Positions 1-64,000 of a DNA stretch of 64,000 bases are shown piece by piece. The DNA lies in contig CALWPL010000002.1 in assembly GCA_944383405.1 (NCBI GenBank), forward strand, positions 67,358-131,357, in the 5' to 3' direction. The notes beneath the pieces were generated by a model. That model had not been told where the DNA came from and made no database searches. It saw only the letters and a list, made by a program, of their open reading frames with translations. How positions within the stretch are numbered: position 1 is the stretch's first letter; every line of letters begins with the position of its first letter. Source of the DNA: an uncultured Clostridia bacterium. Lineage in GTDB: Bacteria > Bacillota > Clostridia > Christensenellales > UBA1242. The translations under genes and the position numbers were made by a program.

Positions 1-1
1 A

Positions 2-235
2 AAAATGCTTTCAAATTTATATGACGCTGATATTGCAAGTAAGGTTGCCATTGTTTATGGTGGAAGTATTAATGAAGAAAATATAAAAGACATTGCAAGG
101 CTAGATGATGTTGATGGAGTTTTAGTAGGTGGGGCATCTCTTGACCCAATGAGTTTTAGCAAAATAGTTTTAGCGTTTGATGACGAAGAAAGAACAAATG
201 ATAAGAAAACTAAAAAAAGGGTATTGAAAAAGTAA
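2..235 (+). CDS. tpiA: Triosephosphate isomerase, C-terminal fragment (gene begins upstream of the window)
   Basis: The frame is open from the window edge. The translation [35 protein letters not shown] carries the conserved TIM C-terminal YGGS and LVGGASL motifs. TAA stop at 233-235. Confidence 0.85.
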
Positions 236-278
236 ATTTCTTAGTGTATAATACTTAGTGCTAGGAGAGTAAAAAGAA

Positions 279-485
279 ATGGGAACATTAAGAAGTATAT
301 TTTCATTTATTAGAAATAATTTTTTTTATGATTTTAGGTCTTCTGTTATAACTATTAGCGTTTTGTGTGTAATAATATTTATGTCAAAGATGTTGAAAGA
401 TAAGGGTTCTTCTCCTATTACTAGTCTAAAATATCTTGCTGGGACTGCGACATCTTTTTCAATATTTTTGCTTATGTATTATTAA
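279..485 (+). CDS. Small hydrophobic hypothetical protein (68 aa)
   Basis: ATG preceded by an AGGAGA Shine-Dalgarno. Two hydrophobic stretches. I recognise no family. Confidence 0.35.
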   Translation: MGTLRSIFSFIRNNFFYDFRSSVITISVLCVIIFMSKMLKDKGSSPITSLKYLAGTATSFSIFLLMYY

Positions 486-626
486 TTTGTTTGATTTTTT
501 TAAAAAAGCATGATATTATAAAAAAGTTAGTTGTTTTAATTGATTTAAAATTAAAATCAATAGATACAAAAGATTTATAAAACATTTTTGTATTATAAAT
601 GATTTATTATATTTAAGGAGTAGTTT

Positions 627-923
627 ATGGATGTACCTCTTTGGGTGGCAAATTCGTTCCCAATTATCAAATTTGTATTACTTTGTTTAATAATTTTGTG
701 TTGTTTAGGGCTTATAGTCGTTGTTTTAATGCAACAGAGTGAAGGCGGAGATACAACAAATTCTATTACAGGGATAAAAGACACATATTATTCTAAAAAC
801 ATGGGACTTAATAGAGATGTTAGGCTTAAAAGAGCAACTATTGTTTTATCAGTTTTAATCGCTGTAATGGTTCTTGCTTATGTTATTCTTGCTAGAATTT
901 TTAGTGGTAATATTTGGTCATAA
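627..923 (+). CDS. secG: Preprotein translocase subunit SecG (probable)
   Basis: 98-aa two-TM protein with SD AAGGAG. The loop after TM1, VLMQQSEGGD, resembles the SecG LLQxGKGxG loop. Its position between tpiA and rnr-smpB-ssrA matches Bacillus synteny. Confidence 0.7.
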   Translation: MDVPLWVANSFPIIKFVLLCLIILCCLGLIVVVLMQQSEGGDTTNSITGIKDTYYSKNMGLNRDVRLKRATIVLSVLIAVMVLAYVILARIFSGNIWS

Positions 924-930
924 TTAAAAG

Positions 931-962
931 AAGTGTTTTGACATGTCAAGGCACTTTTTTAT
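931..962 (+). terminator. Rho-independent terminator after secG
   Basis: The hairpin aagtgttttgaca/tgtcaaggcactt has an 11-bp stem including 2 G-U pairs and a 4-nt loop. A T-run follows. Confidence 0.7.
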
Positions 963-1388
963 TTATAAAAATTGTTTAGTTGGAAAATTTTAAAACTAGA
1001 AAAATTAAAGGGATACAATTTTTTTAAATAGCAAATTCATTTTTATTAATTTTAAAAACAAGCACACATACTTTTTGAAGCAAACAATGATATATTTTAT
1101 CATTGTTTTTTATTGTTTATTTCAAATAAAACTAAGGTTAATATGCTTTGATGCTAGCAAAATAAAAAGGGAGTTATGTTTTTTAAATAAAACTCCCTTT
1201 TAAATAGTTTGAAAAATTGTAGACCAAAGCAGGATTTTACCTAATATTAAATTTACAGTTGTGTTTAATATGCTTTTTAATCATTTTAAATCAATAGTTT
1301 TAAAAAGTTTTATTTAATTTGAATTATTAATAAGCATTAAAATTAATTTTTAAAGTTTTTAGGTGCTAAGAATAACAACTGTGAATAA

Positions 1389-1417
1389 TTGACATATAGG
1401 TATAAAAAAGATAAAAT
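1389..1417 (+). promoter_or_regulatory. Sigma-A type promoter of rnr (TTGACA-17-TAAAAT)
   Basis: TTGACA at 1389-1394, a 17-bp spacer, and TAAAAT at 1412-1417. The rnr ATG (1424) lies 7 nt after the -10 element and no SD is present. Confidence 0.5.
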
Positions 1418-1423
1418 AAACTT

Positions 1424-3529
1424 ATGAATGAGTTAAAAGATAAAGTTTTAGAAATACTTAATACAAGATATATTAGTCATAAGGGATTATCAAAACTTGC
1501 GGATATTGTAGCAAAGATGCTTAGAGTTTCTACAAATGATGTTTTTGTTTGTTTAAATGACCTTATTAAAAGTGGAGATGTTTTTGAGTTTGCCAAAAAC
1601 AAGTTTGCAGGATGTAAGTTGCTTGGTTTGGTTAAGGGAAAGTTTGTAAATTCTACTTCTCATTTTGGCTTTGTATTAAATGAAGCAGGGGATATTTATA
1701 TATCAAAAAAGAATATTCATGGGGCGTTTGACGGAGATGTCGTTCTTGCTAAAATTACTGGTCAAGCGTATAAAGAGAAAAAGAGAGAAGGTAAGATTTT
1801 AAAGATTTTATCTCGTGATAATGACAGGCTAGTAGGTACTTTTAGGGAAATTAAGGGATATGGGTATGTGTCTCTTGACAGAAAAAATATTGAAGTTAGG
1901 GTTGAAAAGAAAGATAGTTTAAATGCAAAGGATGAAGATAAGGTTGTAATTGACATAACGGGCTATAAATCAGGTAATCCAGTTGGGAGAGTAGTTGAAG
2001 TTATTGGCAATCTTAAAGACAAGGGTAATGACATTAAATGGCTTCTTAGGCAATATAAGGTTAGAGATGTTTTTCCACAAGAAGTATTACTTGAAGCAAA
2101 AAAAGTGCCACAGGTTATTGATAAAGATAGATACAAATCTAGGCGAGATTTAACTGACGAAATGTTATTTACGATTGATGGGGCTGACGCAAAAGATTTA
2201 GACGATGCGGTATCTTTAACAAAAAATAATGACGGGACATATCTTCTAGGTGTTCATATTGCGGATGTTGGCGAATATGTTAGGTTAGACAGTATAATTG
2301 ATAAGGAAGCATTTACTCGTGGGACTAGCATATATTTTTTGGACCAAGTTATACCTATGCTCCCAAAAGAGTTGTCTAATGGAATTTGCTCGCTTAATCC
2401 AAATGTTGAGCGGCTTGCACTAAGTGTTGAAATGAAAATAGATAAAAATGGGGAAGTGCTTGATAGTAAGATTTTTGAAAGTATAATAAAGAGTAAACAC
2501 AGGTTAAACTATGATGAAGTTTTAAAACTAATTGAAGGAGATAAGGAAACAAGAAAAAGGCTTAGCGATATAACTCAAACATTGCTTGATATGTATGAAT
2601 TATCTCAAATTTTAGATAATAGAAGGCAAAAGTATGGAGCATTAAACTTTGAATTGCCAGAAGGCGAAATTGTTTTAGATAGTAATAATCATGCTATTGA
2701 TGTTGTAAAGAGAGTTGCAACAAAGTCGACAAAGATAATTGAAACCTTTATGGTGGTTGCAAATGAAACGATTGCAAAGACATTTGACAATCTCAAAATT
2801 CCTTTTGTTTATCGTGTACATGAAAAGCCAGATAGTGAAAAAATAGCAACATTTTTTAATTTTATAGATACTCTTGGACTTAAAATTCCACAGGGGGCAA
2901 GAAAGGAAATTGAGCCAAAAGACTTGCAGGGTATTTTAGTTCAAGTTGAAAATCAAAGCATTGAAAGTGTTGTAAACATGGTAATGCTAAGAAGTCTTAA
3001 AAAAGCAAAATACATGGATAAGTGCCTTGGGCATTTTGGAATGGCACTTAATTACTATTGTCATTTTACATCTCCTATTAGAAGATATCCTGATTTAACT
3101 ATTCATAGAATAATTAAAGAGTATTTGCATGGGAATAATAGTTTTATAAAGTCAAATGTGATGAGCGAATTTGTAGTTAAATCTAGTGAAAAGTCTAGCG
3201 AACAAGAAAGGCTTGCAGAAGATGTTGAAAGGGCAATTACAGACTACAAAAAGTGCGAATATATGGCAAAATTCATTGGAAAAACTTTTGAAGGAATTAT
3301 TAGTAGTGTAACTCAAAGGGGCTTTTATGTTGAACTTGACAATACTTGTGAGGGGCTTGTTGGAATTTCGACATTGAAAGATGATTTCTATGATTTTGAT
3401 GAAGAAAGAATGTGTCTTGTTAGTAAAAACAATATTTATAGGATTGGAGAAAAAGTAGAAGTAAAAGTAATTGACACAAATCCACAAGAAAGAAAAATTA
3501 ATTTTGAACTTGTAAGAAAAATAAGGTAA
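1424..3529 (+). CDS. rnr: Ribonuclease R (RNB-family 3'-5' exoribonuclease with C-terminal S1 domain)
   Basis: 701 aa. RNB-domain motifs FTIDGADAKDLDDAVS and HFTSPIRRYPDL are present. The C-terminal S1-like segment reads FEGIISSVTQRGFYVELD. Synteny with smpB/ssrA supports the call. Confidence 0.95.
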   Translation: MNELKDKVLEILNTRYISHKGLSKLADIVAKMLRVSTNDVFVCLNDLIKSGDVFEFAKNKFAGCKLLGLVKGKFVNSTSHFGFVLNEAGDIYISKKNIHGAFDGDVVLAKITGQAYKEKKREGKILKILSRDNDRLVGTFREIKGYGYVSLDRKNIEVRVEKKDSLNAKDEDKVVIDITGYKSGNPVGRVVEVIGNLKDKGNDIKWLLRQYKVRDVFPQEVLLEAKKVPQVIDKDRYKSRRDLTDEMLFTIDGADAKDLDDAVSLTKNNDGTYLLGVHIADVGEYVRLDSIIDKEAFTRGTSIYFLDQVIPMLPKELSNGICSLNPNVERLALSVEMKIDKNGEVLDSKIFESIIKSKHRLNYDEVLKLIEGDKETRKRLSDITQTLLDMYELSQILDNRRQKYGALNFELPEGEIVLDSNNHAIDVVKRVATKSTKIIETFMVVANETIAKTFDNLKIPFVYRVHEKPDSEKIATFFNFIDTLGLKIPQGARKEIEPKDLQGILVQVENQSIESVVNMVMLRSLKKAKYMDKCLGHFGMALNYYCHFTSPIRRYPDLTIHRIIKEYLHGNNSFIKSNVMSEFVVKSSEKSSEQERLAEDVERAITDYKKCEYMAKFIGKTFEGIISSVTQRGFYVELDNTCEGLVGISTLKDDFYDFDEERMCLVSKNNIYRIGEKVEVKVIDTNPQERKINFELVRKIR

Positions 3530-3539
3530 GTAACTTTTT

Positions 3540-4448
3540 ATGAGTATAAACAAATGGATAAAAAATAACACAAGAGATTTAACTGGGAAAACTATTGTAA
3601 TAACGGGTGGAACTGGTGGGCTTGGAAGTCAAGCGGTTAAAATTCTTGCAGGACTTAACGCAAATATTGTGTTAACTGATAGAAACTTAGTTAAGGCGGA
3701 AAGTTTAAAACGAGAAATATTAAATATAAATAAAAATATAATTATTTCACATATTCCAATAGATTTATGTGATTATAAAAGTTTAGTTGAAGGAATAAAA
3801 AAACTAAAACTATTGCAATCTATTGACGCATTAATTCTCAATGCGGGGGTTTATTATAAAACTTTAAATAATAATATAAATGAGTATAATGATATTTTTA
3901 AAACAAACTTTATTTCACAGTTTTATCTAACACGAAGTCTTCTTGATATGCTTAAAAATTCTAAATTAGCAAGAGTTGTTTATGTGGGTAGTATTTCATA
4001 CAAGTTTGCAAAATTAAATAAATTAGATATTGATTATTCGAAGTGCAAAAAACAAAATAAGATTTATGGAAATTCAAAAAGGTTTTTGATGTGTGCTTTA
4101 ACTGAGTTATTTAAAGGAGAAAATAAAGTTAGTTTAAGCATTGTTCATCCAGGGGTAACTTTGACAAATATTACAAGACACTATCCCAAAATGCTTCTGG
4201 CAATTATAAAAATTCCAATGAAAATAGTTTTTAACTCTCCTAGAAAGTCATCGTTATCTATTATTAAAGGACTATTTGAAAAATTAAATTCTAATGAGTG
4301 GATAGGGCCTAGAAATTTTGATATTTGGGGATATCCAAAAACAAAGAAAATAAAACAGTTACTAGACTCAGAATGTGAGTTTGCATATAATAAGGGAATT
4401 GAGATTTGCAATAAAATAGATGAGCAAATAAAAGAAATTAACAAATAA
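3540..4448 (+). CDS. Short-chain dehydrogenase/reductase (SDR) family oxidoreductase
   Basis: It has the TGGTGGLG Rossmann motif, the NAG motif (LILNAGV) and the YxxxK catalytic motif (YGNSK). Confidence 0.85.
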   Translation: MSINKWIKNNTRDLTGKTIVITGGTGGLGSQAVKILAGLNANIVLTDRNLVKAESLKREILNINKNIIISHIPIDLCDYKSLVEGIKKLKLLQSIDALILNAGVYYKTLNNNINEYNDIFKTNFISQFYLTRSLLDMLKNSKLARVVYVGSISYKFAKLNKLDIDYSKCKKQNKIYGNSKRFLMCALTELFKGENKVSLSIVHPGVTLTNITRHYPKMLLAIIKIPMKIVFNSPRKSSLSIIKGLFEKLNSNEWIGPRNFDIWGYPKTKKIKQLLDSECEFAYNKGIEICNKIDEQIKEINK

Positions 4449-4610
4449 TATTAAAAAAGAAATTTAACATATAAATATTAAATAAAAATAAGCCAAGTAT
4501 TACACTTGGCTTAAAATTTTTTGTCTAGTTATAAAAATATTTAATTTTTTACTAAGAAGGTAATAATATGATAACTTTGAAATGTAATAAAAATAAAATT
4601 AAAACAACTT

Positions 4611-4729
4611 TGTAATAAAAGAAATTAAAATAATTTCATTAGTTGGCATGTTGCTCCTGCAAGTCTTGTAATAAAAGAAATTAAAATTTAAACAATTTCA
4701 TTAGTTGATATGCTGGACCTGCAAGCCTT
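4611..4729. repeat. Degenerate tandem duplication (about 56 + 63 bp) of the 3' end of the GT2 gene
   Basis: The stretch tgtaataaaagaaattaaaa...tttcattagttgRcatgYtgSNcctgcaagYct occurs twice in tandem, at 4611-4666 and 4667-4729. The second copy contains the real stop and last codons of the minus-strand GT2 gene. Confidence 0.8.
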
Positions 4730-5643
4730 CTAAATAAGTTAAAAATTTTCTTATTCTTTTTAAAATCAGGGTATGTTTCTTTTAGGGTTTTTAATACATC
4801 ATCATGAACTTCTTTATTATCAATTTTAAAGTGCTTAAAAGCAAATAGAATTTCTATATTAACTAAAAATTGCCATGCTCTTGAATATGAAAGTACTTTT
4901 GGGGAAATATTTTTTGCAATTTCGTTGTTGTCTTTCATGACTTTAAGTCCACTAAATCTTTTTTCAGAAAAATGCTTTTGAGAAGTCATACTACTTGCAT
5001 TTACAATATAAAGATAGGTAACAAGGTCAGAGTAGTAGAACTTTTCGCACTTTATTGCGTATTGTAAAACAAAATTAATATCTTCATGGTATTTGTATTC
5101 TGGGTTAAATTTAATTCCTTTTATCAACTCTTTTTTATAAATTTTATTCCATAATAGTCCGCCACCATATAGGGGATAGGCAAATAGACCCTTTAAAAAT
5201 TCGTCTTTATTAAGTTGCTTACCTTTTGCTCTTTTATAAAGATATTTATTTTGATATTTTGTATAATCTTTTTGTGGTTTAATTCTTTTAAAGTTAACTA
5301 TGCCAAGGTCAGCAAAGTCCATAGTTTTTACTAAGTTTTCAATATGATTTGGAAGAACATAGTCGTCAGCGTCAATAAAAGTTACATATTCGCCGCTTAT
5401 ATTGTCAAGCCCAGTATTTCTAGCCCCAGCAGCACCAGAGTTTTCTTGATTTATGACTTTAACTCGCTTGTCCTTTTCCATAAATTGACGGCAAACTTCT
5501 AAACTATTATCTTTTGAGCCGTCATTAATTATTATTAATTCAAAATTTTTATATGTTTGATTTAAAATACTTTCTATACAAGTTCCTACAACATTTTGTG
5601 CGTTGTAAACAGGCATAATAATAGAAACTAATTTATTTTGCAT
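4681..5643 (-). CDS. Family 2 glycosyltransferase
   Basis: The N-terminus IIMPVYNAQNVVGTCIESILNQTYKNFELIIINDGSKDNS and the DxD motif (FIDADDYV) are typical of GT2. Confidence 0.9.
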   Translation of the reverse strand: MQNKLVSIIMPVYNAQNVVGTCIESILNQTYKNFELIIINDGSKDNSLEVCRQFMEKDKRVKVINQENSGAAGARNTGLDNISGEYVTFIDADDYVLPNHIENLVKTMDFADLGIVNFKRIKPQKDYTKYQNKYLYKRAKGKQLNKDEFLKGLFAYPLYGGGLLWNKIYKKELIKGIKFNPEYKYHEDINFVLQYAIKCEKFYYSDLVTYLYIVNASSMTSQKHFSEKRFSGLKVMKDNNEIAKNISPKVLSYSRAWQFLVNIEILFAFKHFKIDNKEVHDDVLKTLKETYPDFKKNKKIFNLFRRLAGPAYQLMKLFKF

Positions 5644-5644
5644 A

Positions 5645-6820
5645 TTATTTTATCCTTGTTTTATAAGTTTTTATTGTTTCTTTATAGAAATTTTCATAGT
5701 CCAAACATACATTATCCCAGTCTTTTGGTATGCTTTGATACGCATTTTGTGAAATAGTACTTAATAATTCTTTATTATTCATTAATTCATATATTTTATC
5801 TGCGCAAAGGGAAGGGTCGTTTTCACATATAAAACCATTGTAATTATTTGTTATTCTTTCACAACTCGCCATATCTTTAAGAACTAGACTTGGGGTTTTA
5901 TTTAGGGCTGATTCAACTATAACAAGTCCATCACTATCTGAATAAGATGTAAAGAAAAATAAATTTGACGAAAAGTATAGAGAGTATAGTTCTTTTTGAG
6001 AACTGATAAAGCCTGTGAAAATTACATTTTCCTGTAAATTATTATTTTTTACATACTCTTGCAATTTGTCTTTTTGTTCGCCATCTCCTGCAAGTAAAAA
6101 TTTAAACTTATTTGTTTTTTGTTTGAGTATTTTTAGAGTTTTAAGTTGGAACATAATATTTTTTCTTTCTTGCAAATATCCGCTATACATAATAACAAAG
6201 TCGTCATTTTCTATATTAAATTTTGCTTTATTTTCAACAACTATTTTATTATCAAAGTTATAATCTTTTATTTCAATTCCGTTTCGAATTACTTGAATTG
6301 GAACTGTAATACCTAGATTTTCGGCGGTGGTTTTGGCAAGATTAGAAACTGCTATAACGCCATCGCATTTGTTTATTACTTTAACAACTCTTTTTAATGC
6401 GTAATTTATAAGTGGTTTAAACTTTAAACTTTTATAAACTAGTGGATAGATAGTATGAATTGTTGTTACAACTGGAATATTGTGTTTTCTTCTATACTTA
6501 AAGGCGTAATTTAATAATCCGTATTTTGTTTGGCAATGAATAATATCAGGATTATATTCTTTGAGTTTATTTTTAAAAGTTCTATCAGGAGTTGCAAGAT
6601 ATTCTTGTTTGCCAAATTTCAAACTTTTACATCATATAACTGGATAGGGAAGGTCGTTATCAGAGTAGTTTTTTAATGAGCCCTGTATTTTTGGACAGAA
6701 TAATTTAGCGTCAATTCTCTTTATATGTCTTTTCATACATTCGTGAATAACTCGCTCTCTCCCCCCCCCTATATAGGGAAGAAAGAGTCGCTAAACATCG
6801 CAAGTTTTATTTTATCCATT
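5645..6820 (-). pseudogene. GT4 (GT-B) glycosyltransferase with a disrupted N-terminus (frameshift plus in-frame TGA); only codons 5645-6622 are open
   Basis: The ATG at 6820-6818 reads MDKIKLAMFSDSFFPI and then hits a stop. The conserved GT4 N-terminus LPYIGGGRERVIHECMKR...DLPYPVI continues in the +1 frame. That frame then runs into TGA at 6634-6632, in frame with the 325-aa ORF. A G9 run lies inside the GGG codons. The C-terminal part has GT4 features (LLAGDGEQ..., SYSDSDGLVIVESA). Confidence 0.75.
6761..6769. repeat. Homopolymer C9 (G9 on the coding strand) inside the GT4 N-terminal region
   Basis: The sequence is ctctct-ccccccccc-tatata. It is the only long G/C homopolymer I noticed in this AT-rich window. 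Confidence 0.95.
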
Positions 6821-7972
6821 TTATTCTCCTTTATATAGTAAGTCTCCGATGTCTTTTGAAGCATTTGGTTTTCTAATTTTTGCAATTTGAATTTGCATTA
6901 AATCATATTTCTCTTTATCTTTAAAGAATTTATCTACTACTTGATATGCTTTATTTTCATTTGAAATATATTCGCACGCATTTCTTTCTCTTAAATAGAG
7001 CATATTATCGTATTCTTGGAAAGGAAGTTTTTTGTTTGCTATAAGTGGCAAGAATTTATTAAAGGCTTCTGCAATAGCGACGCCGCCAATTTTTCCTATT
7101 AAAACATCTGAGGCACTCATTATAACATCAACATTGTTTACAAAGCCAAAGATATAGATATCTTTTTTAATTTTTCCTTTTGCTTTTAGGGTTTCAAGTT
7201 CTTTTTTTAGTTTTTCGTTTCTTCCGCAAACGCAAACTATCTGGAAATCACTTTCACATTTATTTAGATTTAAGACAAGTTTTGCGATGTTGCCAAAGCC
7301 GACTCCGCCGCTCATCATCATAACTGTTTTTTTGTTTTCATCTATGCCGATTTCTTTTCTTGCTTCTTTTTTATCAATTACTTTTGAAAATTTTGTTTGA
7401 ACAGGGATACCAAGAATTCTACGCTTATTAATATCAAAGCCCTTGTCTATTAATACGCTATCAAAATCAGATGCTGGAGTTATAACATAATCTACGCCTG
7501 TTAAAAGTTCAGTGTAAGGGGCTACATCATAGTCTGATACAATAGTTACAACACGAGCACGCTTTGCATTTTCATTTCCGTCATTTCTAAGGTCAGTCAT
7601 GATAATTCCAGCAAAAGTGTGAGCACAGAAAACGGCGTCTGGTTTAAATTCATTTACAATTTCTTCAATATATGGTCTAGCAGGGGTAATAAAATTTTTT
7701 CTAAGAGTAGTTGCTGGTTTATGAATATCTCTCACTTTTAGTTTTTCAAACACACCATTTGCAAGTCCTATTGCGTGTTTTACAAGTGAAAAGTATCCGT
7801 CATTTACCATCCAATTTGCTTTTTTCTTTTTCTTTGACTTATCTCCGTCTTTAAATAAGTCAACTTGCTTAATTTCAATATCTGAGTATGTATCCTTTAA
7901 ATAATTTGTTATCGCACGGCTCATGGAATTATGACCTTCGCCAGCAGAAACTGTTAAAACTAATAATTTCAT
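6821..7972 (-). CDS. GT28 / MGDG-synthase family glycosyltransferase (UgtP-like diacylglycerol glycosyltransferase)
   Basis: 383 aa. The N-terminus LVLTVSAGEGHNSMSRAI and the C-terminal region SDVLIGKIGGVAIAEAFNKFLPLI are collinear with B. subtilis UgtP as I recall it. Its stop abuts the GT4 start, which suggests an operon. Confidence 0.75.
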   Translation of the reverse strand: MKLLVLTVSAGEGHNSMSRAITNYLKDTYSDIEIKQVDLFKDGDKSKKKKKANWMVNDGYFSLVKHAIGLANGVFEKLKVRDIHKPATTLRKNFITPARPYIEEIVNEFKPDAVFCAHTFAGIIMTDLRNDGNENAKRARVVTIVSDYDVAPYTELLTGVDYVITPASDFDSVLIDKGFDINKRRILGIPVQTKFSKVIDKKEARKEIGIDENKKTVMMMSGGVGFGNIAKLVLNLNKCESDFQIVCVCGRNEKLKKELETLKAKGKIKKDIYIFGFVNNVDVIMSASDVLIGKIGGVAIAEAFNKFLPLIANKKLPFQEYDNMLYLRERNACEYISNENKAYQVVDKFFKDKEKYDLMQIQIAKIRKPNASKDIGDLLYKGE

Positions 7973-8163
7973 ATTTTTATCTTCCTTTTTTTAATATATA
8001 ATCAATCTATAATATTTATTAAATAAAGTCAATTAATTGAGAAATTTAATGTAAATTTATACTACTAATTTGAATAATTTTAGGGAAAAATAATTTATCA
8101 AATTTTAGTGATTGCTTTTAAAAAAAATTTGTGGTAGACTTAATTTGTTGTGGAGTATAGGGA

Positions 8164-8604
8164 ATGAAAGTTGTTGCAACAAATAAATTTGCAAATTTTA
8201 ATTATTTTTTGTTAGAGACTTATGAAGCGGGAATAGTTTTGAAGGGGAGTGAGATTAAGTCTATAAGAAAAAACGGCATGACATTGACTGAAAGTTTTAT
8301 TCTAATTAAAGATAACAATGTGGTGCTAAAAAACTCTTTTGTCAAACCTTATCAAAATGTAAATGGGTTTTCTCCAAAGCCAGACAGGGATAGGGTTCTA
8401 CTTCTTAACAAGTCTGAAATTTTAAAGATTAGGCAAAAGGTAGAGCAAAAGGGGCTGACGGTTATTCCAGTTAAGGCGTACATTGAAAAAAACAGACTCA
8501 AAATTGAAATTGCGGTTGCAAAGGGTAAAAAACTCTACGACAAGAAAGAAGACAAGAAAGAAAAGGATATTGCTAGAACGCAAAGCCGACTTATGGGGGC
8601 GTAA
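8164..8604 (+). CDS. smpB: SsrA-binding protein SmpB
   Basis: 146 aa. The segment NKFANFNYFLLETYEAGIVLKGSEIKSIR is typical of SmpB. The gene sits directly upstream of tmRNA. Confidence 0.95.
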   Translation: MKVVATNKFANFNYFLLETYEAGIVLKGSEIKSIRKNGMTLTESFILIKDNNVVLKNSFVKPYQNVNGFSPKPDRDRVLLLNKSEILKIRQKVEQKGLTVIPVKAYIEKNRLKIEIAVAKGKKLYDKKEDKKEKDIARTQSRLMGA

Positions 8605-8960
8605 AGGTTTCGACAGGGCGGTTGAAGGAAATTTTAAGCGAGATGTAGTTTGATATTGGTCTACATTAAAAAACAATATCATTTTGCTAAGTGCAAACCA
8701 AAAAACAAATGCTAACATGGTAGCAGTTGCTGCCTAGTTTTAGCCGTTTGATAGACTGATCTTCTTGCAGTCATCTGTCAGGCGTCAGTTATGCAAGAGA
8801 ACTTTGTTCATTGTTTGGGGAACAATTTTACTAAATCAAACTCGTCTTTAAGTTTTTTGTTGGTTTAGAACATAAAGATTAAACTAAAAACTAACTGCTC
8901 TCGGAGAAAGGAATTTTCTTACCGTTTTGGACACGAGTTCGATTCTCGTCGCCTCCACCA
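8595..8960 (+). ncRNA. ssrA: tmRNA (SsrA), one-piece, 366 nt
   Basis: The 5' GGGGGCG pairs with the 3' CGCCUCC-ACCA, including the G3:U pair. The T-arm is ACGAG-TTCGATT-CTCGT. The 5' sequence GGGGGCGTAAAGGTTTCGACAGGG is canonical, and an internal tag reading frame ends in VAA-TAG. Confidence 0.95.
8693..8737 (+). other. tmRNA tag-peptide reading frame, predicted ANQKTNANMVAVAA + stop
   Basis: GCA AAC CAA AAA ACA AAT GCT AAC ATG GTA GCA GTT GCT GCC TAG. It has an Ala resume codon and a hydrophobic xVAA C-terminus typical of proteolysis tags. The exact resume codon was not verified. Confidence 0.6.
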
Positions 8961-9372
8961 AAATTTTATTTGTAAGTTTTTTTAATTAATAACAAAACCT
9001 TTAAAAACTAAATTTATAATTTTTTTGATATTTAAAAAATAGTGAGAACAATTTATCTTGCTATTTTTTTTATTATATTAGTCTTAAAAAAGACTATATT
9101 TTAATTTAGCAAAAATATAGCACTAAAACTCAAACTTGTTTAATATTTTCTGGTAGTTTGAAAAATAATAGACAAAAAATATTTTTGTTACTGTACTTCT
9201 AAAATTTATTTGTAAAATTATAATTTGATTAATAAAATTTTCTTAAATTGCATAAAAAATTAGGTAAATTAATTAGAAAAAAGGTAAGAAAAACACATAA
9301 TTTCTTTTATTAATGCTAATTCCACGATTTAAGTAAAAAGTCAAGTCCTAATGCCAAAATTTTTATTAAATT

Positions 9373-9415
9373 TTCAACTTTGTGCAAGGTTGACAAAAAT
9401 TCAACTTTGTGCAAG
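9373..9415 (+). promoter_or_regulatory. Two copies of a 16-bp direct repeat TTCAACTTTGTGCAAG upstream of nrdD
   Basis: Identical 16-mers lie at 9373-9388 and 9400-9415, 27 bp apart. Each runs into an imperfect dyad TTGTGCA-N3-TTNACAA. The binding factor is unknown. Confidence 0.45.
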
Positions 9416-9429
9416 ATTTACAAATGTTT

Positions 9430-9478
9430 ACACAAGATATAGTATTTTGTCAAAATTTCTTGACACTATATATTGTGT
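9430..9478 (+). promoter_or_regulatory. Tandem NrdR boxes overlapping the nrdD promoter
   Basis: ACACAAGATATAGTAT (9430-9445) and ACACTATATATTGTGT (9463-9478) fit the NrdR box consensus acaCwAtATaTwGtgt. The second box lies in the spacer of TTGACA (9460-9465)...TGGTAAATT. Confidence 0.75.
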
Positions 9479-9518
9479 GGTGGTAAATTGATGGCATAGC
9501 AAAAAAAGGAGAGAAGAA

Positions 9519-11639
9519 ATGATTACGCAAGTTAGAAAAAGAGACGGAAAAATTGAAAATTATGATAGGCATAAGATAGCAAACGCAATATATAAGGCTG
9601 CTATCGCATGCGACGGGCATGACAAGGGAACTGCTGATAGGCTCGCAGAAGAAGTTGAAAGGATTATTAATAATAAGTATGGAAGCAAGATGCCAACAGT
9701 TGAAGAAATACAGGATACTGTTGAAAAGGTTTTAATTGAGAATAGGCATGCAAGAGTTGCAAAGGCGTTTATTCTTTATAGAGAAAAGAGAACGGCTGCA
9801 AGGGAACTCAATGCACTTACTGGGGCAACTATTGACCTTTTTACAAAATATCTTGACAGTGCTGACTGGGCAGTTAAGGAAAATGCAAATATGCAGCATA
9901 GTGTTGCAGGGCTTAATAATTATGTAAGGGAAACCTTTACAAAGAATTATTGGCTAAATGAGATATATCCACAAGAGATTAAAGAAGCACATGAGAGTGG
10001 GGCTATACATCTTCATGACTTAGGCTTTTTTGGTGCGTATTGTGTTGGTTGGGATTTAAGGCAGATTTTAACAGAAGGTTTTACAGGTGTTCCAAAGAAA
10101 ATGTCAAGCAATCCACCAAAGCACCTTAGGTCTTTCTTAGGACAGGTTGTAAATGCAACTTTTACTACACAAGGGGAAACTGCTGGGGCTCAGGCTTGGA
10201 GCAGTTTTGACACATATTGTGCTCCATTTGTAAGGGCTGACAATTTGACTTATGCACAAGTAAAGCAGGCTTTACAAGAATTCATTTTTAACATGAATGT
10301 TCCAACAAGGGTTGGGTTCCAATGTCCTTTTTCTAACATTACCCTTGACATCAAGTGCCCAAAGACCCTAAGAGACCAGCCGGTTGTCATTGGCGGACAA
10401 CTACAAGACACGACTTATGGCGAATATCAAGAAGAAATGGATATAATCAATAAGGCGTTCTGTGAAGTTATGCTTGAAGGAGATTCAAAGGGCAGGGTAT
10501 TTACTTTCCCAATTCCTACTATTAATGTTACAAAAGACCTTGACTGGAATAGTGATGTCGTAAATTCTATTATGGATATCACTTGTAAATATGGTATTCC
10601 TTATTTTGCAAACTATGTCAATTCTGACCTTTCGCCTGAGGACGCTGTTTCTATGTGTTGTAGATTAAGGCTTAATGTTTCAGAACTAAGGAAGCGTGGT
10701 GGCGGACTATTTGGCTCAAACCCACTTACAGGGTCGATAGGCGTTGTAACAATTAATCTTCCAAGAATTGGCTACCTTGCAGAAAATGAAAGTGCTTATT
10801 TTGCAATGCTTTCAAAGTATGCTGACCTTGCTAAAAACTCTCTTGAAATCAAGAGAAAAGTTGTTGAAAATCAGACAGAGAAAGGGCTTTATCCTTACTG
10901 CAAATTCTATTTAAAAGATGTTAAGAAAAGAACAGGGGGGTATTGGTCAAACCACTTTAATACAATAGGCATTGTTGGAATGAACGAAAGTTTGCTTAAT
11001 TTCCTTGGCAAAGACATTACAACAGACGAAGGACAGGCTTTTGCTCTTAAAGTTATGAATTATTTAAGGCAAAAAATGATTGAGTATCAAGAAGAAACAG
11101 GAAATCAATATAACCTTGAAGCAACCCCAGCAGAAGGCGTAAGTGCTAGACTTGCAAAACTTGATAAAAAGAGATTCCCAGACATTATTACCGCTGGAAA
11201 AAATGCTGTATCTTATACCAATTCAACACAAATTCCTGTTGAATATACAGACGATATATTTAAGGTTGTTTCTTTACAGGACGAACTTCAATCACTTTAT
11301 ACTGGCGGAACTGTTCTTCACTTGTATCTTGGGGAAAGAATTGAAGATAAGGAAGTTTGCAAGGCTTTAATTAGAAAGATTTTTGAAACATCAAAAATGC
11401 CTTATATTTCAATTACTCCTACCTTCAGTGTTTGTGAAGACCATGGCTACATTGCTGGCGAGCATTTCGAGTGCCCAGAGTGTGGGAAAAAGGCAGAAGT
11501 TTGGTCAAGAGTTGTAGGTTATTTAAGACCTGTTCAAGACTATAATGACAGCAAATTTGACGAGTATATGAATAGAAAGAAGTTTGTTATAGACGAAGAA
11601 GAAATTGAAGATTGTTTAAGTGATTTTAGGGCTGACTAG
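9519..11639 (+). CDS. nrdD: Anaerobic ribonucleoside-triphosphate reductase (class III RNR)
   Basis: 706 aa. It has an N-terminal ATP-cone (VRKRDGKIENYDRHKIANAI), a C-terminal Zn-ribbon CPECG and the glycyl-radical motif RVVGYLRPV. Confidence 0.95.
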   Translation: MITQVRKRDGKIENYDRHKIANAIYKAAIACDGHDKGTADRLAEEVERIINNKYGSKMPTVEEIQDTVEKVLIENRHARVAKAFILYREKRTAARELNALTGATIDLFTKYLDSADWAVKENANMQHSVAGLNNYVRETFTKNYWLNEIYPQEIKEAHESGAIHLHDLGFFGAYCVGWDLRQILTEGFTGVPKKMSSNPPKHLRSFLGQVVNATFTTQGETAGAQAWSSFDTYCAPFVRADNLTYAQVKQALQEFIFNMNVPTRVGFQCPFSNITLDIKCPKTLRDQPVVIGGQLQDTTYGEYQEEMDIINKAFCEVMLEGDSKGRVFTFPIPTINVTKDLDWNSDVVNSIMDITCKYGIPYFANYVNSDLSPEDAVSMCCRLRLNVSELRKRGGGLFGSNPLTGSIGVVTINLPRIGYLAENESAYFAMLSKYADLAKNSLEIKRKVVENQTEKGLYPYCKFYLKDVKKRTGGYWSNHFNTIGIVGMNESLLNFLGKDITTDEGQAFALKVMNYLRQKMIEYQEETGNQYNLEATPAEGVSARLAKLDKKRFPDIITAGKNAVSYTNSTQIPVEYTDDIFKVVSLQDELQSLYTGGTVLHLYLGERIEDKEVCKALIRKIFETSKMPYISITPTFSVCEDHGYIAGEHFECPECGKKAEVWSRVVGYLRPVQDYNDSKFDEYMNRKKFVIDEEEIEDCLSDFRAD

Positions 11640-11650
11640 GCATAAAAGGC

Positions 11651-11675
11651 GGGGGCTTTATGCTCCCGTATTTTT
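11651..11675 (+). terminator. Putative terminator/attenuating hairpin after nrdD
   Basis: GGGGGC-tttat-GCTCCC stem-loop followed by gtattttt. Confidence 0.5.
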
Positions 11676-11803
11676 AGAAAACTCATATAGATAAATAAAT
11701 TTAAAACTTTCACTTATAAAAGGCTAAAATATCAATATCATGTGTTTTTAGGTCTAAAAAATTTAAAAATAGTGTCAGTTTTAAATAATTAGGAGAAACT
11801 AAA

Positions 11804-12478
11804 ATGCATATTGGTGGAGTTGTTAAAAACTCTTTTGTTGATTATCCAGGAAAAATTGCGTGTACTATTTTTACTATCGGTTGTAATTATAATTGTTGGT
11901 ATTGCCACAATTCACATTTACTATCAAGTAAGGACAAGATTGACGAAAATAAGGTGCTAGAATTTTTAAGGGAAAGGAAAAATTGGTTAGATGGTGTTGT
12001 TGTGTCTGGAGGAGAACCTACTTTGCAACCTGACCTTGAAGAGTTTATAAAAAAAATAAAGGACATGGATTATCCAGTAAAACTTGATACAAATGGCAGC
12101 AATTTTGATGTGTTAAAAAGGCTTGTTGACAATAAACTTGTTGATTATGTTGCGATGGATATTAAAGCGCCTTTTGATAAGTATAAAAATATTACTCAAA
12201 CGGATGTTAATATTGAAAATGTAAAAAAGAGTATTGAGTTTTTAAAGAGTGGTCAAGTTGACTATGAATTTAGAACGACTTTTTCGCCAGATTTAACAGT
12301 TGACGATATTGAGAACATTTGTAAAGAGATAAAGGGGGCTAAAAATTATAGTATTCAAAAATATAGGGTGGTTGAATATAATAAAATTAATATGAAGCCT
12401 AAAAATCACGAAGAACATATACGAGCAAGGGATGTCGCTAAAAAATATGTTCAAAATGTGCTTGTTAAGGGCGATTAG
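11804..12478 (+). CDS. nrdG: Anaerobic RNR activating protein (radical SAM)
   Basis: It has the CNYNCWYCHN radical-SAM cysteine motif and the SGGEPTLQ motif, and lies directly downstream of nrdD. Confidence 0.9.
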   Translation: MHIGGVVKNSFVDYPGKIACTIFTIGCNYNCWYCHNSHLLSSKDKIDENKVLEFLRERKNWLDGVVVSGGEPTLQPDLEEFIKKIKDMDYPVKLDTNGSNFDVLKRLVDNKLVDYVAMDIKAPFDKYKNITQTDVNIENVKKSIEFLKSGQVDYEFRTTFSPDLTVDDIENICKEIKGAKNYSIQKYRVVEYNKINMKPKNHEEHIRARDVAKKYVQNVLVKGD

Positions 12479-12540
12479 AAAAATTAACAATTTTTATCTA
12501 AAAGTTATTACTTAAAGATGTAGTTTTATTTTATTAAAAA

Positions 12541-12562
12541 AGCCACAAGGTTACTTGTGGCT
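12541..12562. terminator. Bidirectional rho-independent terminator between nrdG and the convergent HD gene
   Basis: Perfect 9-bp stem agccacaag/cttgtggct with loop gtta, flanked by an A-run upstream and T-rich sequence downstream. Confidence 0.8.
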
Positions 12563-12613
12563 TAAATATTTCAGGCTTATAATAAAAGGTATTAAGGTTA
12601 GATATTGATTTTA

Positions 12614-13303
12614 TTAATTTTGGTGATAAAATTTTGTTAAAAAATTTGTTAAGTATTCGTTCCACTGTGGAGAATTTGTTTCTTTAAAAGTTTGCTTTAA
12701 GAAAGATACAAGAAAATTATGTCTTTCTTCAAGTTCGATTTTACCAGAAGTAGTTAGCATGAGATTTTTTAATTTTAGGCTTTTTTCAAAAAAATGGCAG
12801 ACGGACGAACTTGATGTTCTTGACATATAATTTTCGCTTGTCATATCTTCAACTGGGAAAGATTTTTCGTCAAAAAAGTCGCTACCATGAGTGATTGAAT
12901 ATTTGTGTGTTCTAATTATGCCCATGGCACCAACTGCATCGCACATGTCAGCGTCTGAGACAATCTTACCTTCAAGAGTGTTTGGTCTAATGCCTCTAAG
13001 TAGTTTATTATAACCCATTGAAGAGATTATGCTTAAAACATTTTCTTTGATATCTTCTGGAACATTTACTTTATTTAAAATGTCTTTTGCATTAGTTAGG
13101 TTTTTTGCATTTTCCATACCAAAGATTTTATAGTCGTCAACATCATGAAGAAGGCTTGCAAGAGCGACTATTGTTTTATTACCGCCTTCCTTTTTACAAA
13201 AATCTAGTGCTAGATTATAAACCCTATTTACATGGTCAAAGCCATGACCAGACATTTCATTATCTAGGAGTTGTTTTACATATTTAGTTGTTTCTTCTAT
13301 CAT
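12614..13303 (-). CDS. HD-domain metal-dependent phosphohydrolase
   Basis: GHGFDHVNRV ... LLHDVDD forms an H...HD...D signature. I prefer the start at MIEETT (13303) because GAGGT lies 9 nt upstream. The ORF track extends to 13321 on a TTG. Confidence 0.8.
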   Translation of the reverse strand: MIEETTKYVKQLLDNEMSGHGFDHVNRVYNLALDFCKKEGGNKTIVALASLLHDVDDYKIFGMENAKNLTNAKDILNKVNVPEDIKENVLSIISSMGYNKLLRGIRPNTLEGKIVSDADMCDAVGAMGIIRTHKYSITHGSDFFDEKSFPVEDMTSENYMSRTSSSSVCHFFEKSLKLKNLMLTTSGKIELEERHNFLVSFLKQTFKETNSPQWNEYLTNFLTKFYHQN

Positions 13304-13524
13304 AAAAATCATACCTCGCAAGTTATTATAACATATACCTTCAAAAAATAATAGTACCTTTTTATATATATGTGTTAAAAATTAATTTGTGAATAAAAAA
13401 ATGAGTATCAATTCTTGACAAATGTTTTGACATAAAAGTTTTTTATAATTATAGGCAAATTATGTTATTTTGCTTTTTTTAAATTATAAAATTTGTTATA
13501 ATACATTCTATTAAGGGGAAAAAA

Positions 13525-14535
13525 ATGTCAATTTATGAATTATGCATTGACCTTGGTAGTAATTACACTACGATTTACAAGAAAAACACAGGGATAGTTT
13601 TAAGGGAGCCGACGCTTGCTTTAATTCAGACAAGCGGTAAGGTTTCAAAGGTTTCAAAAATAGGTCTTGAAGCAGAGCGAATGATTGGGAAAACTGCTGA
13701 TGGGGAAGTATTAGTACACAGTGTTGTTGAAGGGGTAATAAAAAATCTTGACATTACTCAGAAAATCATAACTTATTTTTTAAACAAAGTAGCAAGGTAT
13801 AAGATGATTAAGCCAGCAATTAAGGTTATAGTCTGTTTGCCAGTAGGGTTAAGTGAGAATGAGTATGAGGACTACAAAAAGGTTTTTTATTCAATAGGCT
13901 TTGCAAAAATTGATTTTGTATACAACTGTGTAAGTTGCAGTTTAGTTGATACGCCTTATTTTAGTTTTAACAAGGCGTGCATGCTTGTTGACATTGGGGC
14001 TGGAAAAACAGAAATTGCGTCTGTTGTTAATGGCAAGATTTTAGATGCCTGTTCAATAAATGTTGGGGGGAACCTAATTGACAGCAGTATAGTTGATTAT
14101 TTACAAAAAACAAAGGGGTACAACATATCTTTAAGCACAGCACAAAAGTTAAAGAAAGAGATAGGCAGTTTATATGAAACAGACACTAGTAGCATGGAAG
14201 TTTTTGTACAAGATGCGAGTTTAAACACACAAGGCTCAATGGTAATAACGGCAAAAGAGATAATGAAGCCTATTTATGAAAATTATTTTAAAATAGTTCA
14301 GGCGATACAGGTGTTTTTTAACGAGTGCAGTAGTGAGACGGCGCAGGACATAAAAAATGAAGGGATAATATTGTATGGTGGGGCGTCTCAGATAACTGGG
14401 CTAGAAAAGTTTTTTAAGAAGATACTTAATATGTCTGTCTTTGTACTTGACAATCCAGAACTTTGTGGGGTGCTTGGGGCTGAGAAATTGTTTAGCAATT
14501 ATAATTTGCTTCAAAAGATTGTTGAAGAAAACTAA
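13525..14535 (+). CDS. mreB: MreB/Mbl-family actin-like protein (divergent)
   Basis: 336 aa. CIDLGSNYTTIYKKNTGIVLREPTLALI and VEGVIKNLDITQKIITYFL are collinear with MreB phosphate-1 and adjacent motifs. GGASQITGLEKF lies near the C-terminus. The gene sits upstream of minD as in Bacillus. Confidence 0.7.
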   Translation: MSIYELCIDLGSNYTTIYKKNTGIVLREPTLALIQTSGKVSKVSKIGLEAERMIGKTADGEVLVHSVVEGVIKNLDITQKIITYFLNKVARYKMIKPAIKVIVCLPVGLSENEYEDYKKVFYSIGFAKIDFVYNCVSCSLVDTPYFSFNKACMLVDIGAGKTEIASVVNGKILDACSINVGGNLIDSSIVDYLQKTKGYNISLSTAQKLKKEIGSLYETDTSSMEVFVQDASLNTQGSMVITAKEIMKPIYENYFKIVQAIQVFFNECSSETAQDIKNEGIILYGGASQITGLEKFFKKILNMSVFVLDNPELCGVLGAEKLFSNYNLLQKIVEEN

Positions 14536-14634
14536 ATAAATTGACTAATTTTGTAGAAGTTAAAAAAGTAAGGCAATTATTGTTTTACTTTTTTTATGCT
14601 TGGTATAAAATTTTTAAAATTATAAAGGAGTAGT

Positions 14635-15429
14635 ATGGCAAGAAAAATAGTTTTGACAAGCGGTAAAGGTGGGGTTGGAAAGACGACCATTTGTGCAAAT
14701 CTTGGGGTTGCACTTGCAAGACTTAACAAGAGAGTTGTGCTTGTGGATGTAGACATAGGTTTAAACAATTTAGATGTTGTAACAGGAGTTGAGAACAAGA
14801 TTGTTTATGACATAGTTGATGTAATAGAAGGGAAATGCAGGATAAAACAAGCGCTTATTCAGGACATTAATTTTCCAAATCTTTATATAATGCCGTCTGC
14901 TCATTCATATAATAAGGCACAGGTAACTGCTGAAAATGTAAAGAAGGTTATTGAAGGGCTAAATGACTATTTTGATTTTGTGCTTATTGATTGTCCAGCG
15001 GGGATTGACGAGCCATTTAAAAGGGCGGTGGGTGGAGCGGATGAGGCACTTGTTGTAGTTACTCCACATTTGTCGAGTTTAAGGGATGCGGATAAAGTAT
15101 TAATGATTCTTAGTAGTTATGACATTAAAGAGTATTCTCTTGTTGTAAATAGGGTTAGGGGAGACATGGTGCTTTATAAGGAAATGATAGATTGTAAGAA
15201 GATTTCTGAATTATTAGACGCAAGATTATCAGGTGTTATTCCAGAAGATGACAATATTACAACCTTTTTATCTGTTGGTAGGACTGTAAATAAAAGTTGC
15301 GAGTCTTATGAAGCCTTTATGATGCTTGCAAAAAATATTTTAGGAGAGACAAATAAGGTCTATGATTACACTGAAAAATACAGGGGGTTATTTGGTTTTT
15401 TTAAAAGAGCGTTAAGGAGAAAAATATAG
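14635..15429 (+). CDS. minD: Septum site-determining ATPase MinD
   Basis: It has the deviant Walker A SGKGGVGKTT, the IDCPAG motif, and a C-terminal amphipathic helix GLFGFFKRAL. Confidence 0.95.
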   Translation: MARKIVLTSGKGGVGKTTICANLGVALARLNKRVVLVDVDIGLNNLDVVTGVENKIVYDIVDVIEGKCRIKQALIQDINFPNLYIMPSAHSYNKAQVTAENVKKVIEGLNDYFDFVLIDCPAGIDEPFKRAVGGADEALVVVTPHLSSLRDADKVLMILSSYDIKEYSLVVNRVRGDMVLYKEMIDCKKISELLDARLSGVIPEDDNITTFLSVGRTVNKSCESYEAFMMLAKNILGETNKVYDYTEKYRGLFGFFKRALRRKI

Positions 15430-15431
15430 GT

Positions 15432-15674
15432 ATGAAAATTGCACAAAAATCAATGCTTAGGATAAAGGACATTTTAAAAAAGGACAAGGAAAATGTTTCA
15501 AGACCATTACTTTCACTAATTAAAAGCGATATTTTTTCTGTAATGAACAGATATTTTGAAGTAAAACTTGAAGATGTATTTGTAAGTTATTATGTTGGGG
15601 AAGACAACAAATATCATTTTGAGATAAAAGTAACTACAAACAGGCTAAAAAAATTAAATTTTTTGGGCGTTTAA
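15432..15674 (+). CDS. minE: Cell division topological specificity factor MinE (probable)
   Basis: 80 aa and starts 2 nt after the minD stop. The segment LLSLIKSDIFSVMNRYFEV resembles the MinE core. It is divergent. Confidence 0.6.
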   Translation: MKIAQKSMLRIKDILKKDKENVSRPLLSLIKSDIFSVMNRYFEVKLEDVFVSYYVGEDNKYHFEIKVTTNRLKKLNFLGV

Positions 15675-15710
15675 CTCATTTTTTTTGTTTAAAAGTCATA
15701 TCAATTTATT

Positions 15711-16289
15711 ATGAAAAAGTTTTTTAGTGGTGTGAAAATTTTTTTTAAAAAATATATGACTTTATTTATTATAGCGTTTATTTTTTTGTTTTTATTTATT
15801 TGTGATAGGTTGTCAACGAGAACTGGTAGCATGATAATGGATAACCTAAAATCTATTGCCACAAGTTTTACTCCAACAACTGACCTTTTTGATGATGGGA
15901 GTGAAGTTTCTTTTGTATCTTACTTTTTTGGCATGAAAGCACCAACTCGTAATGAGAAAGCAGAGTTTTATTTGCCAACAAACCATGAAAACCTGTCAAG
16001 CACTGACGACTTTTTATGTTATGGATATGATGGAGTCATAAATGCGGTTGCAAGTGGCGTTATAAGGGCTGTTGGGTACACAGCAAACGAAGAAAAGTAC
16101 ATTGAAATTGAACATTCTGAAGGGTATGTTTCAAGGTATGTTGGGCTAGATTTAGTTGGCGTGTCAACGGGTGATGGGGTCAATGCAAAAAGTCCAGTTG
16201 GGATAATAAATAAGAATACCAGTTTAAAGATATACATTCATAAGGATAATGATTTAGTTAAAATTAGTGAAATAGAATGGAAAAATTGA
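15711..16289 (+). CDS. Membrane-anchored M23/LytM-domain protein (SpoIVFA-like position)
   Basis: It has an N-terminal TM helix. The C-terminus ASGVIRAVGY...YIEIEHSEGYVSRYVGLDLVGVSTGDGVNAKSPVGI fits the LytM fold pattern. It overlaps the downstream M50 protease gene by 13 nt, and it follows minD as spoIVFA does in B. subtilis. Confidence 0.6.
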   Translation: MKKFFSGVKIFFKKYMTLFIIAFIFLFLFICDRLSTRTGSMIMDNLKSIATSFTPTTDLFDDGSEVSFVSYFFGMKAPTRNEKAEFYLPTNHENLSSTDDFLCYGYDGVINAVASGVIRAVGYTANEEKYIEIEHSEGYVSRYVGLDLVGVSTGDGVNAKSPVGIINKNTSLKIYIHKDNDLVKISEIEWKN

Positions 16290-17134
16290 AAATAAAAATA
16301 CACCCAACTTTTATTATATTTGGGTGTTTACTCGTATATTTTGGACAAGGTTTTTTATTTTTAAATTACCTATGCGTTATTTTTTTGCATGAACTTGCAC
16401 ACGCTTTTGTTGCAAGAAAATTAGGGTATAATATAAAAAATATTAAACTTATTCCATTTGGCATTTGTCTAAATATAAATTCAAGCGAGATTATGCCAGA
16501 AGACGAAATAAAAATTGCTCTTGCAGGTCCTATTTGTAATCTTATTTTAAGTTTATTTTGTTTTGCTATTTGGTGGCTTTTTCCTGCGAGTTATAATTAT
16601 ACATACCTTTTTTGCTATGCTAATTTGATAACTTGTTTGTTTAACTTGCTTCCTGCTTTTCCACTTGATGGCGGAAGAATACTTAGGGGAATTATTAGGT
16701 CAAAATCAAATAAAGATATTTCAAGTAAAATTTGTAAAATTGTAAATATAGTTCTTTGTGTTCTTCTTTTAGTGCTCTTTATTTTATCGTGCTTTGTTAG
16801 GGTAAACATAACCTATCTTTTTGTTATCTTTTGTTTACTATCTGGAATTTTTGATAAAAACGAACAGGACAAGTACACTTTCATTCAGTTTTCAACAGTT
16901 AAGAAGTCAAAAAAAATTGTCAAGTTAAAAAATTTATATATAAGTGAAGACGAAATGCTATATAAAGTGTGTAGACATATAGATAGTTTTTCATATTTAA
17001 ACTTGTATATTTTTGACAAAGATGAGCATTTAAAAATAATTTTGAGTGAGCAAGAATACTTAGGGTTAATAGAAAAGAGTTCTGCGACAAACACTTTTAA
17101 GGAAGCGTTAAATAGCAATAAAGGCACTTTTTAG
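16277..17134 (+). CDS. spoIVFB: Site-2 (M50) intramembrane metalloprotease, SpoIVFB-like
   Basis: It has the HELAH zinc motif (FLHELAHAFVARKLGY) and the NLLPAFPLDGGRIL motif, with multiple TM segments. It is 285 aa, comparable with SpoIVFB, and lies after min genes. A pro-sigK gene is present in the same window. Confidence 0.7.
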   Translation: MEKLKIKIHPTFIIFGCLLVYFGQGFLFLNYLCVIFLHELAHAFVARKLGYNIKNIKLIPFGICLNINSSEIMPEDEIKIALAGPICNLILSLFCFAIWWLFPASYNYTYLFCYANLITCLFNLLPAFPLDGGRILRGIIRSKSNKDISSKICKIVNIVLCVLLLVLFILSCFVRVNITYLFVIFCLLSGIFDKNEQDKYTFIQFSTVKKSKKIVKLKNLYISEDEMLYKVCRHIDSFSYLNLYIFDKDEHLKIILSEQEYLGLIEKSSATNTFKEALNSNKGTF

Positions 17135-17226
17135 GGCAAAATTCTTAAAATATTAAAAACAAATGTAAAAAAACATTTAACAAAATTCTTTTTTTTATGT
17201 ATGCTTAGGTATAAGGAAAAAGAGTT

Positions 17227-19599
17227 ATGAAATATGTAAGAAATTATGAAGATTTTAAAAGGTATTCTTTTGAGTTTTTTGATAGTTTTCTTCCACAAGA
17301 TTTGTCGGAAGAAATGGTCAATAGTTTTTTATTAGACCTAGGGGACAAGGAGCAACTTGAAAGGCAGGCGTTGTCGTACATAAAGTTTCAACCACTTGAC
17401 CCAGTTGAAACGGCAGATTACGGGGAAGCGATTTTACAGTTAAATGATTATAGGTCGCTACTTAAAAAATTTGTTGAACTACTATTAAAGTCGAATTCGT
17501 ATGAAGCGTTATGTGCATTTTTAAATAGGATTTTTGTACCTGAAATTGGAGACGCAAAGTACCATAGTTATAAAAAAGACTATTCTATTGATGAAAGATA
17601 TTTTGATAGGTTTGTTGAGATTACAGAGTATTGCAAAATTGACAGAAGTTTATATACTCCTTTTTATGTTGCGATTTTAAATTCTGATTCTTCGTCTCCA
17701 ATGTTTATTTTTAAAGAACCATTAAAAGAGTATTTAGATATATTTTTAAAGGATAGTGGGGAAGATGACGAATTTATTTCGTCCCTTCTCGTTAGTGAAA
17801 GTAAAACAGGTATTGACGAGTATGCGAGTGTTAGTAGTACTAAGACTTTAAAGATGCTTCTTACTCAATATGCAAAGGAAGAACTTAATAATTCTACTAT
17901 AATAAAAAAGATTTTATTAAAAAATAAGCAGGAAGGGTTTAATATTATAGAAGAATTATTGAGTAGCGACGACGAGAGTGTTAGATTTAGGGCGGTTCAA
18001 ATGCTTGTTCTTATTAAAGAAGATAGGCGTGTTTTTGATAGGCTTAAATTTATTTATAAAAATAGTTTAGATGGTAAAATTAAAAGTTATCTTGAAAAGG
18101 AGTGCGGTTTTTCATCTCTAACTTACTTTGCGTCAAAAGAAGAATTTTTAGACTATGTTGACAGGACTGTCAATCAGATTCAAGAAAGGCTTTTTGGGGC
18201 AAGGTTAAAAAGATATTATGAAGAGTACAAACTTGACAACTCAGGGATAAGTGGCAAGATTTTGACTTTCATAATGGATTTTTTCAAAAGTAAAGATTTA
18301 GATGTTCAACTTGGGAACCTTAAAACTTATTTTAAATATGTTGATAGTGATATTTTAAGCAAACTTGCAAGAGTGGTTTTTGAAGTGGCGGTTTACCGTG
18401 ATAGGTTGCAGGCTAGCAAGTGGTCGTTAAGGCTTATTGCTGTGTTTGGGGACAGTGAGTTAATTGGAAAAATGACTGATATTTTAAAAAGTTGGAGTAT
18501 GAATAGTTCAAAAGAAGCGTACACTAAGTATTTCATTGAACTTTTAATGCTTGCAAAAAGAGAAGAAGTAATTGATGTAGTTAAAGAACTTTTAAAACTA
18601 GATTTAAGTAATAAACAGAAAAAGTTTTTAAATAATATTCTAGTTAATTATTCCTTGACCACTAATCAGAATATTGAAGAAGTCAATGACAAATTAGTTG
18701 ATGATTTTGGCTTTGATAAAAGCGGAAGCAAGGAAATAGAACTTAAAAATAAGATTATAAAAATTCAAATAAATGTTGATTGCTCCTTATCCCTTATAAA
18801 TGTTAAAACTGGGAAAAAGGCAAGAATTAGAACGCAAGATACTATTGATGGGGAAAACTTAAAAGCCTATTTAAAAAGGCTTCAAAAAGAAGTTAAAAAG
18901 CAAAAAAAGAGATTGTATTCGGCTTTCCTTGAATTTAGGCGTTATGATTTGGAAAGTTTTAAGGAGTGTATTTTAGATAATAACTTACTTAATTTCCTTT
19001 CTCAAAATCTCATTTGGGCAAGGTATAAAAATGATAAACTCGTTGAAGTGTGCAAACTTGAACAGGATAATTTGGTGCACTTGGCTGGCAATTTAGTTAT
19101 TGAAAATTTTGATGAATATCTAATTGCACTCCTTCAGCCTATGGATGCTAGTGAATACAAAAATAATTTAAAGGGTAGATTTAATACTCTATTTGACCAA
19201 TTTGATTTGCCAATTTTCTTGCCAAGCGAACTTGCTCTTAATATGTCTTATGTCGGAGACCTTAGCGGAACTTTCTGTAATGCAAAATTGTTTATTACTA
19301 GACTCCAAAAATTAAAATATAAAATCAATGACCTTGACGCAAAAAATGAGTTTAGTATGCTTTGTAAAGAAAATAAAAATTTGGGAATCCTTACTGCTGT
19401 TGAGTTTGAAAAGGTAAATTTGCATAATCTTGATTGTAGTACTACCTTATCAAAAGTTGTTTTCTATAACCTAAATAAACTAACTAAAAATGGTAAAAAC
19501 TATAACCTAGATATGCATGAGGCTATTGTTTTAAAGGATATTAATTCAAGAGTTCTAAGTAATGAACTCGCGCTTATAATGCTCGCTTGTAAAAACTAG
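17227..19599 (+). CDS. Large cytoplasmic hypothetical protein (790 aa); the C-terminal third is possibly DUF4132-like
   Basis: Long clean ORF with an SD (AAGGAAAAAGAG) and no TM segment. It has a HEAT-like segment (ESVRFRAVQMLVLIKED). The C-terminus LIWARYKND...FDQFDLPIF reminds me of DUF4132/MolR-type proteins. This is from memory only and is unverified. Confidence 0.8.
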   Translation: MKYVRNYEDFKRYSFEFFDSFLPQDLSEEMVNSFLLDLGDKEQLERQALSYIKFQPLDPVETADYGEAILQLNDYRSLLKKFVELLLKSNSYEALCAFLNRIFVPEIGDAKYHSYKKDYSIDERYFDRFVEITEYCKIDRSLYTPFYVAILNSDSSSPMFIFKEPLKEYLDIFLKDSGEDDEFISSLLVSESKTGIDEYASVSSTKTLKMLLTQYAKEELNNSTIIKKILLKNKQEGFNIIEELLSSDDESVRFRAVQMLVLIKEDRRVFDRLKFIYKNSLDGKIKSYLEKECGFSSLTYFASKEEFLDYVDRTVNQIQERLFGARLKRYYEEYKLDNSGISGKILTFIMDFFKSKDLDVQLGNLKTYFKYVDSDILSKLARVVFEVAVYRDRLQASKWSLRLIAVFGDSELIGKMTDILKSWSMNSSKEAYTKYFIELLMLAKREEVIDVVKELLKLDLSNKQKKFLNNILVNYSLTTNQNIEEVNDKLVDDFGFDKSGSKEIELKNKIIKIQINVDCSLSLINVKTGKKARIRTQDTIDGENLKAYLKRLQKEVKKQKKRLYSAFLEFRRYDLESFKECILDNNLLNFLSQNLIWARYKNDKLVEVCKLEQDNLVHLAGNLVIENFDEYLIALLQPMDASEYKNNLKGRFNTLFDQFDLPIFLPSELALNMSYVGDLSGTFCNAKLFITRLQKLKYKINDLDAKNEFSMLCKENKNLGILTAVEFEKVNLHNLDCSTTLSKVVFYNLNKLTKNGKNYNLDMHEAIVLKDINSRVLSNELALIMLACKN

Positions 19600-19997
19600 T
19601 TTAGGAGATTAAAAGATAAATAAGTTTTAATATTAAAATAAAAGGGTAGTATTTTAAATTTATAAATACTCTCTTTTTTTATGTTGTTAGTTATAAAATA
19701 GTAAATTTATATGATAAATTAAATTTTTTAAACGAATAATATAATAGGAAATTATTAAAATTAGTTACTTTTATTTATATTTTATTGACATTACCTTTAA
19801 ATTTGTTTGCAACAATAATGGGAAAATGGTAAAATGTTGACGAAAAGTTAGTGGATTTTAGTTTATAACTAATTTTAAAAGGGTAGTTACTTATTAAGTA
19901 AGGTTTCAATATTCAATAAAAAACTAAGTAAAAAAGGCTTATAAATAAAAGATGGATAAAGAAGCAAAATAATATCAATAAAGGGGATTTTAAACAC

Positions 19998-22900
19998 ATG
20001 ACAATGAAAAAACAAATACTCATATCAACATTTTTTATATTACTATCCCTTAGTCTATTTGTAATATCAATTTACATAGCCTTGTCAGCCATGAATCACA
20101 GTTTTAATAGTAGTGTAAATATTTATTATGAAGCACCAATAAATGTAGCATTAAATTTAGTTAATAATGAAGGTAGCAATATTACAGAAGATAATGTAAG
20201 TATTGTTCTTAATCCAGAGGATATAACAGAGTTTAGAATAGACGGAGTTGTACCAGAGATAGTAGATGGGACAACTACTAATTTGGATGATATAACAAAT
20301 AGTAATAATCAGGAGTTTTACTATTTTTCAACCGTACCACAAGATAGTAGTGGTAATGTAATAACAGGTAGTAGTGGAATAGAAACAGCAAGTAGTGTTA
20401 TGTCAAGTGAAAACTTGCAGACAGTTTCAGACGAACTTACATATACAGATAAAGAAAATGCAAATATATTTGCACAAAGATATTATGTGTCAACAGCACA
20501 GAATCCTGTTTGGTATGAAATGCCAAGTGAGATGACACAACTATATTCAACCTTTTTAACGCCAAATTTAACAGATTTTGCAGATGGACAAAGTATAAGC
20601 GGAGATGTAGTAATTTCTCATAGCCTAAATGGTAGTATTACAGATAGAGCATTTTATCAAAATAGAACAATTACAAGTGTTGTCATACCAAATACTATAA
20701 CAAATATAGGGGAATATAGTTTTAATTATAATTATATTTTGTCAAATGTAGTACTCCCAAGTAGCTTAACAAGTATAGGTTCTTATGCTTTTAATTCTTG
20801 TTGCGGGCTTAGTAATATAGTAATTCCAAATAATGTAACAAGTGTAGGAAGTAGTGCGTTTCGATATTGTTACAAATTAGTTGAGATATATAATTTAAGT
20901 AGTCTAAATATAAGGCTAAATAATAGTAGCAATGGTTACGCAGGATATTATGCAGATTATGTATATAATACTTCCACTCCATCAGGAAAACAGTTTATTG
21001 TTGATAACGGATATGTAATGTATAACGATAATGATAGTTATTATTTACTTGGCTATATAGGGAATGAAACAGAACTAATACTTCCAACAACAACTTATAA
21101 CTATGAGATATATGAATATGCATTTTATAATAATACAAATATAACGGGTGTAACATTTTCTAGTAGTATAACAAGTATAGGTTCTTCTGCATTTAGAAGT
21201 TGTAGCAATCTAAATGGAACACTTAGTCTTCCAAGTACACTAACAAGTATAAGTAATTATGCATTTTATAATTGTAGTAGCCTAACAGGGAATCTAGTCA
21301 TCCCAGAAGGGGTAACAAGTATAGGTTCTTGTGCATTTGATGGTTGTAGTAGTCTAAATGGGACATTGACACTCCCAAGTACATTAACAAGCATAGGCAA
21401 TGATGCATTTGAAGGTTGTAGTAATCTAACAGGAAATCTAGCCATCCCAGAAGAGGTAACAAGTATAGGTACTTCTGCATTTTCTGGTTGTAGTAGTTTA
21501 AATGGTACATTGACACTCCCAAGTACACTAACAAGTATAGGCAATTCTGCATTTAGAAGTTGTAGTAGTCTAACAGGAAATCTATTCATCCCAGAAGGGG
21601 TAACAAGTATAAGTAATTATGCATTTGATGGTTGTAGCAATCTAAATGGAACACTTAGTCTTCCAAGTACACTAACAAGTATAGGCACTTATGCATTTTA
21701 TGATTGTAGTAGCCTAACAGGGAATCTAGTCATCCCAGAAGGGGTAACAAGTATAGGCAATAGGGCATTTTATAATTGTAGCAGTCTAACAGGGGATTTA
21801 GTCATCCCAGAAGGGGTAACAAGTATAGGCACTTATGCATTTTATAATTGTAGTAGTCTAAATGGAACACTTAGTCTTCCAAGTACATTAACAAGTATAG
21901 GGGATTTTGCATTTTATTATTGTAGTAGTCTAACAGGGAATCTAGTCATCCCAGAAGGAGTAACAAGTATAGGAAATTATGCATTTTATAATTGTAGTAG
22001 TCTAAATGGAACATTGACACTCCCAAGTACACTTACAAGTATAGGAGATGATGCATTTAGAAATTGTAGTAATCTAACAGGGGATTTAGTCATTCCAGAA
22101 GGGGTAACAAGTATAGGCTTTCGCGCATTTTATGGTTGCAGTAGTCTAAATGGGACATTGACACTCCCAAGTACACTAACAAGTATAGGAGAGGGAGTAT
22201 TTTATGATTGTAGTAGCCTAACAGGGAATTTAGTCATTCCAGAAGGCGTAACAAGTATAGGCGCTTCTGCATTTTCTGGTTGTAGTAATCTAACAGGGAA
22301 TTTAGTCATCCCAGAAGGGGTAACAAGTATAGGAGAGTATGCATTTATAGATTGTAGTAGTCTTGAAAGTATTATAATTCCAGAAGGGATAACAAGTATA
22401 GGGTCAAACGCATTTTCTGGTTGTATTCGTTTAAGGATTTATTGTGAAGTGGCAAGTCAACCTAATGGATGGAGTAGTAATTGGAATTATTCAAATAGAC
22501 CTGTATACTGGGCGGGGGAATGGCATTATGAGAATGGAGTGCCGGTAGCCAATAGCGTTAATCTAAGTTTTGTAAACAATGAAGGTAGTCAGATAAATAA
22601 TAGTACAACAAAAGTAGTGTTTAATGAAGATTACACTAAATTTAGGATAGATGGTATTGTACCTGAGACTAGTACTGGGGTAACAAGTAACCTAGCAGAA
22701 TTAACAAGCACTAGTGGGCAAGAGTTTTATTTCTTTTCAAGTGTTAGTGATTGGGATGTAACAACTGATGATTTTGATAGATACTATGTATCAACAGAAG
22801 CAAATCCAATATGGTATGATGTGCCAAGCGAACAAACAACATTATATTCAATTTTCTTAACGCCGAATTGTACAGATGGGACTAGAAATACAGCGGGAAG

Positions 22901-23330
22901 CAATACAGATATAATTGTTTCGCATAGTGTTGCAAGTATTCCAAGTCAAGCATTTATGGGTAGTCGAGTAGAAATTATTTTATTACCAAACAGCATTACA
23001 AATATTGGGCAAAGTGCATTTTATATGTGTAGTACGCTTGTAAATATTATGTTGACAAACAATATAGTAAGTATAGAGCAAGATGCATTTTCATATTGTA
23101 CTAATTTAGAAAGTATAGTAATTCCAAATAGTGTAACTGATATAGAAAATTATGCTTTTGATGCTTGCAGTATCCTATCAATATATTGTGAAAGCAATAG
23201 CAAACTAAGTGGTTGGGATTTGTTTTGGAATTACGAAAACTGTCCTGTTTACTGGGCGGGAGAGTGGAGTTACCAAAATGGGGTGCCGGTACCAAATAGC
23301 AGCAGTGGTGATAATGCTGACGGAAATTAA
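19998..23330 (+). CDS. BspA-type leucine-rich-repeat surface protein (1110 aa) with an N-terminal membrane anchor/signal
   Basis: The N-terminus has the hydrophobic helix ILISTFFILLSLSLFVISIYIAL. More than 25 copies of a 23-aa LRR follow (IPEGVTSIGxxAFxxCSSLTGNL / LPSTLTSIGxxAF..). Two copies of a WNYxNxPVYWAGEWxYxNGVPV cap are present. Confidence 0.9.
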   Translation: MTMKKQILISTFFILLSLSLFVISIYIALSAMNHSFNSSVNIYYEAPINVALNLVNNEGSNITEDNVSIVLNPEDITEFRIDGVVPEIVDGTTTNLDDITNSNNQEFYYFSTVPQDSSGNVITGSSGIETASSVMSSENLQTVSDELTYTDKENANIFAQRYYVSTAQNPVWYEMPSEMTQLYSTFLTPNLTDFADGQSISGDVVISHSLNGSITDRAFYQNRTITSVVIPNTITNIGEYSFNYNYILSNVVLPSSLTSIGSYAFNSCCGLSNIVIPNNVTSVGSSAFRYCYKLVEIYNLSSLNIRLNNSSNGYAGYYADYVYNTSTPSGKQFIVDNGYVMYNDNDSYYLLGYIGNETELILPTTTYNYEIYEYAFYNNTNITGVTFSSSITSIGSSAFRSCSNLNGTLSLPSTLTSISNYAFYNCSSLTGNLVIPEGVTSIGSCAFDGCSSLNGTLTLPSTLTSIGNDAFEGCSNLTGNLAIPEEVTSIGTSAFSGCSSLNGTLTLPSTLTSIGNSAFRSCSSLTGNLFIPEGVTSISNYAFDGCSNLNGTLSLPSTLTSIGTYAFYDCSSLTGNLVIPEGVTSIGNRAFYNCSSLTGDLVIPEGVTSIGTYAFYNCSSLNGTLSLPSTLTSIGDFAFYYCSSLTGNLVIPEGVTSIGNYAFYNCSSLNGTLTLPSTLTSIGDDAFRNCSNLTGDLVIPEGVTSIGFRAFYGCSSLNGTLTLPSTLTSIGEGVFYDCSSLTGNLVIPEGVTSIGASAFSGCSNLTGNLVIPEGVTSIGEYAFIDCSSLESIIIPEGITSIGSNAFSGCIRLRIYCEVASQPNGWSSNWNYSNRPVYWAGEWHYENGVPVANSVNLSFVNNEGSQINNSTTKVVFNEDYTKFRIDGIVPETSTGVTSNLAELTSTSGQEFYFFSSVSDWDVTTDDFDRYYVSTEANPIWYDVPSEQTTLYSIFLTPNCTDGTRNTAGSNTDIIVSHSVASIPSQAFMGSRVEIILLPNSITNIGQSAFYMCSTLVNIMLTNNIVSIEQDAFSYCTNLESIVIPNSVTDIENYAFDACSILSIYCESNSKLSGWDLFWNYENCPVYWAGEWSYQNGVPVPNSSSGDNADGN
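21141..22433 (+). repeat. About 18 near-identical tandem 69-bp (23-aa) LRR units, largely alternating in a 138-bp super-period
   Basis: ccagaaggggtaacaagtataggc and ccaagtacactaacaagtatagg recur every 69 bp with very high nucleotide identity. Confidence 0.95.
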
Positions 23331-23601
23331 ATGGTTTTGTTATTAAAAAAATTAATATTTAAGATAAAAAAGGGGAGTTAAAATTAAAATTCCTTTTTTG
23401 GTATTTGTTTAAAGTAAATTTTATTATGATTTTTATTTGATTGCTTTTAGTGGAAAGGGGAAAAGTAGTTTTAATGTTTATAAAGGAGATAAGGTAAAAA
23501 TAAAGAGAGTTAAAAAAATAGTTAAAAGCATAAATACTTTTCTTGAAAAATAGCAAAAATAGGGGGTTTATTTTTATAAAAGGGTGTGATATAATTTAGG
23601 C

Positions 23602-24600
23602 ATGGAAAAGATGCTTGGGATAACAGGGTTTGGAATATTTGGGATAGTATTTGGGGTTATTTGTATAATAGCGCTAATATTATTTTGCGTACTTGTACCA
23701 ATTAGAGAGTATTTTAAGTGTTTATTTTCTAGTGCACGCATTGGGGCGTTTAGGTTAAGAGCCATGAAAGTTAGGGGGCTACCTTACAAGATGATAAGTG
23801 AGTGGTACATATATGCAAAGAAATCTGGGTTAAATTTACCGCTGGACGAACTGGAAGTACATTTTGCGAGTGGTGGAAATTTACAGAATGTTGTACTAGG
23901 GCTAGTGCAGGCAAAGAATGCATGTGTTAGTTTATCTTTTGACACGGCAAAGGCGCTTGACCTTGAAGGGAGAGACATAAAGCAGATTGTTGACGAGACG
24001 ATAAACACGCGAGTTATTAGTACTGGGGAATTTAGAACGGTATCTATTGATAATAAAGAAATTATTTTTGAAGTAAACATAAGTATTAAGACAAAACTAG
24101 ATAATTATCTTAAAGGGTTAAAAGAGGACACTATTATTTCAAGAGTCAAAGAAAGCATAATTTGTTCGGTTGCAGGGGAAGAAAGTGGGGATATAGTAAA
24201 AAATGCCGATGTTTTTACTAAGACAGCCCTTGTAAAAAAACTTGACAAAGATAGTTGTTTTAAAATAGTTGATATAAGCGTTGCTAGTGTAAAAATAGGA
24301 AAAGACTACGAATATGAAAAGGTATTGCAAGAAAATGAACACAGGGGGCAAATGCAACTAATTGAAATTGATAGAGAAAGGGCGCAGGCACAACTTGAAG
24401 AGCAGAAATTAAAGAACAAAGTTCAGGAAGAAAAACTTAGAAGGGCAAAACTTGAAAGTGATATGGTAGAGAAGGTAAATAACATGGTTGAAGAAGGCAA
24501 GATGGACATGGTTGAGTACTACAAACTTCAAAACCTTATGGCAGATACAAATATGAGAAACTCAATTTTATCAAGTCTAACAACAAAAAAAGATGCATAG
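23602..24600 (+). CDS. floA: Flotillin-like protein FloA (YqfA/UPF0365 family)
   Basis: 332 aa. After an N-terminal TM segment, ARIGAFRLRAMKVRGLPYKMI...HFASGGNLQNVVLGLVQAKNACVSLSFDTAKALDLEGRDI is collinear with B. subtilis FloA as I recall it (GMRLRRV...YLAGGNVDRVVNALIAA...AAIDLAGRDV). Confidence 0.85.
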   Translation: MEKMLGITGFGIFGIVFGVICIIALILFCVLVPIREYFKCLFSSARIGAFRLRAMKVRGLPYKMISEWYIYAKKSGLNLPLDELEVHFASGGNLQNVVLGLVQAKNACVSLSFDTAKALDLEGRDIKQIVDETINTRVISTGEFRTVSIDNKEIIFEVNISIKTKLDNYLKGLKEDTIISRVKESIICSVAGEESGDIVKNADVFTKTALVKKLDKDSCFKIVDISVASVKIGKDYEYEKVLQENEHRGQMQLIEIDRERAQAQLEEQKLKNKVQEEKLRRAKLESDMVEKVNNMVEEGKMDMVEYYKLQNLMADTNMRNSILSSLTTKKDA

Positions 24601-24773
24601 AGATATTATAGAAATATAGTTTAAAAATATTTTTTAGCACATACAAACGACCATAAAAGCAATTTTAAAATATATTAAACACATTAAATTTGAAATATAA
24701 AGAATAAATTAAAATGTAAAAAAACAAATTAAAATATAAAAAAGACAATAAAATAAAAAAAGGGGGTATAAAA

Positions 24774-25397
24774 ATGGATGAAAGTACAATAAAAATAGTA
24801 ATTATTGTATGTGTTATAATTTTTATACTCTCATTTTGCTTATTATATTTTAATTTAGTTAAAAAGTTTTTTATGTGGATATTTAATGGTATTAAAAAAT
24901 TTTTTAGTTTATTTAAGAAGAAAAGAAAGAAAAAAGCAGTTAAAGAAAGTAGCGACAGGGCACAAAAGAGCATTGTTCAAATTAGACCCATAATGCTTCC
25001 TGCACCTGAGAATAAGGAAAAAGAAGTTTTAAATGAAGCACAGGAAAAAGTTGTTAAAAGTAAGACTTTTACACTTGATGTAAACAGTGCAAAAAAGCAG
25101 TCAACTCTTGACAAGCAAAAACAGGAACTTATGAATTTAATTAATATGTCAAATGAAGCCCAAATTAGAAAAAACGAGAGTGAAAAGGGTGTTCAAAAGG
25201 TTGAAATCAATGACGATTTAGATTTAGAAGATGACGAATTAGGTCTTAGTGTAAGCGAAGATGATGAGATAATAAATAAGATTAAAGAAAATTCGACTGT
25301 TGAAGTTGATGGTGAAAAGATTGATTTAAGTCGTCTTCCACTGAACATTAGGAGACTTCTTTTAAGCGGGATACTTGATAGAAAAGATGATATTTAA
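24774..25397 (+). CDS. Hypothetical membrane-anchored protein with a charged, low-complexity tail
   Basis: Strong SD (AGGGGG). N-terminal TM helix, then a KKKRKKK patch and an acidic C-terminal region. Confidence 0.6.
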   Translation: MDESTIKIVIIVCVIIFILSFCLLYFNLVKKFFMWIFNGIKKFFSLFKKKRKKKAVKESSDRAQKSIVQIRPIMLPAPENKEKEVLNEAQEKVVKSKTFTLDVNSAKKQSTLDKQKQELMNLINMSNEAQIRKNESEKGVQKVEINDDLDLEDDELGLSVSEDDEIINKIKENSTVEVDGEKIDLSRLPLNIRRLLLSGILDRKDDI

Positions 25398-25802
25398 TGA
25401 GCAAAGGGAAATGGTTAATAAATTTTTAGACTAGTAAAGTAGAAAAAAGGAGTTTTACTTTTTTAAGGTAAACTCTTTTTTATTTACATAAAAAAATAAC
25501 TAACTAATATTTTTTAACCTAAAAATTAATTTTTGTAATTAAAAAAGATAAAAATACATAATAAAAGGAATATATTAAGTGTGATTTTATGATTAACAAA
25601 AAAATACTAATTGAAATTTTATATTTTTAAAAATAAAAACACAAATCCTATCTTTTAGATGTCAAAAGTTATAATTAAGCATTATTTTATGATAATATCA
25701 AGATAAAAATGATAAGTTAAATTTTATTTTGTTTTATTAATAATATTTGACTTTTGGGGAGATAATTTATATCATATAATATATGCTTAAAAGGAGACTG
25801 AC

Positions 25803-26489
25803 ATGGAGGGTTTATTTGTAAATGGACTAACTGATAGGCAGGCAAGTGTACTAGCACATTTTGTAAAAAATCTTGGGCTTAAAACGGACACTATGCATTA
25901 TTTTAAGACTGAACAATTTTTAGAAGACAAGAGTTCTATTGATGTTGTTGTTTTTGAGCCAACTGACGAGTTTGAGTACTATTTGATAACAACTACTGGG
26001 CTTAGTGCGTATCAATTTAGTCAAGATTTTGCCCCAGCGGAATTGTTTATGCTCCTTCCACCTTCTTGGAAGATGGATTTTGAAAAGGCAGAGTATGCGT
26101 GGCCTGTTTATTTTTTACAAGATATTGCTTATAACATTGTAGAAAATAAGATGTTTGTTTTTCCTTATCAAGTTTACAGGTCAAGTGAGAAAAAGTATCT
26201 TGCGGGTACTGATACTGTGGGTGGGGTTGTTGTTTTCCCAGAAATGCTTAATATTGAGATTTTAGAAGAAAAAATTTTTGACACATATACTAGATTTTTT
26301 CAACTTATGCCACTTAATAAGCAAGAACTTGCCAAGATTGATGATATTGGTGTAAAAGATTATGTTGATTTTGATTTACATGACGCTGATGGACCAAAAC
26401 TAGTTGTTAAAGAGCCAATGATAAAGAAAGGGGCAACGGCTATTGATAAGATTATTGAGCACAATGAGAACTCGCTTAAAGGGAAGTAG
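25803..26489 (+). CDS. Suppressor-of-fused (SUFU)-like domain protein (probable)
   Basis: The pattern VVVFEPTDEFEYYLITTTGLS...ELFMLLPPSWKM...WPVYFLQDIAYN resembles bacterial SUFU-family proteins. This is from memory and no search was run. Confidence 0.5.
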   Translation: MEGLFVNGLTDRQASVLAHFVKNLGLKTDTMHYFKTEQFLEDKSSIDVVVFEPTDEFEYYLITTTGLSAYQFSQDFAPAELFMLLPPSWKMDFEKAEYAWPVYFLQDIAYNIVENKMFVFPYQVYRSSEKKYLAGTDTVGGVVVFPEMLNIEILEEKIFDTYTRFFQLMPLNKQELAKIDDIGVKDYVDFDLHDADGPKLVVKEPMIKKGATAIDKIIEHNENSLKGK

Positions 26490-26499
26490 ATAGTAACAA

Positions 26500-26997
26500 A
26501 TGAGACGAATTTTAGGCATTGACCCTGGGTTTGCACTTGTGGGTTTTGGGGTTGTTGACGAGGACTTAGGAAGATATACAACTGTTGATTATGGGGTAAT
26601 TTCAACGCCAAAAGAAGAAAGATTTGCAATAAGGCTTGATACCATTTATAAGGGAGTATTATCTTTAATTGATACTTATAAGCCAGACGCTATTGCTATT
26701 GAAGAATTATTTTTTTTCAAAAATCAAAAAACTGTTATACCTGTTGCAGAAGCAAGGGGTGTTATAGTTCTTGCGGGAATTGAAAGAAAGGTTGAAATGT
26801 ATGAGTATACACCCCTTCAAATTAAGCAGGCGTTGACTGGGAATGGTAGGGCGGAGAAAAAGCAAATTCAGTTTATGGTAACAAATATTTTGGGGCTTGC
26901 AAAAATCCCAAAGCCTGATGACGCAGCAGATGCGGTGGCGGTCGCATTAACCCATCTTCAAACAAATGAAACTTTAAGTGATAATAGAATATTTTAA
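26500..26997 (+). CDS. ruvC: Holliday junction resolvase RuvC
   Basis: RILGIDPGFALVGFGVV and the C-terminal DAADAVAVALTH motif. Confidence 0.95.
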   Translation: MRRILGIDPGFALVGFGVVDEDLGRYTTVDYGVISTPKEERFAIRLDTIYKGVLSLIDTYKPDAIAIEELFFFKNQKTVIPVAEARGVIVLAGIERKVEMYEYTPLQIKQALTGNGRAEKKQIQFMVTNILGLAKIPKPDDAADAVAVALTHLQTNETLSDNRIF

Positions 26998-27057
26998 ATT
27001 TACGACTACTAGTAAATTGCGAACTTAACTCTTAAATTTTTTAGTAAAGGGGCAGAG

Positions 27058-27645
27058 ATGTATAATTACATAATTGGAGAGATAAAACAAATTGGCGAAA
27101 ACAGCATTGTTGTTGAATGCAACAAAATAGGGTATGAGATGTTTGTGTCTACTCACGCCTTGAGAAACTTTGATGGGGTTGTAGGCGAGATTAAGATTTT
27201 TACATACTACCAAGTTAGAGAAGATGGGGTTAGTCTTTTTGGGTTTTATAGTGAAGAAGAAAAAGAAATGTTTATGCATTTAATAAGCGTTAGTGGAGTA
27301 GGACCTAAGGGGGCTATTGGCATTTTGTCTAATATTTCAGCAAGCGACCTTGGGGTAGTTATTGCAAGTAAAGATATTAAGACTTTATCGAGTGTAAAGG
27401 GGATTGGTAAAAAGACAGCAGAGAGGCTAATTACAGAACTTAAAGACAAGATAAATGTAATAGATATGGATATTAGTACAAATCTTGAAGTTGAAGTTAG
27501 TAGCGAAGTGGAAGATGCAATAACTGTGCTTGCATCTCTTGGTTTGACTAGAAATGAAGCCCTTAGAATTGCAAAAGGAGTTTTTGAAAAAGGAGACAGT
27601 GCAGAAGATATAATTAGAAAGTCGTTATCACAAATTGGCTCATAA
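27058..27645 (+). CDS. ruvA: Holliday junction branch migration protein RuvA
   Basis: MYNYIIGEI...GYEMFVS, and the HhH motifs LISVSGVGPKGA and VKGIGKKTAERL. Confidence 0.95.
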   Translation: MYNYIIGEIKQIGENSIVVECNKIGYEMFVSTHALRNFDGVVGEIKIFTYYQVREDGVSLFGFYSEEEKEMFMHLISVSGVGPKGAIGILSNISASDLGVVIASKDIKTLSSVKGIGKKTAERLITELKDKINVIDMDISTNLEVEVSSEVEDAITVLASLGLTRNEALRIAKGVFEKGDSAEDIIRKSLSQIGS

Positions 27646-27749
27646 AATGGCTTTTTATGACCTAAAAATGTGCTAAATTGATTTATTTTATTAATGACGC
27701 TTTAAAAGAAAAGTTTAAATAAAGCAAAATACGAAACAAGGGAAATAAT

Positions 27750-28793
27750 ATGAATGAGTTTATAAAGAGTACAAAAAACATGAGTGAAGTCGAGATTGAA
27801 AATTCGCTTAGACCTATAAGGCTCAGTGAATATATAGGGCAGGACAAGGTAAAGGAAAGTCTTAAAATATATATTGATGCAAGCAAAAAGAGAAAGGACG
27901 CACTAGACCATGTTTTATTATATGGACCACCAGGGCTTGGAAAAACAACGCTTTCTCACATTATTGCAACTGAACTTGGGACTCAACTTAAAGTTACAAG
28001 TGGTCCAGCGATAGAACACGCTGCCGACCTTGCGGCAATTCTTACTAATTTGCAAAAAAATGATGTTTTGTTTATTGACGAAATTCATAGGCTTAATCAC
28101 TCGGTTGAAGAAATTCTTTATCCTGCGATGGAAGATTATTCGCTTGATTTTATAGTTGGTAAAGGTCCAAGTGCAAGGAACATGAGGCTTAAACTCCAAC
28201 CTTTTACTCTTGTTGGAGCAACGACGAAAGCGGGAAATATTGCAAGCCCATTAAGAGATAGGTTTGGTATAATTTTAAGGTTAGAACTGTATGAAGAAAA
28301 AGAACTTGCAAGTATTATTTCACGAAGTGCAAAAATTTTAAATGTAAACATTAAGGAAGATGCAATAAGTGAGATTGCAAAGAGAAGTAGAGGAACGCCT
28401 AGAATTGCAAATAGGTTATTAAAAAGAGTTAGAGATTATGCAGAAGTAAAGTCTAATGGGGTTGTGAGTTTAGAAATTGCAAGGGAAGCATTAAAACTTA
28501 TGGATGTTGACGACAAAGGGCTTGATTTTGTTGATAGAAGATTGCTTGAAACTTTAATTAAAACATTTAAAGGTGGACCTGTTGGGGTCGAGACTCTTGC
28601 AACGGCAATAGGGGAAGAAGTGGCAACTGTTGAAGATGTTTACGAGCCTTACCTTATAAGGCTTGGTTTTATTGCAAGGACACCAAGGGGGAGAGTGGCA
28701 CTAAGTGGAGCATATAAGCATTTGGGGCTAAAAGAGCAAAAAGTTTTTAGCCAAGAAATGATGAATTTTGACGAAGAAGAAAAAGAAGATTAA
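27750..28793 (+). CDS. ruvB: Holliday junction ATP-dependent DNA helicase RuvB
   Basis: [12 protein letters not shown], Walker [10 protein letters not shown], Walker B LFIDEIHR and sensor [11 protein letters not shown]. Confidence 0.97.
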
Positions 28794-29056
28794 AATATTT
28801 GGCAAGTTTTTAGGGGGAATTTTGGGTAAAAATGCTTGTTATATAGATATTAATTTGAATTTAGAATAATAAGAAGTTAAGGCAATAGGTGTGTTAAAAT
28901 TTTTATTTATATAATGGCATAAATTAAAAAAATTAGAAAAATTTTAATTTTATAAGATAAAATAAATTAGTAAAAAGGTTGAGAGAAAAAGTTTTATAAA
29001 ATTTTGCGAATTAATTAATAAATTTACTACTTATACATGACAAAAAGGAAAAAACA

Positions 29057-30121
29057 ATGATTAACTATTTAGACAAAAGCACATATAATTATGATTTGCC
29101 TGAAAGCCTTATTGCTCAAACTCCTATTGAGCCAAGAGACCATGCGAGAATGCTTTGTTTTAATATTGACAAAAAGGAAATTCAGCACAAGCATTTTTAT
29201 GATTTAATTGACTACTTAAAAAAGGGGGATGTACTTGTACTTAACAACACAAGGGTTATTCCTTGTAGGCTACTTGGCATAAAAGAAGGAACTGGGGCAA
29301 AGGTTGAAATATTTTTATTAAAAAGGATAAACTTAACTGACTGGGAAACGCTTGCAAAACCTGGTAAAAGGTTGAAAGTAGGGACAAGGGTTAAATTTTC
29401 TGATAATTTAAGGTGCGAGATAATAGGGGAAGAAAAAGAGATTGGTGGAAAAATTGTTAGATTTAGTTTTGAAAACTCTTTTGAAGAAGAGTTAAATAAG
29501 GTTGGAATTACTCCACTTCCACCATATATTAAAGAAAAACTTAAAAATAGCGAAAGGTACCAAACGGTTTATAGCAAGGTTAACGGTTCGAGTGCTGCCC
29601 CAACGGCAGGACTGCATTTTACTGACGACCTTTTAGAAAAAATTAGAGAAAAGGGCGTTATAGTTTGTTTTGTGCTTCTTCATGTGGGTCTTGGGACTTT
29701 TAGACCTGTTAAGGAGCAAAACATACTTGAACATGATATGCATAGTGAGTACTATGAAGTAGATAAGAATACTGCTGACATTATAAATAAGGCGTTAAGT
29801 GAAAAAAGGCGAATTATTGCTGTTGGGACAACAAGTGTGAGAACGCTTGAAAGTGCGGGCAAAACAGGAAAGGTAATTGCTGGGAGTGGGGAAACAAAAC
29901 TATTTTGTTATCCGCCTTATGAATTTAAAATTGTTGATTGTTTAATTACCAATTTTCATTTACCAGAAAGTACTCTTATTATGTTAGTGTCTGCATTTGC
30001 AGGGTACAAAAACACAATGAGAGTGTATAAGGAAGCGGTAGATAAAAAATATAGATTTTTTAGTTTTGGGGATAGTTGTTTTTTTTATAGAGATAGAGTA
30101 AATAAGAAGATTGAGAATTAA
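29057..30121 (+). CDS. queA: S-adenosylmethionine:tRNA ribosyltransferase-isomerase
   Basis: [35 protein letters not shown] and [12 protein letters not shown] are characteristic. Confidence 0.95.
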
Positions 30122-31264
<1,143 letters not shown>

Positions 31265-31358
31265 AAGTGTTTTAGAATAAAAATGTTTTAATAATATTTT
31301 GCTTTTATAAAAAAATATTATATAATTAAAGCATAAAACTGAGTTAGGAGAGTATAAA

Positions 31359-32450
31359 ATGGCAGCAAAAAAGGAAGAAGTAAAAGAGAAACTTGACATT
31401 AAACCAAAGAACAAGGAAGATAAGATAAAACTTGCAGAGCAGGCGATTTTGCAAATTGAAAAGCAGTTTGGTAAGGGCGCTATTATGAAAATGGGCGAGA
31501 GAAGGCATGAAAAGGTAGATGTCATACCAACTGGCTGTTTGGTGCTTGACTATGCACTTGGGATTGGCGGCGTGCCAAAGGGGAGAATAATTGAAATTTA
31601 TGGGCCAGAGTCTAGCGGTAAGACAACGGTTTCGCTTCACATTATAGCACAGGCACAGAAATTGGGCGGAATGGCGGCGTTTATTGATGCTGAGCACGCT
31701 CTTGACCCTGTTTATGCTGAAAATCTTGGGGTAAATCTTGACGAATTATATGTTTCTCAGCCAGACAATGGAGAGCAGGCACTTGATATTTGTGATAAAC
31801 TTGTACAAAGCAATGGGTTTGATGTTATAGTCATTGACTCGGTGGCGGCACTTGCACCAAAGGCAGAGATTGAAGGGGAAATGGGAGATAATTTCATCGG
31901 TTTGCAGGCAAGGCTTATGAGTCAAGCGATGAGAAAACTTGCAGGAATTATAAGTAAGAGTAACACATGTGTTATTTTTATAAATCAACTTCGTGATAAG
32001 GTAGGCGTTATGTTTGGGTCTCCCGAGACGACTGCCGGTGGAAAGGCGTTGAAGTTCTATTCAAGCGTTAGAATGGATGTAAGAAGGATTGATTCTATAA
32101 AAGACGGAAGTGATATTATTGGAAATAGAACAAGAGTTAAAGTTGTAAAAAACAAACTTGCTCCACCATTTAAGACAGCAGATTTTGACATTATCTATGG
32201 TAAAGGTGTTTCAAACACCGGGTGTATTATTGACCTTGCTGTAGAAAATGGGGTAGTAAATAAGAGCGGAGCATGGTTTTCGTATAATGGAGAAAAAATT
32301 GGTCAAGGTAAGGAAAATGTTAAGATTTATCTTGATAGACATACTGATATTCGAGATGAAATTGAAAGTCGTGTAAAAGAAGTTCTTGACTGCGACAAAA
32401 AGACGGATTCTGAAGTTGATAACAAGGAAGAGCAAGAAAGTAGTGAGTAA
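31359..32450 (+). CDS. recA: Recombinase RecA
   Basis: Walker [20 protein letters not shown], and the L2 region [19 protein letters not shown]. Confidence 0.98.
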
Positions 32451-32641
32451 GGTTTTAGTATTTTATTTATAAATTTGTTACAAAATAATATTACTTAGTT
32501 TTAAGGTTTTTATAATTTATTTGACAAATAATAAAGAAAAATTGACAAGATTGATAATTACAGACTGATTATTTATAATTTATTTTTTAACAAGTAATAA
32601 AAAGTAATTTGCATTTATTTTGCAAAAAAGGAAGTAAAAAA

Positions 32642-34261
32642 ATGAAAAAAGGATTAAAAGGATTTTTAGTTAGTTTAGTTCTAATACTTTGTGTTTGTTT
32701 TCTTGGGGCGTGTAGTTTACAAGGAAAGAGTGCTTATGATATTGCCGTTGATAACGGGTTTCAAGGGAGTGAGACAGAGTGGCTTGAAAGTTTAAAGGGG
32801 CAAGATGGTAAAGACGGACAAGATGGTGGAAAGAGTGCTTATGAGATTGCTGTTGACAACGGGTTTGTTGGAACTGAACAAGAATGGCTTGAGAGTTTAA
32901 AAGGTCAAAACGGAACGGATGGAAAGGATGGGCAAGACGGAGCACAGGGAGCACCTGGGCTTAGTGGAGATTTAAGTGCAAGTGAATTATTTAATCTTGC
33001 TGTTGAGTTTGGCTTGTATGAAAACAATGCTGCTGGGTATCAAAAGTTTTTGGAAGATTATTTTTTAGATACTGCTGATACTACAATTGAGAGAGTTGCA
33101 AACAAATGCCTAAATCAAGTAATTTCAATTTATTGTCAAGGGGAAGATGGCTTATATACTGGCTCTGGCGTGTTTTATGAGATAAATAGAGATGATAATT
33201 ACGCTTATGTAATTACAAATTATCATGTAGTGGTTCTTGAAAAGACGACAGGCAGTGGGAGTGTTTTTGCTCCATCGCAAGTTGAATATGTAATTTCAGA
33301 CGAAATTTGTTGTTATATATATGGTAATGAGACTTTGTCTGGGAGCAACGGTAACTATGATTATGGAGATGGGGTGTTTTTGGCTGAATATGTGGGTGGT
33401 TCTGCTGAATATGACATTGCGGTACTAAAAATTAGCGGAGAAAATTTTGATAAAATAAAAAATAGCAGTATACAAGAAGTAAGTTTTGCTAATTCAGATG
33501 ATTTACAGGCAGGTTCAACTGCTGTTGCTATTGGTAATCCAATGGGACAGGGAATTTCTGTAACTAATGGGGTTGTAAGCAAGGTGTCAGAGAAGATTTC
33601 TGTTGAAATAGCAGGAGAGTATAGAACGCTTACTTGTCTTAGAATGGATACTTCAATCAATGGTGGTAATAGTGGGGGCGGAGTGTTTAATCTAAATGGC
33701 GAACTTATTGGTATTGCAAACGCAAAATATTCGGCTTCTGCTTATGAAAATGTTTCAAATGCAATTTTATCAAATAATGTAAAGGCTGTTAGTGAAAATA
33801 TTATTTACTACTATGAGTTGGGTGGGAGTCGTGAAAGCGTTGGTGTTCACAAGTTTTTACTTGGTTTTAGTTATACAAGTTGTGATAATATGAATACTTA
33901 TGACGAAGTAACGGGAACTAATACTTTGAGTTCAAAGATTCTTGTAGTGTCAGTAAATGCTGGAAGCAAGGCAGAGACAATGGGGCTACTTGTAAATGAT
34001 AAAGTTATTGGCGTTGTTATCACAAGAAATCAAGCAAGTCAAACTATTTATTTTGAAAATTATAATGAACTAGCAAATGTTTTACTTACGCTTCATGAAG
34101 GCGATAGTATTTCGCTTGTAGTTGAAAGGGAAAATGAAAGCGGCCAAACAAGTAATTTGACTCTAAATAGTTACACAATTACTGCTGACGATTTTACTAT
34201 TTCAAAAGATAATGCTTTGACAAGTTCTACAACAACTCCTGAAACCGAAGAAGGTCAATAA
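32642..34261 (+). CDS. Lipoprotein: trypsin-like (S1C/HtrA-type) serine protease with a duplicated collagen-like N-terminal module and a PDZ-like C-terminus
   Basis: I prefer the start at MKKGLKG (SD AAGGAAG). The lipobox is FLGAC. Two KSAY[DE]IAVDNGF.G.E.EWLESLKGQ.G.DG.DG modules follow. The protease core reads VITNYHVV ... DIAVLKI ... TSINGGNSGGGVFNLNGELIGI (catalytic GNSGG). The ORF track starts at 32609 on a TTG. Confidence 0.8.
   Translation: MKKGLKGFLVSLVLILCVCFLGACSLQGKSAYDIAVDNGFQGSETEWLESLKGQDGKDGQDGGKSAYEIAVDNGFVGTEQEWLESLKGQNGTDGKDGQDGAQGAPGLSGDLSASELFNLAVEFGLYENNAAGYQKFLEDYFLDTADTTIERVANKCLNQVISIYCQGEDGLYTGSGVFYEINRDDNYAYVITNYHVVVLEKTTGSGSVFAPSQVEYVISDEICCYIYGNETLSGSNGNYDYGDGVFLAEYVGGSAEYDIAVLKISGENFDKIKNSSIQEVSFANSDDLQAGSTAVAIGNPMGQGISVTNGVVSKVSEKISVEIAGEYRTLTCLRMDTSINGGNSGGGVFNLNGELIGIANAKYSASAYENVSNAILSNNVKAVSENIIYYYELGGSRESVGVHKFLLGFSYTSCDNMNTYDEVTGTNTLSSKILVVSVNAGSKAETMGLLVNDKVIGVVITRNQASQTIYFENYNELANVLLTLHEGDSISLVVERENESGQTSNLTLNSYTITADDFTISKDNALTSSTTTPETEEGQ
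32723..32941 (+). repeat. Tandem duplication (about 105 bp x 2) encoding the SAYxIAVDNGF...GxDGxDG module
   Basis: ggaaagagtgcttatga..attgc.gttga.aacgggttt...tggcttga.agtttaaa.gg occurs at 32723 and again at 32828. Confidence 0.9.
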
Positions 34262-34596
34262 TAAATATAAATAGATTTTATTAAATTAGAATAAATAATA
34301 GTTAGGTTTGTAAAAAAATATTTATACTAAAATTCTTATCACAGTTTTTGTGGTAGGAATTTTTTAGTTTAGATAAGGGGGTATGGTATTTGTTTTTATA
34401 TAACTTAGTAGAAAAATAATACATAATAAGTGTTTATTATTAAGATTAAGATAATAATAAAGGAATTAATGAAAAATTTTTATTTGTATTTGTTTTACTA
34501 AAAATATTATAAGTCTAGTGATTTAAACTAGATTTTTTTTGTTTAATATTTAGGCATATGAAATAAATTATTTAATTTATAAATAATAATTTTTAA

Positions 34597-34625
34597 TTGA
34601 CAGTTTAGTTTTAATGACATATACT
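34597..34625 (+). promoter_or_regulatory. Candidate sigma-A promoter (TTGACA-17-TATACT) upstream of the HTH gene
   Basis: TTGACA at 34597-34602 and TATACT at 34620-34625. The Cheo-box palindrome lies about 30 nt downstream. Confidence 0.45.
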
Positions 34626-34657
34626 ACAAAATATGGAAAGAGAGTTCTTTTTTTTAA

Positions 34658-34689
34658 CAATTTATTCGAACAAATGTTCGAATAAATTG
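34658..34689. promoter_or_regulatory. 32-bp perfect palindrome containing a Cheo/LexA-type box CGAACAAATGTTCG
   Basis: CAATTTATTCGAACA-AA-TGTTCGAATAAATTG has perfect 15-bp arms. The core matches the Firmicutes LexA (DinR) consensus CGAAC-N4-GTTCG. It lies 44 bp upstream of the ATG at 34733. Confidence 0.6.
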
Positions 34690-34732
34690 GCTTGAAAGTT
34701 TTTAACAAATAAGAATAATTAAAAGGATAAAA

Positions 34733-35044
34733 ATGAAAAAGTATTTGATATTTGCTATTTTACTTGAACTTGGGAAACACGATATTGTGCCAGCAAAAGT
34801 TCTTGCTGACAAATTTGAGATTTCAACTAGGAGTGTATTTAGGTATCTTAGCGAACTTGAAAGTGCTGGGATTCCTACTTTTTCTAAACTTGGAAAAAAT
34901 GGTGGGGTAGGGTTAAAGAAGAATTTTACTCTTGAAAGTTTATTATTAAGTGAAAGCGATAAAACATTTTTAAAGTCGGTCATTAATAGTTTAAATGTTG
35001 ATGATAGTAAAAAGAAATATTACATAGAGAAGTTATTATTATAA
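34733..35044 (+). CDS. Small HTH (HTH_11 / YafY-N-terminal-like) transcriptional regulator, 103 aa, lacking a WYL or other ligand domain
   Basis: ILLELGKHDIVPAKVLADKFEISTRSVFRYLSELESAGIP is a typical DeoR/YafY-type winged HTH. SD AAAGGA. Confidence 0.7.
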   Translation: MKKYLIFAILLELGKHDIVPAKVLADKFEISTRSVFRYLSELESAGIPTFSKLGKNGGVGLKKNFTLESLLLSESDKTFLKSVINSLNVDDSKKKYYIEKLLL

Positions 35045-35165
35045 ATTTTGCGTTTTATTTTTGGGGTTTTGTTTTTAATACATCTTTTTTTTGCTTTATT
35101 ATTTTCATGTTTGTTATCTTTTTAAAATTAATTATTTTTTTGTTGTTTACATTTTTTATTATTTT

Positions 35166-35430
35166 TTAAATTACATACTTTACTTTTTACTATCTAGTCT
35201 TTTAACTAACATATTTTACTCATTATTATTTACTCTTTCTTATTTGCTTTTTATTATTCAGTATTTAACTAGCATATTTTACTCTTTTTTATTTACTCAT
35301 TATTATTTATTTTTTTTACTATCAATTATTTTAGATTGTATATTTTACTCTTTGTTGCTCACTTTTTATTATTTACATTTATTATTATGCATTTAGATTA
35401 CATATTTTATTTTTTATTATTTACGGGCTT
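35166..35430 (+). repeat. Degenerate AT-rich tandem repeat, about 5 units of 60-66 bp, strongly T/C-biased on the plus strand
   Basis: Unit heads TTTA[AG]A[CT]T[AG]NCATATTTTACTC occur at about 35166, 35202, 35265, 35331 and 35393, each followed by ttattatttac-type tails. Confidence 0.75.
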
Positions 35431-35498
35431 TTTCTTTTTAGAGCAATGATTAAATAATTTAAAAAATTAAACATAAAATAGTTTTAAAGGGTAAATAT

Positions 35499-38105
35499 AT
35501 GGCAAAGTTTAAAAAAATTTTAAGATTTCTAAGTCCTGGCAGTAGTGATTTTGAAAGCCTTTTTGCAGGGAACGGGAGCATTGGTATAACCTTAATGGGT
35601 GGGGCGAGAAAGGAAATTGTAAAAATAAAAAGCATTGATGTTATGAACTCTGGGGTTTGTCTTGATAGTCAAAATTTAGGTAAAGAAGATAATAGAAAAA
35701 GTAATTATGAGGCTATAAAAGATTTGATGAAAAACAAAAATTATATAAAAGCACAAGAATATTTAGGAGAGTTTTTAGCAAAGAACAACTTTTATGGTAC
35801 TCTTAGTTCTAGTAAGGTTATATGTTTATTTGAAATAATACATAAAGAGTTAAAAGTAGTAAGTGATTATTTTAGGCAGGTTAATCTTGAAACTGGGGAA
35901 ATTGAGACAAGGTTTGCAGATAATCTTGGCGTTATGTCAAGAAAATGTTTTGTAGATAGAGAAAGTGATATTATTTGTTTTAAACTAATGGGAGAAAATA
36001 GAAAGATTGAAGTAGAGTTAAAACTTAGTCCTGTTGATGAAGGGCTTTTTAAGGTCAAAGTTGAAAGGAATAGCATTGTTTTTTTTAAAGATTATTATGG
36101 CTGTGTTTTATATCTTGAAAGTGATGGGCAAGTGAGTTTAACGATTGATAGTTTGATAGTAGATAATGCAAGTTACATTAATATTTATTTAAAAACTTTT
36201 GTTGTAAAAGATAATGATTTTAATAACGGTGTTAGTGGTGGGGGAAGTGTTATTGGTGGAATAGAAAAATATCAAAGGGATATTTTAGATAAAAAATTAA
36301 AGGAAGAATTGCTATCTATAAAAAGTGATGAACAAATTAAAAGAGATACTAGTTTAAAAGAAGAATCAGCATTTATAAAAGTTGATGAAAATACTGAAAG
36401 TGATAATAGTTTAAAAGATAGTATGCTGTGGGATGACGAACAAAGCGTAGTAAATAGTAATATTGAATCTAAAAGTAGCAAAATAATTAAAGAAAGTAAA
36501 GATGAAATTAGAAAGAAGGATAATAAATTTTTTACAAATATTATAGAGCAAGCGATATGTAGAGTAAAAGATAGTTTAAAAAAGGCAAATTATGACAAGT
36601 TATTTAGAAGAAGTAGTCAAGAGTTTTTGAAATTAGCAAACTTTCAAAATGTTGAATTTTTTTCAAAGGGAAATAAAACTATTGATGAAGAACTAATTGA
36701 TGTAAAAAAGGGAAGAATTAATGCAAGTTTAATTGAGAGTTTATATAATTTTGGGAAGTACCTATTTTTAAGTGGGTTTGATGGAAGGTTTGAAGGTGGG
36801 TTGTTTGGGAGTAATTGCTTGCAACTAGCAACAAGCACAGGGGTTATTGGGAGTATTTTTTCGCTTTTTTGTGGCATGAGTCAAAATGTAAAGGAGTATA
36901 TTCTTAGTTTTTATAGAAAAATTCCTGAGTATAGAGAAAATGCAGAAAAAATATATGGTTTGCAAGGCGTCTTTATTCCGATGTATCAAGACGAAGATAG
37001 CGGGGGGATAGTAATAAACAATGTCCAAAATCTGTACGACAAAAATGAAGGGAGTAAACTTTGTCTTTTAATTTATCTTTATTATAGAATTACAGGGGAT
37101 AGTTCAATACTTGACAAAGGGTATGAGTTAATATCTAATATTGGAGATTTTTACGAAAATTTCTTTATAAAAGATAATGCTACAAATGTTTTTGGGTCTC
37201 CGTTTGGGGTTAGTTGTAATAATAAATGCAAAAATACAGGGCTTAATATCGCTTCAAACTTAACGAGTGATTTTGCGGGAGCAAGTATTGTTTTTAAGGT
37301 ATTATGTGATTTGTGTGTTGAGTGTAACGACACGAAAAATTTAAAAAGGTGGGAAGAAGATTTATATTTAATTCCTAGTTTTGAAATTGACAAAAATGGA
37401 GTTATAAAGGAATTTTGTTTAAGCAAGTTTGAAAGGCAGGAAGAAAATACGAGCATTGACTATTTGTTTCCTTATAACTACGGTATAAAAGTTGGAGAAA
37501 ACAAAAAAGATTATGAAACGCTAGTTGTAAATTCTATTAAGGATAGGTTTTTAGGGGCATTAGGGAATTTTGACGCACAGGGGTTATCTAAACTTATGCT
37601 AGCACTCTTTACTTGTGGGGAAGGAAGGGATGGTGGGGAAATTTTAAAGACTTTAATTAGAAATTTTATTTCTCCTAGTTTAATTTTTTTTAATAGCGAT
37701 TACTACAATATGGGAGTTGGTAAAAAAGATAAAAAAGAAAATTTGTCAATTATTAATAATTTAATTTTTTGCATGGCAATACAGAATATGTTTGTTGTTG
37801 CAAATAAAAATTCGCTATATTTATTTGATAATTTGCCAGAATTTTTAAGTCGTGGAAGGTTAGTGAATTTAAAGGTGTCAAAAGACATTACTTTATCAAT
37901 TATTTACAATCTCAAAAGGGGAGTAGCAAAGATTAAGATAAAGTCAAGTGTTGATAACTTTATTAATATATATTTGCCAAGAAATTTAAAAAAGGTTAAG
38001 GGAAAAGACTTGCCGGAACTTAACAATATAGAAAATTCTTTAAAAGGAGTTTTTTTACAAAAAAATAAAGTAAAGAAAATTAAAGTGGTTTTCTTTAATA
38101 GATAG
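35499..38105 (+). CDS. Divergent glycoside-hydrolase-like protein (GH95/GH65-N-like N-terminus) with a charged low-complexity insert
   Basis: 868 aa. The N-terminus FAGNGSIGITLMGGARKEIVKI resembles the GH95 motif PxGNGxLGAMxxGG...E. An S/K/E-rich insert lies at about 36234-36534. The functional assignment is weak. Confidence 0.35.
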   Translation: MAKFKKILRFLSPGSSDFESLFAGNGSIGITLMGGARKEIVKIKSIDVMNSGVCLDSQNLGKEDNRKSNYEAIKDLMKNKNYIKAQEYLGEFLAKNNFYGTLSSSKVICLFEIIHKELKVVSDYFRQVNLETGEIETRFADNLGVMSRKCFVDRESDIICFKLMGENRKIEVELKLSPVDEGLFKVKVERNSIVFFKDYYGCVLYLESDGQVSLTIDSLIVDNASYINIYLKTFVVKDNDFNNGVSGGGSVIGGIEKYQRDILDKKLKEELLSIKSDEQIKRDTSLKEESAFIKVDENTESDNSLKDSMLWDDEQSVVNSNIESKSSKIIKESKDEIRKKDNKFFTNIIEQAICRVKDSLKKANYDKLFRRSSQEFLKLANFQNVEFFSKGNKTIDEELIDVKKGRINASLIESLYNFGKYLFLSGFDGRFEGGLFGSNCLQLATSTGVIGSIFSLFCGMSQNVKEYILSFYRKIPEYRENAEKIYGLQGVFIPMYQDEDSGGIVINNVQNLYDKNEGSKLCLLIYLYYRITGDSSILDKGYELISNIGDFYENFFIKDNATNVFGSPFGVSCNNKCKNTGLNIASNLTSDFAGASIVFKVLCDLCVECNDTKNLKRWEEDLYLIPSFEIDKNGVIKEFCLSKFERQEENTSIDYLFPYNYGIKVGENKKDYETLVVNSIKDRFLGALGNFDAQGLSKLMLALFTCGEGRDGGEILKTLIRNFISPSLIFFNSDYYNMGVGKKDKKENLSIINNLIFCMAIQNMFVVANKNSLYLFDNLPEFLSRGRLVNLKVSKDITLSIIYNLKRGVAKIKIKSSVDNFINIYLPRNLKKVKGKDLPELNNIENSLKGVFLQKNKVKKIKVVFFNR

Positions 38106-38300
38106 ATTAGATTTTTATCACAAATTTAAGTAAACTTAATTATAAATTTATTTAAAAATTTTTTTTATAAAATATTTTAGTATAGTTTTAGAATAATTTT
38201 AAAAAAGTGGTTTTAAGTAAATAAACTTTAAAAATAGCAAAATAAGAAGTTTTAGGAAGGGTAGTCCTTTTTTGCACTAGTTTTAAAAATACAAAACTAC

Positions 38301-38426
38301 GGGGCAAAATTTAAAATAAGATTTATGGATAAAATTTAAGATGAGACTTTTTGACAAAATTTGAAATAAGACTTGTGGGCAGAATTTGAAATAAGATTTT
38401 TTTGGCAAAGTTTAAAACATGACTAA
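38301..38426. repeat. Five tandem 25-bp repeats immediately 3' of sigK; the last unit overlaps the stop codon
   Basis: The units are ggggcaaaatttaaaataagattta / tggataaaatttaagatgagacttt / ttgacaaaatttgaaataagacttg / tgggcagaatttgaaataagattttt / ttggcaaagtttaaaacatgactaa. Confidence 0.85.
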
Positions 38427-39121
38427 AAGTATAATTTTTCTTTTTTGACTTTTTCCTTTATTGTGTCAAGGGCTTTTTTTTCAAGTCTTGATATGTAGGA
38501 GCGAGATATATCAAGTTTTTTTGCTATTTCTCTTTGGGTGTAGATGGGAGTGTTATTTAGTCCGTACCGCATTTGTAGTATTTCAAATTCACGCTTATCA
38601 AGAGATGATTTCGCAAGTTTTATTAGTTTTTCATTTAAAAAAGAGTTCTCTGCGTTTTCAACAACATCTTCATCACTTGGAATTATGTCTTGAACGGAGA
38701 CATCGTTTCCGTCTTTATCTTTTCCAAGAGACTCGTTTAAAGACATAACGGCATTGTGTTTTTTGTTGACTCGAAGAAGCATAAGTATTTCATTTTCTAT
38801 ACATCTTGCGGCGTAAGTCGAAAACTGTGTGTTTTTCCCATATTCAAAAGTGTTTACCGCTTTTATAAGTCCTATGGAGCCTACTGATATTAGGTCATCG
38901 CTTTCACTGCTTCCGCTATATTTTTTTGCAACATGGACAACTAGCCTTAGATTGTGCGAAATTAACTTGTCTTTTGCCTTTTTATCTCCTTTTTTAAAGG
39001 CTTCAAAATAGGCTTTTTCTTGTTTTTCAGTAAGGGGCTTTGGAAAATTTGACGCATTATTTACATAGGCAGAAAATAACATTATTTTGTTCATAAAGGC
39101 AACAAAACTTTCAACAATCAT
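38423..39121 (-). CDS. sigK: Sporulation sigma factor, pro-SigK type, uninterrupted
   Basis: From MIVESFVAFMNKIMLFSAYVNNASNFPKPLTEKQEKAYFEAFKKGDKKAKDKLISHNLRLVVHVAKKY the sequence is collinear with the B. subtilis pro-sigma-K leader and region 2 (YVKNNAFPQPLS...LIEHNLRLVAHIVKKF). Region 4 reads QREIAKKLDISRSYISRLEKKAL. GAGG lies 7 nt upstream of this ATG. The ORF track extends to 39172. Confidence 0.8.
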   Translation of the reverse strand: MIVESFVAFMNKIMLFSAYVNNASNFPKPLTEKQEKAYFEAFKKGDKKAKDKLISHNLRLVVHVAKKYSGSSESDDLISVGSIGLIKAVNTFEYGKNTQFSTYAARCIENEILMLLRVNKKHNAVMSLNESLGKDKDGNDVSVQDIIPSDEDVVENAENSFLNEKLIKLAKSSLDKREFEILQMRYGLNNTPIYTQREIAKKLDISRSYISRLEKKALDTIKEKVKKEKLYF

Positions 39122-39189
39122 ATAAAAACCTCGCTTTCTATGATATATGAAAATTTTTGTCGAAATTTGCATGTCCTTATTTATTTTGT

Positions 39190-39470
39190 TGGGAATTTAA
39201 AGATTTTGTTTATAGTTGTTTTTATTTTATAAAAAACTTAATAAAATTGCTTATAGTCTTTTTTTATTAGTTAAAAATTTTGTTTATGGTGTTTCTTTTA
39301 TTTTATTTAGTATTTAAAAATTTTTTAGTTTGTATTTATTGCTTATAATGAGAATTCAAAAATCAGTTTTAGTTGTTTTTATTTAAGGTATAGAAATTGT
39401 TTATAGTTGTTTTTATTTTATAGAAGATAAAAATTTTGTTTATGGTGGTGGCTCTTTTTATTTTGTTAAA
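39190..39470. repeat. Five or more dispersed-tandem copies of an approximately 30-bp AT-rich motif AAAWTTKTTTATRGTKGTTTTTATTTTAT in the sigK/rarA divergent intergenic region
   Basis: Copies lie near 39200, 39275, 39362 (weaker), 39394 and 39430, for example gattttgtttatagttgtttttattttata and aattgtttatagttgtttttattttatag. Confidence 0.75.
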
Positions 39471-39543
39471 GATTTTTGGTGTTTTCTAAACAATTAAAAA
39501 TAGTATTATTGCAATAATTGTTTAACTATGATATATTTTAAAT

Positions 39544-40842
39544 ATGGAATATTATTCAAATTTTGAGAAAAATAAACCGCTTAGTGAGCGGATGAGACCT
39601 AGAAATTTAGAAGAATTTGTGGGGCAGGAGCACATTGTTCATAAAGATTCTTTACTTGATAGGGCGATACGAGCAGGAGTTCTTGGGAGTTGTATTTTTT
39701 ATGGCCCGCCAGGAACTGGGAAAACAAGCCTTGCACATATTATAGCAAATATGTCAAAGGGGGAGATTGTGAAACTCAATGCCGTTTCAAGTGGGGTGGC
39801 GGAAGCAAAGGCATGCATTGACAAGGCAAAGACAGATTTTGAGTTGTTTAACAAAAGAACATATTTATTTTTAGACGAGTGTCATAGGTGGAGCAAGGCA
39901 CAAAGTGATTGTGTATTACAAGCAATAGAAGAAGGGCACATAATTTTTATAGGTTCAACAACTGAAAATCCATACACTTCTATGACTCGTGCTATTGTTT
40001 CAAGGTGTAGGGTCTTTGAGTTTAAAGAAATAGAGAAAGAAGATGTTATAAAGGCACTTAAAAGTGCAATTAGCGATAAAGAGCGTGGACTTGGAAATTT
40101 ACCTGTTGAAGTAGAAGAAAGTGCACTTGATTATTTTGCGTATGCTTGCGGTGGAGATATTAGACAGGCGTTAAATGGGCTCGAACTTGCAGTAAAAACA
40201 ACAAACCTAAATAAAAATAAAAAGATATTAATTACAAAAGAGATAGCAACTCAAAGTATTGGTAGGTTGCCACTAAGTCTTGACAGTTCAATGTATTATG
40301 ACCTGCTTTCTGCTTTTTGTAAAAGTATTAGGGGTAGTGATACAGAAGGGGCTTTATACTACTCTGCAAGGTTATTAAAAGCAGGCGTTGACCCTAAGAT
40401 AATTGCAAGGAGACTTATTGCTCATTGTAGTGAAGATATTGGTATGGCGGATAGTAACGCTCTTTTGCTTGCGTGTTGTGCCATGTATTCGTGTGAAAAA
40501 TTAGGAGAGCCTGAGTGTTTATTAACTCTATCTCATGCAATAATTTATGCGTGTGAAGCGGATAAATCAAATTCAGTTTTAATTGCAAAGGACAAGGCGT
40601 TAAAAGACGCAGAAGAAACAAGAGATTCATTTGTACCAAATAGGCTAAAAAATCATCCATCTACAAATGATGATAAGACAGGTGGCTATAAGTATCCGCA
40701 CGATTATGGTGGCTATGTTGAGCAGGAATATATGCCAAGTAACTTACTTGATAGAGTTTATTATACGCCAAGTAAAAATGGTAGAGAAAAAAATATTGTT
40801 AGGAAAAAATTTTTATATAATAAAAAGCAATCAAAAAAATAA
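39544..40842 (+). CDS. rarA: Replication-associated recombination protein A (AAA+ ATPase RarA/MgsA)
   Basis: LSERMRPRNLEEFVGQEHI, Walker A GPPGTGKTS, Walker B LFLDECHRW, and the MgsA C-terminal domain (YYDLLSAFCKSIRGSD, YKYPHDY). Confidence 0.95.
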   Translation: MEYYSNFEKNKPLSERMRPRNLEEFVGQEHIVHKDSLLDRAIRAGVLGSCIFYGPPGTGKTSLAHIIANMSKGEIVKLNAVSSGVAEAKACIDKAKTDFELFNKRTYLFLDECHRWSKAQSDCVLQAIEEGHIIFIGSTTENPYTSMTRAIVSRCRVFEFKEIEKEDVIKALKSAISDKERGLGNLPVEVEESALDYFAYACGGDIRQALNGLELAVKTTNLNKNKKILITKEIATQSIGRLPLSLDSSMYYDLLSAFCKSIRGSDTEGALYYSARLLKAGVDPKIIARRLIAHCSEDIGMADSNALLLACCAMYSCEKLGEPECLLTLSHAIIYACEADKSNSVLIAKDKALKDAEETRDSFVPNRLKNHPSTNDDKTGGYKYPHDYGGYVEQEYMPSNLLDRVYYTPSKNGREKNIVRKKFLYNKKQSKK

Positions 40843-41069
40843 CTAACATTGGCATAAGAATATGAGAATTTATGGCTAAAAACGAGAACAATGAATAAAA
40901 TAAGAAATAAATAAGAATATAATTTTAAAAATATTAGCAGCAAAATTATTAAAAGGAAAATATAATAGGGTAAAAGAGTTAATAGTCTTTGAAAGAAAAA
41001 AAAGTATTGACAAAAGATAAATCAATTTAATAAAATAAGGCGTTTATTTAGAAAACCTTTGGAGAAAAA

Positions 41070-41438
41070 ATGAAATACAATAAGAAAGAATACAGTAGAT
41101 TAAAAAAAGTTTTAGGGGTTTTAGTTAAAAACAAACTAACTTGGGACGAGATAAAGATTGGGTTTGAACAAGTATATACTAACATTTCAGATACTCAGAA
41201 CCCTAGAATGGAAGAATTTACAAAAAAATATGATGTGCTTGATTTAATTAGGTCTAAAAGCAAGTTGCTTGCTGTATACCTTATTGATAAAGAGCATTTA
41301 CTTATTGCAGAAGTATTCTTTTATAACAAGGCACCTAATGGTTTATTGTTTTTCTTAAATCAATTTAAAAAAGATTTTGGGTCTTGGCATCAAGACCAAG
41401 TTGCAATTTATACTTCAAGTAATGTTGAGAGCGTGTGA
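41070..41438 (+). CDS. Hypothetical protein (122 aa)
   Basis: SD GGAGA. No recognisable motifs. It ends in TGA immediately followed by TAG. Confidence 0.5.
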   Translation: MKYNKKEYSRLKKVLGVLVKNKLTWDEIKIGFEQVYTNISDTQNPRMEEFTKKYDVLDLIRSKSKLLAVYLIDKEHLLIAEVFFYNKAPNGLLFFLNQFKKDFGSWHQDQVAIYTSSNVESV

Positions 41439-41687
41439 TAGTATAAAAAAGCGTAAGTTTTAATCTATAATTTTTGAAACTAATTATAAAAAAGAGTTTT
41501 ACTTTAAAAAGTAGAACTCCTTTTCTTATATTTTATTCTGCTAGTTTCAAAAGGCTTTAACCTTAAAACTATGTTTTTAATTTCAAAAATAGCATAAAAA
41601 ACACTTCAACTTTTTATAGTAAAGTGTTTTTTATTTTTTAGATGTAAAAATAATGTATACCTTTATAATTGAAATTAATTTTAAATG

Positions 41688-42443
41688 TTAATTGCTCTTT
41701 TTTGCTCTTGCAAAGATTTTTAAGATTTGCAAAATAAGTTTTAATATGCTTAAAACAAGAACGATGACATCTGAGACAATATAAAGTTTCAATAAACTTT
41801 GGAAAGTTGTTATTTCTTGTTCATTAAAAATGTTTGCACTTCGTAAAATTTCAACTGCCTGTTCGTTTGCTTTTTTCTCTACTTTTATATTAAAAATCTG
41901 CAAAACAAATGTAAGAAAGTAGAAGCCTATACCAACAAGTAATCCTATCATTGTCGGAATACCAGTAAATTGAGTAACCAAATCTATTATAAGTCCAATA
42001 GCGATTGACCCATAAAAGAGAAGTGGGGTAAAGAGTGTTAAAATTTGTAGGACATATCTAAAGAGAAAACTCTTATCTTTGTTTTTATGCTGGACGGCAA
42101 GGCAAACTTTTTGTATTGCAATACCAACGGCGGTTACAGAAGAAGCGTCTAAGATATTTTTTCTTAAATATATTGTCTTTTTCATCACGCTATAATGATT
42201 TCCAAAAAGAAGTATTCTTCTAAAAAAGCCTAATTTTTTGATTTGTACATTTTGAAGTCCATTGGCATCAAGTATAGCCCTTGCGGTTTGCTGTGAAGAC
42301 AAACCATTTTCTAGCGGTGTTTTGTTGAATTTTTTGTATTTTACTATTAAAACAATTTGAACAATAAGTGCAACAACTAAGCCTACCACAATGAGTCCTG
42401 AAACTATCATGATAGCAAGTTCGATTCCATTTAAATCTCCCAT
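41688..42443 (-). CDS. YugP-like (Zn_peptidase_2 family) membrane protein with a degenerate HExxH motif
   Basis: LSSQQTARAILDANGLQNVQI and SSVTAVGIAIQKVCLAVQH align with YugP ...SVAAxxVAAHEVGHAxQH. The H, E and H positions read Q, K and L. C-terminal TM helices match those of YugP. Confidence 0.65.
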   Translation of the reverse strand: MGDLNGIELAIMIVSGLIVVGLVVALIVQIVLIVKYKKFNKTPLENGLSSQQTARAILDANGLQNVQIKKLGFFRRILLFGNHYSVMKKTIYLRKNILDASSVTAVGIAIQKVCLAVQHKNKDKSFLFRYVLQILTLFTPLLFYGSIAIGLIIDLVTQFTGIPTMIGLLVGIGFYFLTFVLQIFNIKVEKKANEQAVEILRSANIFNEQEITTFQSLLKLYIVSDVIVLVLSILKLILQILKIFARAKKSN

Positions 42444-42591
42444 AATAATTCTCCTTTTCCAAATTATATTATTTATATAATAAAAAAGTCAAATCTTTAT
42501 TAAACATTTGACAAATATTATTATAAATTGTTATTATTTTGTAAATATTGTTAATATAAATTATATCGGAATAATAGAATTGGAGTAATAG

Positions 42592-43047
42592 ATGAGTAAA
42601 AAAGATTATCAAATAAATGTTATTACTGCAGATAATATAAAAAGCCAAAACAATTTGGAAGGTGAAGGTGTGGCTTTTAATCAAGCACAAGGTATGGAAA
42701 AGCCGCAAGATTTAAAGACAGGGCTTATGATTGGCGGGCTTATAACATTTTTTCTTGCGGTGTGTTTTATGGCTTTTACTTTATATTTTTTATATCAAAC
42801 ATATAACTCGGTTAATAATGCACAAAATGCAGTTACTTTTGTCGTTTTTGTTTTGTCAGTTGGTTGGATTAGTTATATTCCAGGTGCGATTTGTTCGATT
42901 ATTTCTCTATGTTTTAATCCATATGTTATTAAGTCAACTAGTAAAGCGCAAAAGGCAGTTGGGATAATATTTACACTTTTATCTATTCTCATGGTTCTTT
43001 TCTACTTTGCTGTTGCAATTTTTGTAGTTGCATTACCAAATAGTTAA
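42592..43047 (+). CDS. Hypothetical integral membrane protein (151 aa, about 4 TM)
   Basis: SD GGAG. Hydrophobic segments follow a polar 40-aa N-terminus. Confidence 0.55.
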   Translation: MSKKDYQINVITADNIKSQNNLEGEGVAFNQAQGMEKPQDLKTGLMIGGLITFFLAVCFMAFTLYFLYQTYNSVNNAQNAVTFVVFVLSVGWISYIPGAICSIISLCFNPYVIKSTSKAQKAVGIIFTLLSILMVLFYFAVAIFVVALPNS

Positions 43048-43143
43048 AATATTTACCTTAAAAAAGGACAATAAAATAACTATACCATGAATTTGCTTGA
43101 TTTTTAAAAATTTATTAGGTATAGTAACAATCGGAGGTAGAAG

Positions 43144-43677
43144 ATGGAACTTAAAGGAAGTCAAACAGAAAAAAATTTATGGACAGCATTTGCTGGGGAG
43201 TCCCAGGCAAGAAATAAATATACTTATTTTGCTAGCCGAGCAAAAAAAGATGGCTATGAGCAAATTGCAGAAGTTTTTACAAAGACTGCTGACAATGAAA
43301 AAGAGCATGCAAAACTCTGGTTCAAGGCATTAGAAGGTATTGGGGACACTATGCAGAATTTAGAAAGTGCTGCACAGGGTGAAAATTATGAGTGGACCGA
43401 TATGTACAAAGAATTTGCAAAGACAGCAAGGGAAGAAGGCTTTGTTGAAATCGCTGAGCAATTTGAAGGCGTTGCAAAGATTGAAAAAAATCACGAAGAT
43501 AGATATAGGGCTCTTCTTAAAAATGTAAAGGAAAATAAAGTCTTTTCTAAGGCAAAGAAGGTTGTTTGGGAGTGCAGAAATTGTGGACATAGGGTTGAAG
43601 GAGATAAGGCTCCTGATATTTGTCCTGTTTGTAAGCATCCAATGGCTTATTTCCAAGTACTTTGTGAAGAATTTTAA
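43144..43677 (+). CDS. rbr: Rubrerythrin
   Basis: [22 protein letters not shown] and EKEHAKLW form a ferritin-like diiron domain. The C-terminal rubredoxin motifs are CRNCGH...CPVC. Confidence 0.95.
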
Positions 43678-43705
43678 TTTTAGTTTTTGTTTATTATAAT
43701 AAAAT

Positions 43706-43771
43706 ATAGACATGCAAGTTAAAGGTAGGTTTTTTAAGATTTGCTTTTAAAAGTTGTATGTCTATTTTTTT
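43706..43771 (+). terminator. Putative terminator after rbr (long hairpin plus T-run)
   Basis: atagacatgcaa (43706-43717) pairs with ttgtatgtctat (43754-43765) with one mismatch, followed by ttttttt. The loop is large, so confidence is moderate. Confidence 0.45.
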
Positions 43772-43993
43772 ATAATAAAATAGGGGTATATAGGACATTA
43801 AAAGAATTCTTATGTTAGGCTTTTTTTTAATGCTGTAAGTTTATTTTTTGTATTATTAAAATTAGTTTATTATATTGAGTCGTTTAAATAGTTTACGCCA
43901 ATAAAAAAGATACTTGTTTTATATAAAAAGTTGTAGTGCGGGTGTTTAGTAGAATAAAGTAAAACTTTATGATTATATTTAGCAAATTGCCTA

Positions 43994-44022
43994 TTGAAAT
44001 GAGTCTTTTCCTTTGGTATAAT
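43994..44022 (+). promoter_or_regulatory. Strong sigma-A promoter of array gene P1 (TTGAAA-17-TGgTATAAT)
   Basis: TTGAAA at 43994-43999, a 17-bp spacer ending in TGg, and TATAAT at 44017-44022. Confidence 0.6.
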
Positions 44023-44054
44023 GATTTTACTTTAATATAAAAGGGAGATTTTAA

Positions 44055-45170
44055 ATGAGTAATTTGTATTTTGATGAGCAGAATTTTAGTTTTCTTACAT
44101 CTTTTCTTGGGAAAGATGGCTGTTTATCTATAAGTAGCGAAAATGTGCCTTATTCAGCGGATTATTACATGGCAAAAGTTTATGATATCTTTTATTCTTT
44201 AAAGCCAAAGGGGCAGGAAATTTCACTTATGAGAAAGAAAGACCTTATAAAAGTAGGGGCATTAGCCGAATTAAAGAAGAACTACAATTATAAGTCTTTT
44301 GTCATTGCGGGAGATGTTAAAAAGGAGTATGCTGATGCTGAAACAATGCTTCTTGAAGCGTATAAAATTATTCGTGGGCAAGAGAGAAAAAATAATTGGG
44401 GGCATAATGTAGATTTTAGCATGTGTTTAAACGAGACAGAAGATAGCAAAATTACAGGTAGACTTGTTGGGAGTTTAATTCCTAGTGATGTTTTCCCAGT
44501 TGAGATGCCAGACGGAAAGATTATTCTTCAAATGAAAAACATTTTAGAAAACAAAGAAGTTGTAAGGGCTAGTGTATATCATAAGATTTTGGCAGATAAA
44601 TACGCTCTTGATTTGCGAGATTTAGAGCATTTATTTGCAAATAAAAACGCATCAAAAAGGATTTTTGAGCATTTTTCAGATAGGGCTGTAAGTGAAAGGT
44701 TAAAAATGTCTGTAATAAATGCTATGTTTGGGGTTAGTAATTTTGATAGTAGTAAGTATGCATACAAGGTAAAGAATGGGCTTATTGAAGATGTTTATCC
44801 ACTTTCTTTTGCCTCAAGCGGAGAAAACCATAAGACTGGAGTTAGTTTTGAAGGGCTTAGATATAATAGTGAATTTTCATATAACGATGAAAGTTATAGG
44901 CAAATAGTTAAAAATATTTTGGAGAACAAAAAGTCTCAAAAGTATTTAAATGATAGCCAAATTGCTGATTTACTACTTGAAATAGATAGTTTAAATTATG
45001 AAAAGTTAGGCGAGAGTATTGAAAAGACTTTTGATTATGAAATAAATTATGACTACATAAAAAGACTTGACAGGGCAAAAGAGAATATGGCTTCAATGTT
45101 TAGCAAAAAACTAGAAGATAAATTGATACAAAAGTCATACAGTAGCAATGAAGACCAATTTTTAATTTAA
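44055..45170 (+). CDS. Array paralog P1 (371 aa), uncharacterised family; the most divergent member
   Basis: SD AAGGGAG. It shares collinear blocks with P2-P7: FSDRAVSERLKMSVINAMFGVSNFDSSKYAYKV...VYPLSFASSGEN and the C-terminal LNYEKLGESIEKTFDYEINYDYIK. Confidence 0.85.
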   Translation: MSNLYFDEQNFSFLTSFLGKDGCLSISSENVPYSADYYMAKVYDIFYSLKPKGQEISLMRKKDLIKVGALAELKKNYNYKSFVIAGDVKKEYADAETMLLEAYKIIRGQERKNNWGHNVDFSMCLNETEDSKITGRLVGSLIPSDVFPVEMPDGKIILQMKNILENKEVVRASVYHKILADKYALDLRDLEHLFANKNASKRIFEHFSDRAVSERLKMSVINAMFGVSNFDSSKYAYKVKNGLIEDVYPLSFASSGENHKTGVSFEGLRYNSEFSYNDESYRQIVKNILENKKSQKYLNDSQIADLLLEIDSLNYEKLGESIEKTFDYEINYDYIKRLDRAKENMASMFSKKLEDKLIQKSYSSNEDQFLI

Positions 45171-45296
45171 CTAAGAAAGTTGTTTAATTTTTAAAATTGT
45201 TTTTAATTTTAAAAAAAGTGTAGATAATACTAAGATTTAGAAAGTAAATTTGAATTTAGTGTTATAAATAAGTTATTATCTATAAAACACTTTACT

Positions 45297-45326
45297 CTTG
45301 AAAAATATGGCGTAATATGTTAAAAT
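45297..45326 (+). promoter_or_regulatory. Sigma-A promoter of array gene P2 (TTGAAA-18-TGtTAAAAT)
   Basis: TTGAAA at 45297-45302 and the extended -10 element TGTTAAAAT ending at 45326. Confidence 0.55.
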
Positions 45327-45345
45327 ATTTTTAAGGAGAAAATAT

Positions 45346-46359
45346 ATGAAAAAAAATTTAGTTTTGAACCTTTTAAAAGACCAATTTTCAGAGATTGATG
45401 GGACTATTGATTTTGAAAGTTTACCAAAATTACTTGAAAAGAATTACGAGGAGCATGCTGACACACAGATTTGGTCTGCAAAAAAAGTTTTTACCAAAGT
45501 TGGCGAGTTTTATGTTGCACCAGAAAATCAAATTGAAAAAGAAGTTATAGATTCTGAGATATTATTATCTCAAGTTTATAATGAAATGGGCTTTGATGCT
45601 CCTATTTATTTTCCGGTTAAAAAAAATAGACACTTAACAATTATGTGTGATGATATTATATCAAGCAAGACTGAAATTGCTGAAAAATATCATAAGGACA
45701 ACGCATCTGATGTTAAATTTGACAACAAGACTCTTAAACATTTATTTAGAAATGGGGAGTTAAAAAGGGGTTTTGTTCCAAGAATTATTTCAAAAGAATG
45801 TTTAAAAAGAAGGCTAGAACTTGAACTACTTGATGCTGCGATGTGCGTTTCAACAAGAGATTTTAATCAGATTGCCTATAAAAAAAATAAACTTGGAAAG
45901 GTATATGATATTGTTCCACTTTCAAATGGGATTAGCGGGTATAACTTTTTAAAAGCAAAGAAGGGAAAACTTATAGAGCCGGTTTATTTAAGCGAATTTT
46001 CAGATAAATTTCAAACTGTTGAAGGACTTGCAAAGTCCTATGCACAAAATGAGCAAGCAAAGGGATGTTTTACTGAAAAAGACATGACTGATTTTTTAAA
46101 TAAGTTGCAAAATCTTGATATTGAAAAGATTGCTCGAGACATAAAGGATAGTATTCACTATGAAGTTGATAGTGATTATGTAAAGTTTGTAGAAAAAAAC
46201 AAAGAACTAGTTTTCAATACTTTGCATGATGAACTTTATAAGAACAATGCTAGAAATGCTGATTTGTCTTGGGTTAAGATTTGCAAAAATGTGGGAGAGA
46301 ATTATTTAAAGTCTCAAAACACATCTCAGGTTCAAAACGAAGAAGATTTAGAAAAGTAA
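45346..46359 (+). CDS. Array paralog P2 (337 aa), uncharacterised family
   Basis: SD AAGGAGA. Shared blocks are DSEILLSQVYNEMGFDAPIYF, KYH, LELELLDAAMCVSTRDFNQIAYKK, VPLSNGISGYNF and LDIEKIARDIKDSIHYEVDSDYVK. Confidence 0.85.
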   Translation: MKKNLVLNLLKDQFSEIDGTIDFESLPKLLEKNYEEHADTQIWSAKKVFTKVGEFYVAPENQIEKEVIDSEILLSQVYNEMGFDAPIYFPVKKNRHLTIMCDDIISSKTEIAEKYHKDNASDVKFDNKTLKHLFRNGELKRGFVPRIISKECLKRRLELELLDAAMCVSTRDFNQIAYKKNKLGKVYDIVPLSNGISGYNFLKAKKGKLIEPVYLSEFSDKFQTVEGLAKSYAQNEQAKGCFTEKDMTDFLNKLQNLDIEKIARDIKDSIHYEVDSDYVKFVEKNKELVFNTLHDELYKNNARNADLSWVKICKNVGENYLKSQNTSQVQNEEDLEK

Positions 46360-46476
46360 AAACTAAAAATAGGCTAATTTTTAAGTAACAAAGAATTTAA
46401 ACAATAATAGAAAAAAGTTTTTAAAAATGGAATAAGGTAAATGAAAAATAGACTTGGCAAAAAAGGAGAAGAGCCT

Positions 46477-47418
46477 ATGGAAAAGATAATTGAAAATACA
46501 TTATCAAATGACAGACAAACTCTTAATGCGTTAGTTTTAAATCACTATGTTAAAGAATACAAGCATTTAGTTCCAGGCGGGGTGCTAGATAAAAGCATAA
46601 GAAAAGTTGAAAGGGTTGACAAGATACAAAGTGATGCGACAGTTATTCAAAGTTTAATTTGTAAAGAAATGGGGCTTTCTTCTCCTGATATTATGCCTGT
46701 TTTATTTAAAAATAAGTCTATTTTAAGTGGGATAATTAATATTGATAGTATTGAGCAAGTTTCAGATGTTTTAAGGGCTGACAAGTATCATAACATTATG
46801 AATAATATTATTTTTCAAGAAGATATTAAGCAGAAATTAAATTGTGAAAACTTGCCAAAAGCAGAAAGAGATTTTCTAAAACGATTGTACTTATTGAGTT
46901 TTTTTACTAAAGAAGGGAATAGACCGATAGATAGAATATTTTTTGGAGAATACAACCATTTTAGCGAACATTTTAGTGATGAAGCACTAAGAGAACTTAT
47001 TAAAATTAGAATTGCAAAACTTGCTACTTTCGACTCGTCAAATTCTTTAAAATCAAATTACTACAAACTAAATGATATTTGGGCGGTGGACAAAGTTTTT
47101 CCAGTTGAAGCAATTGTAGAAAAAAAAGATTTAAAAAGTGCTTTAAAGGGTAATAGATTGGATTTACTATATCAAACTGAGTTTTCTCCACTTCCACTTA
47201 ATTTTAGAGCAGTTCTTAGTCTAATAAAGAACAATGAAAAGGCAAATGAAGTTTTTAGTAAAAATCAGGTAGCGGAAGTTGTAAGTGATTTAAGCAAAAA
47301 GTCTATTTTTAAACTTGAAAGCGAACTAAACGAAAAAACGGGAATAAGCGTTAATTCAGATTATTTAGTTGCGGTTGACAAACAGATAAATGATATTTGC
47401 AATGAATTGTCTAAATAA
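46477..47418 (+). CDS. Array paralog P3 (313 aa from MEKII), uncharacterised family
   Basis: GGAGA lies 7 nt upstream of the ATG at 46477; the ORF track starts at 46441. Shared blocks are SDATVIQSLICKEMGLSSPDIMPV, KYHNIMN, GNRPIDRIFFGEYNHFSEHFSDEA and IAKLATFDSSNSLKSNYYKL. Confidence 0.85.
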   Translation: MEKIIENTLSNDRQTLNALVLNHYVKEYKHLVPGGVLDKSIRKVERVDKIQSDATVIQSLICKEMGLSSPDIMPVLFKNKSILSGIINIDSIEQVSDVLRADKYHNIMNNIIFQEDIKQKLNCENLPKAERDFLKRLYLLSFFTKEGNRPIDRIFFGEYNHFSEHFSDEALRELIKIRIAKLATFDSSNSLKSNYYKLNDIWAVDKVFPVEAIVEKKDLKSALKGNRLDLLYQTEFSPLPLNFRAVLSLIKNNEKANEVFSKNQVAEVVSDLSKKSIFKLESELNEKTGISVNSDYLVAVDKQINDICNELSK

Positions 47419-47513
47419 GATTTTATAAGTTTAGGCAATTTAGGACTAAAAGTATTAAATTAACCTTACCTAGATTTAAATACATAAAAAGATTAAAAGA
47501 AAGGAAAGTGAAA

Positions 47514-56102: not shown

Positions 56103-57257
56103 ATGCCAACAAATAACAAAGATTATTATAAAATTTTGGGAGTAGAGAAAGGGGCGAGTCAAGACGAAATAAAGTCTGCGTATAGAAAACTTGCCAAACT
56201 CTACCACCCAGACCTTCACCCAAATGATAAGGAAGCGGCGAGTAAGTTTAAGGAAGTGAACGAGGCTTATGAAGTTTTGGGAGACCCAAACAAGCGTGCA
56301 AATTATGACGAGTACGGTTCGGCGAATCCAAACTTTAATGACTTCTTTGGTGGGAATGGTGGCGGTTTTAGTGGTGGGTTCTCAACCGAAGGGTTTGGGG
56401 GCTTTGGCGATATATTTGATGACTTATTTTCTTCGTTTGGCGGCTCAAATTCGAGAAGAAGGGGCGCAAGTGCTGTCAATGTGCGGGGAGAAGACATTGT
56501 CGTTGACGCAAGTCTTAGTTTTAAGGAAGCGGTTTTTGGCTGTGAAAAGACCTTTAAAGTAAACAAAGTTGAAAAATGCTCTGCGTGTTCTGGAACTGGG
56601 GCTAAAGACGGAAGAGAGTTTTCTACTTGTCCAGATTGCCATGGAAGTGGGCAAGTAACAATTACTCAAAATACTTTATTTGGTAGAATGACGCAAGTTG
56701 CGCCTTGTAAAACCTGTAATGCTACTGGTAGAATTATTAAAACTAAATGTAGCGAGTGTAATGGCAAGGGTAGTATTAGAAATGTTCAGGAAATTAAGGT
56801 TAATATTCCAGCAGGCATTAATGATGGGCAAGTTATAACTATGCGTGGAAAAGGGAGTGCGTCAATTAAGTCTGGTCCAAATGGCGACTTAATTATAAAT
56901 ATTTCGGTTTCACCTCATCCACTACTTGTTAGAGATGGTATCAATTTACTACTTGAATTACCTATTCCGTTTACAACGGCATACCTTGGGGGAGATGTTG
57001 AAATTCCGCTTGCAGATGGGAGTAAATACACTTTAACTATTCCGCCTTTGACTCAGCCAAATACAATTTTTAAGATAAAAAACAAGGGTGTAAAAGCCTT
57101 GCAAAGAGATAATTATGGGGATTTGCTTGTAACTGTTAGAGTTGAGTTTCCAAAAGACGCAGGGAGAAAAGAAAAAGAACTTATGCAAGATTTGGTGCAA
57201 AGTGATAATAGTTATAAAAAGGTTAAAGCATATAAAGACAAAATGGCAAAATTGTAA
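56103..57257 (+). CDS. dnaJ: Molecular chaperone DnaJ
   Basis: J-domain with HPD (YHPDLHP), a G/F-rich region, and four CxxCxGxG zinc-finger repeats. Confidence 0.98.
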
Positions 57258-57298
57258 TTTACCTTTTTATCTTAAAGTTTTAACTTTTGATATTAATA

Positions 57299-57397
57299 GG
57301 TATTTATAATTAAGCGAGTTTTATATAAATAGTTATTTACAATTAAGCAGATTTTATATAAATTGTTATTTAATAAGCGGCTTTGATATAAAGGGCT
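57299..57397. repeat. Three tandem copies of a 33-bp AT-rich repeat downstream of dnaJ
   Basis: The copies are ggtatttataattaagcgagttttatataaata / gttatttacaattaagcagattttatataaatt / gttatttaataagcggctttgatataaaggg. Confidence 0.8.
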
Positions 57398-57592
57398 ATT
57401 TTAAAGTTTAATTATGAATTGACATATTACTTAATTAATTTTTCCAAAAAGTTAAATTTAAAAATAAAAGCATCTAGTTATTTTAAAGTGCTCACTTAAA
57501 GTGTATAACTTTTTATGGGCTCCTAATAATTCTAGGTGCTTTTATTTTTTGGAAAAAACTAGACAAAATTATTATTAATTTATTATCAAAAA

Positions 57593-57622
57593 TTGACAAA
57601 CTATTACACATTTTGCTACAAT
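57593..57622 (+). promoter_or_regulatory. Sigma-A promoter of rsmE (TTGACA-18-TACAAT), 6 nt from the ATG
   Basis: TTGACA at 57593-57598 and TACAAT at 57617-57622, then aaaaaa and the ATG at 57629. No SD is present. Confidence 0.5.
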
Positions 57623-57628
57623 AAAAAA

Positions 57629-58348
57629 ATGAGAGAAGACAGTTTTTTTGTATTAAAAGAGAATATTGAAAAGGACACTTTATATATAACAGGCGAGGAG
57701 TTTTTGCACCTTTCAAAAGTGCTTAGGCATAGAGTGGGAGATAAAGTCAAATGCTTTTATGATGGCTCTGATGTTTTTATTTGCGAGATTAAAGACATTT
57801 TAAAGGATAGGGCGGTGCTAAAAATTCTTGAAAGCACTTCGTGTCTCGCAAATCCCAAAAAACAAATTACTCTTTTTCAAGGAGTGCCAAAGTTAGACAA
57901 ATTAGAACTCATAGCACAAAAGTTGTGCGAAGTGGGGGTAAGTAATATTGTGCCTTTTGAATCTGAATTTTCTGAAATGAAACTGTCTTTACATAAGATA
58001 GATAGGATTAATAAAATAATTATCAGTGCTTGTAAGCAGTGCAAAAGAACGAGTTTACTAAAATTAGAACAGGTTATAAAATTAAAGGATATAAATTTAA
58101 CTGGTTTTGACCTTGTAATTTTTGCAAATGAAAAAGAAAGAGAAAATAGTATTTGCAATTTAGAAAAAGAGATAAAAAGGTCTCAAAAGATAGCCTACAT
58201 AATAGGAAGCGAAGGCGGGTTTAGTCAAAAAGAAATTGAAGAACTAAGAAAAAAAGCATTGTCTATTAGTCTTGGTAGTCGTATACTAAGAACGGAGACG
58301 GCAAGTATTGTACTTGGTGGACTAATTGCGATAGAAGGAGAAGTTTAG
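57629..58348 (+). CDS. rsmE: 16S rRNA (uracil1498-N3)-methyltransferase RsmE
   Basis: From MREDSFFVLKENI...LYITGEEFLHLSKVLR (typical RsmE N-terminus) to the C-terminal IGSEGGFSQKEIE...LGSRILRTETA (SPOUT knot). Synteny is dnaJ-...-rsmE-mtaB as in Bacillus. The ORF track starts at 57593 on a TTG. Confidence 0.85.
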   Translation: MREDSFFVLKENIEKDTLYITGEEFLHLSKVLRHRVGDKVKCFYDGSDVFICEIKDILKDRAVLKILESTSCLANPKKQITLFQGVPKLDKLELIAQKLCEVGVSNIVPFESEFSEMKLSLHKIDRINKIIISACKQCKRTSLLKLEQVIKLKDINLTGFDLVIFANEKERENSICNLEKEIKRSQKIAYIIGSEGGFSQKEIEELRKKALSISLGSRILRTETASIVLGGLIAIEGEV

Positions 58349-58350
58349 AA

Positions 58351-59610
58351 GTGAAGATATGTTTACTAAATCTTGGGTGCAAAGTAAATCAGTATGAGAT
58401 AGACGGCATGTATGGGAAACTAAAAGACGATTATGAAGTTACGACAAATCTTGAATTTGCTGATTTATATATTGTAAATACTTGTGCGGTTACAAAGGAA
58501 GCCGAAAAAAAGAGCAGGCAGATGATAGCAAAAATTGCAAAGATAAATGAAAATGCTAGGATTATAGTTTGTGGGTGTGCTAGTGAAAACAATGCTGAGC
58601 AGTTTTTAGACAAGAAGAATGTTTGCTGTGTAATTGGAAATGCAAATAAAGGGAAGATAAAAGACTATATTGGGAAAGAAGGCGATTTTGTTGATGAACT
58701 TCCAATAAAATATGAAGACGATTTAAGTGCGGTAGGCGTAAGAACTAGGGCGTATGTTAAAATTCAAGATGGGTGCAATAATTTTTGTTCTTATTGTTTA
58801 ATTCCATTTTTAAGGGGTAGGAGTAGGTCAAGAGATTTAAAGAGTATTGTAAAGGAAGCAAGGCAACTTTCAAAAAAGTGTAAGGAAATAGTGCTTACTG
58901 GGATTAATGTTTCAGATTATAGAATTGACGGAAAGCCTGCACTACATAAGGTATTATACGCACTAAGAGATTTTAAGTGTAGAGTTAGATTAAGTTCTAT
59001 GGAAGTAAGTATTATAAATGAAGAATTTTTAGAGACCGTATCGTCAATGAAAAACTTTTGTCCGCATTTTCACTTATCCCTTCAAAGCGGTTGTGATAAG
59101 GTTTTAAAAGAAATGAATAGGCATTATACTGCAGCAGATTATTTTGGAAAGGTAGAACTTATAAAGAAATATTTTAAAAATCCTTGTATAACAACTGATA
59201 TTATCGTTGGTTTTCCAACAGAAAATGACAACGATTTTAAAAAGACACTTCATTTTGTTAAGAAAATGAAATTTGCTGACATTCATTATTTTGCATATTC
59301 TTCAAGACCTGGCACTGTTGTTGGGCGACTTAGTCAACTAAATGGGGCAGTTATTAAACAGAGAGAAAAGGAACTTGAAAAAATACGGAAAGAGAGTAAT
59401 TTAAGTTATAGAAAATCTTGTATTGGGAACACTTTTCAAGTACTTATTGAAAAAACTGACGGAGATTATAGTGAAGGTTATCTTGAAAACTATGTCAAGT
59501 GCTATATAAAAGGGAAATATAAGGAAAATAGTTTTGTTAATGTTGAAGCAAAAGAGATTTATTTAGATGGACTTAGATGTGAAGAAAAAGTAATTGACAA
59601 AGTAGACTAA
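58351..59610 (+). CDS. mtaB: tRNA threonylcarbamoyladenosine methylthiotransferase MtaB (radical SAM, MiaB-like)
   Basis: The N-terminus is LGCKVNQYE (UPF0004 domain). The radical-SAM motif is CNNFCSYCLIP. A TRAM-like C-terminus is present. It has a GTG start and synteny with rsmE. Confidence 0.85.
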   Translation: MKICLLNLGCKVNQYEIDGMYGKLKDDYEVTTNLEFADLYIVNTCAVTKEAEKKSRQMIAKIAKINENARIIVCGCASENNAEQFLDKKNVCCVIGNANKGKIKDYIGKEGDFVDELPIKYEDDLSAVGVRTRAYVKIQDGCNNFCSYCLIPFLRGRSRSRDLKSIVKEARQLSKKCKEIVLTGINVSDYRIDGKPALHKVLYALRDFKCRVRLSSMEVSIINEEFLETVSSMKNFCPHFHLSLQSGCDKVLKEMNRHYTAADYFGKVELIKKYFKNPCITTDIIVGFPTENDNDFKKTLHFVKKMKFADIHYFAYSSRPGTVVGRLSQLNGAVIKQREKELEKIRKESNLSYRKSCIGNTFQVLIEKTDGDYSEGYLENYVKCYIKGKYKENSFVNVEAKEIYLDGLRCEEKVIDKVD

Positions 59611-59667
59611 TTATTATATTATTAAATGTATTTTAATTAAGTAAGAAAGCAAAAGGAGGTGAATTAT

Positions 59668-59844
59668 ATGTCAACTGTCAGAGTAGGCGAAAACGAAAGT
59701 TTAGAGAGCGCTCTTAGAAGATTTAAGAGAAAGTGCCAAAAGGACGGAATCATTGGCGACCTAAGAAAAAAGGAAGCATATGAAAAGCCTTCTGTTGCTA
59801 GAAAAAAGAAATCTGAAAACGCTAGAAAGAAAAGACTAAAATAA
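59668..59844 (+). CDS. rpsU: 30S ribosomal protein S21
   Basis: [28 protein letters not shown]...[19 protein letters not shown] lies 8 nt upstream of the ATG at 59668. Confidence 0.95.
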
Positions 59845-59858
59845 TTTTAATTTTAATT

Positions 59859-59887
59859 GACTAGGCAAATAGACCTAGTCTTTTTTT
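59859..59887 (+). terminator. Rho-independent terminator after rpsU
   Basis: Stem gactagg / cctagtc with an 8-nt loop, followed by T7. Confidence 0.8.
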
Positions 59888-60448
59888 ATTTAAAATAACT
59901 AATAATCATAGTAAGGCTTAAGACAAACAGCAAATATGTCTAGTCTTTTTTATGTAAAATAACTAATAATTTTTAATTTTTTTATTTAGTTAAATTGTCT
60001 AATAATTAAATTAAATTCTGTTAAATTGTTTAACAATTAAATTAAGAAAAATAAGAAATTATAACAAACTTAGACTTCTTCATATAGTGGAATTTGGTTA
60101 CTTTTATATTTTTTTGTAGATTTTTTATATTTTATTTTGATGCAGAAAAGGAGTCAAAAGTCAAACAAATTTTAAACAAATTTTGAAGTAAAATTAAACA
60201 AGTTTTGTCTAGCGTTTTTTATTAAAAATTAAACAAAATTTGACAAATTAACCCATTTTATTCTTTTGATTGAAAACGCCTTTTATATATACTTAGAATG
60301 TTCGTTTTTTAGGCAGAAGATAAATTATATGTTTTAGTCCCAGCGAAGCAATATAGTTTTTAATTTTTGTTATGATTATGAGTTTAATAAAAAGTAGAAG
60401 TTTAAGTAAAATTTTTATTTGAGAAAGGTTTAATTTTAAAAGGAGAAG

Positions 60449-60844
60449 GTGTTGAAGTTAGAAATTAAAAATAAATCTAACTTATACGAACTAGCAAGAC
60501 GGGCAAAAGACAGGCTTAGGAGCAACAATTACTTAAATATCCAAAAAGAAAAAGTTTTAAATAGTGCAAAGGCTTTTTCAAATTATGTTAATCGGCAAAA
60601 GAAAGCGGTTATAAATGCGGTAAAAAAGGCAGGGGAGACTTCTCCTCAAGTTGACGATGAAATGTATGTTAAGGTTTGTGGCATTATAGAAAATGGCAAT
60701 GTAGGAAATCCTGTGTTATCATTAATTGATAAAGAGTTATTTGAAAGTTTAGATAGCGAAGCAAAGCAATTTTACATAAGTAATCTTACTCAGAAATACA
60801 AATTTTTTAGGTCAAAATATTATAGAGAACACCTAAATATTTGA
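60449..60844 (+). CDS. Hypothetical protein (about 130 aa)
   Basis: SD AAGGAGA, with a GTG or TTG start within 2-5 nt. It is basic and helical-looking. I recognise no family. Confidence 0.5.
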   Translation: MLKLEIKNKSNLYELARRAKDRLRSNNYLNIQKEKVLNSAKAFSNYVNRQKKAVINAVKKAGETSPQVDDEMYVKVCGIIENGNVGNPVLSLIDKELFESLDSEAKQFYISNLTQKYKFFRSKYYREHLNI

Positions 60845-61196
60845 CAATTTTAATTTTAAATAAAAATAATAAAATGTTTAAGATTATTTATATAAAATTG
60901 CTTTAAATACTTAAACAAGAGATAAAGGTTTTATCCTTAAGAAATAATAGACTTTAATAATTTAGTTTTTGTTTATTATTTCTAAGTATAAAATTTTTTT
61001 TATTTCCATTTTTAATTATAAAATTAGTTTTAATAAAGGGTTTAGTATTAAAAGTTATTAATTTTGTGCCAATAACTATTTTTGAAAATGAAAAAACTTA
61101 TAAAGTCTAACTCTTATTTTCTTGCAGTTATTTTATAAATATGCTACACTTTTCATACTAGCGAATTTGAAAGGATATTAAGGAGATAGACAAAAA

Positions 61197-63410
61197 GTGG
61201 AAGATAAAATTGACCTAAGTGTTTTAAACAATGCTCAACTTGTGGCTTTAAAACAAATCACGGGACCTGTTATGGTTTTAGCGGGTGCTGGGAGTGGGAA
61301 AACGAGGCTTGTTACATATAGAGTTGCGTATTTGATAAAAGAACTTGGCGTTTTACCTGAAAACATTTTGGCTATTACTTTTACAAATAAGGCGACAAAT
61401 GAAATGAGAGAAAGGTTATTTAATTTGCTTGGGGACGAGGCACAAGACATTTGGATTTCTACTTTTCATTCAATGTGTGTTAGGATACTTAGGAGTAACA
61501 TTTCAAATCTTAAAAGTAGTGATGGGACAAGTAATTTTGACAGCAATTTTTCAATTTATACGGATAGTGATAGAGATAGGGCGTTAAAAAGTGTTATAAA
61601 AGAATTAAATTTACCAGACGATTATTTACAAAAAGCGAGTTATCATATTTCTAATGCAAAGAACAAGCACTTGTCTCCTTGGGAGTATCAAAAGGAATAT
61701 TTTGACGAGCAAAATATTGAAGAAATTACAAAAATTTATTCTGCCTATCAAAGTTATCTTGCAAATAACAATGCTCTTGACTTTGACGACCTTTTATTTA
61801 AAACTTATGACTTGTTTTTATCTTTTCCAAGTATACTTAAAAGATATCAAAATAGGTTTATGTTTATTCATGTTGACGAGTTTCAGGATACAAACAAAAT
61901 TCAGTATTTACTTGTAAAAGCGTTAAGTGGGGAGCATAAAAATATTTTTGTTGTAGGAGACGAGGACCAGTGCATATATTCGTGGAGAGGGGCAAATATT
62001 AGTAATATAACTGACTTTAAAAAAGACTTTCCAGACTATAAAATGTTTAAACTAGAACAAAATTATAGGAGCAGTAAACTTATACTTAATCTAGCAAATA
62101 AACTCATAAAGAACAATTTGTCAAGAAACGAAAAAGAACTTTGGACTCAAAATGATGTTGGGGCAAAAGTTGAGTATTACAAGGCAAAAGATGAGTTTGA
62201 TGAAGCGGACTTTGTTGCAAGGAATATTTCAGATTTAGTTAAGAATTATGGGTATAAATATAAAGATTTTGCCATACTAACTAGGCTTAATGCGATGACA
62301 GCGCCTTTTGAAGAAAAGTTTTTAAATTACAACATTCCATACAGGGTATTTGCTGGTAAAAAGTTTTTTGAAAGGCTTGAAATTAAAAATATACTATGCT
62401 ACCTAAAAATGATTACGAATCCCTATGACTCGACATCTTTTTCTCGAATTATAAATTTTCCAAAAAGGGGAATTGGGGAGACAACAGTTAAAACTATACT
62501 TGAACTTGCCAATTTTCATGGGGTTACGCCGTATAATATTATTTTATCGTCAGAAGAGTATTTAGTAGAAAATAGTTTGATTAAAAAGGTAAAACCTTTT
62601 AGAGATATTGTTGAAAAATTACTTGAAGAATACGAGCAAGATGGTCCAGTTGAATTTATAAAGCAACTTATAAAAATTGCTGGTTTTTATGAAGAGTATT
62701 CAAGTGGCAGTGAAGAGGACATGGCAAGGCTTGTAAATATTGACAACTTTTTACTGCTTACAAGTCAATATTTTGCAAATAATCCTAAGGACAGCATTAG
62801 TGATTTTTTGCAATCAATAACGCTTACAAGTGATATTGACGAATATGACGACAAGGACAATGCTGTAACCATTGCGACGGTGCACGCTGTAAAAGGGCTT
62901 GAATTTAGAGTTGTGTTTATTGTGGGACTTGAAGAAAGGATGTTTCCAATTGTTAGGACATATTCAAGTAGCAGTGATATGGAAGAAGAAAGGCGACTTA
63001 TGTTTGTTGCAATTACTAGGGCAAAGGAAAGGTTGTTTTTAACGAACTCTCGCACAAGGTTTATGTATGGAAAGAGAGACTACTGCGTGCCATCTCGTTT
63101 TTTAAGCGAATGTGGAGTTGAAGAGAGTGAGAGTAGTGTTAGAACTTATACGGGTGTTAAGGAGACGAGCACATTTAGTGAGTTTGCAAAAAAGAGATTT
63201 AATCTTGGAAACAACTTTGACAAAAAGGAAGATGTAGACCTTGCAAAGAAGTATTCAGTTGGAAGAAAGGTTTCGCATCCTAAGTTTGGGCAAGGGGTAA
63301 TAACAGGCAATTTTGGAATTGCACTGACAAAGTGTGTAACGATTGATTTTGAAAGTGTTGGGGTAAAGACTTTGTCCGTTGAATATGCTCCAATTAGTGT
63401 AATAGAATAA
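61197..63410 (+). CDS. pcrA: ATP-dependent DNA helicase PcrA (UvrD family, SF1)
   Basis: LNNAQLVALKQITGPVMVLAGAGSGKTRLVTYRVAYLI, DEFQDTN, VGDEDQCIYSWRGA, QNYRSS and TVHAVKGLEF. GTG start with SD AAGGAGA. It lies upstream of ligA as in Firmicutes. Confidence 0.95.
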   Translation: MEDKIDLSVLNNAQLVALKQITGPVMVLAGAGSGKTRLVTYRVAYLIKELGVLPENILAITFTNKATNEMRERLFNLLGDEAQDIWISTFHSMCVRILRSNISNLKSSDGTSNFDSNFSIYTDSDRDRALKSVIKELNLPDDYLQKASYHISNAKNKHLSPWEYQKEYFDEQNIEEITKIYSAYQSYLANNNALDFDDLLFKTYDLFLSFPSILKRYQNRFMFIHVDEFQDTNKIQYLLVKALSGEHKNIFVVGDEDQCIYSWRGANISNITDFKKDFPDYKMFKLEQNYRSSKLILNLANKLIKNNLSRNEKELWTQNDVGAKVEYYKAKDEFDEADFVARNISDLVKNYGYKYKDFAILTRLNAMTAPFEEKFLNYNIPYRVFAGKKFFERLEIKNILCYLKMITNPYDSTSFSRIINFPKRGIGETTVKTILELANFHGVTPYNIILSSEEYLVENSLIKKVKPFRDIVEKLLEEYEQDGPVEFIKQLIKIAGFYEEYSSGSEEDMARLVNIDNFLLLTSQYFANNPKDSISDFLQSITLTSDIDEYDDKDNAVTIATVHAVKGLEFRVVFIVGLEERMFPIVRTYSSSSDMEEERRLMFVAITRAKERLFLTNSRTRFMYGKRDYCVPSRFLSECGVEESESSVRTYTGVKETSTFSEFAKKRFNLGNNFDKKEDVDLAKKYSVGRKVSHPKFGQGVITGNFGIALTKCVTIDFESVGVKTLSVEYAPISVIE

Positions 63411-63426
63411 ATTTAAGGGTAAAAAA

Positions 63427-64000
63427 ATGACAAAAAAAGAAAGAATGGAAGAGATAGTGCCAATACTCAATGATTATGCCTATCATTATTATGTTTTAGA
63501 CAAGCCTATTGTGTCTGACTACGACTATGACATTTTATATGACGAACTTGTAAAACTTGAAGAAGAAACAGGAATAATTCTTCCGTCTTCGCCAACTAGA
63601 AAAGTTGGGGGAGAAGTTTTGCCGGGCTTTAAAAAAGTTGAACACGAGATAAGGCTATATAGTCTTAACAAATGCAATGACTATATGGGGCTAGAAAAAT
63701 TTATAAGTGATGTTAAAAAAGTCATTAAAACGCCAAAATTTACTGTTGAATACAAATTTGATGGGCTAAGAATTGTAGCAAAATACAAGGACGGGTATTT
63801 AGTTCAGGCGTCGACTCGAGGAGACGGGATTGTTGGAGAAGATGTAACAGAACAGGTAAAGACTATAAGAAGTGTTCCAATGCAAATTGACTACAAGGGC
63901 GAAGTTATTGTGGCTGGCGAAGGGGTAATGACCCTAAGTAGCCTTGAAAAATATAACAAAACGGCAAGCATTAAGTTAAAAAATCCACGAAATGCAGTTA
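63427..64000 (+). CDS. ligA: NAD-dependent DNA ligase LigA, N-terminal fragment (runs off the window)
   Basis: The ATG at 63427 opens a frame that stays open to the window end. It reads LNDYAYHYYVLDKPIVSDYDYDILYDELVKLEE and contains the adenylation motif EYKFDG. It is absent from the ORF track because it has no stop within the window. Confidence 0.9.
   Translation, partial: MTKKERMEEIVPILNDYAYHYYVLDKPIVSDYDYDILYDELVKLEEETGIILPSSPTRKVGGEVLPGFKKVEHEIRLYSLNKCNDYMGLEKFISDVKKVIKTPKFTVEYKFDGLRIVAKYKDGYLVQASTRGDGIVGEDVTEQVKTIRSVPMQIDYKGEVIVAGEGVMTLSSLEKYNKTASIKLKNPRNAV

Follow-up and report, generated by a model that had tools for sequence, protein, structure and literature searches.

A conserved LexA-type box upstream of a stand-alone YafY-type winged-HTH gene family in uncultured Clostridia

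The closest described counterparts of the DNA element analyzed here are the Cheo or DinR boxes, the operators of the LexA repressor in Firmicutes. The C. difficile lexA and recA targets of SPR assays read GAACAAATGTTT, and their core GAACAAATGTT is common to the box of our window (PMC4234289), by which we mean throughout the whole stretch of 64,000 nucleotides that was analyzed. The footprint consensus of Firmicutes lexA promoters, TACGAACATATGTTCGTA, also fits the window box (PMC2248561), and the published LexA consensus is degenerate at position 13 (PMC4234289, PMC2248561). Compared with these sites and with the B. subtilis consensus CGAACATATGTTCG, the box in front of the HTH gene of the window has the same 14-bp core with the preferred A6 and T9, shows the tolerated variants A1 and T13, likewise overlaps or adjoins the promoter and is likewise conserved in orthologous promoters. 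What differs from the known Cheo/DinR regulons is the target, a small YafY-N-type HTH gene and not a repair gene, lexA or a division-inhibitor gene. Moreover, recA, ruv and pcrA are boxless here, the window copy of the box is extended to a 32-bp palindrome, and binding by LexA is a prediction from the sequence.

The product of the target gene leads to a second described system, the YafY/WYL factors PafBC, DriD, SiwR, BrxR and CapW. The whole 103-aa protein corresponds to their N-terminal HTH module of about 100 residues. So far the WYL family has been associated with damage responses that do not involve LexA (PafBC, DriD) and with the control of phage defence (BrxR, CapW). Members of the YafY/WYL group have links to the DNA-damage response, and their HTH binds palindromes of about 19–20 bp (PMC9186387, PMC10693628). 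In contrast to these factors, the 103-aa protein has no WYL or WCX domain and hence would have neither ligand or ssDNA sensing nor the dimer scaffold of the family type. PafBC and DriD do not depend on LexA, whereas the short HTH gene is apparently under a LexA-type box, and unlike its full-length WYL relatives it has no TGACA-N5/6-TGTCA palindrome upstream.

A third parallel is offered by secondary regulators under LexA control in Firmicutes, for instance mraZ, whose sites LexA binds in gut metagenomes (PMC3998124), and by SOS checkpoint genes such as yneA. The logic would be the same, in that derepression gives rise to a small regulator and not to a repair enzyme. The protein family is a different one, and the link to division or to the cell wall consists here in the gene neighbourhood alone. 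In the LexA-regulon literature that we searched, no YafY- or WYL-type gene appears as a LexA target.

The palindrome and the gene downstream of it

The locus comprises the following features.

34597 to 34625, plus strand: sigma-70-type promoter-like site TTGACA-17-TATACT (promoter scan, relatives)
34635 to 34654, plus strand: leader segment with a weak A/G-rich stem and a U-run 3′ of it (RNA folds)
34658 to 34689, no strand assigned: perfect palindrome, arms of 15 nt, centre of 2 nt (sequence, Markov simulations)
34667 to 34680, no strand assigned: Cheo/LexA-type box CGAACAAATGTTCG, the conserved core of the putative operator (motif scan, conservation)
34723 to 34727, plus strand: ribosome-binding site AAGGA, 5 nt 5′ of the ATG (sequence)
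34733 to 35044, plus strand: stand-alone winged-HTH gene of 103 codons, HTH_11 followed by three C-terminal helices (Pfam, PADLOC, AlphaFold, homologues)

The palindrome reads CAATTTATTCGAACA-AA-TGTTCGAATAAATTG and thus has two perfect arms of 15 nt each, which flank a centre of 2 nt within its 32 bp, just as the original prediction had it. It is the longest perfect inverted repeat of the window, the runner-up having arms of 11 nt. When the window was simulated 200 times with a first-order Markov model, arms of 15 nt never came up. The core at 34667–34680 matches CGAAC-N4-GTTCG without a mismatch, and within the 64 kb it is the only match even if one mismatch is allowed. The centre had been read beforehand as a LexA (DinR)-type site; the exact match and the strong conservation upstream of the orthologues (see below) bear this out. 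Distances had been given as about 44 bp to the HTH gene and about 30 nt from the promoter; we measure 43 nt between the end of the palindrome and the ATG at 34733 and 32 nt between the −10 hexamer and the start of the palindrome. The box itself is located 52 nt 5′ of the ATG and 41 nt 3′ of the −10, which corresponds to about +36 to +49 of the transcript predicted for the window lineage.

TTGACA-17-TATACT is the top promoter-like match between 34200 and 35600, with 11 of 12 positions, and TTGACA-17/18-TATAAT is present at the equivalent place in the related loci L011, L016, L019 and L017–L021. The HTH gene is probably transcribed from this site, and the start of transcription is predicted near 34632. 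In the four nearest lineages a terminator-like hairpin (A-tract, GGGG..CCCC, U-tract) follows about 15 nt past the strong promoter, and the Cheo box comes about 10 nt past this hairpin. The weak stem of the window is its decayed counterpart. The hairpin could serve as attenuation or as a 5′ stabilizer. Its positions are as follows.

Window, 34635–34654
L011, 9855–9882
L016, about 9735–9760
L019, about 5641–5671

The 103-aa open reading frame scores 28.6 bits against Pfam HTH_11 (cut-off 25), and its residues 6–87 align with positions 6–85 of the 229-position PADLOC model for WYL regulators (E = 2e-10). The AlphaFold model (pLDDT 86.8) consists of a winged helix and then three helices. The N-terminal HTH_11 winged helix of the YafY/WYL regulators is therefore present, as was claimed for this gene, and the WYL domain with the usual WCX domain is missing since the protein stops at residue 103. 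The 24 close homologues are all 101–123 aa long and have an invariant recognition helix. An exhaustive profile search returned 4314 relatives at E ≤ 0.001; nearest are further proteins of about 100 aa, and then come proteins of about 300 aa whose first 100 or so residues align with the whole short-form profile. All seven of the tested 300-aa relatives have the architecture HTH_11+WYL+WCX. Searches of the PDB by sequence and by fold gave generic winged-helix matches only (best E-values 0.08 and 5e-3), and in plasmid and phage collections we met YafY genes, either full-length or split, along with unrelated HTH genes, and no cultured short form. Orthologues come from 18 species genomes, all of them MAGs of uncultured “Christensenella sp.” or “Clostridia bacterium” with 27–43% G+C. 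On these sequence comparisons the protein is the DNA-binding module of YafY/WYL regulators maintained as an old and stable stand-alone family. The earlier label of a truncated member is thus misleading, as the family of about 100 aa is no recent truncation.

Conservation of the box and its place at the promoter

A box of the form [C/A]GAACA[A/T][A/T]TGTT[C/T]G is found 29–265 nt 5′ of the start codon in all 21 clade lineages, and it is the sole strong site in each clade locus of about 20 kb. We aligned eight divergent intergenic regions with a mean identity of 47%; apart from T[C/A]GAACATATGTTTGAC and the −10 no block is invariant, and no second conserved motif lies between the HTH gene and the neighbouring GH95-like gene in this alignment. 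A metagenome scan with distant short forms (33–63% identity, 25–36% G+C) added 80 loci, and clustering at 90% identity then gave 31 short-form lineages. The box [C/A]GAACAnnTGTT[C/T]G is present within two mismatches in 28 of these clusters, down to a protein identity of 33%, and within three mismatches in one more; the other two have no box. Throughout the 425 kb of short-form loci all strong matches (PWM score ≥16) lie 5′ of the short-form gene. Positions 1 (C/A) and 13 (C/T) are variable, T(−1), A6 and T9 are nearly invariant, and the 16-bp model of the box is T[CA]GAACANNTGTT[CT]GA. This is the phylogenetic footprint which is to be expected of a Firmicutes LexA operator. The two losses are L038 (about 1238–1286) and L115 (about 70–269), where the gene is intact and a TTGACA-17-TATAAT promoter is kept; the spacer of L038 resembles a decayed copy of the box found in its relatives L037 and L040.

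In the short-form lineages the box touches the core promoter in every case, and four arrangements are seen. Most commonly box and −35 form one fused sequence (GTTTGACA-17-TATAAT). In others it lies in the spacer and overlaps the −10 (TTGACA-4-AGAACAnATGTTCTATAAT), or it is placed 7 or 8 nt past the −10 at the transcription start, or, as in the window, it comes after a short leader hairpin. A sequence that is kept while its position around the promoter shifts is the signature of a repressor operator under selection. A placement in the promoter or leader, as expected of a Firmicutes LexA operator, is therefore found in the window, and its relatives show overlap with the −35, with the spacer/−10 or with +1.

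Outside the 14-bp core, the symmetric flanks TTTTAT...ATAAAA are confined to the nearest lineages. They are missing in L020, in L021 and in the entire −35-fused group, and in most lineages the right flank is replaced by the −35 hexamer. The extended symmetry is specific to the window's lineage. The idea put forward before, that symmetry beyond the core marks a separate specificity, is thus not borne out, as the flanks vary by lineage. Between the window and L011 a compensatory change of TA to AT is present on both arms of the palindrome. The window locus also exists as a strain variant, L006, in whose box (416–429) the centre is flipped from AA to TT (CGAACATTTGTTCG versus CGAACAAATGTTCG). The flipped centre is the reverse complement of the loop, which fits what is expected of hairpin-templated switching, and together with the double-arm change of L011 it is typical of template-switch correction in quasi-palindromes. 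For this reason the perfect 32 bp need not reflect a second specificity.

These observations also bear on the idea that the palindrome is no DNA operator and instead forms a hairpin in the 5′ leader of the RNA, for stability or attenuation. In the window lineage the palindrome is indeed transcribed, with a predicted RNA stem of 14 bp; for the 114-nt leader the folding energy is −25.4 kcal/mol and the z-score −4.9, and from the window to L011 the two arms change in a compensatory manner. But the arm symmetry can just as well come from the template-switch correction that the L006 centre fits, it does not extend to the lineages without symmetric flanks, and the stem is not followed by a U-run. 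In most lineages the box is found 5′ of the start site or overlapping the −35, so that no hairpin is transcribed, and a role of the RNA therefore cannot be the conserved function. We consider this explanation highly improbable. An intrinsic terminator or attenuator at the palindrome was rejected as well; the stem has 25% G+C and is followed by GGCUUGAAAG, and a terminator scan made no call. Likewise rejected was a Spo0A box (TGNCGAA) overlapping the left flank, which fits few lineages only.

Possible binders of the box

We suggest, at a probability of roughly 70%, that the site is a LexA-type operator and that a conserved WYL-less family of YafY-type HTH proteins is under SOS control in uncultured Clostridia. 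The 14-bp core would be the Firmicutes LexA (Cheo/DinR) repressor operator which controls the small winged-HTH gene. As long as the cell is undamaged, a LexA dimer would occupy the box. In the window lineage it would act as a roadblock at about nt 36 of the transcript, a place 3′ of the start site and thus a weaker position for repression; in most related lineages it would meet the −35, the spacer/−10 or the start site directly. Upon DNA damage RecA, whose gene is located 2.2 kb upstream, would become active, LexA would undergo self-cleavage and synthesis of the HTH protein would follow. Without a ligand-sensing WYL/WCX part the protein should be an always-active DNA binder, and by analogy with the full-length relatives its targets are likely to be TGACA-N5/6-TGTCA-type sites elsewhere in the genome. 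The binding by LexA, the induction by damage and the later action of the protein are what we infer from the box and the protein family. SOS boxes of B. subtilis are known that begin with AGAAC, and the variable positions 1 and 13 fit the tolerance of LexA.

Several points speak against LexA. T(−1), A6 and T9 are tighter than in known LexA regulons. Furthermore, no lexA gene was found by phmmer and tblastn in the six-frame open reading frames of the window or in the fetched loci, about 0.9 Mb of related DNA, when B. subtilis and E. coli LexA served as queries and LexA_DNA_bind and S24 peptidase were sought. The edge proteins RNase R and PcrA led to matching contigs of 8–10 kb only, which brought no new repair genes. 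In favour of LexA, on the other hand, the organisms are spore-forming-type Clostridia, as the window encodes a sporulation-type sigma factor and, in L062, SpoIVA adjoins the HTH gene; to our knowledge, LexA is near-universal in such Clostridia. The recA gene of the window is located as follows.

31359 to 32450, plus strand: recA without a Cheo box of its own, 2.2 kb 5′ of the HTH gene (open reading frame, synteny)

The motif scans of the window found no Cheo box 5′ of recA, ruvC/A/B or pcrA, in agreement with what had been noticed before for recA, ruvC and pcrA. The canonical SOS genes of the window, at which a LexA operator should be seen, thus lack it, and this is atypical for a Firmicutes SOS regulon; uvrB, like lexA, does not occur in the DNA covered. 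Throughout most clade lineages recA is a syntenic neighbour of the HTH gene. Ten of the 12 readable clade recA upstream regions have no box, and no conserved motif is shared across the recA upstream regions of the 12 lineages. A point for LexA is that L026 (about 14641–14654) has a credible site, AGAACAAAAGTTTG, 52 nt 5′ of recA, with two mismatches and the same T(−1)/A(+1) flanks, and in L030 (11809–11822) a degenerate CAAACATATGTTTT 114 nt 5′ of recA.

Help in the assignment comes from the full-length relatives. The Cheo box is present in none of the 29 long-form (HTH_11+WYL+WCX) clusters. Instead, among those whose upstream sequence was long enough, 25 of 26 long forms carry TGACA-N5/6-TGTCA at most 200 nt 5′ of their own start, as against 1 of 31 short forms, and this palindrome often overlaps a TTGACA −35. 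Examples from the set L036–L115 are the following.

L052, about 58 nt 5′ of 4001: TGACA-N5/6-TGTCA
L096, about 86 nt 5′ of the start: TGACA-N5/6-TGTCA
L103, about 83 nt 5′ of 797: TGACA-N5/6-TGTCA

Since the AT-rich long forms L041, L058 and L093 follow the same pattern, base composition is not the cause of the difference. By sequence TGACA-N5/6-TGTCA is probably the autoregulatory operator of this subfamily of full-length WYL regulators. It was considered for the window HTH gene too and discarded, as it is absent from the upstream region. Exact copies are missing both from the window and from 430 kb of short-form loci, and matches with one mismatch occur in the window at chance level and all in coding sequence. 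Because there is no such site in the nearby intergenic DNA, the targets of the short protein are not local or neighbouring genes.

The original prediction had weighed LexA against the HTH protein as reader of its own operator. LexA is now the likelier of the two, and the own operator has lost ground, given that the long forms carry TGACA-N5/6-TGTCA. For the HTH protein to bind here the short form, having lost the WYL/WCX dimer scaffold, would have to dimerize differently and read GAACA-N2-TGTTC, with the likeness to LexA sites being coincidental. Such autoregulation is not without appeal. A palindrome overlapping the promoter looks like the rule of the family, as 25 of 26 long forms have one, the inner ACA/TGT triplets are common to the Cheo-type box and the TGACA..TGTCA operator, and typical LexA sites vary more at A6, T9 and T(−1) than this box does. 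No second conserved intergenic motif offers itself as the protein's own site, and the missing lexA and the recA gene outside the control of the box would be accounted for. In addition, the wing residue R53 is conserved in the long forms only, and in view of this difference a changed specificity of the short form is conceivable. Yet E29, S31, R33, Y36, R37 and Y38 of helix 3 and the wing glycines are identical in the two forms, and still the long forms do not have the box. Half-site centres lie 7 bp from each other in the Cheo box but 10–11 bp in the family operator, and the degenerate positions are the very ones which LexA tolerates. A chance match to the LexA consensus at three outer half-site positions and in the spacing would be required, which we estimate at about 1 in 250. 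As the same recognition helix goes with another palindrome and another spacing in the long forms, we hold self-binding at the Cheo box to be unlikely. One could also imagine an operator shared by both proteins, where LexA represses and the induced HTH protein, as a competitor that cannot be cleaved, shuts off the response by negative feedback. This would explain the exact LexA-type core together with the additional invariant T(−1), A6 and T9, that is, the ACA/TGT reading of the family. But the spacing of the half-sites is again unlike that of the family operator, and the searched DNA contains no other Cheo boxes and hence no visible regulon on which the feedback could act. A shared operator seems very improbable to us.

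Coming back to LexA as the binder of the box, the short protein might be an SOS-induced sensorless WYL module which occupies the TGACA-N5/6-TGTCA operators of full-length regulators or pairs with these regulators. Damage would then be relayed from LexA to the WYL regulons, and in these uncultured Clostridia this protein, not recA, would be the conserved output of LexA. We regard such a relay as possible though rather doubtful. The comparison leads to two predictions, namely that LexA binds the palindrome and that the HTH of the family reads TGACA-N5/6-TGTCA. If LexA does bind, the WYL-less YafY-type family of about 100 aa would be a conserved member of the SOS regulon in many uncultured AT-rich gut Clostridia, in genomes where recA often has no LexA box, and the classical LexA pathway would be joined to the WYL regulator family. 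If instead the HTH protein itself binds the box, a non-LexA protein would read a LexA operator, which would be even more surprising.

Genomic neighbourhood and further observations

The window is ordinary chromosome and encodes RNase R, smpB/tmRNA, nrdDG, ruvCAB, queA-tgt, recA and an HtrA-like protease as well as a sporulation-type sigma factor, mgsA and pcrA. The synteny of GH95-like gene, HTH gene and then protease gene and recA is conserved in the clade.

35499 to 38105, plus strand: GH95-like gene with Glyco_hyd_65N_2 and a GH95 catalytic domain (Pfam, synteny)

This conserved neighbour is divergent from the HTH gene in most clade lineages. In the divergent layout the box faces the HTH promoter and is mostly about 140–360 bp away from the start codon of the GH95-like gene (54 bp in L031, 106 bp in L023); the GH95-like gene is probably not controlled by the box. 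In the distant lineages L037–L051, L054, L062, L110 and L032 the short HTH gene lies in a conserved setting of gyrB, a murG-like GT28 gene, ddl, a Mur ligase gene and an alpha/beta hydrolase gene, and spoIVA adjoins it in L062. The gyrB and murG-like intergenic regions have no motifs in common.

Between the HTH gene and the GH95-like gene a degenerate tandem array (35179–35424) with a period of about 63/129 contains the recurring CATATTTTACTC...TTATTATTTACTC. Unrelated tandem arrays are located near the HTH gene in L011 (9423–9613) and L016 (9234–9426). We rejected the repeats as part of the box/HTH system as they are lineage-specific and unrelated between lineages.

An Rfam scan of the window returned tmRNA only. 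The tmRNA gene (8595–8960, 154 bits) directly follows smpB, the two together spanning 8164–8960. At 52421–52469 there is an inverted repeat TTAGCACTC-N9-GAGTGCTAA just 5′ of the open reading frame 52511–53560, which is followed by grpE, a 612-aa open reading frame and a DnaJ-type gene. We take the repeat to be a CIRCE element, thus an ordinary heat-shock operator, and the operon to be hrcA-grpE-dnaK-dnaJ. Finally, tandem repeats also occur in coding sequence. A leucine-rich-repeat adhesin-like gene of 1110 codons contains 15.6 copies of a 72-bp unit (21241–22363), and the N-terminal part of a secreted trypsin-like protease is encoded with two copies of a 105-bp unit (32723–32931).
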